Source: Felis catus (lineage: Eukaryota). Taken from it: DNA of 64,000 nucleotides. The position numbers and the translations under genes were made by a program. Below, in pieces: positions 1 through 64,000 of the stretch. Positions within the stretch are counted from its first letter, which is position 1. The number at the start of each line of letters is the position of its first letter. The notes beneath the pieces were generated by a model. It was not told the origin of the DNA. It made no database searches and saw only the letters and a list, made by a program, of their open reading frames with translations. The stretch is taken from assembly GCF_018350175.1 (NCBI RefSeq), contig NC_058369.1:162378001-162442000 (forward strand). Reading direction: 5' to 3'.

Positions 1-190
1 GCCTTGACAAACCTTGGCTGGAAGCTCTGTGCGCAGCTGGGACTCATCAAGGGGTGGGTTTCACTGCAGGGTGTCCGTTGTGAACCTGCAGGTCTCACTG
101 AGAATCCTGCAAAAGTCAATGTCCCGGAGGCCTTTGGGGCAGAAGGGGACAGGGAGGGGCAATTCTCTTTCTCCAAAGAAAACTCTTCCA

Positions 191-402
191 GGGGCACCCG
201 GGTGGCTCAGTCTGTTAAGCATCCAACTCTTGATTTTGGCTCAGGTCATGATCTCACCAATCGATCGTGAGTTCCAGCCCCGTATTCAGCTCTGTGCTTG
301 GAGCCTGTTTGGGATCCTCTCTCTCCCTTTCTCTCTGCCCCTCCACTGCATTCTCTTTCTCTCTCTCAAGATAAATAATAAATAAACACTTTTAAAAGAA
401 GA
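191..402 (+). mobile_element. Can-SINE (SINEC)
   Basis: tRNA-like head GGGGCACCCGGGTGGCTCAG, CT tract, A tail; TSD aaagaaaactcttc 175-188/403-416. Confidence 0.92.
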
Positions 403-1136
403 AAAGAAAACTCTTCTAAGTCCCCTGGTTGGGGCCAGAAGCCGAGCCTGTGTTGTTGGAGCTGAGTAGTGCACATTTCCGAACACAGACTCTTTCTTCA
501 TTATCATGACCCTTCTCCTTCTGTGTCCACTATCCCCACCCTCCCCGGGCCTGGAACCTTCCCACTTCTGTTTTTCTGTGGACTAAATCTCCATTCTCCT
601 CCTCAAGTGAGGGTAGGTGGGGGTGGCGGTGTTCTCTGGTTTCCTGGGGCAGGTGGGATGACCCGGGTTGGAATGGTCTCTGCAGACTGTGGGCCCGCCC
701 TTTCTACCCGTTTCTTACTCACCACCTTCTGCTGCTCATGGCCCCTTGTCCCGAGTCTCTGGGGGATTCTGCCATTAGATCTGCTTCTTTCTCCTTGCCA
801 CCTACTTTGCCAGCATCTGGTGTTCAGTAACTTTTCCTTGTATTATTATTATTATTATTCCATTGCCCTCATTTTAGACATGTTTTAAGGATGTATCCAG
901 TCTACTGCACTTTAACAATGTATTAAATTATATTTTTATTAGTAGTAAATATATGGATACACACACATAACAGATATAAATATATAAATGTATTCAAGTG
1001 ACCCTAGAGATGAATAGTGACAATAATCACTATTTTCCCAGAAGCACCCACGCTTAGCAGTTGTATTTGTCTTTCCAAAGGGAATTTACACACACATTCA
1101 CACACATACCAAAGCATGTAGGTAGATATTAATGGA

Positions 1137-1372
1137 TTTTATTTTATTTATTTATTAAAGAAATTTGTTTTTAGTATTTATTTTTGAGAGACAGAGACAG
1201 CATGAGTGGGAGAGGGCAGAGAGAGAGCGAGAGGGAGACCCAGAATATGAAGCAGGCTCCAGGCTCTAAGCTGTCAGCCCAGAGCCCGACGTGGGGCTTG
1301 AACTCACAGACCGCAAGATCATGACCTGAGCCGAAGTCAGACGCTCAACTGACTGAGCCACCCAGGCGCCCC
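1137..1372 (-). mobile_element. Can-SINE (felid SINEC_Fc type)
   Basis: Reverse-complement head ...gagccacccaggcgcccc, GA tract, T tail. Confidence 0.9.
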
Positions 1373-1977
1373 TATTTTAAATCAAGAAAGCAATTTCTTT
1401 GCCTACCCCTGAGAATATTCATTTTTTAAATAAAGGGCAGTGGTTAACCCAAAGGCCTGACCCGCTTCTAGTCATATTTAAGGTTCCTCTGCAGGTGGCA
1501 GACGTTTTTAAGGGGCCTTTCAAGTGCCCCTTGAAAATAACTCATGTAGTAAGACACCTGCCCGTAGGCCAGCCATGGTGGCTCTGGGGGCACTTGAGCC
1601 AGCATAGTGCCCGTGACAGTCTAACTCTTCTCGCGTGGCTTTACCATCCCTGCCCTCTCTCCTCCTGTTGTATCCTGTTTCCTCCGACACCCACCTTTCC
1701 TCTAGATGCAATCAGCTGACTCTTGTCTCCAGTGGCTGGTCTGCGGAGCTAAGGACGTTATGTATCCTGGCTAAGGGATGCACGTTAGCATCTGGACCTG
1801 TCTCTCGGGCTTTAGGCATGAATTGGCCTGCCACGTGCGTATGTTTTCATCGTGGCCCTGGCTGAATAGACTTTCTTAAGAGATAGACCCAGAGCCACCC
1901 CTGAGTATTTCCGTTTCCGTGACTAGCTTCGGGCGGGCTACTTGACTTGGTGGTCCACAGCAGGGACCTCAGTGTGA

Positions 1978-2109
<132 letters not shown>

Positions 2110-2550
2110 TGACCTACTGAGCTCTGAAGGGCACATCCTGGGGCCCACGTGGCCACGGCGGGTCACACGGTGTTCACTCAGCCATTCCTGTCCTGCTCCT
2201 GTTGTGCAACAGGCCTTGTTTTAGGCCCTGGTGGACAAAGATGAGTAAGAAACTTAACTGTGCCGTCCAAGTGTCAGACAGCCTGGGAAACGGGGTGCAT
2301 ACGGGAAAAACGAGGCCCTTTCATGAGCAGAATGCTAATGGGGTCTGTGTTAGAGCTGGTGGGGGCGATGTGTGGGAGACACTGGTTATAAGGAACTCTG
2401 TGACTGCAGGCCTGCAAGCCGCCCTTCTTCCCTCCCCCTCCAGTTTTTAGTGACAGCACCCTGGCCTGTGAGAGTTCACTGTTTTGTGTATCTCAGTCAG
2501 GGGCTTATTGGCTAGTAGCTACTGTGAATACTTCAGTACCTCCCTTCTTT

Positions 2551-2993
2551 CTTTCTTTTATAAGATTTTTTAAATCTTTATTTTTTATTTTTAAAAAAAA
2601 ATTTTAAAATGTTTTTATTTATTTTTTTGAAGGAGAGAGAGAGAGACAGAGCATGAGTGGGGGAAGAGCAGAGAGAGAGGGAGACACAGAATCCGAAGCA
2701 GGCTCCAGGCTCCGAGCTGTCGGCACAGAGCCTGATGCGGGGCTCAAACTCACGAACCATGAGATCATGACCCGAGCTGAAGTCAGACACTCAACCGACT
2801 GAGCCACCCAGGCGCCCCTTAAATGTTTATTTTTGAGAGGCGGGGGGAAGGGCAGAGAGAGAGGGGGACGTAGGATCCGAAGTGGGCTCTGCACTGACAG
2901 TAGACAGCCCGATGCAGAGCTTGAACTCACACACTGTGAGATCACGACCTGAGCTGGAGTTGGACCTAACCGACTGAGCCGCCCAGGCGCCCC
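2551..2993 (-). mobile_element. Two Can-SINEs, one inserted in the tail of the other
   Basis: Heads end at 2818 and 2993; outer TSD-like gtacct(c/t)ccttctttct. Confidence 0.88.
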
Positions 2994-3413
2994 TGTACCT
3001 TCCTTCTTTCTAAGGCTCGTAAGACGACTTATGGATACTTAACCTCATTTCTTTGTGGTGCCCGAAAGAGGATTGAAGTCACTTGTTTATCCAATAGCAT
3101 CTATGGCCAAGGTGGCTCATTAAGCTTGCTAGCAGCTGATGTCACACGGTCCCAGGGTAGCTGTGTGGATGGAGAGAGGGAGGCTGGCTAAAGGTCCCAC
3201 AAGGGTCAGTGGACCTCTCTTCGACCGCAAGCTGACTTACACAGATAACAATGGGGAACGGTTTAAAGAGAAGTCACTGATGATTTCTAGAAAGGTAGAT
3301 CACATTCAGCTCTGCTTTGTATAAGGGATACTCATTAAATTGGATATCCTAGTTGATAGGAGGCTACAGAGTTCTGGGCAGCAACACTAAGCACATTTGT
3401 ATTTGCTCCAAAG

Positions 3414-5528
3414 GGAAGAAGAAAATGGTGGCCGGAAGAGAGGCAGATGCACAGACCTTGGCTGTAGAATCCACAGTGCTTCCGGCCCCTTCAGTGGAGA
3501 CCCGTAGTTCCCACGGTAATCCCAGCCTTTGTGAAGTTGAAGTAGATGGACCCAGGAAAATCAAGAGGACTTACAGACCCCGTTCAATCCAGAGGTCATG
3601 GTTTGGGCAGTTCCCGTGGTTAGTAATCGACCCCAAAGAGACCAAGCTCTTCTGTTCAGCTTGCAAAGAAAGACCTAGTCTCCACGACAAATCATCCCGG
3701 TTAGTCCGCGGTTACACGGGGCCTTTTAAAGTGGAGACTTTGAAATACCACGAGGTCAGCAAAGCACACAAGCTCTGTGTCAACACCGTGGAAGTCAAGG
3801 AAGACACCCCTCAGGCTGCCCCGGTCCCAGAGATCTCCAGTGACCTGATGGCGAACATGGAGCACTTTTTCAACGCCGCCTACTCCATCGCGTATCACTC
3901 GAGGCCCCTGAATGACTTTGAGAAGATCCTGCAACTCCTCCAAAGCACCGGGACCATGATCTTGGGCAAGTACCGCAATCGCACCGCGTGCACGCAGTTC
4001 ATCAAATACATCTCTGAGACTCTCAAGAAGGAGATCCTCGAGGATGTCCGGAGCTCCCCTTGTGTGAGCGTGTTGTTGGACAGCTCCACGGACGCCTCCG
4101 ACCAGTCCTGCGTGGGGATTTATATCCGCTACTTTAAGGGCATGGAGGTGAAAGAGTCGTACATTACTTTGGCCCCTCTCTACAGTGAGACGGTGGATGG
4201 ATACTTTGAGACCATCATCTCTGCCCTGGATGAACTGGACATCCCCTTCCGGAAGCCCGGTTGGGTGGTCGGCCTGGGAACCGATGGCTCGACCATGCTG
4301 AGCTGCAGAGGAGGCCTCGTGGAAAAGTTCCAGGAGGTCATCCCCCAGCTGCTGCCTGTCCACTGCGTCGCCCACCGGCTGCACCTGGCTGTGGTCGACG
4401 CTTGTGGGGGCATCGATCTGGTGAAGAAGTGTGACCGGCACATTCGGACCGTCTTCAAGTTTTATCAGTCCTCGAATAAAAGGCTGAACGAGCTGCAGGA
4501 AGGCGCGGCTCCCCTAGAGCAGGAAATCATCCGCCTGAAGGACCTGAACGCCGTCAGGTGGGTGGCCAGCAAGAGGCGCACGTTGAACGCGCTCATCGTG
4601 AGCTGGCCGGCCCTGGCGAGGCACCTCCAGGGCGTGGCGGAAGCCGGGGGCCAGATCGGGCACAGGGCCAGAGGCATGCTGAAGCTGATGAAAAGCTTCC
4701 ATTTCGTCAAGTTCTGCCACTTCCTTTTGGACTTCCTGAGCATCTACAGGCCTCTGTCCGAGGTGTGCCAGAAGGAGATCGTGCTGATTACGGAGGTGAA
4801 CTCCACACTGGGACGGGCCTACGTGGCCCTGGAGACCCTCCGTCACCAGGCAGGGCCCAAAGAGGAAGAGTTCAACGCCAGCTTCCGGGACGGGCGGCTC
4901 CATGGCATCTTCTTGGACAGAATGCAGATGGCAGAGCAGCGGTTCCAGGCGGACAGGGAGAGAATGATCCTGACCGGGATCGAGTACCTCCAGCAAAGGT
5001 TTGACACAGACCGGCCCCCGCAGCTCAAGAACATGGAGGTGTTTGACACCATGGCCTGGCCAAGTGGGATTGAACTTGCCACTTTTGGGAACGATGACAT
5101 TCTTGCCCTTGCCAGATACTTTGAGCTCTCCCTCCCCGCAGGGTACAGTGAGGAAGCACTCCTGGAGGAGTGGCTGGGCCTGAAAGCCATCGCCAAGAAC
5201 CTCCCGTTCTCCATGCTGTGTAAGAACGCCCTGGCCCAGCACTACCGGTTCCCCTTGCTGAGCAGGCTGGTGGCGGTGGTGGCCTGCGTGCCCGTCTCCA
5301 CCTCCTGCTGTGAGCGGGGCTTCAGTGCCATGAACCGGATCAGGACCGACGAGAGGACCAAGCTCTCCAACGAGGTGATCAACATGCTCATGATGACGGC
5401 AGTGAACGGTGTGGCAGTCACGGAGTACGACCCCCAGCCCGCCATCCAGCACTGGTACCTGACCTCCTCAGGCCGGCGTTTCAGCCACGTCTACACTTGT
5501 GCCCAAGCGCCACCTCGCTCCCATGTGG
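3414..5528 (+). CDS. ZNF862: ZNF862 large exon: TTF-type zinc finger + hAT transposase core + hATC dimerisation domain
   Basis: Within ORF 3353..5542; acceptor ccaaag|GG, donor GTGG|gtaagt; motifs [42 protein letters not shown]; recognised as ZNF862. Confidence 0.95.
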
Positions 5529-6661
5529 GTAAGTCCGTGTGACAGAGTTCCTAGACGTGGGAAAACGAAGGGAGAGAATCTTATCTTCCCAATCCCATGC
5601 TGACCTTGGACACGGAGGTGTTTGACACTGTGTCAGCTGTCACAATAGGCGTGGTCTCAGTGGGTGCGCGAGACACGACATCTACCCTCACACAGCTTAT
5701 GATCCGGCTAGGGAGGCAGGGCATACTCGCTGCGGGCAGCAGGGAGTAGTGCTGAGAGCACGAATTTTCGGAGCCAGTCTGCCCGCTGGTTCCGCTAACT
5801 AGTGTGTGACGTCGGGCAGGTTAATCGCATTGTGCTTTGGTTTTTTTTCTGTAAAGTGAATTAATACGTGTCGAGTGCACAACGTCTGGCCCCTAATGCC
5901 AGCGGCACCCTCTGAAGGTTAAGACCAGGACTGGAAGTAACCAGAGGACTGGACAAGCTGGGGTGGTGAGCTCACGTTCTCCGGGGTGCTGTGTCGGCTC
6001 TTTCGGGAGGGAAGAAGTCAGGTCGGAGGGGCCAAGAAGAAGATTCTAGGTGGAGGAGCGAGCTGGGGCATCCTGGGCAGGGAGGCGTCTGTGAGGGGCA
6101 CAGCCCAACTAGCCTGGGGGCCGGGGTGGGGACGGACTGGAGGGACGCTTATGTTATATGGGAGGTGAGTTACTGAGTCTGAAGTGAGCAAGTCTCCTCT
6201 TTTCAAGTAGTCCCTGAAAACCAAAGAGGTCCTCCAGGCTATTCGTGTGTCACTTCTCAGTGACAGCAATGAAGTTTCTTCCTTGACATCTTGTTGTTTC
6301 TGGTCCCCTTCCATTGCTTGTGCTCCTGTGTGGTTACTGCCCGGTCTGTGGTCATCAGCTGCGGACAGGGTCCCAGGCTTGCCAGGGGCTCCCCAGGAAG
6401 CAGGGCGGCCCTGGCCCCATTGCTGGGCAAGGGGAGGGGCCTGGGGTGGAAGTGGAGAGAGGAGACGGGGAGAAAGGTAGGGAGCTGGAGAGTGAATCCT
6501 TCGCCCATGCGTTTGCTGAGTGAGTTGCTCCCCGCGTCCAGCCGTGTGGGGGTGAAGGGTGCTCTCAAGTGTGCCCTTTTGCAGGGGGCGGTGGGACTAG
6601 TACATCTGAAGCAAATACAGGGCACTACCAGATTTGATAGGATAAGGCCCTCCTTTCCAGG

Positions 6662-6885
6662 CAGGGTTCTCAACCTCAGCACTGTGGACACTGAGGGCTG
6701 GAAGGTTCCTCATTGTGAGGCCCGGCCTGTGTGTGATCGGGTCTCCAGCAGCACCCCTGAGCTGCACCCCTTACATACCCACTGGGTCCCCTTGGCACTC
6801 ACCCAGTTGTAGCGATCAGAAGTGTGTCCAGGCATTGCCACGTGTCCCCTGGAGGGCAGAATCGCCTCAGGTGAGGCCCACCACC
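6662..6885 (+). mobile_element. MER20 (hAT-Charlie non-autonomous DNA transposon)
   Basis: cagggttctcaacctcagcact...tgtccaggcattgccacgtgtcccctgg resembles the MER20 consensus. Confidence 0.8.
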
Positions 6886-7065
6886 CCAGGGTGAGAGAAC
6901 AGAGCGAGTCTAGAACAGGTCTGCCAAGAGCAGCGCAGTCATATCTCCAGGCTGTTCTGCATTCTCACCCAGCATTCCTTGGGGCACAGTGGATGTGGGA
7001 AGGGGTCGTCATCTAATCTGTTTTCGCCTCCGTGTAACTGTGGGTTCTCTTTCCCCTCGCACAAG

Positions 7066-7241
7066 GACCAGGGCTCAGGAAGGAGAAGATGGGGGCACTC
7101 TATGTGGAAGAGGCTGTGACCCAGAAACCGCCCATTCCACCCTACAAGGAGCCAGTGGAGATCCTGAAGGACTGCATCGTGGACCCTCCTGACAGACTCC
7201 TGTACCCCCCTACCAGCCAAGAGGCCCCCAAGCTGTCTTGA
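7066..7241 (+). CDS. ZNF862: ZNF862 terminal coding exon
   Basis: Pyrimidine tract + acaag| acceptor; phase 1 gives [16 protein letters not shown]...[25 protein letters not shown], matching the ZNF862 C-terminus as recalled. Confidence 0.9.
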
Positions 7242-8364
7242 CGGAGAGCTCACGTCGGAGCAGGAATCCTAGCGATTGCCTTGAGGCCCCCCTCCCGCCC
7301 CCTTGATGCTGCCTTGCCCCTGGGAATCATGGTGACAGGCTCTCTGCAGAATCAAGGCTGCCCTAGAGTCTTTGCTTGGGGGAGGGGGTGCTCTCCAAGC
7401 ACCAGGAAGCGGGCAGCGACAAGATAGTTAAGCCCACCTCCCAGAGAGGCAGGGTAATCAGGAGCACAAACCTGCTTCCCAAGGCCCCTTTCTGAGCAAC
7501 GGTGACCTCCTGGCACTTAAATATGCAGAAAGGTTCCTAGCTCAAATTCATTTTTAAGGTGCTTCAGGAAATAATCCCATCATGAAAGATTCCACCCCAT
7601 GATCTGGTAGCAAGAGGACTTCTCTGAAATGGGAGAGAGGCTGTTGGGGCTTCCAGAAGCACCCCCCACCCCAGCATCCCCCCTGGATGGTTGGGGAGCG
7701 TTCTGGGGAGGCTGCCCACAGCCTCAGTGGCATGGAGGAGGCACTGTGAATGCAGAGGATCACCAGGCTCTAGGGACCACCGGCCCGGCTCTGGGTCTCA
7801 CCCTGGCTCTACAGCAGAAGCAGGGAAGCTTCAACTTCAGATGGGACACTTGTACCAGAGAATTTCTCTACCTCCTCCAGGGGCTCCCTTAGGAGGGGCA
7901 AGCCAAACCCTCTCCACAGAGCACTCCAGAGAGGTCATCCCGGGACAATGGAGGAAAAGTCTTTCCTGGAGGGAGTCTGCTGCTTTCCCGCGGTGGCAGC
8001 ACTTATGTTTGACCTGAGCCTGGTTTCCTGAGGAGCAGACACGTCCACGCTTTCACTTGGGAGGCTTGGGCTCCAGCCCCAGCTCTGCCGCAGGCAGAGG
8101 TTCAACCGTAATGAATCCCTTCCTCTTTCCCGTGCCTCAGTTTCCCTCTCCATGACGTGGCAGCAGAGAATTCAAGTGCCTGCTGGCTCCTGGTCTGCCA
8201 CTGGGCTGATGAGTGACGGCGCCTCCAGCTCCCCAAAAGTCAGACCTCGGGCTGCACAGAGTGGACGTAGCTGCCTTCAGCCCTTGTCCTCGTCCCTTGC
8301 TACCGACGTCCTTATTGCGGGAACAGAGCTCCCTAAATGTGCCAGCAGCATGGTGGCCTAGTCC

Positions 8365-8537
8365 GCTCTTCCCAGTTCTCTGGGACCCAGCCTGGGAGTC
8401 ACTAGGGGTGCTTGTTAAATATGCTCAACTCCTTACCTGCTTGAGCGGATATCTGGGACTGGGGCTCAGCGACGGGCAGTTTGGAGCAAGGTCCTCCAGG
8501 AACTTCATGGGCTCACTCAAGCTTGAGAGCACTACCC
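8365..8537. mobile_element. MER5-type hAT-Charlie element in ZNF862 3'UTR
   Basis: gagtcactaggggtgcttgttaaa...aagcttgagagcacta pattern. Confidence 0.6.
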
Positions 8538-10292
8538 TGGAGGCCCAGAAGGGTGTCTTGCACAACTACGTTCCCACTCCCCCTCACCCCTCTCCCCTCA
8601 CTTCCTGAAGCAAAGCACTTTTCCCTCCAGGGCACTTCCTTTTGGTAGGTTCCTAGGCTGCTTATCTGCTGGGGATGATGTGGGGCCTGGGTCCCGCCTT
8701 CCTAACCTTCCTGGGTAGGAAACCAGGGGAGGTTAGAGGGCAGGTTTGACCCCTGCCTTTTGCTTGTTTTAGACAGGCAGGAAATGGTGCTGCGTCCTGG
8801 CCTTGCGCCGGGGGCCCCTGCCCTGTGCTGCATGCTAAGTCGCCTGGCCCTCAGCCAGCGCTCTGTCCTCTCCCCCGTCCTGGGAGGTGCTGAGAGCCTC
8901 TGAGATGCTGGTATGGACTGTCGCCTTCTAACCACCCCCCCCCCCCCGCCCTGCCCCGGTTCCCAGTGTTTCTGACTCTCCCTTCCCATCACCCACCTTT
9001 AGCACTTAGCCTTAGTGCCATCGTCTTCCTGTTTTCTTCAGCTGCGAGCCAGGAATTCGTTCCCACTTTCTGCCTTCTATTAGGCTGTGGAAATGCCTCT
9101 CTTCCAGCCCCAGGGTCAGGGGTCTGGGGTATACCACGGGCCTTTAGAGCTACAGCTCTGGCAGTGTTACTGTCCACACCGAGAGGGAGCCCAGGCCTCC
9201 CTCCCCCACTCACATAAGGTTCTGTGGGGAGTTCAGGACTCTGCCCCAGGCGAGGTGCTGGGGCTATAAATTGGTGGGGTGGAAGAGAGAAAGACCCCTT
9301 AAAATAGGGGTCGTTGCCCCCACCCTATCCATAGATCCCAAACGAGGTGACTTTCTGTCAAGCATCCTCCCCGGGGCTCTTCCATCCTGTAAGAATCCTC
9401 AGAGCATGTGGCTAGTCCCGCGAGCAGTGTTGTGTGTGTGAGCTCCACACACACAGTTCCCTGTGCAGCTCTAGGCACTGAGGTGGAGGCCAGGTAGGGA
9501 AGCATCCAGCCTCCACATCCATGTACTGAGGAAGCCTCCAATACCAGCTTTTGAGAAAGTTGGGCCCCTTGGAGCAGGTGATGGAAAATGTTTTTTTGTT
9601 TGTTTGTTTCTTTTTGCAGCGATTTGCACTGTCCACATTTCTTGAGAGGCACAGGCAGGCTAGCTAATGGCACAGAGGCCTACCGACGTTTTTGTGCAGG
9701 ACCCCAGGGCTGACACGTGGTGACCACCTTTGCTGGAGACTATTACCCAGCCTGACCTCTTTGGTTTTGTTTCAAGGCACTTGTTGCATTTCAAATCCAG
9801 GGCCTGGAGACACCCTTGTTGGAGAGGCTTCCTATTTTTGCCTCACAAGAAAACAAGCTGAAGAGAAGGAGCAAGCCTTTGGCCAGAGTCCTAGCCACGC
9901 CTCCACCCTCCTGCACCAGCAACAGGCGCAGATCCTGGCATCCTCCCACCCCTGATGCCCAGAGGGTCTGAAGTTCTGAGTAACCGGCATTATAACTGAT
10001 GGTTTGATTTCAGTAGCCATAGAGACCAGGTGGGAGGGAATTCGGCCCCCTGCCCTCGCCAGACACCTAAGACAGTGTAACCTACTCCAGACCTTTTGGT
10101 TCTTCCTCAAGCCTCCGTTGGGTTCCTGGGGCGCTAAGTATTTAGCAAGGCAGCGTGAAGATTGGCCGATTCCCTCATGCAGGTGCCCGTCAGCCAAGGA
10201 TACTCAGAGCGATCGGCAGCCTCTTCTGGCTTCAGAGACGTGCAAATGAGGTTTAAAAACCCCACGTTGGATTCGCAACTTTTTGCTCCCTG

Positions 10293-10298
10293 AATAAA
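10293..10298 (+). terminator. Probable ZNF862 poly(A) signal
   Basis: First AATAAA I found after the stop at 7241, followed by GT-rich sequence. Confidence 0.6.
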
Positions 10299-10299
10299 G

Positions 10300-10950
10300 C
10301 CGTTTATTTCGACCCACGCTTGCGTCCTGTGAGTGTCGCCGGTCAAAGCTCATCAAGAGCTGATCGAAGCTGGATCTGGCCCCTCGGAAAGCCCGCCCCC
10401 GCCCGAGCGACGCGCTCGCGCCTGCGCGGGGGCCACTGCGCGAGCTCCCCCTGGCGGCCCGTTCCTGCTGCGCATGCTCGGCGCCAGCGGCCGGCGGGGA
10501 CCCAGCACACCTGAGCGTCCGCAGCTCGGCCTGGCACCCCAGCCTGGGCGTCCCGCGTCCGGCCATGACGGCACACTCCTTCGCCCTCCCGGTCATCATC
10601 TTCACCACGTTCTGGGGCCTCATCGGCATCGCCGGGCCCTGGTTCGTGCCGAAAGGACCCAACCGCGGGTAAGGATGGCGTGCGGGCCCGGCCTTCCTGC
10701 GGACCCCTCCCCGGGCAGCGGCAGGCGGCGCAGCGAGCTTTGGGTCAGGGCTCGTTCGGCGCCGCCTTCCTCCGTTGTCCTCACTGGCCGCCTTCGGCTC
10801 GGAACTGGCAGGCGGTCGGGGCCAAAGAGCAGAGCCGGTGGTGCTTTAGAAAGGTGGAGGGCCGACTGACGCGGGAGGCAGTTAAGGGTTCCCCCCTCCA
10901 GCCAGTGAAGCTAGAGGCCATGGCCGGCCGCTGATGCGGTTTGTCCACCG
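10300..10950 (+). promoter_or_regulatory. ATP6V0E2 CpG island promoter
   Basis: CpG-dense; GC boxes and NRF1-like TGCGCATGC (~10469) upstream of ATG 10565. Confidence 0.8.
10565..10668 (+). CDS. ATP6V0E2: V-ATPase V0 subunit e2, coding exon 1
   Basis: gccATG; [35 protein letters not shown]; donor GG|gtaagg. Confidence 0.96.
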
Positions 10951-12042
10951 CTCACCAGCAGTGACCTTGAGCGAACGCTAGCCCTTCAGGCCTCACTTTC
11001 TTCATACATAAAATGTGGATGATGGTGGTACGTGCCTTTTAAGGCTATACTGTGAGGAATACCCGAAATAACGCGTGTAAAACAGCGCATGGCACGGATT
11101 ATGTATTGAATAATTTTTAGCAGGTTTTGTTTTCTGAGCGGCCCCTAGCAGATTTCTGTTCCTTGTGGTCAGTTTATCAGTTTCTGCATAGTATTATCCT
11201 CAGCTACGAAGGGCTCTCCCCTGAACTCGATTATAAGTTCCTTTAGGTGGAGGATTGTCTCCTTCACCACCGTGGACCCAGTGCCCAGCACAGGGCTGGC
11301 CCACGATGCTTAGTAACGTTGAAGGAATGGATCCAGTGTAATTTCTCTGGCACTGACTTCAGGTGCTTTAGACCAGGGGTCCTGGGGCCTGATTTGGATT
11401 TGGGTGGAGGCTACTTGGACATATGGGCACTGTCCCTGATCCTGAAGTCCCACAGCATCACTTTGTGAACCATTTTAGTATCTCACCTCTGCTGCAAACT
11501 TTGGTGAGTTCTAACTGAAGTCTCTCCTGCTGCATTTTAAGCTTCTGAGTCCAGAGTCCTCTTTGTATGGACACAGAGCTACCTGTTCCCTTGATAACCA
11601 CTCACTGTGCCTTAGAAATGGCTCACGGTCTCCTTGCTTCTTGCCAGCTTCTGTTTTCCATCTCCTTGCCCAACGAAGTTTGCATTGCAGAGAACATTCC
11701 ATGGTGTGTTGCTGCAAATCCAGCTCTGGCGGGGGGGTGGGGTGGGGGTGGTATCTTTTGTAAGATGGTAGAGAGTAGGTGGTGGAGAAGGGAGGTAAAG
11801 AGAAGGTCCATAATGCAACCTGGATGCAGTCATGGTGGGCTTCCCCCTGGGGTGACGCTTGAGTTTTTATCTTCCCTCTTACAATTGTCACCCTGAATAG
11901 AAGTCAGCCTCCTGTGTTCAGGTGGCATCAGGAAGGCCAACAGGAAAGGGGCTGACACCAGGAGCTCTTTCTCTGGCCCTGGCCTGGCCTTGGGAGGGTG
12001 CTGGTTCCACCCATCCTGACCTGACCACCGCTTCCATTGCAG

Positions 12043-12090
12043 AGTCATTATCACCATGCTGGTGGCCACGGCTGTCTGCTGTTACCTCTT
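12043..12090 (+). CDS. ATP6V0E2: ATP6V0E2 coding exon 2
   Basis: ttgcag|A GTC ATT...CTC TT|gtaagt; VIITMLVATAVCCYL. Confidence 0.95.
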
Positions 12091-12952
12091 GTAAGTACCA
12101 CTCCCCCAGTTGGACGTCTTCCCTCCTCTCCCTAGCCCTGCCCTCTCCTCTGTCCTGGTAGTGACAGATTCCACTTTTGAAAGGCTGAGTCTGTAAAACG
12201 TAGGGGAGCAGGCAGTTTGGGATGGCACAGAGAGCAGGGGGCTCGAAGTCCTGGACTCTGGGGTCCGGTTCCAAATGCGGCAGCCAAACAAGCTTTGTAG
12301 CGCCCATGTTTTCTCATCTGTGAACTGAGTGCTCTTTATGCCCGACCGGGCACCAGAATCACTGGGAGAGATGGGAAGACACAGCATTCAGGGCTCCACC
12401 CTTGACCCACTGACTCAGTTTTCAACATCTGCACTTAGGAGTTCATATTTCTAATACATGCTCCTGGGTGGTTGTGATGCGGCCGGTTTCAAACCATCAG
12501 ATGAGCACGAGTCTTGAAACTTGGGAAGGGGGCCCTGGGGATGTAGGAGAATAATTCCAAGGGATTCAAGAACCTGGACAGGGTGAGGGAGTCAACGTCT
12601 GGGTGCTGAATGCCCAGATGTTCTCTTCCTAAAACTGCCACTCACGATGGCCCCGCCCCCTTTACAAAAGAAGACACTCCTCCTTCCACCCACACCCCTT
12701 GTATGTCACCTTGCTCCAAGTTTAAATCATCCTGCCTGCCAAACCAGGGGATAAGACCAAGTTCTGGTTTTGAGGGAAGCCTCTCCCGTGATCAGTCAAG
12801 CCATGGGAAGCCCGTGTGGCCTCCCCTCCTCCTGGGTCTCATACGCTATCTCAGTGGGTTATGCTTGCCGTAGTTGGGGTATTCTGAATTCAGAACAATC
12901 AAAATAGGATGGGTAACAGTGATGAGATACTGATTCTTTACAAGGTAACAGA

Positions 12953-13171
12953 GGGGCCTTGTTCAGTCGGTTAAACATCCGCCTCTTGATATTGGCTCAG
13001 GTCATAATCTCATGGTCATGAGATTGAGCCCCATGTCGGGCTCCGTGCTGGGTATGGATCCTGCTTGGAATTCCTTCTCCCCCCCCCCCCCCTGCCCCTC
13101 CCCAGCTGGCACTCTCTCTTTCTCAAAAATAAATAAATAAAAACTTCAAAAAAATAAGAAACAATAATAAG
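12953..13171 (+). mobile_element. Can-SINE
   Basis: SINE body; TSD aggtaacaga 12943/13172. Confidence 0.88.
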
Positions 13172-14620
13172 AGGTAACAGATTGTTTTAAAGACAACTGG
13201 AATAAAAAATAAAAGTAACTGGAGTATTTCGCAAGACTGCCAAATTTTTCAAAATGCATAGATTAAGGCCCACATGTAAAATTTTTTACATGATGTATTT
13301 CATATTTGGGGTGTGTTTTGTAGTTAAAGCCTGTTCTATCTAATTAGATCACGGACTATTTATTCCTCTGAGTCAGTTATCTCATTTCACTTCATACGAT
13401 GTTAAATACTTTCTACCCCCTATTAACAAAAAAATAAAACTTGCTAAAAAATAATGACCCGTACTACGTTAGCTTAAATGTTAGCTTAAATACATGAGGA
13501 TGTACGGTTTTTCAGGATTCTCCCGAGACAGAACGTCTCTGAGACCCTCTGTGCTGTTTCTTGGCCTTTCGGGGCTCGCCAGAATGTCCTCATCTGTCGC
13601 AGGGAGGGCCTCAGAGGGGCTGGGGCTCGATGGCACAGAGACCAGGACATAGAGGGTGGTGGCTGGGAACAGCAGAGACGGCGTGTGCGTGGGATGTGGT
13701 AACTACAGACACCAGATGGACGTATGGGAAAGGGAGACTGGCCGCAGACCAGGTGCGCACAGGTGGAGAGGTGGGGCAGCTTACGAAAATGCCACGCCTG
13801 GAGATTATGTTCCACAAAACATCAACTCTGGGTTAATGCCGATGATAAGCAGACTACGATTTCTGACAGCTTCCATGCGTCAGCCACGTGACTGGCTGCT
13901 TTGGGGGGGGGTGGTCTGAGGTCAAACAGCTGGAGCCTTCCTGCAAAACCAGATGGAGCACCAGGGGACCTATTTCTGGCATGTGAGGTCATGCACCTTT
14001 AGAGTCTCTGGGGACCCACTACTGTGGGCACACAAGTCCTGACAACAGGGTCTGGCCCTCCCGCCCCACCCCACCAAGATGTGCAGCCTGCCCATGTTCC
14101 CTGGAGATCTCCCTGGCCTGAAGGACAGCTCCCGTCCTGTCCCCAGCAGGCCTCAGCGTGGGGCTCTCTGGTCATCAGCCCTTCCTAGGAGTCAGTTCTT
14201 CGTCTTGCTCCTAGAAGTAGGTGATTCTGACGTGCCTGCTGGCAGACCAGCCCTGTCCTGCTCCCAGGTACCGGCTGGGGGAGGCCCAGACCAGAGGTGT
14301 CCTGGGCTCAGCTGGGAGGCCCCTTCAGCACGCCTCTGGAGGCCGTCTTACCCCTTCCCTGTCCCAGAGTCCAGCCCCAGCCCGGGTCTTAGAAATCTAT
14401 GAAACATCAGATCAAACCAGACCTAAGCCGGAACCCACGAACCCCGGGCCAACCTCCTGTGCTGGCCAGACTGGGGGAGGGCTCACGGGACCCTTCACCT
14501 GGAAACGCAGACCCCTGTGTGTCTGCCGGCTTGGCCACGTGACCGGACGCATGGTGCGAGGTGTGGAGCGTGGATTTCCTTCCGTGTCCTGGCTCACCCT
14601 CCCTGTGCTGTCCCCGGCAG

Positions 14621-14714
14621 CTGGCTCATCACCATCCTGGCTCAGCTGAACCCCCTCTTTGGGCCGCAGCTGAAGAATGAGACCATCTGGTACGTGCGCT
14701 TCCTGTGGGAGTGA
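14621..14714 (+). CDS. ATP6V0E2: ATP6V0E2 coding exon 3 (exon continues to donor at 14735; 3'UTR exon from 15178)
   Basis: ggcag|C TGG...; [31 protein letters not shown]; 104+48+94 nt = 81 aa. Confidence 0.95.
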
Positions 14715-16900
14715 CCGCCGCCACTTTGGCCCCAGGTACTGGGGGCCCAGACCCCGCGGGTGGGACAGGGGCCTGGCGCGTAGGAGGAGAACACACAGGG
14801 CAGTCATAAGAGTTCACGTTTACACTCAGGCATTCATTTATTTGGCAAAAAGGAAACAAAAAGAGAAGAGGCAAAGCACATGTATTCTTCCTGGCGGTGC
14901 CGCAGGAGGGTGTGAGGCACCAGGGCTGGATGCAAGATCCGGGTCCTCGGGAAGCATGGCAGGCCCGGCCACGGTTGTGGGTTTGCAGGCCACAGAGGGC
15001 GTGGCCAGAATCTGTTGTGAGGGAGGGAGGCTCAGGGCACAGGGGCTTTTGAAGTCAGCCGAGTGGCTGGGGCACAGACAAGGACAAGGAAGTTCTCCAG
15101 GGAGTGGGGGGGAGGCGGTGGTGGAGAAGGCGTCTCCGCGGCAAGGAAGTGACCCCTTCGTGTGATGTGCTTTTCAGGTGCCCCAGTTCTCTGGATGACT
15201 TTGGCTGTACTGTCCCTGATGACCCCTTTGTCCCCACCTTCACAGCTGTATCTGAGTCCCTCCATGCTTCCCACCCCAGGATCTGTCTGGTTTGGGGACC
15301 TCCTGCCTTCTCCATCCAATCTGGGCCTTGGGAAGCCCCAAGTTCAGAGTCAGGCTGGAGCAGAAGCTATCCAGCCCTCAAACTCCCCCTGCCCCTCCCA
15401 AGTAGATCCCTGCCAGGAGCTGACGGGGGGTGGGGTGGGAGGTGGGGGGACCTTTCTCTTACAAATGTGGCAGTCCCAGAAAGGGCATGTGTTCTATGGA
15501 GAAGGGGGGTCCAGCCTGGGAGGCGGGACCAGAGAGGAAGCCCTGGGTGGGGAGTCAGCTGGTCCTCATCAGCTCTGCCACAGTCCTGCCCTGTGACCCC
15601 AGGAAGCATCTCTGCCTCTGTGGGCCTCCTCACCTCCTCACCCTGTGAGATGGACGGAGGGCATCCCAGAGGTCTTCCCTGGGATTCTGTAATTTTCAGA
15701 CACTTACAGATGTGGAATTCCCTAAGAAAGTTGAAGTAATGGAAAAACATTCACACACAAAAAACAACATAGTAATTTGGGTCAGGATTGAAAGCTGTAT
15801 GTTTACTTAGCACTCTTTGTAGTTATAAAGTCGCTTAAATGGGCTTGCTCAGAAAGCTGTATCTCCTTAGAATATCCTGTTCCATCTTCCTTCCCTATCT
15901 TGGCTCCTCCTCTGTGGATAAGCTCCCTGCAGCCTGGAGGGCTCAGTCTGGGCACAGGCCCAGGACTGGATTCCATCCTTTGACTACAGTGGGGTGAGTT
16001 TCAGAGCCCCCCTCATAGCAGCAGCTAGGTCACCCGGAGTTAGGGAGGATGAACCCGGAGTTAGGGAGAGATAGATGCAGGTGAGGTTTGGGCGGCACTG
16101 GGCCACTGGGTCCATCCTGGCCCCTGTCCACTCCTGCTCTGGGAGCACCTGGCCTGACAAGGCATGGAAAGCAGAATGTGCAGGAATCAGATGAGAGGGA
16201 ACCCAGGACCCCTGCCCATACTCTCCCTCCTCCCAAGAGAATTGAGGCTGAGACCTCAGGCATTTGCCCATGTCCCAGAACTAACTGGGGTCCCCTGATC
16301 TCCCACGCTGCCTCCCTGGGGGAAGACACCAATCTCCAATATTTGTTGAGCGTATTTATTTAATATTCTATTTAGCGGGCATTGTCTTTGGAACAGTGGT
16401 AGAATGTGCTATGTCTCACCTAGATTTCTTGGTTCTGGGCTTGGCCTGTTGCTCAGAGCTCCCAACTGGGGCTTCCCTTTGACATGCCAGCTCACCGCAC
16501 CCCCTTTCAAACTCCCTTCCTGTCCTGACCCTCTGTGGCCCTCCTGGAGAGGGGGCTGTGGAGTGTGGATTGTACTGAAAACCTGATCCATGACTAATGA
16601 GCGGCGGCTAAGTCCTGGCTGAGGCCACGCTTGCTGGCTGCTGCCCCCCTGTCCACCCAGTTCGCATGTGCTCAGTGGGTGGATTTGGGGCAAGGGAGAG
16701 ACTGGCAGCTGCTTGGAGCCACAGTTCTGGATCGTGGACACTGAAAACTACATTCTCCTGAGACCGGAAGGAGAATACAGCCGTCCCAGGTTCTGCCCAG
16801 AAGCAGTTCCGGCAGGAGAAGGAAGATGATTGTTCCAGTGGAAGTCTGACCGGCCTCTTCTGTGCCCCAGATACAGAGTGCACGGCGCCTGAGGGTGAGC

Positions 16901-16906
16901 AATAAA
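16901..16906 (+). terminator. Probable ATP6V0E2 poly(A) signal
   Basis: AATAAA ~1.7 kb into the last exon. Confidence 0.55.
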
Positions 16907-17169
16907 GCAGGCCCCCCCAAGTCTCCAGAGCGTGTCCTGCCTCGTTCCTGAATACCTGAGTGCACCCAGTCTGCCCGCCCCTGCCCCTCCTGCAGGGGCC
17001 GGAGCAGACTGAGCAGAGGACACTGGTCCTCCAGGGCCAGGGAGGGTGGTTCTTGCGCAGAGACGGAAGAGGTTTGGGGGTGGGGAGGCACTGGGAGGAA
17101 TGAGGGACCAGACCACTGAGGGCTTGTCACCGGCTGAGGAGCTTGGATTGACCCAAAGGGCAAAGCCAA

Positions 17170-17820
17170 GCCATGAAAGGGTTTTAAGGCAGGGGAGTGA
17201 CGTGACCCAATTTGATTTCTAGGATGATTTTTATAGGGTGTGTCACGGACAGGAGCCTGTCTATAGGGTCCCAGTGGAGCGTGGTGGTGAGGACGGAGGC
17301 GAGGGGGCGGCTGGAAGGTCTGGTCAGGGCTGCAGGTGACCAGCCTGTTGGCTGTGGGAGAGGGGCAGGCGGGGATGGATGCAGAAGGTTCTGGGCTCTG
17401 GTCGGGGGCCCTGCAGTGAGCAGTAGCTACGGAGGTCCCGGAGCTGCTGGCTGATGGGCTCCGTGAGGGGCCACAGAGGAACAGGTTTCAGAGGGGAAAC
17501 GGTGGCCTGTGGTCTCCTTTGTTTCCTGGTGAGTCGGACGTGTCCAGGGCATCCGTGTGGAGATGTCCAGTGAGTGGTCAGGTGAATGGGTTTGAAAGTC
17601 AGGAGGAAGATGTGGCCTGAAGAGCTGAGAGTCTTCAGCAGAAAATAACGGTGGTCCCTGAGCCCGTGGAGTGGGGTGCAGTGTGAGACCCCCGGGAATG
17701 CCAGCGATCATGGGGTGGGCAGATAAAGAAGGGCCCCCGTCAGGCGTACAAGAGGTTCTCAAGGGGACGAGAGGAGAGCTGGGTGAGTAGAACCACCAGA
17801 GGATTCCTGGAAGTGGTTCA
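17170..17820. mobile_element. Old L2 LINE fragment
   Basis: gggttttaaggcaggggagtgac...ggagatgtccagtgag..tcaggaggaag diverged L2-like phrases. Confidence 0.55.
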
Positions 17821-18541
17821 AGAGGAAGGAAGGTCCAGGGCCTCAGAGGGCGCCCCCCCCCCCCCCAGAGGTCAAGGGGGAGGGGAGACCGGGGACAGCA
17901 GCGACTTCAGAAAGCCCAAGAGAGAGAAAGGGAGTGATACAACAAGGGGACCTTCCTGGGTCACTTCTTCTGGGTCCCTGCGGGTCAGGCCCCGGGCCTG
18001 GGGACGTACCCCATAAGGCTGTGTGGCATCTCCATCTCTGCAGCTGAAACTTAAGCCAGCCCCGCCCTCTGGGCTCCCTGCTCCCCCCAGCCACTCCCCC
18101 CTTAGGGTCTCAGGTCTGGGATGCTGAAGATCACTGGCCCAGGCCCAGGGTTGGGGAGGTGGGGGGCAACGTCCGGTTGCTTTCCCTCGCAGTTTCCCTT
18201 CCCTGGCTTCTCAGTTTCCCTGGCATCAGACTGCGGCCGCTCCTCCGGACTCTCTCAGGATGTGTGTCTGTCCCTCTGTTCGGGTGCAGTCCTGGGGAGC
18301 ATCCTGCGCTCTCCAGGCCACCTCCGAACAGAGCAGCTTGGGGCTGGCAGCCCCTTCCCCAGCACGGTCCTTCCCTCCGCTCCCTTTCTGCCTGCATGGC
18401 CATCCAGGGAGAAGGGAGAGCAGCTGAGAGCATGGGTGCATGACTCCCAGGATCTGATGCCCACCCACTGGGTGAGGGTTGCATTCCTATCAAAGCTTTC
18501 ACCCCCGCACCCACGGCAGAAACTGCAAGATGAACAGGTCT

Positions 18542-19134
18542 TGTCAAAGATAAGCATGGCTGGACATGAGTTAAAGCAGTGAGAAGCAGGTTTTATTCTG
18601 TAACTACTGATAGTAAGGGAAATCTGAGCTCCCTCTTATCTGTGCTGAGGTGACCGGCAGTTTAAAGGGAGAGTGAGGGCTCAAGTAAGTCAGGAAAGTG
18701 AGAAATCACAAAGGGTTGGTTAGTGTAAGTGCCACTAGGCCACCTGTGTCTCCCACAGAGACTGGGACCCGATCCTAACTGATTTCATTTCGGAAGACTG
18801 GGGTTCAGGTCCTGGAGGGAGACATCACTGGATTGCAGGAGATATGTATATATCTCTCAAAGGGACAGAGGAAGGATTCACGACTGCAAGCGTTTTTAGT
18901 AAATGCTGTAAGAAAGGACAGAGGGCAGAGGGTCAGAGGTCTGTGGTCAAGTTTTGGCTGGAAATGACCGTAAATTCTTCTGACAGAGCTTTTTGAGAGA
19001 AGAACCCAACAGGGCTACGTTGCCCCGGGTATCCAGCCTTAGGCTGTCTGAAGCCACACGCGGTTGGTTGAGTCTCTTTGTGCAGGGTTTGAACTGAAAC
19101 GTGCCGAGAGTTGTTTTGTAGTTCATTTCAAACA
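18542..19134 (-). mobile_element. ERV1-class solo LTR (MER34/MER39-like)
   Basis: TG...CA ends, minus-strand AATAAA ~18592, agtaaatgct(g/c)ta motif shared with the LTR at 44244. Confidence 0.55.
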
Positions 19135-20545
19135 TCTGCCATCTGCTACGTGGGGGCTCGTCAGTGAATGTCTCCTCGGACAGACACTCGGAGAACTTAC
19201 ATGAAGCAAAAGTTTCCTAAATATGGGAAGTGGCAGAGAGTAGGAAACCCCTGCACCATACCTAGTGGCAGAGTAGGAGGGAAACAGCCTTGGAGACCAC
19301 CCTGGGACTGGACGAACCCCAAGAGAAGAAACACCAAAGGCAGCCAAGGTAAGCTAAGCTGCACACACACAGGGTGGCCAGCAGAGGGCAGTGCTCTCAC
19401 GAAGGCGCTAAACCTCCTGAGACCGGTTTACGCCACCCCTGGGGATGCCTTGCACACGTTAGAGGTTGTGGCCTTAGAGCACCGCTGTTAGTGGGGAGCA
19501 GGGACAACCCTCCAGAGGATAACATAGCCTGAGTGGAATGTCCTTCAAGGATACGTAACCACAACCACGGCTAATGTTCATTGAGCAGTTGCTAGGAGCC
19601 AAGCACTATCAAAACCAAAGGGCAAAGAGCTAAGGAAACTTGCTAGCTTGACGCTGCTCTGATGCCAGCCTTCCAAAAATCTTGTGTGTCTTCTTACCGC
19701 CTCCACATCCCCGAGAGATCTGGCATATTCCAGTGTGTACAAGAGACACCCATCAGCCCAGATTCTGAACAAGGAAGAGAAGATACAGACAGACCTATAC
19801 TCTCATGCAGGCCACAAGGGTTACCTCTTACTTTAGACCCTAGAGTAAGCCCTTTGATGAATTTTAGTTGCTTTGAACAGAAACCGGATAGTTGATAGCA
19901 ATGGGAATGTGAGCAGAGGTGAAATCGAGCGGGGGTGGTTATAACCTCCAGGTCTGTGTGCTGGAAGTGACCTTTGTGTATAAACCTTGGGGCTTCCAGG
20001 AACAAAGTCAGTTGACAGACACCACAGCTTTGCTTTTAAAACCAGGAAAGTGAGGGCAAATGACCAAAGTCTAGGCTAACTCAGACCATTTTCTGTGTTA
20101 ATGAACCTGCAGAAGAATCACTCAGAACAAAAAAAAAAAACCCCACAGAATGCTAGGACCAAGCCAGCACTAAATCACCAACTAATTGATGTTAGTTGAG
20201 TGAAAGTTACTTAATCTTTATGATCTTCGTTTTACTGCTTAGTTGGTATAATAATAATAGTGCCTGCCTCAGAGAGATTGGGAATATGAGCCAAGAGAAT
20301 GGGTTAAAGTGCCTGGCTCACCAGTAAGTGGAAGCTATTAATCACACTATTTTTATATATGTTAGTTCCTTGCCACTCTATTCTGCCAGGACCTCAGCTT
20401 CCTTTTCCTTTTTTTTTTTTTTTTTTTTTTTGTTCCCATCACAGACACTATGCTGATCCACTGTGAGCATTTTGATATATGAAGTATGACCTGGGAATCG
20501 AGGACCAAGAAAGATACCTGGGGCCTGTTTATGTATCTGTATTTC

Positions 20546-20982
20546 TTTTTTATTTTTTTAAAGTTTATTTTTGAGAAAAAGAGAGTGTGCGCGTGTGCAA
20601 GCAGGTAAGGGGGTTAAGGGGCAGAGAAAGAGAGGGAGATACAGAATCCAAAGCAGACTCCAGGCTCTGAATTGTCAGCACAGACCCCGATGTGGGGCTC
20701 GAACTCACAAACCGTGAGATCATGAACTGAGCCAAAGTCTGACACCCGACTGAGTCACCCAGGTGCCCCCTTATTTTATTGTTTAAAAGTTTATTTTAGA
20801 GAGAGAGAGAGTGCGTGCATGTGTGTGCAAGTGGAATAGGAATAGAGAGAGAAGGAGACAAGATCAGAAGTGGGCTCCACGCTGACAGCAGAAAGTATGA
20901 TGCGGGCTCCAACTCACAAACCCTGAGATCATGACCCAAACTGAAGCCAAACGCTTAACCGACTGAGCCACCCAGGCGCCTC
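20546..20982 (-). mobile_element. Two nested Can-SINEs
   Basis: Heads end ~20770 and ~20982; outer TSD tatg(t/c)atctg(t/c)atttc 20530/20983. Confidence 0.88.
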
Positions 20983-21284
20983 TATGCATCTGCATTTCTG
21001 CTTCCTGTCAAATGTCCATGACATAACTTACAAATGCAGTGTCCTCTCAATGAAAACACTAAAGATGGGGGAGGGGGATACTAGAGTAGATATGCTTATT
21101 CTAAAGTTCTCAGGAAAAAATAAACGGAGAAATAACCAGGAAATTACTGGAAAAGCAGAGTATTGAGGATACTCCCAGATATTTGAAAGTATGACAGAGT
21201 CACGATGTGCAAAGCTACAGAAATGAAAACAATGGTGCTGGCACATGGACTGAGAGAATCAAGTAACATTAAAAATGACTTGAT

Positions 21285-21496
21285 GGGGCACCTAGGTGGC
21301 TCAGTGGGTTAAGCATCTGACTATAGATTTTGACCCAGGTCATGAGCTCATCATTGATGAGCTCCAGCCTCGCATCAGGCTCCTCTGTGACAGTGCGGAG
21401 CCTGCTTGGGAATCCTCTCTCTCTTCTCTCTGCCCCTCCCTGGCTTGTGCGCACTTATGCTCTCTCTCTCCCCCTTAAATTTACAAATAACACTTT
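21285..21496 (+). mobile_element. Can-SINE
   Basis: ggggcacctaggtggctcag head; TSD-like aaaa(a/g)tgact(t/c)gat. Confidence 0.88.
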
Positions 21497-21799
21497 AAAA
21501 AGTGACTCGATAAATTGTAAAGATGTGTACTCTTGTTGCAGAGGTCCTAGTTTTAGCCCAAACAGGAGGACTGGACCAGCCTGGAGTCGATTTACTGGGG
21601 GCCAGGGGAGGGACGCTATGAGGGTAAAAACCGAGACCACCCCTGGCAAGATGAATAGGAACGACTGCCCAAGGCTAGGTAGTGACCCCAGCCTAGGCCC
21701 TTTCATCAATCTGACCCTAGGGCTGCCAAGAAGCTCAAGGCAGCCTGTGAGACAAGAATTGGGCACTTTCGTGGAAGAACACTGCATTCTCTGCCCATC

Positions 21800-22760
21800 C
21801 CAAGGGGCGCAGCCTCCGTGGCCCCTGAACGGCTGTTTGCGGAGGTGGTAGCGCGTCCCAGGAGACATGGGCGAAGACTTCGCGGCACCGCCAAGCGGTG
21901 GGGAACCGTCCCGGGAGACACCCCGGGAGGGCTTCCCGAAATGCCGCGCGAGCCTTCAAGGCTGGAAGAGACCCCGACAACATGTCCATTACAATGGCTG
22001 CGGTTCCGTCTGTCTGCGCGCGGGTCGCACTCGGGCATCTTCCCCGGGCGCAGGGAGCCCGGGTCGGAAAGGGCCTTGGACATCAGCTAGGGAGGAAGAC
22101 TAGGCCACCGCTGTCTCTTCGCGCGTGTGACTGCTTTCTCGAGGCCACGTAGCTGAAGCAGCGATATTAAACTAGTGCTAGGGTTTCCCAGCCACGGTGA
22201 AAAGAACGCGCGACTTCGGGCGGAGCGGACCCCGCAAACCTAGGGCTTCCGGCCGCGGCCGCCCGCGCCTGCGCACTGGGGGGCGCGGGCCGCCAGCTGG
22301 AGGAGCGTACCATCCTCAGGCAGGGGTGGGCGCGCGTCGCTCCCGGAACTAGCCCCTGCGCGTCCCGGAAGTCGAGCCCCCTACCCCGGCTCCTTTGGGC
22401 CTTTGGTGTCTTCCGGGGGCTCCCGCCGCGGCTGGGGGTGAGGCGCGGTGGCCGGTGGGGCGGTGGGCTCGTCGCTGCCGACTGCTGCGGGGCTGTCGGC
22501 TGCGGCGGGAGCGGCGTCCGGCTTCGCAGCTTCGCGGGCCTGGTCTCAGCGGGCGGCCAGGCCCCTCCCGGACCCCAGGCCCTAGGTAAGCCGGGGAGGG
22601 GGCGTTGCGGTCCCGCTTCACGGACGCGGACGCCGGGGCTGGAGGGTGGGGCGCCTTGCCCAGCCCCTCCCGGCGCGTCGGAAGGCCCCGGGGTCTCCCT
22701 CCCTGGCTAGCAGCCCCCTCCCAGTGCCCGGCGCCTAAAGCACGCCCGGTGAGGCAGTAT
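21800..22760 (+). promoter_or_regulatory. LRRC61: CpG island promoter and non-coding exon 1 of LRRC61 (donor after 22585), likely shared with ZBED10
   Basis: CpG-dense; NRF1-like GCGCCTGCGCA (~22265), ETS CCGGAAGT (~22365); CTAG|gtaagc donor. Confidence 0.75.
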
Positions 22761-24676
22761 GTATTGGACAGCGGGTCGTGTCCAGTCTCGCTCTGTGCCA
22801 GGGACTGCCCTTAAACAGGCTTCTACATGTTTTAGCTCACGGAACAAGCCTGTGAGGTGGGGGCTGTTATCCCTGTTGTATAGGTGAAAAAACCGAGGCA
22901 CCCTAGTGCGGGATCGTAGGTAGCTGTTGAGTGGGTAGCAGCCAGGATTTCAGCCCACGTATCCTGGCTCCAGACCTCATGCTCTTCAGTCCATTATGGA
23001 AGGCAGCCTCGCAGAACACAGCAACGGGTTCTCCTGGTGTGTAATTTAAAACAGATCTCATCTTTTGTCACTTTGGCATAATGTGAAATCTAACAACACG
23101 CGATTATTCTTTAAAACGTCTCGCTTCGGGTTTGCTGGAAGCCAAATTTTCATGCGTGGTCAAACTCCAAAACGTATAGTAACTTGCTCTACTCTTTTCC
23201 TTCCTCCCATTCTTTTTCTCCCCACCTTTCTGTCTCCCCGCAAGTGAGTGGGTGGAGGGTGGGGGATGAGGAACCCAGGACTTGAGGGCCCAGCAAGTGC
23301 CTTGAAATGTCCTGGGGTCTGGGATGGATAGACAGCGCAGGAGCTAAGACAGGAGGGGGCTGGTCGGTGGGATTGGGCAGTAAAAACAGAGAGAAAGGTG
23401 TGGCATAGTTATGGGATACCCTGGGCAGGCTGAGCTCTGCACAAGGCTCTGGGGTGAGGCAGACACAGAGAAGTAGGGAAGTGGTTCCTTGCCTTCTGGG
23501 CATGCACATGGGGAAAGGGCTGCTGAGTGCAGTTAGAAGAGAGCCCCCTGATCCATGCAGGCTGCACAGATGTAGGAGACATGCAAGAGACACCTGCCAT
23601 CTCAGTCTCAGCCAGCAGGTTGCTGCCTCTGGAGACCTATGGCTTCCCCTTGGGAATCTGTAGGCTCCTTGTCATAAACTGCCTCAGTTCCTTCCCCCAC
23701 CTGCACTCAGGGGCTTGCCTGGCACCGCAGCCATCCGTCTTTCTTTGCTCTCAGAGAAAATAGATTCTTTCTCGTCTCCAAAGATAAACCCGCTCACCGC
23801 CTGTGTCCTGCATCCCTTTGCCAAAGAAAGTTCCTGCCATCACTTCTTTCCTGTATATGTATATTCTTTTCTCTCTTCCCACTGCGCCCTTTCTCTGTTT
23901 GGAGATGAAGTCAAGCCTTTTATCTCCAAAGCGTGGCCCTTCTTTCCCCACCCCACCTCTGACATGGCAGGCACCTGTGTCCCCCAGTTCTCACTGCACA
24001 GCCATGTCTCTGTCTTCGTCCTCTGCAGTGACCTTGACTCTGCCTGGCCTACCTGGAGAGTCTTCTCTTGGCTTTCCTAACTTGGCTTTAGTTTCTTCTG
24101 TGTCTGTCTTTGCCTGTCAGTCATTTTGGAAGTCCCCTCCCCTTCTGGCCTCTCTACAGTGTCCGCGTTGCCTGGATAGCCGCCCGCCACTCTCTTCTCC
24201 CTCCGGCCCTTTCCTTAGTTTCTGTGGAGGCTTTCACACGGATCTGTACCTTTAGCTCAGACCTTACCTCGTATCTGTCACATGTATTTCTAAAGATTTG
24301 TTGCAGAACAACTGCGAATCAGTATATCCAAAAGTGACCTGCATTAGTCAATGGGATCACTAGGGAGTCCCCCTCTGTCCCCCAGTTCTTCTCCACATGT
24401 GCCTCTGGAAGAGCTGTCCAAACTGTCCCCGCAGCCCCAGTCCCTCTGCCACTATCTGCCCGGCCCTCCTCACCCCCCGTGTGCCGTGCCTGCCTCACAT
24501 GGCCTCGCTGCAGTGCTCGTGATGCTGCTCAGTGGGTAGCCCGAGGGCCTCTGCGTTGTAGCTGTCCTCTAATGTGCGTTTATCATCTCTCAGGAGAAAT
24601 GTCACAAGTAACTTCTCACCGATAACCAAAGTACTGGAGTTTTTGAATGGTTTTCCTTTCAAATTTTGCATCTTAG

Positions 24677-24847
24677 ATTCATTTCGATTCGAGTTGGTCC
24701 TCCCAGTGTCAGCCTCGTTGTCGTCCTTGTGTGCTTTGGTGGCTTAAGAGAAGGCAGTGTGTTACATCGGCGACTGCACCTGCGCAAGGTCCCAGCTATA
24801 CTCAGGGAGTCCGTCAGGAGTTAAGGATCCTGAAGCAGTAGCTGAAG
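24677..24847 (+). other. Probable 5'UTR exon of LRRC61/ZBED10
   Basis: ttttgcatcttag| acceptor and strong AAG|gtaagt donor; no ATG inside. Confidence 0.6.
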
Positions 24848-27450
24848 GTAAGTGACCCCTCGCAGGATGGAGTCCAAAGTCCAGTGTCACAGAATCCGTT
24901 TATCTGTAGGTCAGGCCGAGGCCCGGCCTTCACAGCGCGGACACCGCTTGCCGTGGTCTGGTGCCATGAGCCCATTTCCAGGTTGTCTTCTTGTCTAAGC
25001 CTCGGGTGCCAGCCGGGTGCTTCCTCTCCTGTATTTGTGTCTTCAGGGCACGGGGCTGGCTTACGGCAGGTATCCGATGAATTCTTGTTAAGTGGTCCAA
25101 TGGATCGACCAAAAAAGATGTACTGACGGGACAAGGCACATTGGAGAACAGAACGGGACTGGTGTGAGTCAGGCACAGTCCTAACACACCGGTTTTTTCC
25201 TTTTCTCGGCCATCACTGGTGAGCGCAGGTCTGACTCGGGCCAGGTTTCAGTTGCTCGCTCTGAGCTGTCAGTGGTGGTAAAGCCTACAGGCCGCTTCCG
25301 GAGGCCTGCTGCCGGCCCTGGTCGTCCGCTCTGCCATCACGCCCCCACTCTGGATTTCCAGTTCTACAGCCATGAAATAAGAGCTGAGGTAAGCCCAGTC
25401 CGGTTCTGATGTCCCAGAGCACTTCTCCTGGGCCCCGGGATGGTGTCTTACAGTTCGCGGCACCTTCGTCCAGCCTGTCCACGGTGCCTCTCCGTGGGGG
25501 GGGGTCACACATTTGGTGTGGCAGCAGCTGGGTTCTTGGGCAGTGGGCCTGGGGTGATGCCTCTCATCCTTCTGAGGTTTTCCCCGCTGGGAGGGGCTCA
25601 GCATCACGTCACTCACCCTCTTATATGGTCAGAATCTTCCCGGAGCCGCCTTAGTGGGCTTGTCACCTACAAAGGCAGTCCTGCTCTCCCTGGTGATTCT
25701 GTTTTTCTTTTTCTCTGTTTCCCCCTCCCCCCCCCCTGCCCCCCATGTACATGTGCACGAGAGGGGTGGGGGAGAGGGTGGGCACTGGTGGGGGGGAAGG
25801 GGGCAAAGGGAGAGAAAGAATCTTAAGCAAGCTCCACTCCCAGTGTGGAGCCTGCCTGGTGATTCTTTTTAATGTTTAACATCACTCAGTGTCAGAACGT
25901 ACTGGTTTTAAATCTTCCTGTTTAATCCGTATCTCATTTTGGCGTGATGAGACTTGAACTCCACTTGCTTTCTGATGTGTGTGGTGAGCTGTTAGGTCAC
26001 CTTCTGCGAGTCTGTCCTTGTCTAGAGAGATGCATTCTCGCGCTGGGCTTTTTCTTTCTTTCTTTCCCTTTCCACGTACTTCTCTTCTGACTTCTCTGTG
26101 TCTCTTTTCTGGTGTGCCTGGATCTGACTGTGACCCGATCTCTAGGAGAGCGAACGAGGAGAAGGGAGGTAAAGGTCGTGCCTGGGCTTGAGCATCTGGG
26201 TAGACACTGTCCCGTTTACGAGTGAGGTGACTATAGGAAGACAGGTGAGCGGGAGCTGGAGAGAGCCATCTGAGCCGGAGAGAGGCTCGCCGTGTCAGTG
26301 TGTAAACGCAACCCCAGTTGGGGAGGGTATGTGAACTGAGAATCGAGATCTGGGTGCGAACCCTGGGAAACAGCAGGAAGAAACGGGCGGAGGAAGAGGG
26401 ACCAGAACTGAGATTGCAGGGGAGGTGCAGGTGGAAGTGTGGTATCCCAGGGCCACGGAAAGGTGGCGTTCCAGACAGAGGACGTGGGCCGGCCCCCACG
26501 GGTTGCAAAGAGGTCCATTGGAGGCGGTGCCGAGGGGGACGCTGGTGGCCTTGGCAAGAAGGGTGTTGACGAGCGGTGGGGGCCAGATCCAGAGCATAGA
26601 GTCTCTCTAGGACAGAGAGAGGGGAGTGACAGGACACTGGGGGGCACGCGTCACTGGCATCAGGGGCTACCCTGTTCTGTGCTGCTGTCCTGTGTTCCTG
26701 ACGCAGGCTGATTTCTAGAGAAGGAATTTCAGAAGATCTAAGCAAGGCCTCTGGCGGCCTCACCGCCCAGTACCCAGCATCATGACCTGTTTCTGATGCC
26801 CTGCCAGGTGACGGGCACAGCCTGGGTGCCCAGGATGCAGAGACATGGGCTCCATGCCTCCTGGCCTGAGCTGACGGCACCTGGCGCCTGCACCTCTGCC
26901 AGGGAGACCTGCCTGACTTCTTGGCCAGGTCGGTCCCCTCCTTGGGGACTCACAGTTGCAAGTGGCGCCCCTCTGTTCCTGCACCTCCCTGTTGTGTGGG
27001 TCAGTCTCTTACTTCTGTCTCTCCAGCCAAGCTGGAGGCCACGTGCACGCAGGGACCTTGCCGATCTTCTCCGTTACCACAACAAGGCAGAATCGCCAAG
27101 TGCCGGCTGGGTTCTCAATAAACATCGAAAGGAAAAAGAGAACCTCAGTTAGTTTGGCAAAGATGGATGTAGAAACTGCTAACGTACAGAGGGCCCTGGG
27201 GATTCTGGATGAGGGCTGTTCCATTCAGTCTGGAGGAGCGAATGTCAGCCTTCACCAAGGAGGTTGCGGTCTTGAGAGTTTTGTCCCAGGGCTGATTTCC
27301 TAGGCTCTCCCTACGCCTCTGTCCTCTGCTCGTTTTTCTCCCCTCTGGCCTTCCCTGCAGAGTCCCCACGGTTGAGTAGGGGAGCTGAGAGCCGTTCTTT
27401 TCATCTTGCTTTGCAGCCTGGGCCCATCTCATTTCCCCAAGTTCCCAAGC

Positions 27451-30400
27451 ATGTTGGAAGTGGAAAAAATCGGGAAGCCCCCCAAGAGACATACACCTTC
27501 AGGATCAGTGGGGCAGGGGCCGTCTGTGTGTGCTGCCTCCTCTGTGACCAGACCCAGGAGCCCAGCTGCTTCCTTGGCTTCTCCTAGCTCCAAGTTTAAA
27601 ACCAGAGCTACCAATACCTCTCACGGACTCGGCTGGGGTGCGGGGGGGCGCCTGCCGGAGACCGAGGTCAAACTTGAGTTTGTAGACATAGGAGAGAGGG
27701 CTGTCAGTGGCCACAGCAAGATCGGACTGTCTGCCTCCCCGAAGGGGAGTGAGACGGATCTGCCCCTACGGAGGAAGAGACCTCACCCCCTCCCCAGTTC
27801 CTCGTCTGTCCCTTCACCTGACGGAGTTTTCCTGGAGGAGCAGGAGGAAGGCACCCCGGGCCTACTTGTCCACAGTGAGACGAGCGAAGCCTGCTCCCTG
27901 GGGAGGCCCGGTCTGCACCCAGCTGCCTCCCGTGAAACGTGCCAGGCCAGCCCTGGGCGGAGGAAGCCAAAGGGCGACTCTGGCCTCTACAGCCTCAAGT
28001 CTGTGCTTGGGCAGGAGCCCCCTGGGCAGCCCGAGAAGAAGGTGTCCAAACAGAAGGCACGAGGGCAGAGGGAGGAGGGGGAGCCGACGGGAAAGAAGTC
28101 GAGGGCCCCAGCGCTCAGCTCTGGCCAGTCCCCCTCTCCCCCAGCGCTACACCAGGCAGCCGGGGCGGACAGGCCAGAGGTGGGCCAGCCTGGTGAGAGT
28201 GAGAAGGCAAGGCGAGCTGACCTCCTCATCGCCCATCTGGCCAGAGAGCTGCGACGCCTCAAGAAATGGAAGAAGAGGCACTTGCTTGCGGCTGTCGGGG
28301 ACAAGCCACCCTGCCTGAAGAAGCTGGTCAGAACTCTAAAAGCGGAGACCAAGGGCTGGGCTTTTCCCGGGCATTCCCCCGGCCCCACGGACACCGCGGG
28401 TCACAAGGCCGTGTCAGACATCGGACGGTTCTTTACCATTGACTGCAAGGACGTCTGCCACGTCACCTGCACTCTGTGTCATGCCAGCATCAGACTGGGC
28501 AAATTTAAGGGGCATTTCCAAACCTCAGGCCTGGTCCGTCACTTGGTGAGTAAGCACGGACTAGAGAGAGACAGAAGGCCAGCCGCCGCCAGCCCGGGGG
28601 AGAAGAAGGGCGGGGCCGAGGAGAGAAAGCACAAGGGCCTGCCCGCAAGTCCTGCTGGCCTTGCCCCTGAGGGGCTGCCGTCACCAGGACGCTGCACGGA
28701 TGCCTCCCCTCTGGTGGACGGTGGCAGGCAGCTGGCGGCGGGCAGGCCTGAGCAGCTGTCACTGGCTCCACCTCTCTTGCCTCCTTCCTGTAGAGATGAC
28801 CCTGCCGCCTCCCCGCCGGCAGTCGGGGTGGGCCGGGGTGGCACCCATGCCCCCGGCCAGCCCCGAGCACAGGCCTGGACCCGCAGCATCGCGGAGTTGC
28901 TCTGCAGCCTGGCTTTGCCGCTATCCTTTGTGTCATCGCTGCCTTTCAGAAGGTTTATGGCCCAGGTCGACCCTTGCTACCACGTGCCGCCTCCCGCCTT
29001 CTTCTGCGGGAGAGCCTTGCCTCTGCTCCGTGAGGCGATCGAGGAGCAGGTGTGTCGGGAGATGCAGTGGGCCAAGGGCAGCTGTGTCCACCTCACCGTG
29101 TCCACCGCTGCCCGGGACACGGTTGTGGACTACGTGGCCATCACCGCCCACTGGGGAGCCGTACAGCCGGGCAGTCGGCGGGTGGCGTCGGGGAGCCTGA
29201 GAAAGCAGGCCGTGCTGTGGGTTCGGGGCCTGCCCCAGGAGAGCTCTCCGGAGGAGAGGCAGGGGGAGCTGCGGGAGCAGGTGGGCCTGTGGCTCAGCCG
29301 CAGCTCCCTGCAGCCAGGCTTCCTGGTGTCGGGCGGCTGCCTCGGCCTGGAGCAGGCAGTGAGGACAGAGGGCTACACCCACCTCCCCTGCTTTGCCCAC
29401 TGCCTCGACTCCCTGGTGAGGAACTTCCTGCGTCACCATCAGAGCGTCCAGCTCATCCTGGGTACGGTGCGGGCCATCTGCAGCCATTTCCAGGGCTCCG
29501 CGGAGGCCCGGCGGCTCCTCGGCCAGCTGCAGCAGCAGCGTGGCCTCCCAGCCCAGCAGCCCTTCTGGGAGCTCTCGGACCACTGGGTGTCCGCCTACTG
29601 CTTGCTGGAGTGGCTGGTGAGGCAGCAGCGGCCCTTGCAAGAGTACGAGAGGCGACACCAGCTGGGCAAGGCTGGGACGGCCCTGTCGACTACGTTTTGG
29701 AGCCTGACGGACAGTCTGGTCACGCTCCTGCAGCCCTTCTGGGTGGCGGTCCGGGAGGCGAGCGCCGCGCGGGCTTCTTTAAGCCAGGTGCTGCCCCAGC
29801 TACGCTACCTGCATATCTTCCTGGAGCAGGTTAACCGGCACTTCGAGGAGCAGGGTGGCGGGGAGGTGGGGGCAGCCGTCCGGCTGGCCAAGGGCTTGGC
29901 CCTGCAGCTCTCCACAGACGGCCAGCTCAACGAGCTCTTCCACCGCAAGGAGTTTGTGCTGGCGACCCTCCTGGACCCCCGCTTCAAGGGGAAGATCGAG
30001 TCCATCCTGCCCGCGGGGGCCGACATTGACCACTGGAAGCAGGTTCTCGTGTACAAGGTGAAGGAGATCATGGTGTCTGACTACTCCTTGCCTCCCTCAC
30101 CCTCCCTGCACAGCCCCAAGGCGAGGCGTGCGGGCCCTACCCCGAGCGGCCGAGTCACCAGGAGCCTCGGGGCCGAGGGGAAGGGCCAGAAGGTGCCTGT
30201 GCAGGGGGGCGGTGGCTCGGGGTCTCTGCTGCTGGACCAGAGGGAGAAGAGCTTGCTGGAGCAGCTGGAAAGCGTGGGGCTGCTGGCGTCCAAGAGAAGC
30301 GGAGCGTCGCTCTCCACCGAGAGCCACTTGGCCAGTGTCATCGTCAAGAAGTACCTGCGTGAGAATGAGACAGTTGGCGCCCAGGAGGACCCGCTGGTTT

Positions 30401-30681
30401 ACTGGGAGAAGAGGCAGGAGGTCTGGCCAGCTCTGGCGAGACTGGCCACTGTCTACCTGTCCTGTCCCCCGACGGGGGCCTTCTCTGGAAGCGTCTGTGC
30501 CTCCCTGGACAGCCCTGCCCTTGCAGAGCATAGCGCCCCTCTCCCAGTGGGGACCATTGAACATCTCCTCTTCTTGAAGAGCAACCTGGAGAATTTCCCC
30601 GACTACCCTGCCCCTGCCCTCATCTTCCCCAGTGGAGACCCGGCCGACGGGGAGCAGAACAGCGAGGCCGACCTCGTCTGA
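27451..30681 (+). CDS. ZBED6CL: Intronless BED-finger domesticated hAT transposase, 1076 aa (ZBED6CL/C7orf29/ZBED10 orthologue)
   Basis: Uninterrupted ORF from agcATG 27451; BED finger CTLC...HLVSKH (~28420-28560); hAT motifs LPCFAHCL, LATLLDPRFK, DPLVYW..WPALARLA..YLSCPP; C-terminal part VREASAARASLSQVLPQLRYLHIFLEQV matches recalled human ZBED6CL; acceptor at 27360/27361. Confidence 0.9.
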   Translation: MLEVEKIGKPPKRHTPSGSVGQGPSVCAASSVTRPRSPAASLASPSSKFKTRATNTSHGLGWGAGGRLPETEVKLEFVDIGERAVSGHSKIGLSASPKGSETDLPLRRKRPHPLPSSSSVPSPDGVFLEEQEEGTPGLLVHSETSEACSLGRPGLHPAASRETCQASPGRRKPKGDSGLYSLKSVLGQEPPGQPEKKVSKQKARGQREEGEPTGKKSRAPALSSGQSPSPPALHQAAGADRPEVGQPGESEKARRADLLIAHLARELRRLKKWKKRHLLAAVGDKPPCLKKLVRTLKAETKGWAFPGHSPGPTDTAGHKAVSDIGRFFTIDCKDVCHVTCTLCHASIRLGKFKGHFQTSGLVRHLVSKHGLERDRRPAAASPGEKKGGAEERKHKGLPASPAGLAPEGLPSPGRCTDASPLVDGGRQLAAGRPEQLSLAPPLLPPSCRDDPAASPPAVGVGRGGTHAPGQPRAQAWTRSIAELLCSLALPLSFVSSLPFRRFMAQVDPCYHVPPPAFFCGRALPLLREAIEEQVCREMQWAKGSCVHLTVSTAARDTVVDYVAITAHWGAVQPGSRRVASGSLRKQAVLWVRGLPQESSPEERQGELREQVGLWLSRSSLQPGFLVSGGCLGLEQAVRTEGYTHLPCFAHCLDSLVRNFLRHHQSVQLILGTVRAICSHFQGSAEARRLLGQLQQQRGLPAQQPFWELSDHWVSAYCLLEWLVRQQRPLQEYERRHQLGKAGTALSTTFWSLTDSLVTLLQPFWVAVREASAARASLSQVLPQLRYLHIFLEQVNRHFEEQGGGEVGAAVRLAKGLALQLSTDGQLNELFHRKEFVLATLLDPRFKGKIESILPAGADIDHWKQVLVYKVKEIMVSDYSLPPSPSLHSPKARRAGPTPSGRVTRSLGAEGKGQKVPVQGGGGSGSLLLDQREKSLLEQLESVGLLASKRSGASLSTESHLASVIVKKYLRENETVGAQEDPLVYWEKRQEVWPALARLATVYLSCPPTGAFSGSVCASLDSPALAEHSAPLPVGTIEHLLFLKSNLENFPDYPAPALIFPSGDPADGEQNSEADLV

Positions 30682-30959
30682 CGCCCTGAAAGTCTGCCTG
30701 TGGGAAGTGTGTCCGGCATCAGAGGGGAGGGCAGGATGCTGCACCCTAGGGCATTAGACAGAGGTGGCCAGAGTCCTCCCTCCACCTGTTTGGAGGGAAT
30801 AGGGACAGGTTCTCGATTCTTGACACATTGCCCTTTTTTTTCTTCCCCAGGGTGATGTCATTTCCCATTCATATATTGCTTAATTTGTCTCTAGCGGTTT
30901 GTGCATAGAAAAGGTGAACTCTGTCCAAAAGTGACTGTAAGTTGTGCCACACACCTCTG

Positions 30960-31065
30960 TGGGTGGCACAGGGACCCCGCTGAACACCTGCCATGCGCAG
31001 GATCACCGCCACGACAGAGACTCACCCGGTCTCGGATGGCAGTCGTGCTGTGGTAAAGAACCCTG
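30960..31065 (-). mobile_element. MER20 fragment downstream of ZBED10 stop
   Basis: gctgaacacctgccatgcgcagga...gtggtaaagaaccctg resembles reverse MER20 5' end. Confidence 0.6.
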
Positions 31066-32549
31066 AACTCCACTGGGGATGGGAGGCGATGGGCCGGAGG
31101 AAGGGTCTCCGGGCTCACTGGAGCAGCCATGGGACTGTCCACTTGTGCGCTGTTAACCGTTTCCCCCTTGGCTGTAGCTGTGTCCTGCCTTGGCTGGCTC
31201 CTGGGCACCGTTTGCCAGCCCACTTGCCAGGTAGGTAAACTGAGACTCAGCAGTGGCGATTCGGAACGAGGGAAGGTGGCCTCCTGCAGGAGAGACGAGT
31301 GTCCTCTGTGCCTTAGTCATGGTCCCATCCGTGTGACCAAATCCTGTCCGCAGACACATGTTGGACCAGGATAGGAGGACTCGGATTCTGGATGTTCAGG
31401 GGTGAGCGTTGCAGGGGGTTGGCGTGGATGAGCCAATTCCCTCAGCAGGGCCCACCCGCTCCAAGCTGCCACCTGTGTGTCAGCTGGGTTTGCACAGCGG
31501 GTGGGAGGGCGCTCGGTCGGTCGGGCCCAGACCTGCCTGGTTGAGGCGTGCGGATTTCAGGGAGCATGGGACCGGGGGGGCAGAGCAGAAGTCTGTGCAC
31601 TGGAGAGTCAGGGATTCACCTTGGTGACTATGCAGTCCTATCACCGGCGGGGGCGTGGGGCGGTGAGCTGGAGGGCCACAAGTCTCCTCCCAGGCAGGAC
31701 TTGGGGGCACAGAAGTCCCGATTTCCAGTTAATGTGCTCTTTGCTCCTCTGTTTCCTCTCCTGCAAAAAGCGTTCTTCCCAGCTGTAACGTGGGGAGCAC
31801 GTACAATTCCTCCCTTCCTCCTACCACCGCCCCTACCCGGTCCTCCTGTCCTTTCCCTCCACAGCAGCCATCTCTGTCTAGACGGTCATCGAGCCAGTTC
31901 TCCAGGGCATGGCTCCCTAACCGTTGTGGTCAGTCTGTGGGCTTGCCCCTGCCCGGGGGCCTCATCTCTGAGTCTGGTGGGCGTTGGAACAGTGTCCGTC
32001 ACTGGGTCCTTGCACGCCTCCTTCTGGCTGCTCGTCAGTGCCCTCCACTCAGCCTAATAAATGTTGGTGTTCTTTCGATGTCGGCCCATGACTGCTCCCT
32101 TTCTCTGTGCGCCAGGGGCTCCTGACCACATTCACCCCCAAAATAGCGTGTGGTTGGGAAGCTGTGCGTAATCCCGGACAGAGGCCTGCAGATACTTAAA
32201 GAGGTCTGTGTCCTCCAGAAGCCTGGCCCGTGAGCCACACATTCTCCCTGGGCACCTCTGCGGATGACGCTTGAGTCCCTTTAGCCTAGAGCTTCGACTG
32301 CCTCCTAGGCCCGATGCACATGGTCACCTCCAGCTGGATGTCTTCTTGCCCCCTCCCTCAGGCTGTCCCATGTGCCCCACATGTCGGGGAAGGGAGCCCC
32401 TGCATCCAGTGACGTGGCTAGACCCTTGGAAGCTGTTCTACACGCTTCAGTGCTCGCTGCCTTCCGTGAAGCCCTGTCTCTCCAGTGCTTTTATGGCAGG
32501 TTCTAGTGTCTGGTGACCCTCTCGCACCCCTCACCCCCATGGGTGACAG

Positions 32550-32774
32550 GTTTTTTTTTTAATTTTTTTTTTCAACGTTTTTTATTTTTGGGACAGAGAG
32601 AGACAGAGCATGAACGGGGGAGGGGCAGAGAGAGAGGGAGACACAGAATCGGAAACAGGCTCCAGGCTCTGAGCCATCAGCCCAGAGCCCGACGTGGGGC
32701 TCGAACTCCCGGACCGCGAGATCGTGACCTGGCTGAAGTCGGACGCTTAACCGACTGCGCCACCCAGGCGCCCC
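32550..32774 (-). mobile_element. Young felid SINE (SINEC_Fc) in LRRC61 intron
   Basis: CpGs intact, perfect TSD tgggtgacag 32540/32775. Confidence 0.93.
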
Positions 32775-33790
32775 TGGGTGACAGTTTTAAGTGGGTGCAA
32801 AGTTGACCGCGTCTCACTTACAAGCCCCAGCAGACCCCTTTTGAATACAGTGAACCAGACCTCTTAGTGGATGCCTGGAATCGCTTTTGGAAAGAAATGA
32901 AGTGGAAATGAAGGGGTGTTGCGGACTGGAAGGAGCTAGGTAAAGCCGTGGGGGAGGCGGATCAGATCTGTTAGCAGCCTCCCCAGCTCCCTGGTGGGGG
33001 TGTGGGAGGAATTCTGGGCCCGGTTTCCTTGGAGAGGGAACTAAAAAACTGCATTGATTGTGTAAACACAGACTTGGGACTGGTCAACACCCTGGAACCC
33101 AGGTTTTATAAACAGGAGTGAATGGTCCCATGGTTCCTTGCAGGCATCACCCTGCCTGGCCCAGGCCCCGCTAGAGTCTGCAGGGTTGGGAAGCTGCCAC
33201 TTGGAGCAGAGGTCCCTTCTTGTTTTCTCTCTGCTCAAACCTTGACCCCTCTGTGGCCGGCATTGCCGATGTCCCCCCGCCCAGGCCTCCTCCCTCCTGC
33301 GCGTGGTCTTGCACTGGCGCCTAGGCTCATGCTGGCCCACGGCCATTGGTAACTGGAAAGGCCCTCCTTCCCCTGCCTTCCCGGAACCCAGGTGCTACCC
33401 CGGTCCTTCCGTCCAGGATGGCTTCTTTGCCTGGCCTTCCCCCACTTGCATTCTTAGGAAATGACGTCATGTTTGCAGGTAGGACCATTCTGTCTGGCAC
33501 ATAGGGATTGATGCCCTTCCGTCGATGCCGGAGTAAAGAGCTAGTTTGGCGGGCTAGGGTGGAGAGCAGTGGCATCAGGACCGGCAGTGCTGCACCTGCT
33601 CCCGGGGCCGTCACCGTCCCTTCCTTCCCTTGACCTCAGGCTCCTCATTGGACTGAGAGCTGAGCCTTCAGGCCCCACAGCTGCAACCAGAGGTTACACG
33701 TTGGCCTATGCAATCTGGAGACCATTCTGAATGCATTGCTAATGTTTTAAAAAAAAACATTGGGTCAGTTAAAAGTATTTTTAAAAGGGT

Positions 33791-34010
33791 GGGGGAGTGC
33801 CTGGGTGGCTCGGCCGGTTGCATCCGACTTGGGCTCAGGTCACGACCTCGCGGTTCGTGAGTTCCAGCGCCACATCGGGCTCACTGCTGTCAGCCTGTCA
33901 GGCCAGAGCCCGCTTTGGATCTTCTGTCCCCGGCTCTCTGCCCCTCCTCCACTTGGATTCTTTCTCAAAAAATGAATAAACGTTAAAAAAACTAAAAATA
34001 AAAATAAAAC
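33791..34010 (+). mobile_element. Can-SINE
   Basis: gcctgggtggctcgg head, A-rich tail. Confidence 0.85.
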
Positions 34011-34646
34011 ACTGAGTCAAGAACATTTTTGAGAGAACGAAGCAAGGCCTATCGTGCTGTCTTGCGTCTGCATATGGAAGGAAACAAAACAGATTGTTGG
34101 TGGTGGTGACCTATAATCTATTCAAAAACTAAAATAGTTAAAAAGAAACACCTCAGAATTCATAAAGATAGATCATAAAGAGCGGTTGCCAAAAGAGGAA
34201 AATTTAGAGATTTTGCCTCCTGGTGCAGATACGGAAAAGGGGAAGAATCTGAATTCCGTCCGCTATGGCCGTAACCGCTCGAGCCTCGTCAGGGCCCCCC
34301 GCTTAGGTGGGGGCCTGCGCCTGGCCCGCCTCCCTCAGGGGGGCTCTGTGGCCTCAGGTCTTGCTGGGCCAGCTCGCTTTCTGCCTCAGTGGCAGAGGCT
34401 GGGCGGTACTTGGTGCCGTCGACGGCTGCGGACTCAGGACGCTCAGGAGAGGCCTGCTCACTGTTTGCTTGTCTCTCCTCAGGAGCCTCCGGCCCTTGAG
34501 CAGCGGTGCTGGAAACAGGCCTCCGGCCCTGGCCCAGGCGGACTCGAGGGTGCCTTTTTCTGGGCGCGCGGTCAGCCGACCCCTCCCGGCACCCACGTCC
34601 CTGTGACAGGACCAGGGCCCCGGGCCGCCTGGACGGACCACGTCTG

Positions 34647-35426
34647 ATGGAGCCCCAGGCTGAGAAGCCAGGAGAGGCGGACGGGGCGCGCGTCACACCG
34701 CAGCTGCTCAAGTCGCGCTCGGGTGAGTTCGCCCTGGAGTCCATCCTGCTGCTGAAGCTTCGGGGTCTGGGGCTGGTGGACCTGGGCTGCCTGGGGGAGT
34801 GCCTGGGTCTCGAGTGGCTGGACCTGTCCGGCAATGCGCTCACCCAGCTGGGCCCGCTGGCCTCCTTGCGCCGGCTGGTGGTGCTCAATGTCTCCGACAA
34901 CCGGCTGACGGGGCTGGAGCCGCTGGCCGCCTGCGAGAACCTTCAGAGTCTCAATGCCGCGGGCAACCTGCTGGCCACCCCCGGGCAGCTGCAGTGTCTG
35001 GCCGGCCTGCGGGGCCTCGAGTGCCTGCGGCTCCGGGACCCCTTGGCCCGACTCGGCAACCCGCTGTGCGCCAGCCCCTCCTACTCCACGCTAGTCCGAG
35101 AGCTGCTGCCCGGCCTGAAGGTCATCGATGGCGAGCGCGTGACCGGGCGTGGCAGTGAGTTCTACCAGCTGTGCCGGGACCTGGACAGTTCCTTGCGCCC
35201 CGGCTCCAGCCCGGGCCCGAGAGCCGCTGAGGCGCAGCCCTGGGTAGAGCCAGGGTACTGGGAGTCGTGGCCCCCCCGGAGCAGCTCCATCCTGGAGGAG
35301 GCGTGCCGGCAGTTCCGGGACACGCTGCAGGAGTGCCACGAGCTGGACCGCCAGGCCAGCGACAGCCTGGCCCGGGCCGAGCAGGCGCTCGGCCCTGCGG
35401 GCGCCGCCTCGTCCTTTGTGTTTTGA
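34647..35426 (+). CDS. LRRC61: Leucine-rich repeat-containing protein 61 (259 aa, single coding exon; acceptor before 34483)
   Basis: LRR motifs LEWLDLSGNALT, LVVLNVSDNRLT, LQSLNAAGNLL, LRR cap LPGLKVIDG; ends SSFVF*. Confidence 0.95.
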   Translation: MEPQAEKPGEADGARVTPQLLKSRSGEFALESILLLKLRGLGLVDLGCLGECLGLEWLDLSGNALTQLGPLASLRRLVVLNVSDNRLTGLEPLAACENLQSLNAAGNLLATPGQLQCLAGLRGLECLRLRDPLARLGNPLCASPSYSTLVRELLPGLKVIDGERVTGRGSEFYQLCRDLDSSLRPGSSPGPRAAEAQPWVEPGYWESWPPRSSSILEEACRQFRDTLQECHELDRQASDSLARAEQALGPAGAASSFVF

Positions 35427-36032
35427 ATATGCCCGTGGCCCGTGACAGCTGGACACGGGACCCTAGGGTTGGCACACTGCGGCCCGGCTGCCCATGTCTC
35501 CTCTCCTGCCTTGGTACGCGTCTGTGCGCTTTAATCACGCTGGCCACCGGGCCGCAAGTTGGGCTCTTTGTTTACCTGTGTTCCTAAGAGCAGCCCCTCC
35601 CTCCTACCCCCACCTCAAGGGAAGATCCCATACTGTCCCTCCACGCACTTCAAGGACACACCACCTCCGCGGCCTCTAGCATGGGTGAGGACCGTCCTCG
35701 AGCAGCTGGTGGCGTGAGGCTGTCTGCCACCTGTGCTGTGCGGCTGGGGAGGAGGCTGCGTGCTGAGCCGCGTCCTCGGCCGCTGCCACCGTGGCTGCGC
35801 GGGTCTGAGACTTAAGGGAAGAAAGGCGCTTTTTCCTAAGGCTAAAGGTAAGAAAGGCAGGGCGCACTCATCTGCTGTCCCGGCCAGTCCTGGGGAGAGG
35901 ACGCGGCAGAGCACCGAAGCTGGCGTCCTCCACCCTACAAAGCTGCCTGTTCAGAGGACCCTCTGCTGTGGTCCCCCCTGTCCCATGGGACCCTGGAGCC
36001 TTTGCTGCCCATCCTCACCCTCACTGATCCCT

Positions 36033-36038
36033 ATTAAA
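36033..36038 (+). terminator. LRRC61 poly(A) signal (ATTAAA)
   Basis: ATTAAA ~600 nt after stop, GT-rich sequence downstream. Confidence 0.6.
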
Positions 36039-36202
36039 TCTTTCTGTTGGCGGAAGCATCGCTGCCTGTCATTCGTGCGTGAGTTTCGTTTTCCCCAGCA
36101 CGGACCAGAAGTCTCCTGTCCCTCCTGTAAGACCTCGCTCCCACAGTTGAGCCGAGAAGGAGGCCATACAAGAGGAGGAGAGCACGAATCTGGGAGAGCG
36201 GT

Positions 36203-36208
36203 TTTATT
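36203..36208 (-). terminator. RARRES2 poly(A) signal
   Basis: AATAAA on minus strand in the terminal non-coding exon (acceptor at 36304 with strong pyrimidine tract). Confidence 0.75.
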
Positions 36209-36494
36209 AGCTCGGGGATAATGGGATCGTCCTCCCTGGGCGTGGGGATGGGAGGTGGGTCTTTCACTGGTTACCTCCTGCTGTCCGGGAAGCGGGACAA
36301 AATTCTAGAGGAAAAGAAAGAGAAGCTAAGATTTGGGTGTGAGGGAGGCTGTTTGGGTCGGTCCAAGCTTTTTTCCCAGGCTCTGAATCCTTACCCCTTC
36401 CCCCCCCATCCCCGCCGCCTCCCTGGGCCCCACCCTGGCCCAGCTGTCCCGGCTCCGCCCAGTCCCCCTTGTCCTGGCCACCTACCAGCAGGCC

Positions 36495-36611
36495 TCAGCT
36501 GGGGGGCAGGGCCTTGAAGAAGGCAAATTGTCCCGGGAAGTAGTAGCTGTGGGGGTCCTCTCCTGCACGCTCCACCCTGCTGCACTGCCCCTCGTGCTGT
36601 TCCTCAGGCTC
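36495..36611 (-). CDS. RARRES2: Chemerin last coding exon
   Basis: EPEEQHEGQCSRVERAGEDPHSYYFPGQFAFFKALPPS*; chemerin YFPGQFAF motif. Confidence 0.96.
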   Translation of the reverse strand, partial: EPEEQHEGQCSRVERAGEDPHSYYFPGQFAFFKALPPS

Positions 36612-36835
36612 CTGCCAGCGCCAGCAGCGGCTCAGGCCCATGGCTGTCCCTGCTGTCCCCGCAGCGGCGCCCCGGGGAGGGTGGCGCCCGCCTCCACATC
36701 CCTTAGGGAATAGCGGGGCCAGGCCCAGAGCCCCTCCCCACCCTCCTTCACAACCTCCTCACCCCTTCCTCACCTTCCCCCCCCTTGCCATCCTCCTCCC
36801 CGCTCCTCTCCACCTCCTCCTCTGCCCGCTCTTAC

Positions 36836-36931
36836 CCGTTGGACCTGCGTGAGTATGGGGCAGTGGACCATCCGGCCTAGGACTTTGTCTGCAGAGTTCA
36901 GCTTGATGCAGGCCAGGCATTTCCGCTTCCT
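36836..36931 (-). CDS. RARRES2: Chemerin coding exon 3
   Basis: RKRKCLACIKLNSADKVLGRMVHCPILTQVQR; AG/GT flanks. Confidence 0.95.
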
Positions 36932-37797
36932 CTGGGGAGGGGAGCATGGGGCCGGGGAGGAGAGAGGTCAGGGCAGTCCTGTGGCCCCGGCGGGGTGGAA
37001 ACTGGGGGCCGCGTGCCGTGGGGATGGGTGCTCCCAGCAGGCTGTAGGGCGGAGAGGTGAGGGGTTCTGCGGGCCAGGCCCACCCCAGGACGGGGAGATC
37101 TCACAAGTCGGGCCCATCCTGCAGCTCTCAAGCTAATGGTGTGTGTGCAGGCAGGACTCCTTCCCCAGATGGACTCTCCCCACCAGACTTTGACCAGAGC
37201 CACTCTACTGATATATTAATTTGCATTTTCTTCTGGGATTTTATTTGAATACAAGGGTCATGACATAAAAGTCTGGAAAAAGTCACTGGTATAATCCAGT
37301 CCCTCCCTTAACAGACGGAGGGAACTGAGGCCTTCAAGGAGCTGACAGTCACAGGCTGGTGATTGGGAGGGCCGGGACTAGCACTGGATCTCCCAGATCG
37401 TGGCACTCCCAGCCTGGGGACTCCCCCGTGGCAAGGGCTGTGCCCCCCAGGTGACAGAATACAGTCAAGCCCTGTTACGAATCAGTCCAGGCTGGGCTTT
37501 GTCTACTTGAAGACTCACGAAAGTGGGGAGTTCACCGGGCCTGGGATGGGGACCCGGCAAACCCCATACCGTGGGCCTCTTCCACCAGTGACTGGAAGCC
37601 GGAGAGAGGAGCTCGGACAGGAGGAGGACTCTCCCTGAAGAACATCTGTCCTCTCTGCTCCTGCCTGTCCCGGCCCTGGCCGCCCACAGTGCCATGACCC
37701 GGGGCCCACACAGCCAGGTCGGCCTCTAGGGAGGCTGCCCCAACCTCAGGGCTTTTTGCTGGACCCCGATGACATATGCTCGCACCGAGTGAATGCC

Positions 37798-37800
<3 letters not shown>

Positions 37801-37852
<52 letters not shown>

Positions 37853-37863
37853 CTCACACACAC
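37801..37863. repeat. (TC)n(CA)n microsatellite in RARRES2 intron
   Basis: ~24 TC units followed by CA units. Confidence 0.95.
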
Positions 37864-37877
37864 AGGCCTTCACTCAC

Positions 37878-37982
37878 CCCATTGGGCTTGACTTTGCACT
37901 CAGCTTTTTTCCAGTCTTTCTTCCGGCAGCTCGTCTGCTGGAGCTTAAATTCCAGCCTCACAAAGGTCCCTGCAGGGAAGAG
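37878..37982 (-). CDS. RARRES2: Chemerin coding exon 2
   Basis: LFPAGTFVRLEFKLQQTSCRKKDWKKAECKVKPNG|gtgagt. Confidence 0.96.
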
Positions 37983-38185
37983 CTGCCGACAGACAAAGGC
38001 CAGCAGCCGGCTGAGCGGCCCAGCAGTCCCTAGATGTGACCTGCCCCTCCTCCCCTGCGTGAAACAGCACATCTGAGAAGGCGGCTGGGATGCCGGCGCC
38101 TCTGGAGAACCGGGTGCTCGAGCCCAAGCACTTCTGCACCTGCTTCCTGCCCCCTCCCCTCCCCTCCCCAGGCAGCGCCGCTAAC

Positions 38186-38359
38186 CGTGTCTGTGGCACT
38201 GTCCACGCCAATCTCCTTGAAGGCCCACTGAACAGGCGGGTGCTTGTGGAATTCTTCCAGGGCCACCTGCAGGCCCCGCTGCTGGGCCGCCGTGAGCTCC
38301 GCTCTGCCCAGGCCCACCATGCCCAGCCACAGGGCCACGGGGATCAGCAGCTGCCACAT
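38186..38359 (-). CDS. RARRES2: Chemerin coding exon 1 (signal peptide)
   Basis: MWQLLIPVALWLGMVGLGRAELTAAQQRGLQVALEEFHKHPPVQWAF...; four exons sum to 492 nt = 163 aa. Confidence 0.96.
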
Positions 38360-40705
38360 GGCTTCACCTCTGTCACCCTGGCCTTGCAGAGAGTGTGTGC
38401 AGCCAGAGGAGCCACCAGCCCGGGCCCTGCAGCTGGTGGGGGAGGCAGAGGTGGAGGGGCAGGAAGTGGCCCTCTTGTCCAGACTCCCCTGGTATTCCCC
38501 TCGTCCTTGCTCCCCTCTCCACCCCCCCCCCCCCTTTGCCCTGGATCCAGCTCAGCCCACGGTTGGCCTTGTCCCGGCTAGATGCTGAGCTGGCTTTTGT
38601 CCTCAGGCCAAGAGCCTGGGAAGCCCTCCTGTCTCCCACTACCACGGTTCCGCCTCACTGTTTCCTAAAGCATTTTTTCTCTCCCCGTGTGTCTCCAGTC
38701 CCCTTTCCTGCCTGCTGCCCCCAGAGCTCCTCTCTGCTTCCCCCACCTCAGCCTCTCCAGGTCCGCTTCTGCCCCAGCACGCCCGAGCCTGCTGGCTCCC
38801 TCGTAGTCCTGGGAGCCCTGGCCCTGGCACCCCCTCGGGCCCCCAAGGCTAACTCAAGGGGGAGGGGCAGGACACAGAAGGAGGCCAGCTGGAGGCAGAA
38901 TATTTTTGGGAGGACGTAAACACAAGGGAGGGGCCCAGAGCAGGGTGGGAACCCGGAGGATGCTTAACCCTCCCTGTGCTGGGGCTGCCTGTGGCCATTG
39001 GCCCTATGTAGCCCTGATCCCCGAAACCAAACCGGGGTCTCAGCTCCACCCTACCATGGCTTTCTTCTTTAGGCAGAAGTCTCCTTTAACTTCTTTTCTG
39101 GGGCCTTCCCCCACCACCCCTTTCCCAGCCCTTCTGATCCCGTCCCCCAGCCCACCCCAGCCCACCCCAGCCCACGACTGGGGTTGCCTGAGGCATGGAC
39201 CCACCCCCAGAACTCCAGTGTACTGGCGGTCTTAGAACCAGAAGGTTACAGATGTGGAAACAGAAGCCCCCTCGGTGAAAGATACCAGGGTGTTGCCTTA
39301 TAGCAAAGGCTCATGGACGGACAGACGGACAGTTGGGTTGACGGATCTCACCCTTGGAGCTGCTCCCTGTGGCCCCTCCTTTCACCTAGCTGCCTCTGGG
39401 GCCCACTCCCCTCCTCACCTCCTCTCTGCTTCAGGGCCTCTGCTGCCCTTCTGGCCGACTGTGGCAAGCCTGTCAGCCTCTTCCTGCCCCCCACCCTCCA
39501 ATCCGGTTCGGCCCCCATCTCCTCCCACACCCCCCTCCAGCTCCCAGCCCTCCCAAGGCTCCTCCCCACCCCGTTAGGATAGGCAGCCAGCCCTGGAGAC
39601 CTCCCACCTCCCATCCACCCTCCCGCTTCCCCGCCCTGACTTGCCGCCTGACCTTCACCCCAACCCTGGCCAATCCACCCTCCCCTCCACTTCCCCTTGG
39701 CTGAGGAGCCCAAGCATTCAGCGGTCTTGGCCCGGCTTCTCCATGGAATATGGGACTGCCCGGCCCCCTGTCCTGCCTCCGTAGGGCTGCCCTCTTCTTC
39801 AGCCCCTCCTGGGTGACCAGTCCCCAGCATCCTCAGACCCGCATTTCGGGAAAGCCTTCCCACAAATACAGACATCCTTAAACCCGATGAGGCCTCAGGA
39901 GTCATTCGACCCCTCCCCCTGCCTCCGAGGCCACACGGGGAGAGAGAGGAGTATGGTGTCCAGTGACTTACCACCAGCAAACATGTTCAGTCTTGATGCT
40001 GCGTGTCTCATCCTTGGTGCTGATAGATTCAGAGGTCTCGTGCGAGCCCGCAGGCACGTCGGAACGGTGTGATGGAATTCACCAGGCTAGTGTGGGACGA
40101 GGGGGAAACTGTCCAAATACCACTCAGCCGCCATGCATCCTGAGCAAATAGGAACCAGCTCTGGGACCTGGTGGGCCGGGAACTAGCACTGGCGTTTCTC
40201 TGGCTCCAGGCCCTAGGCTAATTACCCCAAACAGAGGGTCTCATTTACCCTCCCCCCAAATCCCCGGAACTTCTGCTTCCTTCTCTGCAAGGTGGCCATC
40301 AGAAACTCCACGCTACGGGCTTGTTTTGAGGATTAAATGAGGACATACGTGGAAAGTGACTGATGGCCCAGGGTTTGGCACAAGTTTCCTCCCCTTCCCT
40401 ATTCACTCCTGCTGTGCTTCTCCACAGGGAGCTGACAGCTTCCTTTGCCATGTGCTCTGGGGGTACCAGAAAGACCCTTGGCTTCTGGTAGCTCAGTTAC
40501 CACGGCTCCTTCCCAGCCGGCTTGTAGAACAGGTTCTGTGTCTCAACCATGGTTGTCTCCTTTCCGGCTTCTTTCTCCTTGTGAATTTATATCTTTTTAT
40601 TCATTTACCATCGTTTTGATGGAGTTTTGGAAGGGAGTAGGGATAAACACATGTGTGATCCACCATGTTTAATCAGAGTTCATGAACTATTTTTATTTAT
40701 ACACA

Positions 40706-40927
40706 NNNNNNNNNNNNNNNNNNNNNNNNNNNNNNNNNNNNNNNNNNNNNNNNNNNNNNNNNNNNNNNNNNNNNNNNNNNNNNNNNNNNNNNNNNNNNNN
40801 NNNNNNNNNNNNNNNNNNNNNNNNNNNNNNNNNNNNNNNNNNNNNNNNNNNNNNNNNNNNNNNNNNNNNNNNNNNNNNNNNNNNNNNNNNNNNNNNNNNN
40901 NNNNNNNNNNNNNNNNNNNNNNNNNNN
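40706..40927. other. Assembly gap (further gaps at 44411-44546 and 53796-53983)
   Basis: N runs. Confidence 1.
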
Positions 40928-41168
40928 GGGGGGCCACCAATCCAGTATGACTGGTGTCCTTATAAGAAAAGATTAGGACACAGAAGGAGGGCCACGTGAA
41001 GACACAGGGACAAGACAGCCATCTACAAGCCAAGTAGAGGAGCTGCAGAAGAACCAACTGTGTGGACACCTTGACCTCGGACTTTTGGCCACAAGAATTG
41101 TGATCATACCTTTCTACTCTTTGAACCACCCGGTGTGTGTGTTACAGCAGCCCTAGCAAACCTACACA
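40928..41168 (+). mobile_element. MaLR MLT1 LTR, 3' half
   Basis: aatccagtatgactggtgtccttataagaa...gttacagcagccctagcaaac. Confidence 0.8.
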
Positions 41169-41344
41169 CACACGTACAAAAGAAATCCTTTCCTAAGACT
41201 TGGTACTATGCACTCAACCCGATTATTAGAAAAGCCACGTCTTTGTCTATACGACACAATAATCAGTGATCCAAAGAATGAGGCTAGGATGGCTAATACT
41301 AGGCTGAAAAAGAATCAAAATTAACTTTTTAAGAATAAACATAT

Positions 41345-41579
41345 GGGAGCGCGTGGGTAGCTCAGTCGGTTAAGCATCCAACTCCTGATTTCAGCTCAGG
41401 TCACGATCTCACAATTCATGAGTTCGAGCCCCGCATGAGGCTCCATGCACTGACAGTGCGGAACGGAGCCTTCTTGGCTACTCTGTCTCTTCCTCTCTCT
41501 GCCCCTCCTCTGCTTTCTCTCTTTCTCTCTCTCTCTCAAAATAAATAAGTAAACTTAAAAAAGAAAAACATTAAAACAA
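41345..41579 (+). mobile_element. Can-SINE
   Basis: Head + CT tract + A tail; TSD aagaat(a/c)aacatat. Confidence 0.88.
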
Positions 41580-41990
41580 AAGAATCAACATATGAATCTT
41601 GTATTTTATCTGGAAAAAATATTTAAGAGATCAGGATGCCATTTTTAATGTTTTGACGTGGCAGGAAATGAAACTTGGATTTTAATCAGTGGAAGTACCT
41701 TAATATTAACATGCCATTAACATTTTATAATTTATAATTACTCTTTCAAGAAAATTCAGCAAACTAATACAAGGAATTTGCACCTTTATGGAGTACATTT
41801 AAAGAGTCAGCTTCATGATGCAAAATTATTTTTCTAAATCAAAGTGGTCAGAAGGCAAATACCAAGCTGAATATCCAACAGACCTCATGGAGTCCATTAA
41901 ACCTCATGCAGGGATCCACCACTAGATGGAGATGGTGAGCACAAGCTAGGTCCTTTACCCCTCGCCAGGTCTCTGCCAATTTTTTCTTTA

Positions 41991-42204
41991 AAAAAAAAAA
42001 AAATTTTTTTTTAATGTTTATTTATTTCTGAGACAGACAGAGACAGAGCATGAGTGGGGAAGGGGCAGGGAGAGAGGGAGACACAGAATCCGAAGCAGGC
42101 TCCAGGCTCCTAGCTGTCAGTGCAGAGCCTGATGCGGGGCTCAAACTCACAAACCACCTGAGCCCAAGTCGGTGGTTCAGCCGACTGAGCCACCCAGGCG
42201 CCCC
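41991..42204 (-). mobile_element. Can-SINE
   Basis: TSD tct(g/a)ccaattttttc. Confidence 0.88.
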
Positions 42205-42576
42205 TCTACCAATTTTTTCAAATAATAGGCTGTAGAATTATTTTTCTTACATATTTGCGGTAGCCTATGGTCACTTTTTGATTTATGGTTTGACTGTAAG
42301 AAGTGTTTTTAGCTCCATCTGACCCATAAATCATGCCAATCTGTTACAATGATTTTTGTCTACCCTGCACACATTTGTTAGAACTGTGAACCAGGGCAGG
42401 CACAGATAATAAACAGCGTCTCCACCAGTGGAAGGTTCTTAGAGCAGTTTAGAAGCTATGAAATTAAATACTTTCCAAATGTTCTTTTTAAAATTAATTT
42501 TATTTTGTATAATGTGGTTGAATGTAGTAATTTAATGGAATGTTACTGTGTAGTAGTTAATGATGTTATATTGTAA

Positions 42577-42796
42577 TTTTTTTTTTAAATTAATGTTTAC
42601 TTATTTTTGAGAGAGAGATAGAGACAGAGCGTGAGCCTGGGGAGGGGCAGAGAAAGAGGGAAACACAGAATCCGAAGCAGGCTCCAGGCCCTGAGCTGTT
42701 AGCACAGAGCCCAACTCGGGGCTCGAACCCATGAACTGTGAGATCTCGACCTGAGCGGAAGTGGGATGCTCAACTGGCTGAGCCACTCAGGCGCCC
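42577..42796 (-). mobile_element. Can-SINE
   Basis: TSD tattgtaatt. Confidence 0.88.
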
Positions 42797-44099
42797 GTAC
42801 TATTGTAATTCCTAATAACGTCCTCAAAACAAACCTTCTTAAGTCCCGTTTAGAGGAGACTCTTCTCATGTTTTAAGACAGCTGAGGCAAACCACTTCTA
42901 AGAACATCTGAGGTCTCATTGGCCAGTTCTGAAGGCATCGAATTTAACTGTGACCCAGATTTGGTCTTGGAACGGAGGAGAAAGGCTCTGAGTTGAAACC
43001 AGGCTTTACGTTCTGACTTGCCACGTGGATTTGTTTGAGAGGAGTCTGGGTGGGAATGAGCTCAGGTCGGAGGTAGCACTTTCGGTATTTGGTGAACACG
43101 CAGAGTGGTGCGTGCCCCTTGCAGGAAGGAAACACTTGCACATACACCTGCTTCTGCTGAACTGCGAAGGCTTCACAGAGATTCTATTTAGAATTTCCTT
43201 GTGTTTCTAAATCAAGCTTGGCTTTTAGTAGATTTTTAAACCACGAATGGATACCCACAGGCTTCCAAATCCACCTTTTGAATTAGGTTGAAGAAGACAC
43301 AGCCCGATGCCAGTCGGGAGTAGAAATAGACCCGGCATCATCCTAATAGAGGTGATCTGACCTGGAAAGGGTAAAAATGGAGATCTCCAGGGAAAGTCAA
43401 GTACCTCCTCTCTTGGCTGAGACGCCAAAATGCTTTGTTGCCACTCTTCCTGGCAGCATGTGGTCCTGAGAGCAAATCACCAAGCGGCTGGTAAACGTGG
43501 TCCCCAGGACGTCAGGCGTCCTCCTCCCACTGAGCATCGGTTCCCCTCAGAGCCAGAGGCTCCTCAAAGGTTCTCGCGTTCCTGTCATTCTAGAATAATG
43601 TTCTGGGTAAAAGAATATGTCTGAGGCACTGCTACCTACAGTCAGAGTCCTTCGAGGGGGAGAATTACAGACCCAAGTTTTCTCCTAAGTGTCTTCTTTT
43701 TTGCCTCCCTCACATATTGATTGGAGTTTTCCTACGAGGAAAAGTGGTATTTTTCTCTCAGAGTTCTGTGAGACTCCTATCATCTGCTTAACAAGCAGTG
43801 GCCAAGGCGGGGAGAGTTTGAAGTTTGCTGGTAAACGATTGATCCAGAATGCTGCCTCCACACCTGTGTGTTCTAATCCAATTCACTCAGCGTGGGCCGG
43901 AGCTCTTCTGTTTTCTCAGTCATTCGGCCCACAGCACTTACCGAGTTCCTACCATGAACCTGAAGCCTTTCTAGAGGCTGGCTACGGTAGACAAGACAGG
44001 CCAGATCCTTGCTTTCTAAGTGAGTACATATCTAAACGGTTTCCCGTGGGTGACGAGAGCAATGCAGAACAGTAAAGCCGAATAGGGCAGCTAGCAGGT

Positions 44100-45645
44100 G
44101 ATGGGGTAGGAGCCGGTGGGGGGCTGATAAAGACCCTCTGATCCCTGCTCAGGTCCCAGTGGCTGGAGTCTATGAATGTTACCTTATATGGCAAAGGGGG
44201 CTGCAGATGTGAGTAGGCTAAGAATTTCGAGATGGGGAGATTATGTTGGGGAGCGATAATTAACAACAAAATCTCCTACCAACCCGGCAAAAACTCTCCT
44301 CAAAGGCGGAAGAGAAAGAAAACGGTTTGTCGAATAAACAAGAAACCAGGAAGAGATGTACATTACAGGCAGTCCGCTAAGAGATTGGGAAAACAGAAAG
44401 AGATCTCACCNNNNNNNNNNNNNNNNNNNNNNNNNNNNNNNNNNNNNNNNNNNNNNNNNNNNNNNNNNNNNNNNNNNNNNNNNNNNNNNNNNNNNNNNNN
44501 NNNNNNNNNNNNNNNNNNNNNNNNNNNNNNNNNNNNNNNNNNNNNNTAGTCCTTCCCGGATTTGTCACCCGTAGTTCATCCTGAATTCACCTGGCGATTG
44601 GGGTAGCCACCTGTGTTTGCTAATTGCCTTTAAGCAAAGGAAAAATGCACGGCTCCTATCTTTATATCAGGAGGTGGGTTTGCAGCTTGGAGCCAGGGGC
44701 CCACAGAAGTCAGGCTCCCACCCTTCCTCCCTGGGTGTGTGGGGGGGCGGGGAGGCAGCGGGACCCAGGGTCACCATCTTCCTTGATGTTTACATATCAG
44801 AGAGGTGGCTCCCAGGGCTTTGGGAAAGAGGCCTGGGCTGCAAAGCTGGCAAGAGGCTTGTGGTAGCTTTTAAAAGGATTTGCGTGCATCTCCAAGGGGC
44901 AGAGAAAAACTCACAATGACAACTTTTCTTTTTTAATTTTTTTTAATGTTTGTTTATTTTTGAGAGACAGAGCGCGATTGGGGGAGGGGCTGAGAGAGAG
45001 GGAGACACAGAATTCCAAGCAGGCTCCAGGCTCTGAGCTGTCAGCACAGAGCCCGACGTGGGGCTTGAACCCACAAACCAGGAGATCATGACCCGAGCTG
45101 AAATCGGACTCTTAACCGACTGAGCCACCCAGCCGCCCCACCATGATGAGTTTTCTCAAGTAAATGCTCTAGGGGAAGGGGTGGGGAGGGAAAGTCTGTC
45201 CCTTTTTGCACCAGGGAGAATTAAAACTTATTTTTCATACTTTTAACTTGTATTTGCCCTCGCGATTAGCCTGGATTGTCCGAGCGGCCCCCACACATGA
45301 TCACAAGAGTCCTCACAAGAGACAGGCAGGGGGAGCTCTGACTCCAACAGGGACAGATGTGACAACCAAGGTGACGCGTGCTACACTGTTGGCCTGGAAG
45401 CCGGAGGAAGGGGCCCCGAGCCCCGGGGAACACAGGACACAGCTCTAGAAGCTGCAGGAGGTGAGGAGACCAGATTTTCCCTTAGAGCCTCCGGAGGGAA
45501 CACAGCCTTGCCGACCCCTCGATTCCTGCCCTAGCCGACTTTGGACTTCTGGCCTCTTCCAGAACCGCGAGAGAACACATGTGTGTTGTCCTAAGCCACC
45601 AGATTGGTGGTAATTTGTCACAGCAGGCCACAGGAAGCTCCTACA
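44100..45645 (+). mobile_element. MLT1 LTR split by an ERV1-like solo LTR (44244-45264) that itself carries a Can-SINE (44925-45139)
   Basis: MLT1 ...gagatggggagatta| resumes at |attagcctggatt; 4-bp TSD atta. Confidence 0.75.
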
Positions 45646-46852
45646 GGTGCAGAGAGGAGGGCCTTTCACTGGGAAGAGCGTTTGGAGGAGAGGAAACTCG
45701 AGCTGGGATCTGAGGGAAGTGATGAGTGATCCCAGCGGATGGAACCGCCACAGCAAAGGCCCCATGGGGGGACTGGGCTCTTGTGGCTGGGCAGCGTCCA
45801 GCCAGACAGGTGGGGGGGGCCCAGGGACAGAGGCGGGCATGGTCAGACCCGGTGGAACCCGAGAGAGACACTGGCCATCTGAGAGGTTTCCAAATAAAGG
45901 GCCATGCTGGCCCAGGGTTGGGCCTGGGGCAGAGGGGGAGAGTAGGGGAGGCTGGCGGAAGGGCCTGGGGCAGTGAGGGGGCACAGGTGGGAGGCGCCCG
46001 GGCACTGGCTTCACCGCAGGAAATCAGATCTCTACCTGGTTTCCTACTGACCAATTCTGTGCTTTTCCTTTCAGAAAAAAACAGACACCACAGGAGAAGG
46101 TCTGGTGCAGCAGTTTGGGTGGGGGGGACCTTTGCCCTCCGTCTGGGGCTGCTCTTACAGCACCGCCTTGCCTTGCACAAGGAGGGGCGCTTTGATCTTT
46201 TCCTGAGGAGTTTCCACGACACTGAGCAGGCTCCTTTGCCCGGGTGCTGGCCTGGGACACTCAGGGCCTTCCTCAGTGGGGGCCGCGGCTGCTTTCTGCC
46301 CACATCCCCATGGGGGAGGCTCACGATGGAGGGCTGCCTGAGCGGGTGCACGGGGCCAGCAGGCATGCCCTCCACCAAGGTCTGCTGGGACCTTTTCAGC
46401 CTCCTCCCCCGGCTGCCCGCAAACTCCTGGACTGAGCCCTGTGAGGGTTTCCAGTCTGCCTTCGGGAAGCTGTCTCAAGCCAGAGTTAACAAGTGTTAGT
46501 TGCGTTAGAGTGACATTCTCTCCAGCTTTTCAATAGCCATCCATTCAAAATTTGTCAGCAACTGCTTGGTTTCATTTCATATTAAGTACTACCCCACCAA
46601 GAGAGATTTCCATCACTAAACCAGGGCTACGAGTCCTCTCCACATCCTTTCATGGGAAATAGCGCGGGCCATTTCTGTGTGGCTCGTGAAGGGGTGAGCG
46701 TGTGGCCCAGTGGCAGACGGCAGGCGCTGACTCTCTATTTGTTGGATGTCCAGTGAGTCCAGTGGGGACGGCTGGGACAGTGTATCTGCGAGAGGTGGAC
46801 GCAGTTTTCCCTCTTGCAGATACAGGATGGCTTCCAGACAATACTTGATCCT

Positions 46853-47033
46853 GGGGGGCCTGGTGGCTCAGTGGGTTGAGCGTCTGAGTCTCGATTTTGG
46901 CTCAGGTCATGATCCCAGGGCTGTGGGATCGAGCCCCGTCTCCGGCTCTGCCCTGGACGTGGAGTCTGCTTGAAATTCTCTCCCTCTCCCGCTTGCACAC
47001 GTGCTTTCTCTCTAAAATAAAAAATAATAAAAA
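46853..47033 (+). mobile_element. Can-SINE
   Basis: gggggcctggtggctcag head, A tail. Confidence 0.85.
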
Positions 47034-47320
47034 GAGATGCTATGGCCTAACAAAACATTTTAAACAATACTCGATTCTCTTCAAGGAGGATATCTGGAGA
47101 CATGGTTCCCCTCATCCCCTGGCATGCCCACCTACTTTGTCATCTAATCCAGTAGTGGGAGCCAGCCACCGTTGGAGGGGAAGGGGGATCCTCCCTGAGC
47201 CCCTGGCAATTTTTGCTGTCCGGTGGGTCCTATACCCTGTCCAGCCCCATCATTCTCTGGTGAGCACGTCAGAGCTACTCCACCGGGGCAGGCCACTTAG
47301 CTGGCTGCTGTACCTCCCCC

Positions 47321-47370
47321 CTACATCCTCCTCCCCCGCTACATCCTCCTCCCCCGCTACATCCTCCTCT
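47321..47370. repeat. 18-bp tandem repeat, ~2.7 copies
   Basis: ctacatcctcctcccccg repeated. Confidence 0.9.
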
Positions 47371-47789
47371 AAGGCATACTGAGGGGTGAAGTCTCAAATA
47401 CCAAGGCCTAGAATTCCTGGCTGGTAGAAAGTCAGGGAATCCCTCGCAACTCCTGTGTTCATTTCGTCTCTGCAGAGCAAGGGACCCATCATTTCCTTTG
47501 GCTCTGCCAGAAGAGGAAGTTACAGCAGGTGCTTAACTCCTGACTGGGCGGGAAGACACTCCTTCCATCGGGGCCCAGGGAGTGAGGGAGTAGTTAATGG
47601 ACTTCAGTGAAGAGCCTTTCGACTAAGAGACTCTGATTACCAACAGAGGAAGATACTTTGGAGGGTCTGTGAAGGAATTTCCCATTGAGGGTGCTTGTGG
47701 GATTGCAGTGTTTGGATGTATCACATTTAGCCATGAACTGATGGATATCTCACAATTACTCTGGGCTGGCCCAGCATTTGGTCTACACA

Positions 47790-47982
47790 TTTGTTTATTT
47801 TTGAGAGAGACAGAGTGTGAGCAGGGGAGGGATAAAGAGAGAGGGAGACGCAGAATCCGAAGCAGGCTCCAGGCTCTGAGCTGTCAGCACAGAGCCCGAC
47901 ACAGGGCTTGAACTCACAAACTGTGAGATCATACCCTGAGCTGAAGTTGGACACTTAACTGACTGAGCCACCCAGGCGCCCC
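47790..47982 (-). mobile_element. Can-SINE
   Basis: Reverse SINE body. Confidence 0.88.
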
Positions 47983-48019
47983 TACATTTAATCTACAAAT
48001 AGAAACCTCGACTGTGAGA

Positions 48020-48568
48020 AGTAAAATAAGACCTAAACAAATGCAGGGACCCGAATCTCAAATCTCTTCAAATGGATTTTAAAATATTGACAAAAAATTT
48101 TAAATATGGGAAAATTCTAAAGTTTATTTGGAAGAATAAACGACTGTCTGTAGCCAAGAAAGTTTTTTCTGGGGGGGAAAAAAGAAATCTGTGCGTAGGG
48201 GGAGTACTTACATTATTAGATATTAAAACTTATTTTCTGTGATAAATATATACACATAAAATTTAATTTGGGGTGCAGTGGCTGCTCTATATATGACACC
48301 CAAGGCAGAAACCATGGAAGTCTTTTACTTTATAAGAAATGAGCCCCCAGTGTGAAATAAAACCAATTTCCCAGCTTTTAAAAATGGACGAATAGAGGGG
48401 CGCCTGGGGGGCTCAGTCGGTTAAGGGACCAACTGTTGTTGGCTGGGGTCTTGATCTCAAGGTCATGAGTTTGGGCCCCACACTGGACTCTGTGCTGGGC
48501 GTGGAGCCTACTTAAAAAAAAAACATACATACAAATAGAAAAGTGAGCAAAGGGACATAAGCAAATTC

Positions 48569-48601
<33 letters not shown>

Positions 48602-49370
48602 AATACAAAAAGGCAAGGCAACACATAACTATGTGAAAAAACAAGTCAGCTCACTAGTAATCCAGGAAGTGACATACGAAATTCAAAACAATGAGAAACA
48701 ATGACTTTATTTACTTATTTTTTTAATGTTTTATTATTTATTTTTGGGAGAGAGACACAGACACAGCATGATCAGGGGAGGGGCAGAGAGAGACAGGGAG
48801 ACACAGAATCCCAAGGAGGCTCCAGGCTCTGAGCTGTCAGCACAGAGCCCAACATGGGGCTTGAACTCACCAACAGTGAGATCATGACCCGAGCCAAAGT
48901 CAGACATTTAACTGACTGAGCCACCCAGGCACCCCGACAATGACTTTAAATTTGAAAAAAAAAAAATAGCCCGTGTTGTCAATAAGATGGAAAAATGGGC
49001 ATTTCTCAAGGGAAAGCTAATAAAATTTTCTGGAAGGTAATTTAGAAAACATTTAAAAAATATACTGTGCCTTTGACCCATCAGTTGCCCACTCCTAGAA
49101 TTTTAAAATCAGGCATGTACGATAAAGGATGAATCTATAATGATCAATGATATAGAAAAACAAGAAAATGTATCTGTACATTTGTTCTGCCATTAAGGAT
49201 CATGTCATAAAAGCATATCCAATAAAATGGGAGAAATGGGCAGAATACATTTTTGCATCGCATTATCCTAATCACATCAAACATGCATAGGTAAGCATAG
49301 AAAAAACATCGGAGGAGACACACCAAAACACGAAATGTAACGGATCTAAGAGTAGGAGAGATTTTTATAT
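48020..49370 (+). mobile_element. Old L1 fragments interrupted by two Can-SINEs (48397-48526 +; 48706-48935 -)
   Basis: A-rich L1 ORF2/3' phrases (gcaaagggacataagc, ctttgacccatcagttgcccactcctag); SINE TSD acaatgacttta. Confidence 0.65.
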
Positions 49371-49499
49371 TCTATTTCCTACTGTTGCAACAGATTTAAG
49401 TGTTTTAAAAATGATTGTATACTTAACATTGACTTTGTTGAAAAGCACAAAAGTGCATGACACTGTAATAGCCTGGAAACCCCAGGAAGTGTATGGTTT

Positions 49500-50700
49500 G
49501 GAAAGCCACGGCCACCTGCTCGGCGGTGAGTCACGGGCGCAGGCTCGCACCTGCCTCCGCACTCGCCAACCGGCTGCCGCGCGCTTCCAAGCGAAATGCC
49601 CGGTGCGAGAGCTGTCCCTGAGCCAGGCCCCATGCCCCCGACCCCGGCAAGCAGCGAACGCCTGCTCGTGGTAATTTCTGGAATTGAGGGCATTCCCTTT
49701 GTAAAGTTCACGCGATCGGGCCTTTCCTTTCTCCACTCGTGAACAAACCAGAAGCCAGACTTTCGGGTCAGCCGCGCCGCCCCCAGCCAGGGGTATTTCG
49801 AGCCTGCAGCGAGGCCAGAGGTCGCGGTGGCCGACGGCGGCCGCAGCGGGGCAGGGGTGGCCGGGAGGCCGCGAGCGCCCTCTCGGAAGAAGCCAACGAG
49901 GCCAGGTCTAGCCCAGGGACCGCGGCCCGGCCACGCGGTCGCGCAGGGACGCGTGTCCTCCGTAGGGACAAAGGGTCGGGAAACTTGATCCGGGCCCGTC
50001 CCGGAAAATCCGGGCTGCGGTCGCCATGGCTACCGAGTCGGGCTCCCGTCAGCCGCCCCCGACCCGGCCCAGCCCGCGAGGGGGCGCTGGGAGGAGGGGT
50101 GCGGAGGGGACTGGCCCCGCCGCCCGCCCCGCCCTCCGGCCGCGGCCGCCGGCCCCAGCCCGCGACTGACCCTCGGCAGCTCCTGTAGTCACGTGGCGCT
50201 GGGAACCGGCGGGGGGGCTGGGCCCGGGCCTGGCAGTTGTGAACTCGAACCTGCCGCTGTCGCCGCGCGGGGTGGGGAGCGCGGCCGCCGGCGCCGGCGT
50301 TCCGGCCTCATGGACGCGCGACGCGCCTCCGCGCACCCCGCCGGAGAGGTTCGTCCCGGGCAGGGCGCGGGGTTCCACGCGGGCCCGAGGCGGGCGGCCC
50401 TACCTGCCGGGCGCGTGACTGTGTGTGCGCTGTGTGTGTGTTGGGGGGGGGGGGGCGGACAGTGCTGGACCGAAGGGGGGGGCCGAGCCCGCGCACCTGC
50501 GCACAGGCTCCGCGAGGTGCGCTCTGCGTGGGGACCCGAAAGGGCCCATTCGGGGTGCGCGGAGCCGTATGTCCGCGACGTGGACGGGGGACACGCGCGA
50601 AAACAAAAGGGGGGTGTGGGGTCTCCACGACCCTTTGCCGTCCAGAAGGCGCAAGGGGATTGTGACCGAGACCTGGCCACACTAGCTCGCCCTACGCAGC
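49500..50700 (+). promoter_or_regulatory. REPIN1: REPIN1 CpG island promoter/exon 1 (probable donor after 50348)
   Basis: Very CpG-rich, GC boxes, E-box GTCACGTGGC ~50188; GAG|gttcgt. Confidence 0.75.
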
Positions 50701-51080
50701 CCCTTGGGAAACGGGCCTGGAATTCCTGTTGGGAGGAGGGTGGGGGAAGGGGAGCCAGCAGGGATTCCCGAGTTTCTGCCATCGGCCGGCCTTTGGCCAT
50801 CAGCATGGAGAATTCGTGCTGTGACCTTACCAGTGGAGGAAATGACCCCCGAACGCTGGCGTGTACTTCCTTGGTGAAGGGGACACATTCATTTATTAAT
50901 CCAGTAGCCATTAAGGTTCCCCTGCCGGGCGGGGTGTCGAGCCTGGGTGGGGGAGGGGGTTGTGGCTGGCGAGGACACAAAGATGACTGCCCTAGAGGAG
51001 CTCAGAGCCTCACGCGTGTTTTCTCTCCCCTCCCCGCAGGTAAGGCTGGCCTCTCTGCGCTCAGAGGTCTGAGCTCTGCC

Positions 51081-51237
51081 ATGGGGGTAGGGGTGTCTTT
51101 ACTGCTGCAGTTTTCTCTGACATCTGGGGGCTACCAGAGTGTGGGCCGAAGCAGGCGCTACAGCCGCAGAAGTATCCCCAGGAACATCCCCCGGAGGAGC
51201 TGGAAAAAGCCTCATCTCCAGCTCTACGGTCTGCAGG
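51081..51237 (+). CDS. REPIN1: REPIN1 long-isoform N-terminal coding exon (exon 51040-51237)
   Basis: gccATGG; MGVGVSLLLQFSLTSGGY...LQ G|gt splices in frame to 52649 ([10 protein letters not shown]). Confidence 0.75.
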
Positions 51238-52662
51238 GTAGAGTCTGGCCTTCTTTGTTGGGTTCCCACACCATTCCACAGCCCCAGTGCTCAGATCTCC
51301 TCCTGGAGGAAGGAAGTCACCTGTAGGGGGGAAGGATCACATTCTCGTACCGGCGTCTTCCCTGTGCTCAGTCTGGCCGTGGGGAATGAGTCACGTCTGA
51401 GCTCCTCCAGAGGAGTTCTGCTCTAGGGGATTTAGGGAGGATGTGTCCGGAGGTTGCAAGCCCGCAGTGAAGGTCCATTAAGAGGCTAACTACCATCCAC
51501 CCCTCAGTGGCTATAAGAAGCTCTTCTTGAGGAATCTGGGCTCCCTGGCACCGTGGAATAGCTGAATATGGGGCAGCCCCCGGTGGGGTTGGGGCATGAC
51601 CTGGCAGGGGACCCAGATTGCAGTCTTGTCTTTCCTCCCCTTCTCTTGCCCCGGTAATCGCTACCACCCCGGGGGAGGCAGGGATCCGGGCCCGAGGCTA
51701 ACAGGCTGTGGGTGTTTCTTGGATTCATGGGCGCTTTCCTTCTCGCGATGTCCTAATTGCGTGTGGGTGGAGGGGGGCAGGCAGGCAGAGTGTGGGCACC
51801 GCCTGGACAGACAGTGGCCTGGCGTTCTGCAGTCCTGGGAGTACCATCCAAGCGCTGCCCTCCTGTTCCCCAGAAGCTCTGTTCTCTCTTGCTCTCCAGG
51901 CTTCCGCCCTGAGACACTGAGGTTAGGGAGGTCAGAAATGCCACCCCTGTGGCGCGCTTAGAGCCCGGGAGAGGGTAAATAGGATAAGGGCCGTAGGAGT
52001 TTCTGTGGGAGCTGTACATACCCCGGTGTTTTGGAGGAAAGAACGCTAACTGGGAGTTTAGAAGGCCTGTCCCCTAGTCTTGGTTCTGCTTTTGGTTTAC
52101 TGTGTCCTCTCGGGCAAGTTCTCTCCTTCCTCTTATGCCTCAGAGTTGCTTCATCTGTCAAGCAGGGAGCTTAATAATGTCTGTTCATCCAGCCTCACAA
52201 GGTTGCTACTCAAAGGTAGCAAGAGGAAATAGTAGAAACAAGCCGAGGGCAGCAGGGAAGCACTTGAAAAGTGGAAAGCACTAGAGGGAGAGGGGACGGC
52301 GTTTTCTGGTGAGTCCTAAGGCAGGAATGTTTGTGCAGCCAACGCTGGAGTGTTTACTCCATGCCAGACCCGGGGTGACTGCCACGAGGGGGATTCCAAG
52401 AAGTGTCAGAGTTCCTCCCTTCTGGTAGTTTCCAGACTCATGAACACTTAGGACAAATACACTTGGAATGGTATCTAGAAGCCCCTGACTGAACTGACGC
52501 AGAACACAGAAAGCAATAGAAGGGTAGTCCTGATTCAAGGGCTCTAGCAGTTCAGAGATTTGAGCTCCTCTCGGGCCTGGGGTCGGCCAGGGAGGAACGG
52601 GGGCAGGATGAGTTGATCCCCAGAGTGACACTGCTTTTCCACCCTCAGCAGAGGAAGAACCC

Positions 52663-54363
52663 ATGCTGGAACGTCGCTGCAGGGGCCCCCTGGCCATGGG
52701 CCCAGCCCAGCCCAGGCTCTCTGGGCCCTCCCAGAAGTTGCCCCCGACCCTGGAGAAGGAGCCCCGCGGGCTGAGGTTACAAGGCACTTCCGTGGCCCAG
52801 TCGGGCAGCCAAGCCCCGGGCAGGGCCCATCGCTGTGCCCACTGTCGAAGGCACTTCCCCGGCTGGGTGGCCCTGTGGCTTCATGCCCGACACTGCCAGG
52901 CCCGCCTGCCCCTGCCCTGTCCTGAATGCGGCCGGCGCTTCCGGCACGCCCCCTTCTTGGCGCTGCACTGCCAGGTCCATGCCGCCGCCACCCCAGATCT
53001 GGGCTTCGCCTGCCACCTCTGCAGGCAGAGCTTCCGAGGTTGGGTGGCCCTGGTTCTGCATCTGCGAGCCCACTCGGCCGCAAAGCGGCCCATCGCCTGT
53101 CCTGAATGTGAGAGACGCTTCTGGCGACAAAAGCAGCTTCGAGCTCACGCGCGGAGGTGCCACCCCCCAGCCCCGGAGGCCCGGCCCTTCATATGTGGCA
53201 ACTGTGGCCGCAGCTTTGCCCAGTGGGACCAGCTAGTTGCTCACAAGCGGGTTCACGTAGCCGAGGCCCTGGAGGAGGCAGCAGCCAAGGCTCTGGGGCC
53301 CCGGCCTAGGGGCCGCCCGGCCGTGACCGCCCCCCGGCCCGGTGGAGACGCGGTCGACCGCCCCTTCCAGTGTGCCTGCTGCGGCAAGCGCTTTCGGCAC
53401 AAGCCCAACTTGATCGCCCACCGCCGCGTGCACACGGGCGAGCGGCCCCACCAGTGCCCCGAATGCGGGAAGCGCTTCACCAATAAGCCCTACCTGACCT
53501 CACACCGGCGCATCCACACTGGCGAGAAGCCCTACCCGTGCACGGAGTGCGGGCGCCGCTTCCGCCACAAACCCAACCTGCTGTCTCACAGCAAGATCCA
53601 CAAGCGGTCCGAAGGGTCCGCGCCGGGCGTCCCCGGCGCGGGGAGCCCCCAGCTTCCGGCCGGCCCGCAGGAGGCCTCGTCGGAGCCCCCCGCCGAGGCC
53701 CCGCTAAAACCCGCCCTTGAGCCTGCGCCCGAGGCCCCGGGAGCGCCCCCGCGGGCCCCGGCGGCCGCGCCCCCCTCGCTCTTCGGCTGCGAAGANNNNN
53801 NNNNNNNNNNNNNNNNNNNNNNNNNNNNNNNNNNNNNNNNNNNNNNNNNNNNNNNNNNNNNNNNNNNNNNNNNNNNNNNNNNNNNNNNNNNNNNNNNNNN
53901 NNNNNNNNNNNNNNNNNNNNNNNNNNNNNNNNNNNNNNNNNNNNNNNNNNNNNNNNNNNNNNNNNNNNNNNNNNNNNNNNNNNAGGGCAGCCACCTGGCC
54001 GCCCACCGGCGCGACCATGCCCCCGAGCGGCCCTTCGTCTGCCCGGACTGCGGCAAGGCTTTCCGCCACAAGCCCTACTTGGCGGCCCACCGGCGCATCC
54101 ACACCGGCGAGAAGCCCTACGTCTGCCCGGACTGCGGCAAAGCCTTCAGCCAGAAGTCCAACCTGGTGTCCCATCGGCGCATCCACACGGGCGAGCGCCC
54201 CTACGCCTGCCCCGACTGCGACCGGAGCTTCAGCCAGAAGTCCAATCTCATCACCCACCGCAAGAGCCACATCCGGGACGGCGCCTTCTGCTGCGCCATC
54301 TGCGGCCAGACCTTTGACGACGAGGAGAAGCTCCTGGCCCATCAGAAGAAGCATGATGTCTGA
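52663..54363 (+). CDS. REPIN1: Replication initiator 1, multi-C2H2 zinc-finger protein (contains N gap 53796-53983)
   Basis: [13 protein letters not shown] start, three C2H2 clusters with TGEK/RP linkers, ends [10 protein letters not shown]. Confidence 0.96.
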
Positions 54364-55432
54364 GAGGGCAGGGGCTGCGGAGGCTGAGGGCGAGGGGGCC
54401 CCGGGAGCCCTTCACAGGGGAACGTTGCCGTGGGCCTGGGCCGTCGGGGGGCCCCTAGGTTGATGCTGGTGTAGGCGAGGGGTGGGAGAGGCAGCCAGTG
54501 AGCTGGGGGCCCTATTAGAGAGGGAGGTCTGGCCCCCCTGCGGCCGGGGAGGCCACTGTCCGGGCACAGGGACCCTGGCCTCCAGCTGGCGTTTGCTAAG
54601 GTTCTGTCCTGACTATCCTGTGCCCTGGAAAAGTAGCAATAGCAGCTCCACTTACCCCTTAGAGCCCTCTGGCTGGAGGGCCACCAGGGGGCAGGAAGAA
54701 GACCCTTCCCCTCTGGTGTTAACGCCTTAATGTCCTTGTCCTTTATTATGAATTCCTTCCGCTGGTTTTTTTTTTTTTTTTTTGGAAGTAGGTGTGGTAC
54801 AGTCCTTAGTAAATGAGCACTTGGGAGGAAAAGTGGACCAGCTGGATACACCTGGGAGAACCTGCTGGCCTTGTTAGGCAGCACCTGGGCCTTTTCCAGC
54901 ACTGAGAGGTGAGGCCGTGCTGCTGTAACCTGTCCCACCCTGTCCCCTTCCTCCTGCCCCTGCATAGGCACCTGGACTGAGAGAGACCCATCTGCTGTTA
55001 GCACTCAGCTCCACCCTGTCCCTCCCCACCGTCAACACCTCACCCTCCCGGCGCTCTGAGCGTCCCCTGACTGTCAGCAGCCCTGTGTCCAGGCTTTTGT
55101 CTGAACACCCCAACCCTCCACTCCTTCCGGAACTCAACATGGTGGAAAGGACTGCCCCACTGATAATGGAGGGTCAGCCGGCAGGAAGATAGGGGCGAGG
55201 TTCCTTTCCAGCCTTTCTAGGGCATGGATGCCCAGTCTCGGCTTGAACACTTAGGTGACGGGTAGTCCCCACCTCCTGAGGCCCTGGTCCTATTGTAGGT
55301 AGGATAATTCTAATTGTTAGAAATTCTTCCTTAGAATGAATGGAATCCGCTTTCCTGTAATTTCTACCTACCGGGGCTCCTGTTCTCTGGAATGAAACGG
55401 AACAACCGCTTACCCTCCTTTTCAAACTAGAG

Positions 55433-55438
55433 AATAAA
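55433..55438 (+). terminator. Probable REPIN1 poly(A) signal
   Basis: AATAAA ~1.07 kb after stop. Confidence 0.6.
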
Positions 55439-56656
55439 GATTTGGTTTTAGAGCTGGTGGCCGAGTGTTCCTTTCTCCTGGGGAGCTGTGTAGTTTGAAG
55501 GAGCAGCAGCATACTCTGCTCTGAGGAGGGGAATTTGGGGGCGGGGGTTGGCCACAGGACAAGTGCCCCACTCGGGCTCCTTTGCACCCTGCTTCCAGTT
55601 CTTCCTAGCGGGGGGAGGCCAGGCGCACCCCGCAGGGGGGACTGGTTCTCCGGGGGACTAGCTTTCTGTGGGGTTGAGTCAGACTTGTCTGGTGCCAGTT
55701 ATCAGGAGGAAAAGGTCTGATGTGAATGTCCTGCAGTGCCTTCGAGGCTGGCCCGCTGCAGCCCCCCACATCTGGAACTACAGATGCTTCCCTGCACCGG
55801 TTGTCTCCTGCAAATTTGGGTGCCTATTTTTGACACATATCGGGAGGCCCTTTTCCCGCCAGGTTTAGTAATTTCTGCACAGATCCAGCACCTAGCATGC
55901 AGCGCATAATAACCGCAATATGGTTATGTGAGTGGCACCTCGCAAAGAAGTTTACCTAAACCGCCTCACGTAATCCTGGTGTGGTAGGTGCTCTTCTTTC
56001 ACAGGTGAAAACATTTGCTCAGGGGCACATGACTGAGAATCCAGATTTCAGATTTCAACCCAGGCCTGTGTGGCTCCTGGAACCTGTGCTCTTGACCCCT
56101 GCCACCTATTTATCGGGTGAATGCAGTATGCTGCTGCTTTGGGGGCAGATCATCATTAGATGCCCACCATGGTCTTGATGTCGCAATGGAAACTAGGGGT
56201 TTACCAGGACAAGATCTTGTCCTTACCTCCAAGAGGCCCAAGTCCGGGGAGGACGTGTATGTGTATGCAGATGACAGCAGAGACGATGGGGACTCCCCCA
56301 TCCCAAGCGTGTAGGATGGAAGTAGATAGCTTCCAAGTTTCATACGGGTTTATGAGGGTAGGGAGCCACTGAAAAACCTGTGTGGTAAATGGCAAATTAT
56401 CTTTCAGAGACTGGAAGCATTGTCTCAAGAATGCCTCACTTCCAATATCTCTCTTTATGGGACCCCAGGGCTTCAAGGGAAGGGGAACCATGCTTTTTTG
56501 GTGGGGGGGAGGGCAGGAAAGTAGGTCAATGTCTGGAGATGATGGGCAGGGAGCAGGAGACAGGTCCTCAGGCATCTAGGGTTTTTACTTGCGGGTTGGG
56601 GAAAAGCATGTGGGAGAGGGGATCTGACCAGGGCTCCTGACTTTGAAAAACCATCA

Positions 56657-56879
56657 TCTTTATTTATTAAACATTTTTAAATGTTTATTTGTGTTTGAGA
56701 GAGAGAGAGAGGGCGCACAAGTGGAGAAGGGGCAGAGAGAGGGAGATACAGAATCTGAAGTAGGCTCCAGGCTCCGAGCTATCAGCACACAGCCTGACTT
56801 GGGGCTCGAACTCACCAACCGCAAGATCATGACCTGAGCCAAAGTCAGACACTTAACCGACTGAGCCACCCAAGTGCCC
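56657..56879 (-). mobile_element. Can-SINE
   Basis: Reverse SINE body. Confidence 0.88.
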
Positions 56880-57227
56880 TGAAAAAGGGAGAGCCACAGA
56901 AGTTGCCTTGAGAGGGCTGGTAAAGCTGTGACAGAGCTGGGCCCGTGGATCCTTTCTGGGTCCCTTGGGGGACCAGGTGGTTCCCAAATCCTTGCTCAGC
57001 ATGGCGCACTGCTGACAGCAGTCTTGAAGGAGGAAATGCTCAGGCTGGAGGGGCTATAGTTCTGCAGACAGGAGCTATGCTTCTGTTCCGAGGTGTCCAG
57101 TTTTATTTTCCTCCTTTTTCTTCTACAGTTACAAAAGTACTCAATTATCTTGTCAAAATTTAATAATACAGACATATATTTTTTAAATGTGGAAGTCTTC
57201 CATTCCCCCCTGCTCCCCATTCTGTCT

Positions 57228-57460
57228 TTTCTCTTTTTTTTCCTTTTTTTAAAAAATGTTTAATTATTTTTGAGAGAAAGAGAGAGAAAGAGCTTATGGG
57301 TGCATGCAAGTGGGGGAGGGGCAGACTGGGGGACAGAGGATCAGAAGCAGGCTTTGTGCTGATAGCAGAGAGCCTGGTGTAGGGCTTGAACTCACAAACC
57401 TCAAGATCCAGACCTGAGCCGAAGTCGGAGGCTTAACCAACTGAGCCACCCAGGTGCTCC
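57228..57460 (-). mobile_element. Can-SINE
   Basis: Reverse SINE body, TSD-like tctgtct. Confidence 0.85.
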
Positions 57461-58399
57461 GTCTGTCTCTTTTTTCTTAATGCAAATAGGATCCCAGATG
57501 GGCTTCATTCTTTTGGTCCTTGAAATACTCTTGGTCGTGAAATGTCAATCTGGAGGAAGTCTTGCACTCTTTAGAGGAGGAACCATGTCCAGAGAGAAGT
57601 GGTCTTCTCATTCATAACCGGTGGCAGATCTGGGAACTAGCATACTGGAATTACACAAGCCTTTGTTAAGCCTTCAGTAGGCAATCAAGAAAATGAAGAG
57701 ACGAATGGGATTCTGTAAAAGGTTGATGGCCGAGTGGCTTCTGTGTAGGGTTTTATGATTTATAAATGCTTCCATAGACAATTGAACAATTTGGGTCCTG
57801 CAAAAATCCAGGAAGGTAAGTATCTAACTAGGAAATTATTAACTCGTTTACAGTTAAGTCAAAGTCCAGCGACAGAAAAGTATCTTTTGTAAAAACTGCA
57901 CAGAAGTTAGTGGCAAAATTGACAGAATCTCAGTCCAACAGTATCTATTGTTAGGCGGCTAAACAATAGCTGGGGCCGTGGCAAATGCTTAGTAGGCAGC
58001 TTTAGAGTAATTAGAATGAGGTCCACCCGCTTAACGGTAGATTTGTAGGAAGTCTCGGAGAGAGAGCGGCCAGCTTATGTTTTTAACAACCTCGTGTCTC
58101 AAAGGCAGTTTCTAGGCAGCTCCAGAGAGCATCCTGCCGGTGGGAGTTGACCTAGCTGGCTTGAGGCAGCACTGTCAGGACTCTCACTGGTATAAAGGAA
58201 CCTTGGCTTCCAATTAGTGTGGGTAGAAATGAAAATTCTCTTTCCTGAAGATCCCCACGAACAGAAGATCCTCCTTGGTCGTCTGGACCCTGCCTCTAAA
58301 AATCAGCAGTGGCACTCGACCTAAGAACGTGACCTCTTCAGACCGCTGTTTCTTGACGAGAAAGAGAGGGGGTTGGATTTAATGATGTCTCCGTCTCTC

Positions 58400-59500
58400 G
58401 CAGAGACCCCAGGATCGTCCATCACGCGCCCACGACGTGCCTGGGACAGCGCGGGGTGCGGAGGGCGATTTCTCTCGGGTCGCGCGAGACAAGTACTGCT
58501 TCTCACCCTAAGACTTGGTGTACCGTAGTGCCAAGTGCCACCACCATGTCACACGCACACTCAAGTGGGAGCGTCAGAGTGGGGTTTGTACGTCTCGTTC
58601 CCCCGGATCCCGGCACCAAGAGCGGTGCGGGCGCGTCCCTGAGTCGGACGGATAGTTGCGGAACGACCGGGTCGATCTGAGAGCGCGTCCGCGGGGCTGG
58701 AGCCGGAGGGAGAACACGGCGAGGGGAGCACCAGGGTGCCGCGCCGCCGCCCGGTCATCAGCACCCGGGCTCGCCCCCGTTCCCTTCCCTTCCGAGCCCT
58801 GGACTCGAGTCCGGAGCCGGCGGCCAAAGCGTTAACGTTGCGCGGGGCCCCGGGAGGCCCCGCGGGCACCGAGGTCAGCCCGCCCACGCGGGCTATTGGC
58901 TCAGGAGAACAAAGGGGCCGCCCCGCGGGCTTCTCCGATAGGGCGGAGCTGGTCATCTGAGCCGCTCAGCCAATCAGGTGGGGGGACGGCCCTGGGGATG
59001 GCCAGGCCCATTAACCAATCAAGAGCAGGTGCCCGCCCCGCCTGTCCCGGGACTGGCGGGGCCGGGGAGCCCAGTGCCCAAGTCGCCCCGGGGTGGCAGT
59101 TCCCGTTAACCTTAACCACAAAGTCAAGGTATTTATTCCCGTCTCCTCCCTCAGAGTCCCTCCGAATCCGGGCGGGAGGGGCGTGCGGAGGGACGGACCG
59201 TGCTGTGGGGCCAGCGCCCGGCCCGCTCCTCCCGCGCTGCCACCACCCAGCCTCGGGCTGGAGGCGGCCTCGGGGGTCTCGGGGTCCCCTGAGCCCCTGA
59301 CGCCGCGGCCCCGAACTTTCCCCACCCCCACACAGCCCCTGGGGAAAGGGGCCCGGGTCGTGCGTGGAAGGGGCTGCAGGCTGGGGCAGAGAGCAGGGGG
59401 GGGGGGGCGTGAGAGCGGGAGGGACAGGGTGGTGAGCGGGGGACTGATCCCTAGTCCCTCCGGGCGCGTTCTGCCCAGGCGCTGCCCGGATGCTTGGGAG
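58400..59500. promoter_or_regulatory. CpG island with three CCAAT boxes; probable ZNF775 promoter by synteny (no coding exon seen)
   Basis: CpG-dense; ATTGG 58895, CCAAT 58970 and 59015; identity inferred only from gene order. Confidence 0.6.
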
Positions 59501-59649
59501 CTGTGTCAGCTGTGCGAAAGACCGAGCTTCTGGAGGGCAGGAACCCCAGTGCTCGCCGCAGAGTGACACAGAGTAGGTGCTTAATAAATGAGTAAATGAG
59601 TGGGCATAAACACTGGGAGTGCGAACAATAAGAGGGAAGCACCACAGAG

Positions 59650-59666
59650 TGCGTGCGTGTGTGTGC

Positions 59667-59707
<41 letters not shown>
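59650..59707. repeat. (GTGC)/(GT)n microsatellite
   Basis: Direct reading. Confidence 0.95.
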
Positions 59708-59709
<2 letters not shown>

Positions 59710-60200
59710 GGGGAGGCTCCATTCCAGGAAAATGGGCACCGGAGTCAAGACCTCAGTGGGGGTGGAGGTAGGAGCTGGGGGCTTCTTCCCCTGTAAAGGT
59801 GGAGGATGGATACAGAGATGCTGCCTCCTCCAGTCCTCTGGGTGGGAGGGAGCCTGGAGTGTGTCCTCGTCAGCCAGACCTGGGGTTGGGTGTGGTCAGA
59901 GCCCAAGAGCTTGAGGCTGCCTGATGTCCAGCCTCCACTAATTAGCTGTTCTTTTTGGGTCCTTGTTCATCTGTAAAATGAACAGATTAGAGGGTAGAGT
60001 CTCCTTTCAACTCTAAAGTTCCATGATTCAGTGCTTCTAATCTGTTTTGGACTTAAATTTCTGTATTGTAAATGTTTCTTTATTAGAATTTTCATTCATG
60101 GTTTACAACACGTGGGACCTTGGGCTGGATGTTGGGGAGAGAGAAATACTCCATGATGAGATCTTTATAGTCTTGTTGTGGAGACAGACGAATTATTATT

Positions 60201-60380
60201 ATGCTTTTTAATGTTTATTTATTTTGACAGAGAGTGAGAGCAGGGGAGGGGGAGAGAGAGAGGGAGAATGAATCCCAAGCGGGAGCCCGACTCAAGGCTA
60301 GAACCCATGAAGTGTGAGATCATGACCTGAGCTGAAACCAAGAGTCAGTTGCTTAACTGACTGAGCCACCCAGGTGCCCC
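60201..60380 (-). mobile_element. Can-SINE (internally deleted)
   Basis: 16-bp TSD cagacgaattattatt 60185/60381. Confidence 0.9.
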
Positions 60381-63300
60381 CAGACGAATTATTATTCCAT
60401 GTACATGATATTGGGTTGGGCAGGTGCACAGGTCAAACAGAAGGGCCCCTAACTGAGGGTGGCATACCCTGAAAGGCTTCTAAGTCCAAGTGATCCCTGA
60501 TCTAGGCTGGGCAGAGAAGTGCTGGGCAAGAGTGTTCCAAGACTGGTCATGGGCGAGCCAAGATGCTACAAGGTCAGGGAGTCACATGTTGGGACAATAG
60601 GGAGCTGGGAGGCAGTGAGGAGAGGTGAGCAGAGGCCAGGCTCTAAATGGTGTTGCCAAGACATTTTTAGCTGAACCTGCAAGTGGTGGGGACCCACTGG
60701 AATATTTTAAGCAAAGTAGTAACCTGTCCTCACTGTAATTTTAGGTAAAGTTTTTGAGTTCTGGGTGCTGAATGGATTGGAGGGGCAAGAGAAGCTATAA
60801 AATTATAAAGCTACAGTCTTTGGGCAAGAAAAGGGAGGCCTGACTGAGGTGGGGCTGTAGCATCTTGCAGGCACTGAAAATAGCATTAGTACAACTTCGT
60901 GACCGATGCATTGGGACAGTTGCACTTTGTGGTAGTGACACGTGGCCGTGGTGTTGGGAGGCCTGATGAAGACCCTTTGTCCCCGCTGGAGAGACAAGGG
61001 CTACCCGGGACAAAGTGCAGAACTTCATGGAGGTGGTCTGACCCATGCACTTGCCCCCTAGTGAGGGTTAAGCTGAGGAATCCAAGATTTCCTAGCGCAG
61101 GGGTGGCTGGGAGGGAAGAGTGTGGTTGGGGTGTGCAGAAGGAGACCTTAGGTCTAACTCTTTGAGGCAAGGGGTGTCACCTCAGGGCTTTGCTTTCTTC
61201 ATCTGACGAGTGGGGTGGCACTCCTTGCCCTTTCCAAGCTCTTTTGAATGAAGCAGGGGGTGCGGAAAGGTGTTTATAAATGGAATTGTGGCATCTGTTC
61301 AAAGTGTTGTTAGCAGTCAGTTTCATCCCTTGCCTTCAGATCACGTGACGGGGGTCCCCAGGCCCTGGCAGCCTCCTGAGTCTTGGACTTGGGGCTGAGG
61401 GATCTCCTCTAAAGGGAGATGGGTGAACAGAGACTGGGGCTGTGAATGCCACAGGTGAGGGACAGGCAGGGGGGCAGGGAGGCGGGGGTGGGGCAGTCCC
61501 TGCAAAGGTGCCAATGTTGGGCAGGTGAGGGCAGAGGTCCTGGAAGGAGGGCCCTCTGAGACTGGCCTGGGGTGAAATCCTGGACCTTGGGGAGGTGGGC
61601 AGGCATGAGAGGATAAGGCAGCTGCCTGGGCTGTCTGTGGACCTGGTTCCCTGGGAATGCTGCCGGAAGGAACCTGAAGTCACTGAACGGGGCTGTTCTT
61701 ACCAGGGCAACCCTCAGGTGCAGTTCTTACAATGTGGAAGGCAGGGAGGGGGTGAAGGCAATGAAGTGACCTAAAAATAATTTGTCTTGCACGTTGTGAA
61801 GATTCTTCAGAGTCTTTCATACTGTTTTTCCTCCTTGCTTGATTCAACAGTTCTATACACAGGAACAGGTGTTCTTGTTTTCCAGATAACCATTTAATAA
61901 TTTCTGTGGCATCGTGGCCCGCCCTTTCCCCTTGCTCCCCACCTCTGACCCCTCTTCTAGGACTGAGGACCCTGTGTTTGGGAGACTGAGGTCTGAAGAT
62001 GCTGGAGTAGAAGCAGGAGAAGGGGCGGGGGTTGGAAGAAGGTGCGTGGGGCACCCACACTGGACCCGGGGCTGAGTGAGATCTGAGGAAGACGGAGTGG
62101 AGGCCCAGGAGGGGCTGGGGAGTCCCGTGGGAGTCACAGAAGGATGTTGAGCATGCTCACGTCGGGGTGTGGGATGGAGGTGGGCCTCTAGGTGGTGGAG
62201 GAGATACCTCCCTGGTCTGAGCTGGGACCTCTGGGCCTGCTTGTCTGTCTATGGGCCCTGGGGCCATGTAAGGTAGGAAGCAGGTGTCCTGGGGCCCTGA
62301 GAGCAGTTGGGCTGTGTTTCTGTTAAGATTTTAAATCCACTGTTTTGTGTGTCCTCCTTGGTCATAAACTCTGGATGAGAGGAAGGTGGGAATTCTGGTA
62401 TTCAGGGGCCTGAAACCTGGAGAGAGCTGACTATCCAGAGGCCAGCCAGGACACAACCCCAGGGTGCCGGCCTTGTACAGGAGTGGCATTTGTAGGACTG
62501 GCCTTGGGGGAGGGCCCAGTGGCTTTGGAACAGGTCCTGGGAGACAGGCTCCACCGACACCCTGCCCACAACAGAGCTGAAGCTTTGAGCCTCAGACCAG
62601 CAGAAGCATCCAAGGCTTCTAGTCCAGTCCTCCTACCTGGCACTTAGCAACTCCAGCTCCCAGCCCTGCCTTCCTTACCACTGCCCCTACCCTGTTAGGC
62701 ACCCGCACCCGGCCCACAGGAGCCTCTCCTCCCCCAGAGCCGCTGAGGGTCCAGTGACCTGCCGTACATGGAGCTGTGCGCGGCCTTGAGGTAGTCCCGA
62801 CAGTAAAATCCGGGCACACCCGCTTCCTCCCGCCAGGCCCGCTCACGCTGGTGAGCAGGGTTGGGGGTGACTGAGTGGGCGTCGGAGGCCTCTGAAGATT
62901 CTGAAGCAGCTGGAGGAGTAAAGGTTTAGGAAGAGTGAGTGGCAGTGGCCCTTTGGAGAGGGCTGAGGGAGTGGGGAGTGGGTTGTTCTCAGTCCCTGGG
63001 AATGGAAGAGAGAGAGAGAGAGAGAGACCGCTGGCGTGTAGGCTTCGGGTAGCTTATGTAGTGTTCCTGCAGCTTTGTCTCATTCGGTGCTCGAGACAAA
63101 CCTGGGGAGCAGGCCTTTCAGTCACCTTCACCTTAGGAACCTGAGGCCGAGAGGCAAAGTGGCTTACCAAGGACAGGTGGTTTAGGACTCAGGGCCCTGA
63201 TCCCCAGTCTGGGCGTGACATGGGCCCGATGTGAGAGACCGGGTCCTGAGAAGAGGGGCAGGCTTTGGGAGCAGACCCGGCCAAGGGGCCAGCCGTGTGG

Positions 63301-64000
63301 GGCTCAGGGTCGCAGGGGAAGGGTTTGCTGCTTCCTCTTGGGCTAGACCCCCTGCAGGACTGGCCCTGGGAGGGGGCTTTTGCTGCTCTGGGCTTGCTGA
63401 CCCCAGTGCTCCCATCTGTGGCTTCCTGGGTGGATCCGACTTCTCCCCAGCCAGCGACAGCCTGGCTGACCTCATCCCGTCCCTTCCCCCAGCGCAGGTG
63501 ACCTAACAGGTGGCGGTCCTCCATCATGCTACCGTCTCCCTGAGATCCCTTTCTCAAGCAGTGGGCAGTTGGGAGGATCGTGAACGTGCGAGGATACTCG
63601 TGTCCTGCAAAGATCCACATTTCCACTTTCACGAGCACGCCGTGCCCTGCTTATGTGGTTCGCCCTGGCGCACGCTGGTCTGTGTGGGTCTGCAGGTGTA
63701 TCTCTGGGTTTCTAAACACCTCGGTTTCATCGTACTTTGCATATAGTTTTGCAACTATGATCTCAGGGATGAGAGTCTCCATATTGTATTTGTGCACCTT
63801 TGGACTTTTGTTTACACAGCTGTGTTAGATGTTAGATACGGTGGTTTCTGGATGTGTTTGTGTGTACATTTAGTGTTCATATCAGCTTCTTCTCGGATGC
63901 CTGTGATTGCCGTATGGTAGATGAAAACATCCACTGATATTGGCTGAAATTGGATTCCCAGGCAAAAAAACATCATCAACTTGTCCTGAGATCGTGGTCA

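What the first reader, a model, noticed from the sequence alone, without database searches (positions are those of the whole stretch)
27451..30681. Intact full-length ZBED10/ZBED6CL: a 1076-aa domesticated hAT protein that appears to be only a remnant in human
Seen: a 3.2-kb stop-free intronless ORF with a low-complexity basic N-terminus, one BED finger, a hAT core and a hATC domain. Recalled: human ZBED6CL/C7orf29 is a ~236-aa piece matching only the part from ~29745 onward and is now treated as a pseudogene (ZBED10P). Inference: felids keep a functional, little-characterised ZBED6-like DNA-binding factor that was lost on the human lineage.
Basis: partly seen in the sequence, partly recalled or inferred. 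Interest (0 to 1): 0.8.

Follow-up and report, generated by a model that had tools for sequence, protein, structure and literature searches.

The report
Ancient transposase gene humans lost
This cat gene is the intact, full-length form of a tamed "jumping-gene" enzyme (ZBED10) that many vertebrates from frogs to New World monkeys still carry but that is broken in humans, apes and Old World monkeys; it has lost its DNA-cutting residues and most of its DNA-reading fingers, so it likely works as a self-pairing nuclear partner protein rather than as a classic DNA-binding repressor.

Summary
The 1,076-aa intronless ORF is real and single-copy. It is the ortholog of human ZBED10P (C7orf29/ZBED6CL) and frog ZBEDX, between the LRRC61 promoter and LRRC61 coding exon. 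Human Q96FA7 matches only aa 765-993. It is not felid-specific: 82 of 88 hits are full length (1,016-1,159 aa), across placentals including New World monkeys, platypus, turtles and amphibians, with a coelacanth sister. Loss is not human-specific: apes and Old World monkeys share the same lesions; cattle, whales and mouse lemur give only decayed pieces; no mouse, bird or marsupial copy was found. It folds like Hermes transposase, but two catalytic aspartates are absent in 81 of 81 orthologs. The DNA-binding reading is weak in placentals: BED finger I is gone in 52 of 52, finger II evolves 2.0x the core rate (0.42x in non-placentals) and is destroyed in 10 of 52 intact ORFs. Dimer surfaces and a SUMO-type motif are conserved; a homodimer is predicted. 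Expression and dN/dS were not tested. Databases annotate these proteins; the one paper on them calls the mammalian gene truncated.

The parts
27451..30681 (+). ZBED10 (ZBEDX/C7orf29/ZBED6CL ortholog) coding sequence, 1,076 aa, intronless
22001..23000 (+). CpG island with splice donor after 22585; likely promoter and non-coding first exon shared with LRRC61 (inferred)
   Evidence: CpG o/e 0.97 and 0.71; donor, no ATG in 22200-22585; many ortholog models are filed as LRRC61 isoform X1
27361..27450 (+). ATG-free leader with two candidate splice acceptors (exon starts 27361 and 27417)
   Evidence: the leader's translation is recognisable in marmoset and bat models, and an alpaca model joins at the position matching 27417
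27667..27678 (+). aa 73-76 VKLE, SUMO-type psi-K-x-E motif (consensus recalled); the most conserved island in the disordered first 140 aa
   Evidence: K74 in 47 of 52 placental and 29 of 29 non-placental rows
27871..28035 (+). aa ~141-195, vestige of BED finger I
   Evidence: aligns to intact finger I of platypus, turtle, amphibians; evolves at linker rate in placentals (12.5 vs core 5.1) but 3.6 vs 4.3 in non-placentals
28198..28287 (+). aa 250-279 predicted basic helix, candidate nuclear localisation signal, placental-type
   Evidence: helix in model; K271, K272, K274, K275 in 47-49 of 52 placentals
28411..28569 (+). aa 321-373 BED finger II, zinc ligands C340 C343 H364 H369 present in cat, signature Trp lost
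28861..29085 (+). aa 471-545 Hermes-type dimerisation (DBD) domain; predicted homodimer interface aa 475-506
29086..30078 (+). aa 546-876 RNase H-like domain with helical insertion; first two catalytic Asp replaced (S551, G628)
30250..30336 (+). aa 934-962 motif specific to the ZBED10 clade, not seen in ZBED6, ZBED4, ZBED1
   Evidence: region 926-966 is the slowest in non-placentals
30349..30588 (+). aa 967-1046 hATC domain; Y984, W985, L995 invariant in placentals; catalytic Glu position is G1013 in cat
29743..30429 (+). part matched by the 236-aa human remnant (aa 765-993)
30682..32080 (+). predicted 3' UTR ending at the first downstream AATAAA (32056-32061) followed by a GU-rich tract
   Evidence: not confirmed by reads
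34483..35426 (+). LRRC61 coding exon (acceptor 34483, ATG 34647), the likely alternative last exon of the same transcription unit
   Evidence: LRR Pfam hits, sequence

Best explanation
This is the intact cat ortholog of ZBED10 (frog ZBEDX, human pseudogene ZBED10P), a single-copy domesticated hAT transposase that lacks its catalytic aspartates and that likely acts in placental mammals as a self-pairing, probably SUMO-modified nuclear scaffold or co-regulator rather than as a ZBED6-type sequence-specific repressor. Shown: intact frame, orthology and synteny, Hermes fold, dead DDE site, loss of BED finger I and erosion of finger II in placentals, conservation of the dimer domain, hATC hydrophobic residues, the clade-specific motif and K74. 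Predicted: homodimer through aa 475-506. Inferred: transcription from the LRRC61 CpG-island promoter as an alternative last exon (27361/27417 to about 32080), nuclear import, SUMOylation at K74, recruitment to chromatin through partners or the dimer domain. The job is useful but dispensable: the gene decayed once in the ancestor of apes and Old World monkeys and separately in other lineages.
For: Single copy; no matching inverted repeat with a target-site duplication in 3 kb flanks (3 chance 11-mers, at most 2 of 8 bases matching). Gene order ZNF862-like exon, ATP6V0E2, LRRC61, RARRES2, REPIN1, as for human C7ORF29 and frog ZBEDX in PMC3606216 Table 1. Tree follows vertebrate relationships; tetrapod clade support 1.00, coelacanth P0327 sister 1.00, ZBED6 outside. 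Asp1 and Asp2 absent in 81 of 81 rows; Glu kept in 28 of 29 non-placentals but 21 of 52 placentals. Two BED motifs in 29 of 29 non-placentals; at most one in 52 of 52 placentals. BED-II rate relative to core 2.02 (site bootstrap 1.77-2.43) in placentals, 0.42 (0.25-0.62) in non-placentals; 10 of 52 placental ORFs lack a full C2H2 set, 5 of them bats with a clean in-frame 20-aa deletion of the recognition helix. Positions that count back to Hermes base-reading residues R63-R70 (PMC10368747 passages; mapping by counting from the first His, inferred) are near-invariant outside placentals and variable inside. Y984, W985, L995, matching ZBED1 W590, W591, L601 needed for self-association (review PMC7471704), are kept in 52 of 52 placentals and 29 of 29 others. 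Homodimer of aa 468-966: score 0.35, best of 3 controls 0.00, runs agree in at least 71% of contacts, pLDDT at least 68; the mark was reached by 17 of 29 eukaryotic solved homodimers (animals 7 of 16) and 0 of 30 single chains, but by only 1 of 7 without a solved relative, so the pass may reflect likeness to Hermes. Human ESTs and RNA-seq join LRRC61 exons into this locus (PMC3192792; PMC9315513).
Against: No expression, protein or dN/dS data for the cat gene were obtained. In carnivores finger II keeps all four zinc ligands and a recognition segment close to the ancestral one, and among 10 other felids only 3 of 52 finger positions vary, like the core, so DNA binding in cats is not excluded. 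The dimer domain of hAT proteins can itself bind DNA (PMC8097297). The SUMO and NLS readings rest on short recalled motifs; the strict psi-K-x-E pattern is found in 38 of 52 placentals. An overall relative-rate test human vs marmoset was not significant (12 vs 11 with rabbit; 14 vs 7 with cat, p 0.19). No partner is known.
Confidence: 0.55

Rival explanations
1. It is still a sequence-specific DNA-binding transcription factor like ZBED6, using one BED finger per subunit in a dimer, with a specificity that drifts between orders.
For: All four zinc ligands in 42 of 52 placentals and in cat; finger conserved among felids; Hermes uses one BED per subunit cooperatively; BED plus dimer domain is a DNA-binding unit in CGGBPs; non-placental fingers are 42-60% identical to ZBED6 fingers, so this reading is the best one for frogs, turtles and platypus.
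Against: Signature Trp lost in 52 of 52 placentals; finger I gone; finger II about five times faster relative to the core than outside placentals; deleted or broken in 10 of 52 intact ORFs; cat finger only 31-35% identical to ZBED6 fingers, whose own fingers are near-invariant in placentals.
Confidence: 0.3
2. The gene is nearly dispensable in placentals and slowly on its way out; what remains matters little, or matters mainly by diverting LRRC61 transcripts into an upstream last exon.
For: Several independent losses; frameshifted or short models also in Lynx rufus, snow leopard, Cebus, Saguinus; C7orf29 is listed among genes with homozygous loss-of-function in people (PMC3868571), although that concerns the remnant.
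Against: About 25 stop codons would be expected over an assumed 0.3 substitutions per site of neutral drift (P intact 1.6e-11, stops only); aa 776-876 are 79-91% identical across placentals and amino-acid constraint is domain-specific, which RNA-level function does not explain. Short models in dog and camel coexist with full-length ones of the same species, pointing to assembly errors.
Confidence: 0.12
3. It is an active or recently inserted hAT transposase.
For: Whole Hermes fold, CxxH and the conserved Trp retained.
Against: No catalytic Asp in 81 of 81 orthologs; single copy; no terminal repeats; vertical tree and fixed locus.
Confidence: 0.01

Closest known systems
Human ZBED10P / ZBED6CL / C7orf29 (UniRef Q96FA7, 236 aa)
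   Same: Ortholog: same locus by LRRC61, 69% identity over cat aa 765-993.
   Different: Human piece lacks aa 1-764 and is frameshifted inside hATC; carries changes at 6 of 76 conserved sites in aa 766-875, against 0-1 in four full-length platyrrhines.
Xenopus tropicalis ZBEDX (Hayward et al. 2013, PMC3606216)
   Same: Ortholog: same clade, upstream of LRRC61, same dead Asp sites and clade-specific motif.
   Different: ZBEDX has two intact BED fingers; the cat has a vestige plus one eroded finger. The paper states that mammalian C7ORF29 lacks the N-terminal domain; the data here show that is true only of lineages that lost the gene or of short models. The zebrafish 'ZBEDX' of PMC9859435 is a different 630-aa protein.
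ZBED6 (IGF2 repressor; Markljung et al. 2009, PMC2780926)
   Same: Closest paralog in the cat genome (32% over 740 aa); intronless, nested in a host gene and sharing its promoter; hAT core.
   Different: ZBED6 keeps two near-invariant fingers and acidic residues at all three DDE positions in cat, is expressed by intron retention and has proven DNA targets; it lacks the aa 934-962 motif.
Hermes transposase (PDB 4D1Q, 2BW3, 6DWW, 8SJD, 8EDG)
   Same: Fold of aa ~470-1050 (Foldseek E 2.2e-13, target TM 0.65-0.71; profile E 2.6e-10).
   Different: No DDE triad, no terminal repeats, long disordered N-terminus, fixed single copy.
ZBED1/hDREF
   Same: hATC residues needed for self-association are kept.
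   Different: Separate domestication; ZBED1 has an intact finger and SUMO-ligase activity, untested here.

Membership tests
ZBED10/ZBEDX/C7ORF29 ortholog group | Locus next to or inside LRRC61, same strand | tested here: met
   PMC3606216 Table 1
ZBED10/ZBEDX/C7ORF29 ortholog group | Clade with frog ZBEDX and platypus, apart from ZBED6 | tested here: met
   FastTree support 0.99-1.00; no formal topology test run
ZBED (domesticated Ac-type hAT) | BED finger Cx2C-n-Hx3-5[H/C] | tested here: met
   C340 C343 H364 H369, but below the Pfam cut-off and without the signature Trp
ZBED (domesticated Ac-type hAT) | hAT core and hATC domain | tested here: met
ZBED (domesticated Ac-type hAT) | Single copy, fixed locus, no terminal repeats | tested here: met
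   (one search used a stricter first look, so weak copies may be missed)
ZBED (domesticated Ac-type hAT) | Expressed as mRNA and protein | not tested
   no reads were laid on the locus; only indirect signs (RefSeq model names, human junctions)
ZBED (domesticated Ac-type hAT) | dN/dS below 1 | not testable with these tools
   no ortholog DNA obtained (one search found none); protein-level proxies
ZBED6-type repressor | Two near-invariant BED fingers | tested here: not met
ZBED6-type repressor | Sequence-specific DNA binding and repression | not testable with these tools
   needs SELEX, ChIP-seq, reporter assays
Active hAT transposase | DDE catalytic triad | tested here: not met
   S551, G628, G1013 in cat; both Asp absent in 81 of 81; a multicopy Bombina relative keeps all three in the same alignment
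Active hAT transposase | Terminal inverted repeats with 8-bp target-site duplication | tested here: not met
hAT-derived dimers | Self-association through the dimer domain and hATC | tested here: inconclusive
   predicted pass 0.35 vs 0.00, possibly from likeness to Hermes; residues conserved; not measured

The most novel reading that the evidence does not exclude
At the origin of placental mammals the two ancient sister genes divided labour: ZBED6 fixed its two DNA-reading fingers and became the IGF2 repressor, while ZBED10 shed its fingers and became a SUMOylated dimer partner or decoy that pairs with ZBED6 and tunes growth-gene repression. Pigs, horses, dogs, cats, rabbits and marmosets would have this modulator; humans, cattle and probably mice would not, which would hide it from both main model systems.
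Probability: 0.1. Interest if true: 0.8.

Novelty: new variant of a known kind. Interest (0 to 1): 0.45.

Why it matters
The gene is named and full-length proteins sit in RefSeq/UniRef under misleading labels (LRRC61 isoform X1, ZBED6, ZBED6 C-terminal-like), but the only paper found that treats it says the mammalian gene is a truncated piece without BED fingers. The evidence here corrects that: it is a roughly 400-million-year-old (date recalled) full-length paralog of ZBED6, intact in most sampled placental orders, a unitary pseudogene in apes and Old World monkeys, with further independent losses. Because human is broken and no mouse copy was found, it has had no functional study; it can be tested in Xenopus, pig, cat or dog cells and marmoset. 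The placental-specific decay of its DNA-reading fingers alongside a conserved dead-transposase core asks what that core does, a question left open for all ZBEDs. Domesticated hAT genes as such are a well-known kind, which caps the surprise.

Tried and rejected
Expression: the run search listed 24 runs, 20 holding at least half of the words, none on record as RNA: 'no RNA holder listed', no evidence either way; no reads were laid, so transcript structure and level stay open. The median length of 18 unnamed placental Logan contigs carrying the full ORF is 4.8 kb, close to the predicted 4.7-kb last exon, but library type is unknown, so this is not used as evidence. Ortholog DNA for dN/dS: metagenome scan gave 87 pattern matches, none confirmed; the DNA alignment in the supplement of PMC3606216 was not opened or used. 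Single-sequence search of PDB sequences: 0 hits at E<=1; the profile and fold searches then found Hermes. Overall relative-rate test human vs marmoset: not significant. The frameshift near aa 993 alone was rejected as proof of a single catarrhine event, because a Cebus model and an old Aotus model break at the same short repeat; five other shared changes carry that claim. Felid-specific retention, human-specific loss, active transposase and a fused LRRC61-ZBED10 protein (no ATG in the candidate first exon or leader) were considered and rejected. Earlier scan notes: none by sequence; none holds the gene's names. Literature searches for a description of the full-length mammalian protein or its losses found none; 'zbed10' occurs in 0 papers of the library; subscription journals are not covered. 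A ZBED10-ZBED6 heterodimer was not modelled.
Full report
OBSERVATION. The ORF is as described: 27451-30681 on the + strand, 1,076 aa, no internal stop, the longest stop-free frame in the window (1,101 codons stop to stop). In 100 simulated 64-kb sequences with the ORF's second-order base composition the longest frame averaged 552 and reached at most 989. The core shows a coding signature (GC3 0.87, GC2 0.45). Pfam finds hATC at aa 967-1046 (E 3.2e-6) and a BED finger at aa 334-369 that falls below the curated cut-off. The protein differs from ten named felid proteins at 12-28 positions, so the window is from a cat; the species is not given.

IDENTITY AND LOCUS. The neighbours are a ZNF862-like hAT exon (3353-5542; name recalled from human gene order, Pfam hATC and C17orf113-type finger), ATP6V0E2 (from about 10.6 kb), LRRC61 (coding exon to 35426), RARRES2 (minus strand) and REPIN1. 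Hayward et al. 2013 (PMC3606216; parts 1-3 of 4 of the text read, supplements not opened) place human C7ORF29 in an LRRC61 intron and frog ZBEDX upstream of LRRC61. The cat genome has one copy; the next hits are the ZBED6-, ZBED4- and ZBED1-like genes at 32, 26 and 27%. No terminal inverted repeat with a target-site duplication flanks it.

DISTRIBUTION. A search with aa 300-1076 returned 88 proteins, 82 of them 1,016-1,159 aa. Named full-length copies come from carnivores, pangolins, perissodactyls, camelids, pigs and peccary, bats, mole, xenarthrans, lagomorphs, squirrels, beaver, heteromyids, hystricomorphs, jerboa, Nannospalax, four New World monkeys (titi, marmoset, squirrel monkey, owl monkey), platypus, turtles, caecilians, salamanders and frogs. 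A turtle query added a coelacanth protein. On a tree of the core the placental, platypus, turtle and amphibian copies nest as the species do; all 14 Logan clusters left without a name fall among bats, carnivores or rodents. With deeper relatives from an HMM search of 1.84 billion representatives, coelacanth P0327 is sister to the tetrapod clade (support 1.00), and ZBED6 is the sister paralog, grouped weakly (0.56) with a second coelacanth protein. FastTree supports only; no topology test was run.

LOSSES. The human protein (236 aa, 'Putative protein ZBED10P') matches cat aa 765-993, window 29743-30429, and then changes frame inside hATC. Human, chimpanzee, gorilla, Cercocebus, drill and colobus share R811Q, R844C and M874R; those still in frame there share a 3-residue deletion at 936-938 and E957K; apes, Cercocebus, pig-tailed macaque and colobus share the same frameshifted tail. 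R844 is otherwise invariant in 81 of 81 full-length rows. This places one inactivation in the catarrhine stem (about 30-40 million years ago, dates recalled). At 76 sites conserved in at least 90% of intact placentals (aa 766-875) human has 6 changes, four full-length platyrrhines 0-1, mouse lemur 7, and a beaked whale 9 of 49. An overall relative-rate test was not significant. Bos indicus, Mesoplodon, Balaenoptera and Microcebus give only short, frameshifted or decayed pieces. No named murid, cricetid, afrotherian, marsupial, bird, crocodilian or squamate copy appeared; each scored only the 8,000 best candidates, so this is 'not found', not proven loss. Hayward's ortholog list also has no mouse or cow for C7ORF29 while it has both for ZBED6. 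Short models exist for dog and camel beside full-length ones of the same species, which suggests assembly errors in this GC-rich DNA and may explain the 2013 statement that mammals lack the N-terminal part (inference). Short or shifted models in Lynx rufus, snow leopard, Cebus and Saguinus are unresolved.

SELECTION. dN/dS could not be computed. Proxies: 2.6% of weighted point mutations in this ORF make a stop, so 0.3 substitutions per site of neutral drift (assumed cat-primate distance, recalled) would give about 25 stops. Among felids 22 of 406 core positions vary against 42 of 320 in the N-terminus. On a fixed tree of 52 placental sequences the rate is 3.0 for aa 776-876, 4.1 for aa 926-966, about 5 for the dimer and hATC regions, and 11-17 for the linkers.

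ANATOMY. The AlphaFold2 model (81-sequence alignment A1; mean pLDDT 54.7, core mostly 65-93) has a disordered N-terminus, a helix at 250-279, a BED fold at 319-369 and a folded core from 471 that matches Hermes transposase (11 top-listed chains, best E 2.2e-13; profile hit E 2.6e-10). Aligned with ZBED1, ZBED6 and transposon-like relatives, the DDE positions are S551, G628 and G1013 in cat. Neither Asp occurs in any of 81 orthologs; Glu survives in 28 of 29 non-placentals and 21 of 52 placentals. Hayward's remark that the DDE triad is conserved across ZBEDs does not hold for this clade.

THE FINGERS. All 29 non-placental rows have two BED motifs; placentals have one (41) or none (11) by the same pattern. 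Finger I survives only as a vestige at aa ~141-195. Finger II has lost its signature Trp in 52 of 52 placentals; its rate relative to the core is 2.02 (1.77-2.43) against 0.42 (0.25-0.62) outside placentals; 10 of 52 lack a full ligand set, including 5 noctilionoid bats with an in-frame 20-aa deletion of the recognition helix, 3 other bats with His to Pro, mole and peccary. In Hermes the base-reading residues lie just before the first His ligand (PMC10368747, passages); the matching stretch is near-invariant in non-placentals and variable in placentals. ZBED6 fingers, by contrast, are near 100% identical across placentals (PMC2780926, passages). Against this: carnivores keep the most ancestral-looking finger and felids conserve it, and the dimer domain can contribute to DNA binding (PMC8097297, passages).

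WHAT IS KEPT. Y984, W985 and L995 correspond to ZBED1 W590, W591 and L601, required for self-association and nuclear accumulation (as summarised in review PMC7471704, passages; the original paper not read); all three are kept in 81 of 81 rows. The catarrhine frameshift removes L995 onward. A homodimer of aa 468-966 scored 0.35 against a best control of 0.00, with at least 71% contact agreement and pLDDT at least 68; the interface is aa 475-506; on eukaryotes this mark was reached by 17 of 29 solved homodimers and 0 of 30 single chains, and by 1 of 7 without a solved relative, so it may reflect likeness to Hermes. Interface positions are more uniform among placentals than the rest of the domain (0.91 vs 0.82). 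K74 in a psi-K-x-E context is kept in 47 of 52 and 29 of 29 rows; reading it as a SUMO site rests on recalled consensus. A motif at aa 934-962 marks the clade and has low confidence in the monomer model, as a partner-binding segment might.

TRANSCRIPT (inferred). A CpG island at 22-23 kb has a donor after 22585; acceptors lie at 27361 and 27417 with no ATG before the start; the first AATAAA after the stop is at 32056; LRRC61's acceptor follows at 34483. Many RefSeq models of the protein are filed as 'LRRC61 isoform X1'. Human ESTs and leukaemia RNA-seq join LRRC61 exons into the locus (PMC3192792 and PMC9315513, table passages). So ZBED10 and LRRC61 are likely alternative last exons of one promoter, comparable to ZBED6 in ZC3H11A but by a different route. 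No reads were laid, so this is untested in cat.

PRIOR KNOWLEDGE. The gene is named, and the cat protein itself is in NCBI/UniRef. Searches found no paper describing the full-length mammalian protein, its repeated loss or the finger decay; other mentions seen are gene lists or eQTL notes (passages of PMC3868571, PMC10775140, PMC4270463) and an unrelated zebrafish 'ZBEDX' (PMC9859435). The library lacks most subscription journals, and unread supplements of genome-wide gene-loss screens may list it.

VERDICT. Observation confirmed; interpretation partly supported. A real, old, selected, catalytically dead ZBED; lost in catarrhines and elsewhere; most likely a dimeric nuclear co-regulator in placentals (0.55), possibly still a DNA-binding factor (0.30). 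Interest 0.45.

Noticed in passing
window 3353-5542 (+): A second long hAT-derived frame (729 codons; hATC E 4.7e-8, C17orf113-type finger), probably the large exon of ZNF862 (name recalled from human gene order). Two domesticated hAT genes lie 22 kb apart.
   Followed up: partly
window 10.5-22.6 kb: ATP6V0E2 ends about 7 kb before the LRRC61 promoter; no ACTR3C-like gene was noticed between them, whereas human has ACTR3C in this region (recalled; name also). Not searched for directly.
   Followed up: no
proteins P0332 (Latimeria, 1,543 aa), P0336 (turtle, 918 aa), P0338 (tuatara, 786 aa): Coelacanth has a protein with three fingers 60-65% identical to cat ZBED6 fingers that groups weakly with ZBED6, although ZBED6 is described as placental-specific; turtle and tuatara have further related proteins. 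Synteny not checked.
   Followed up: partly
protein P0335 cluster (Bombina bombina): Multicopy 1,006-aa relatives on several chromosomes keep all three DDE residues: a transposon family close to the ZBED6/ZBED10 ancestor appears to persist in this toad.
   Followed up: partly
window 30418-30462: Three near-copies of a 6-bp word at the point where catarrhine, Cebus and an old Aotus model change frame; a likely microhomology deletion hotspot or assembly trouble spot.
   Followed up: partly
proteins P0241-P0245 (unnamed members of the human-protein cluster): Some members are 322 aa and read on through the hATC region instead of stopping at 236 aa; they still lack the first 764 residues.
   Followed up: no
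protein P0189 (red fox): The red fox full-length protein is filed as 'REPIN1 isoform X1', another mislabel that hides this gene in databases.
   Followed up: no
window 36.5-38.3 kb (-) and 52.6-54.4 kb (+): RARRES2 (chemerin) exons and REPIN1 C2H2 zinc-finger exon, ordinary neighbours.
   Followed up: partly
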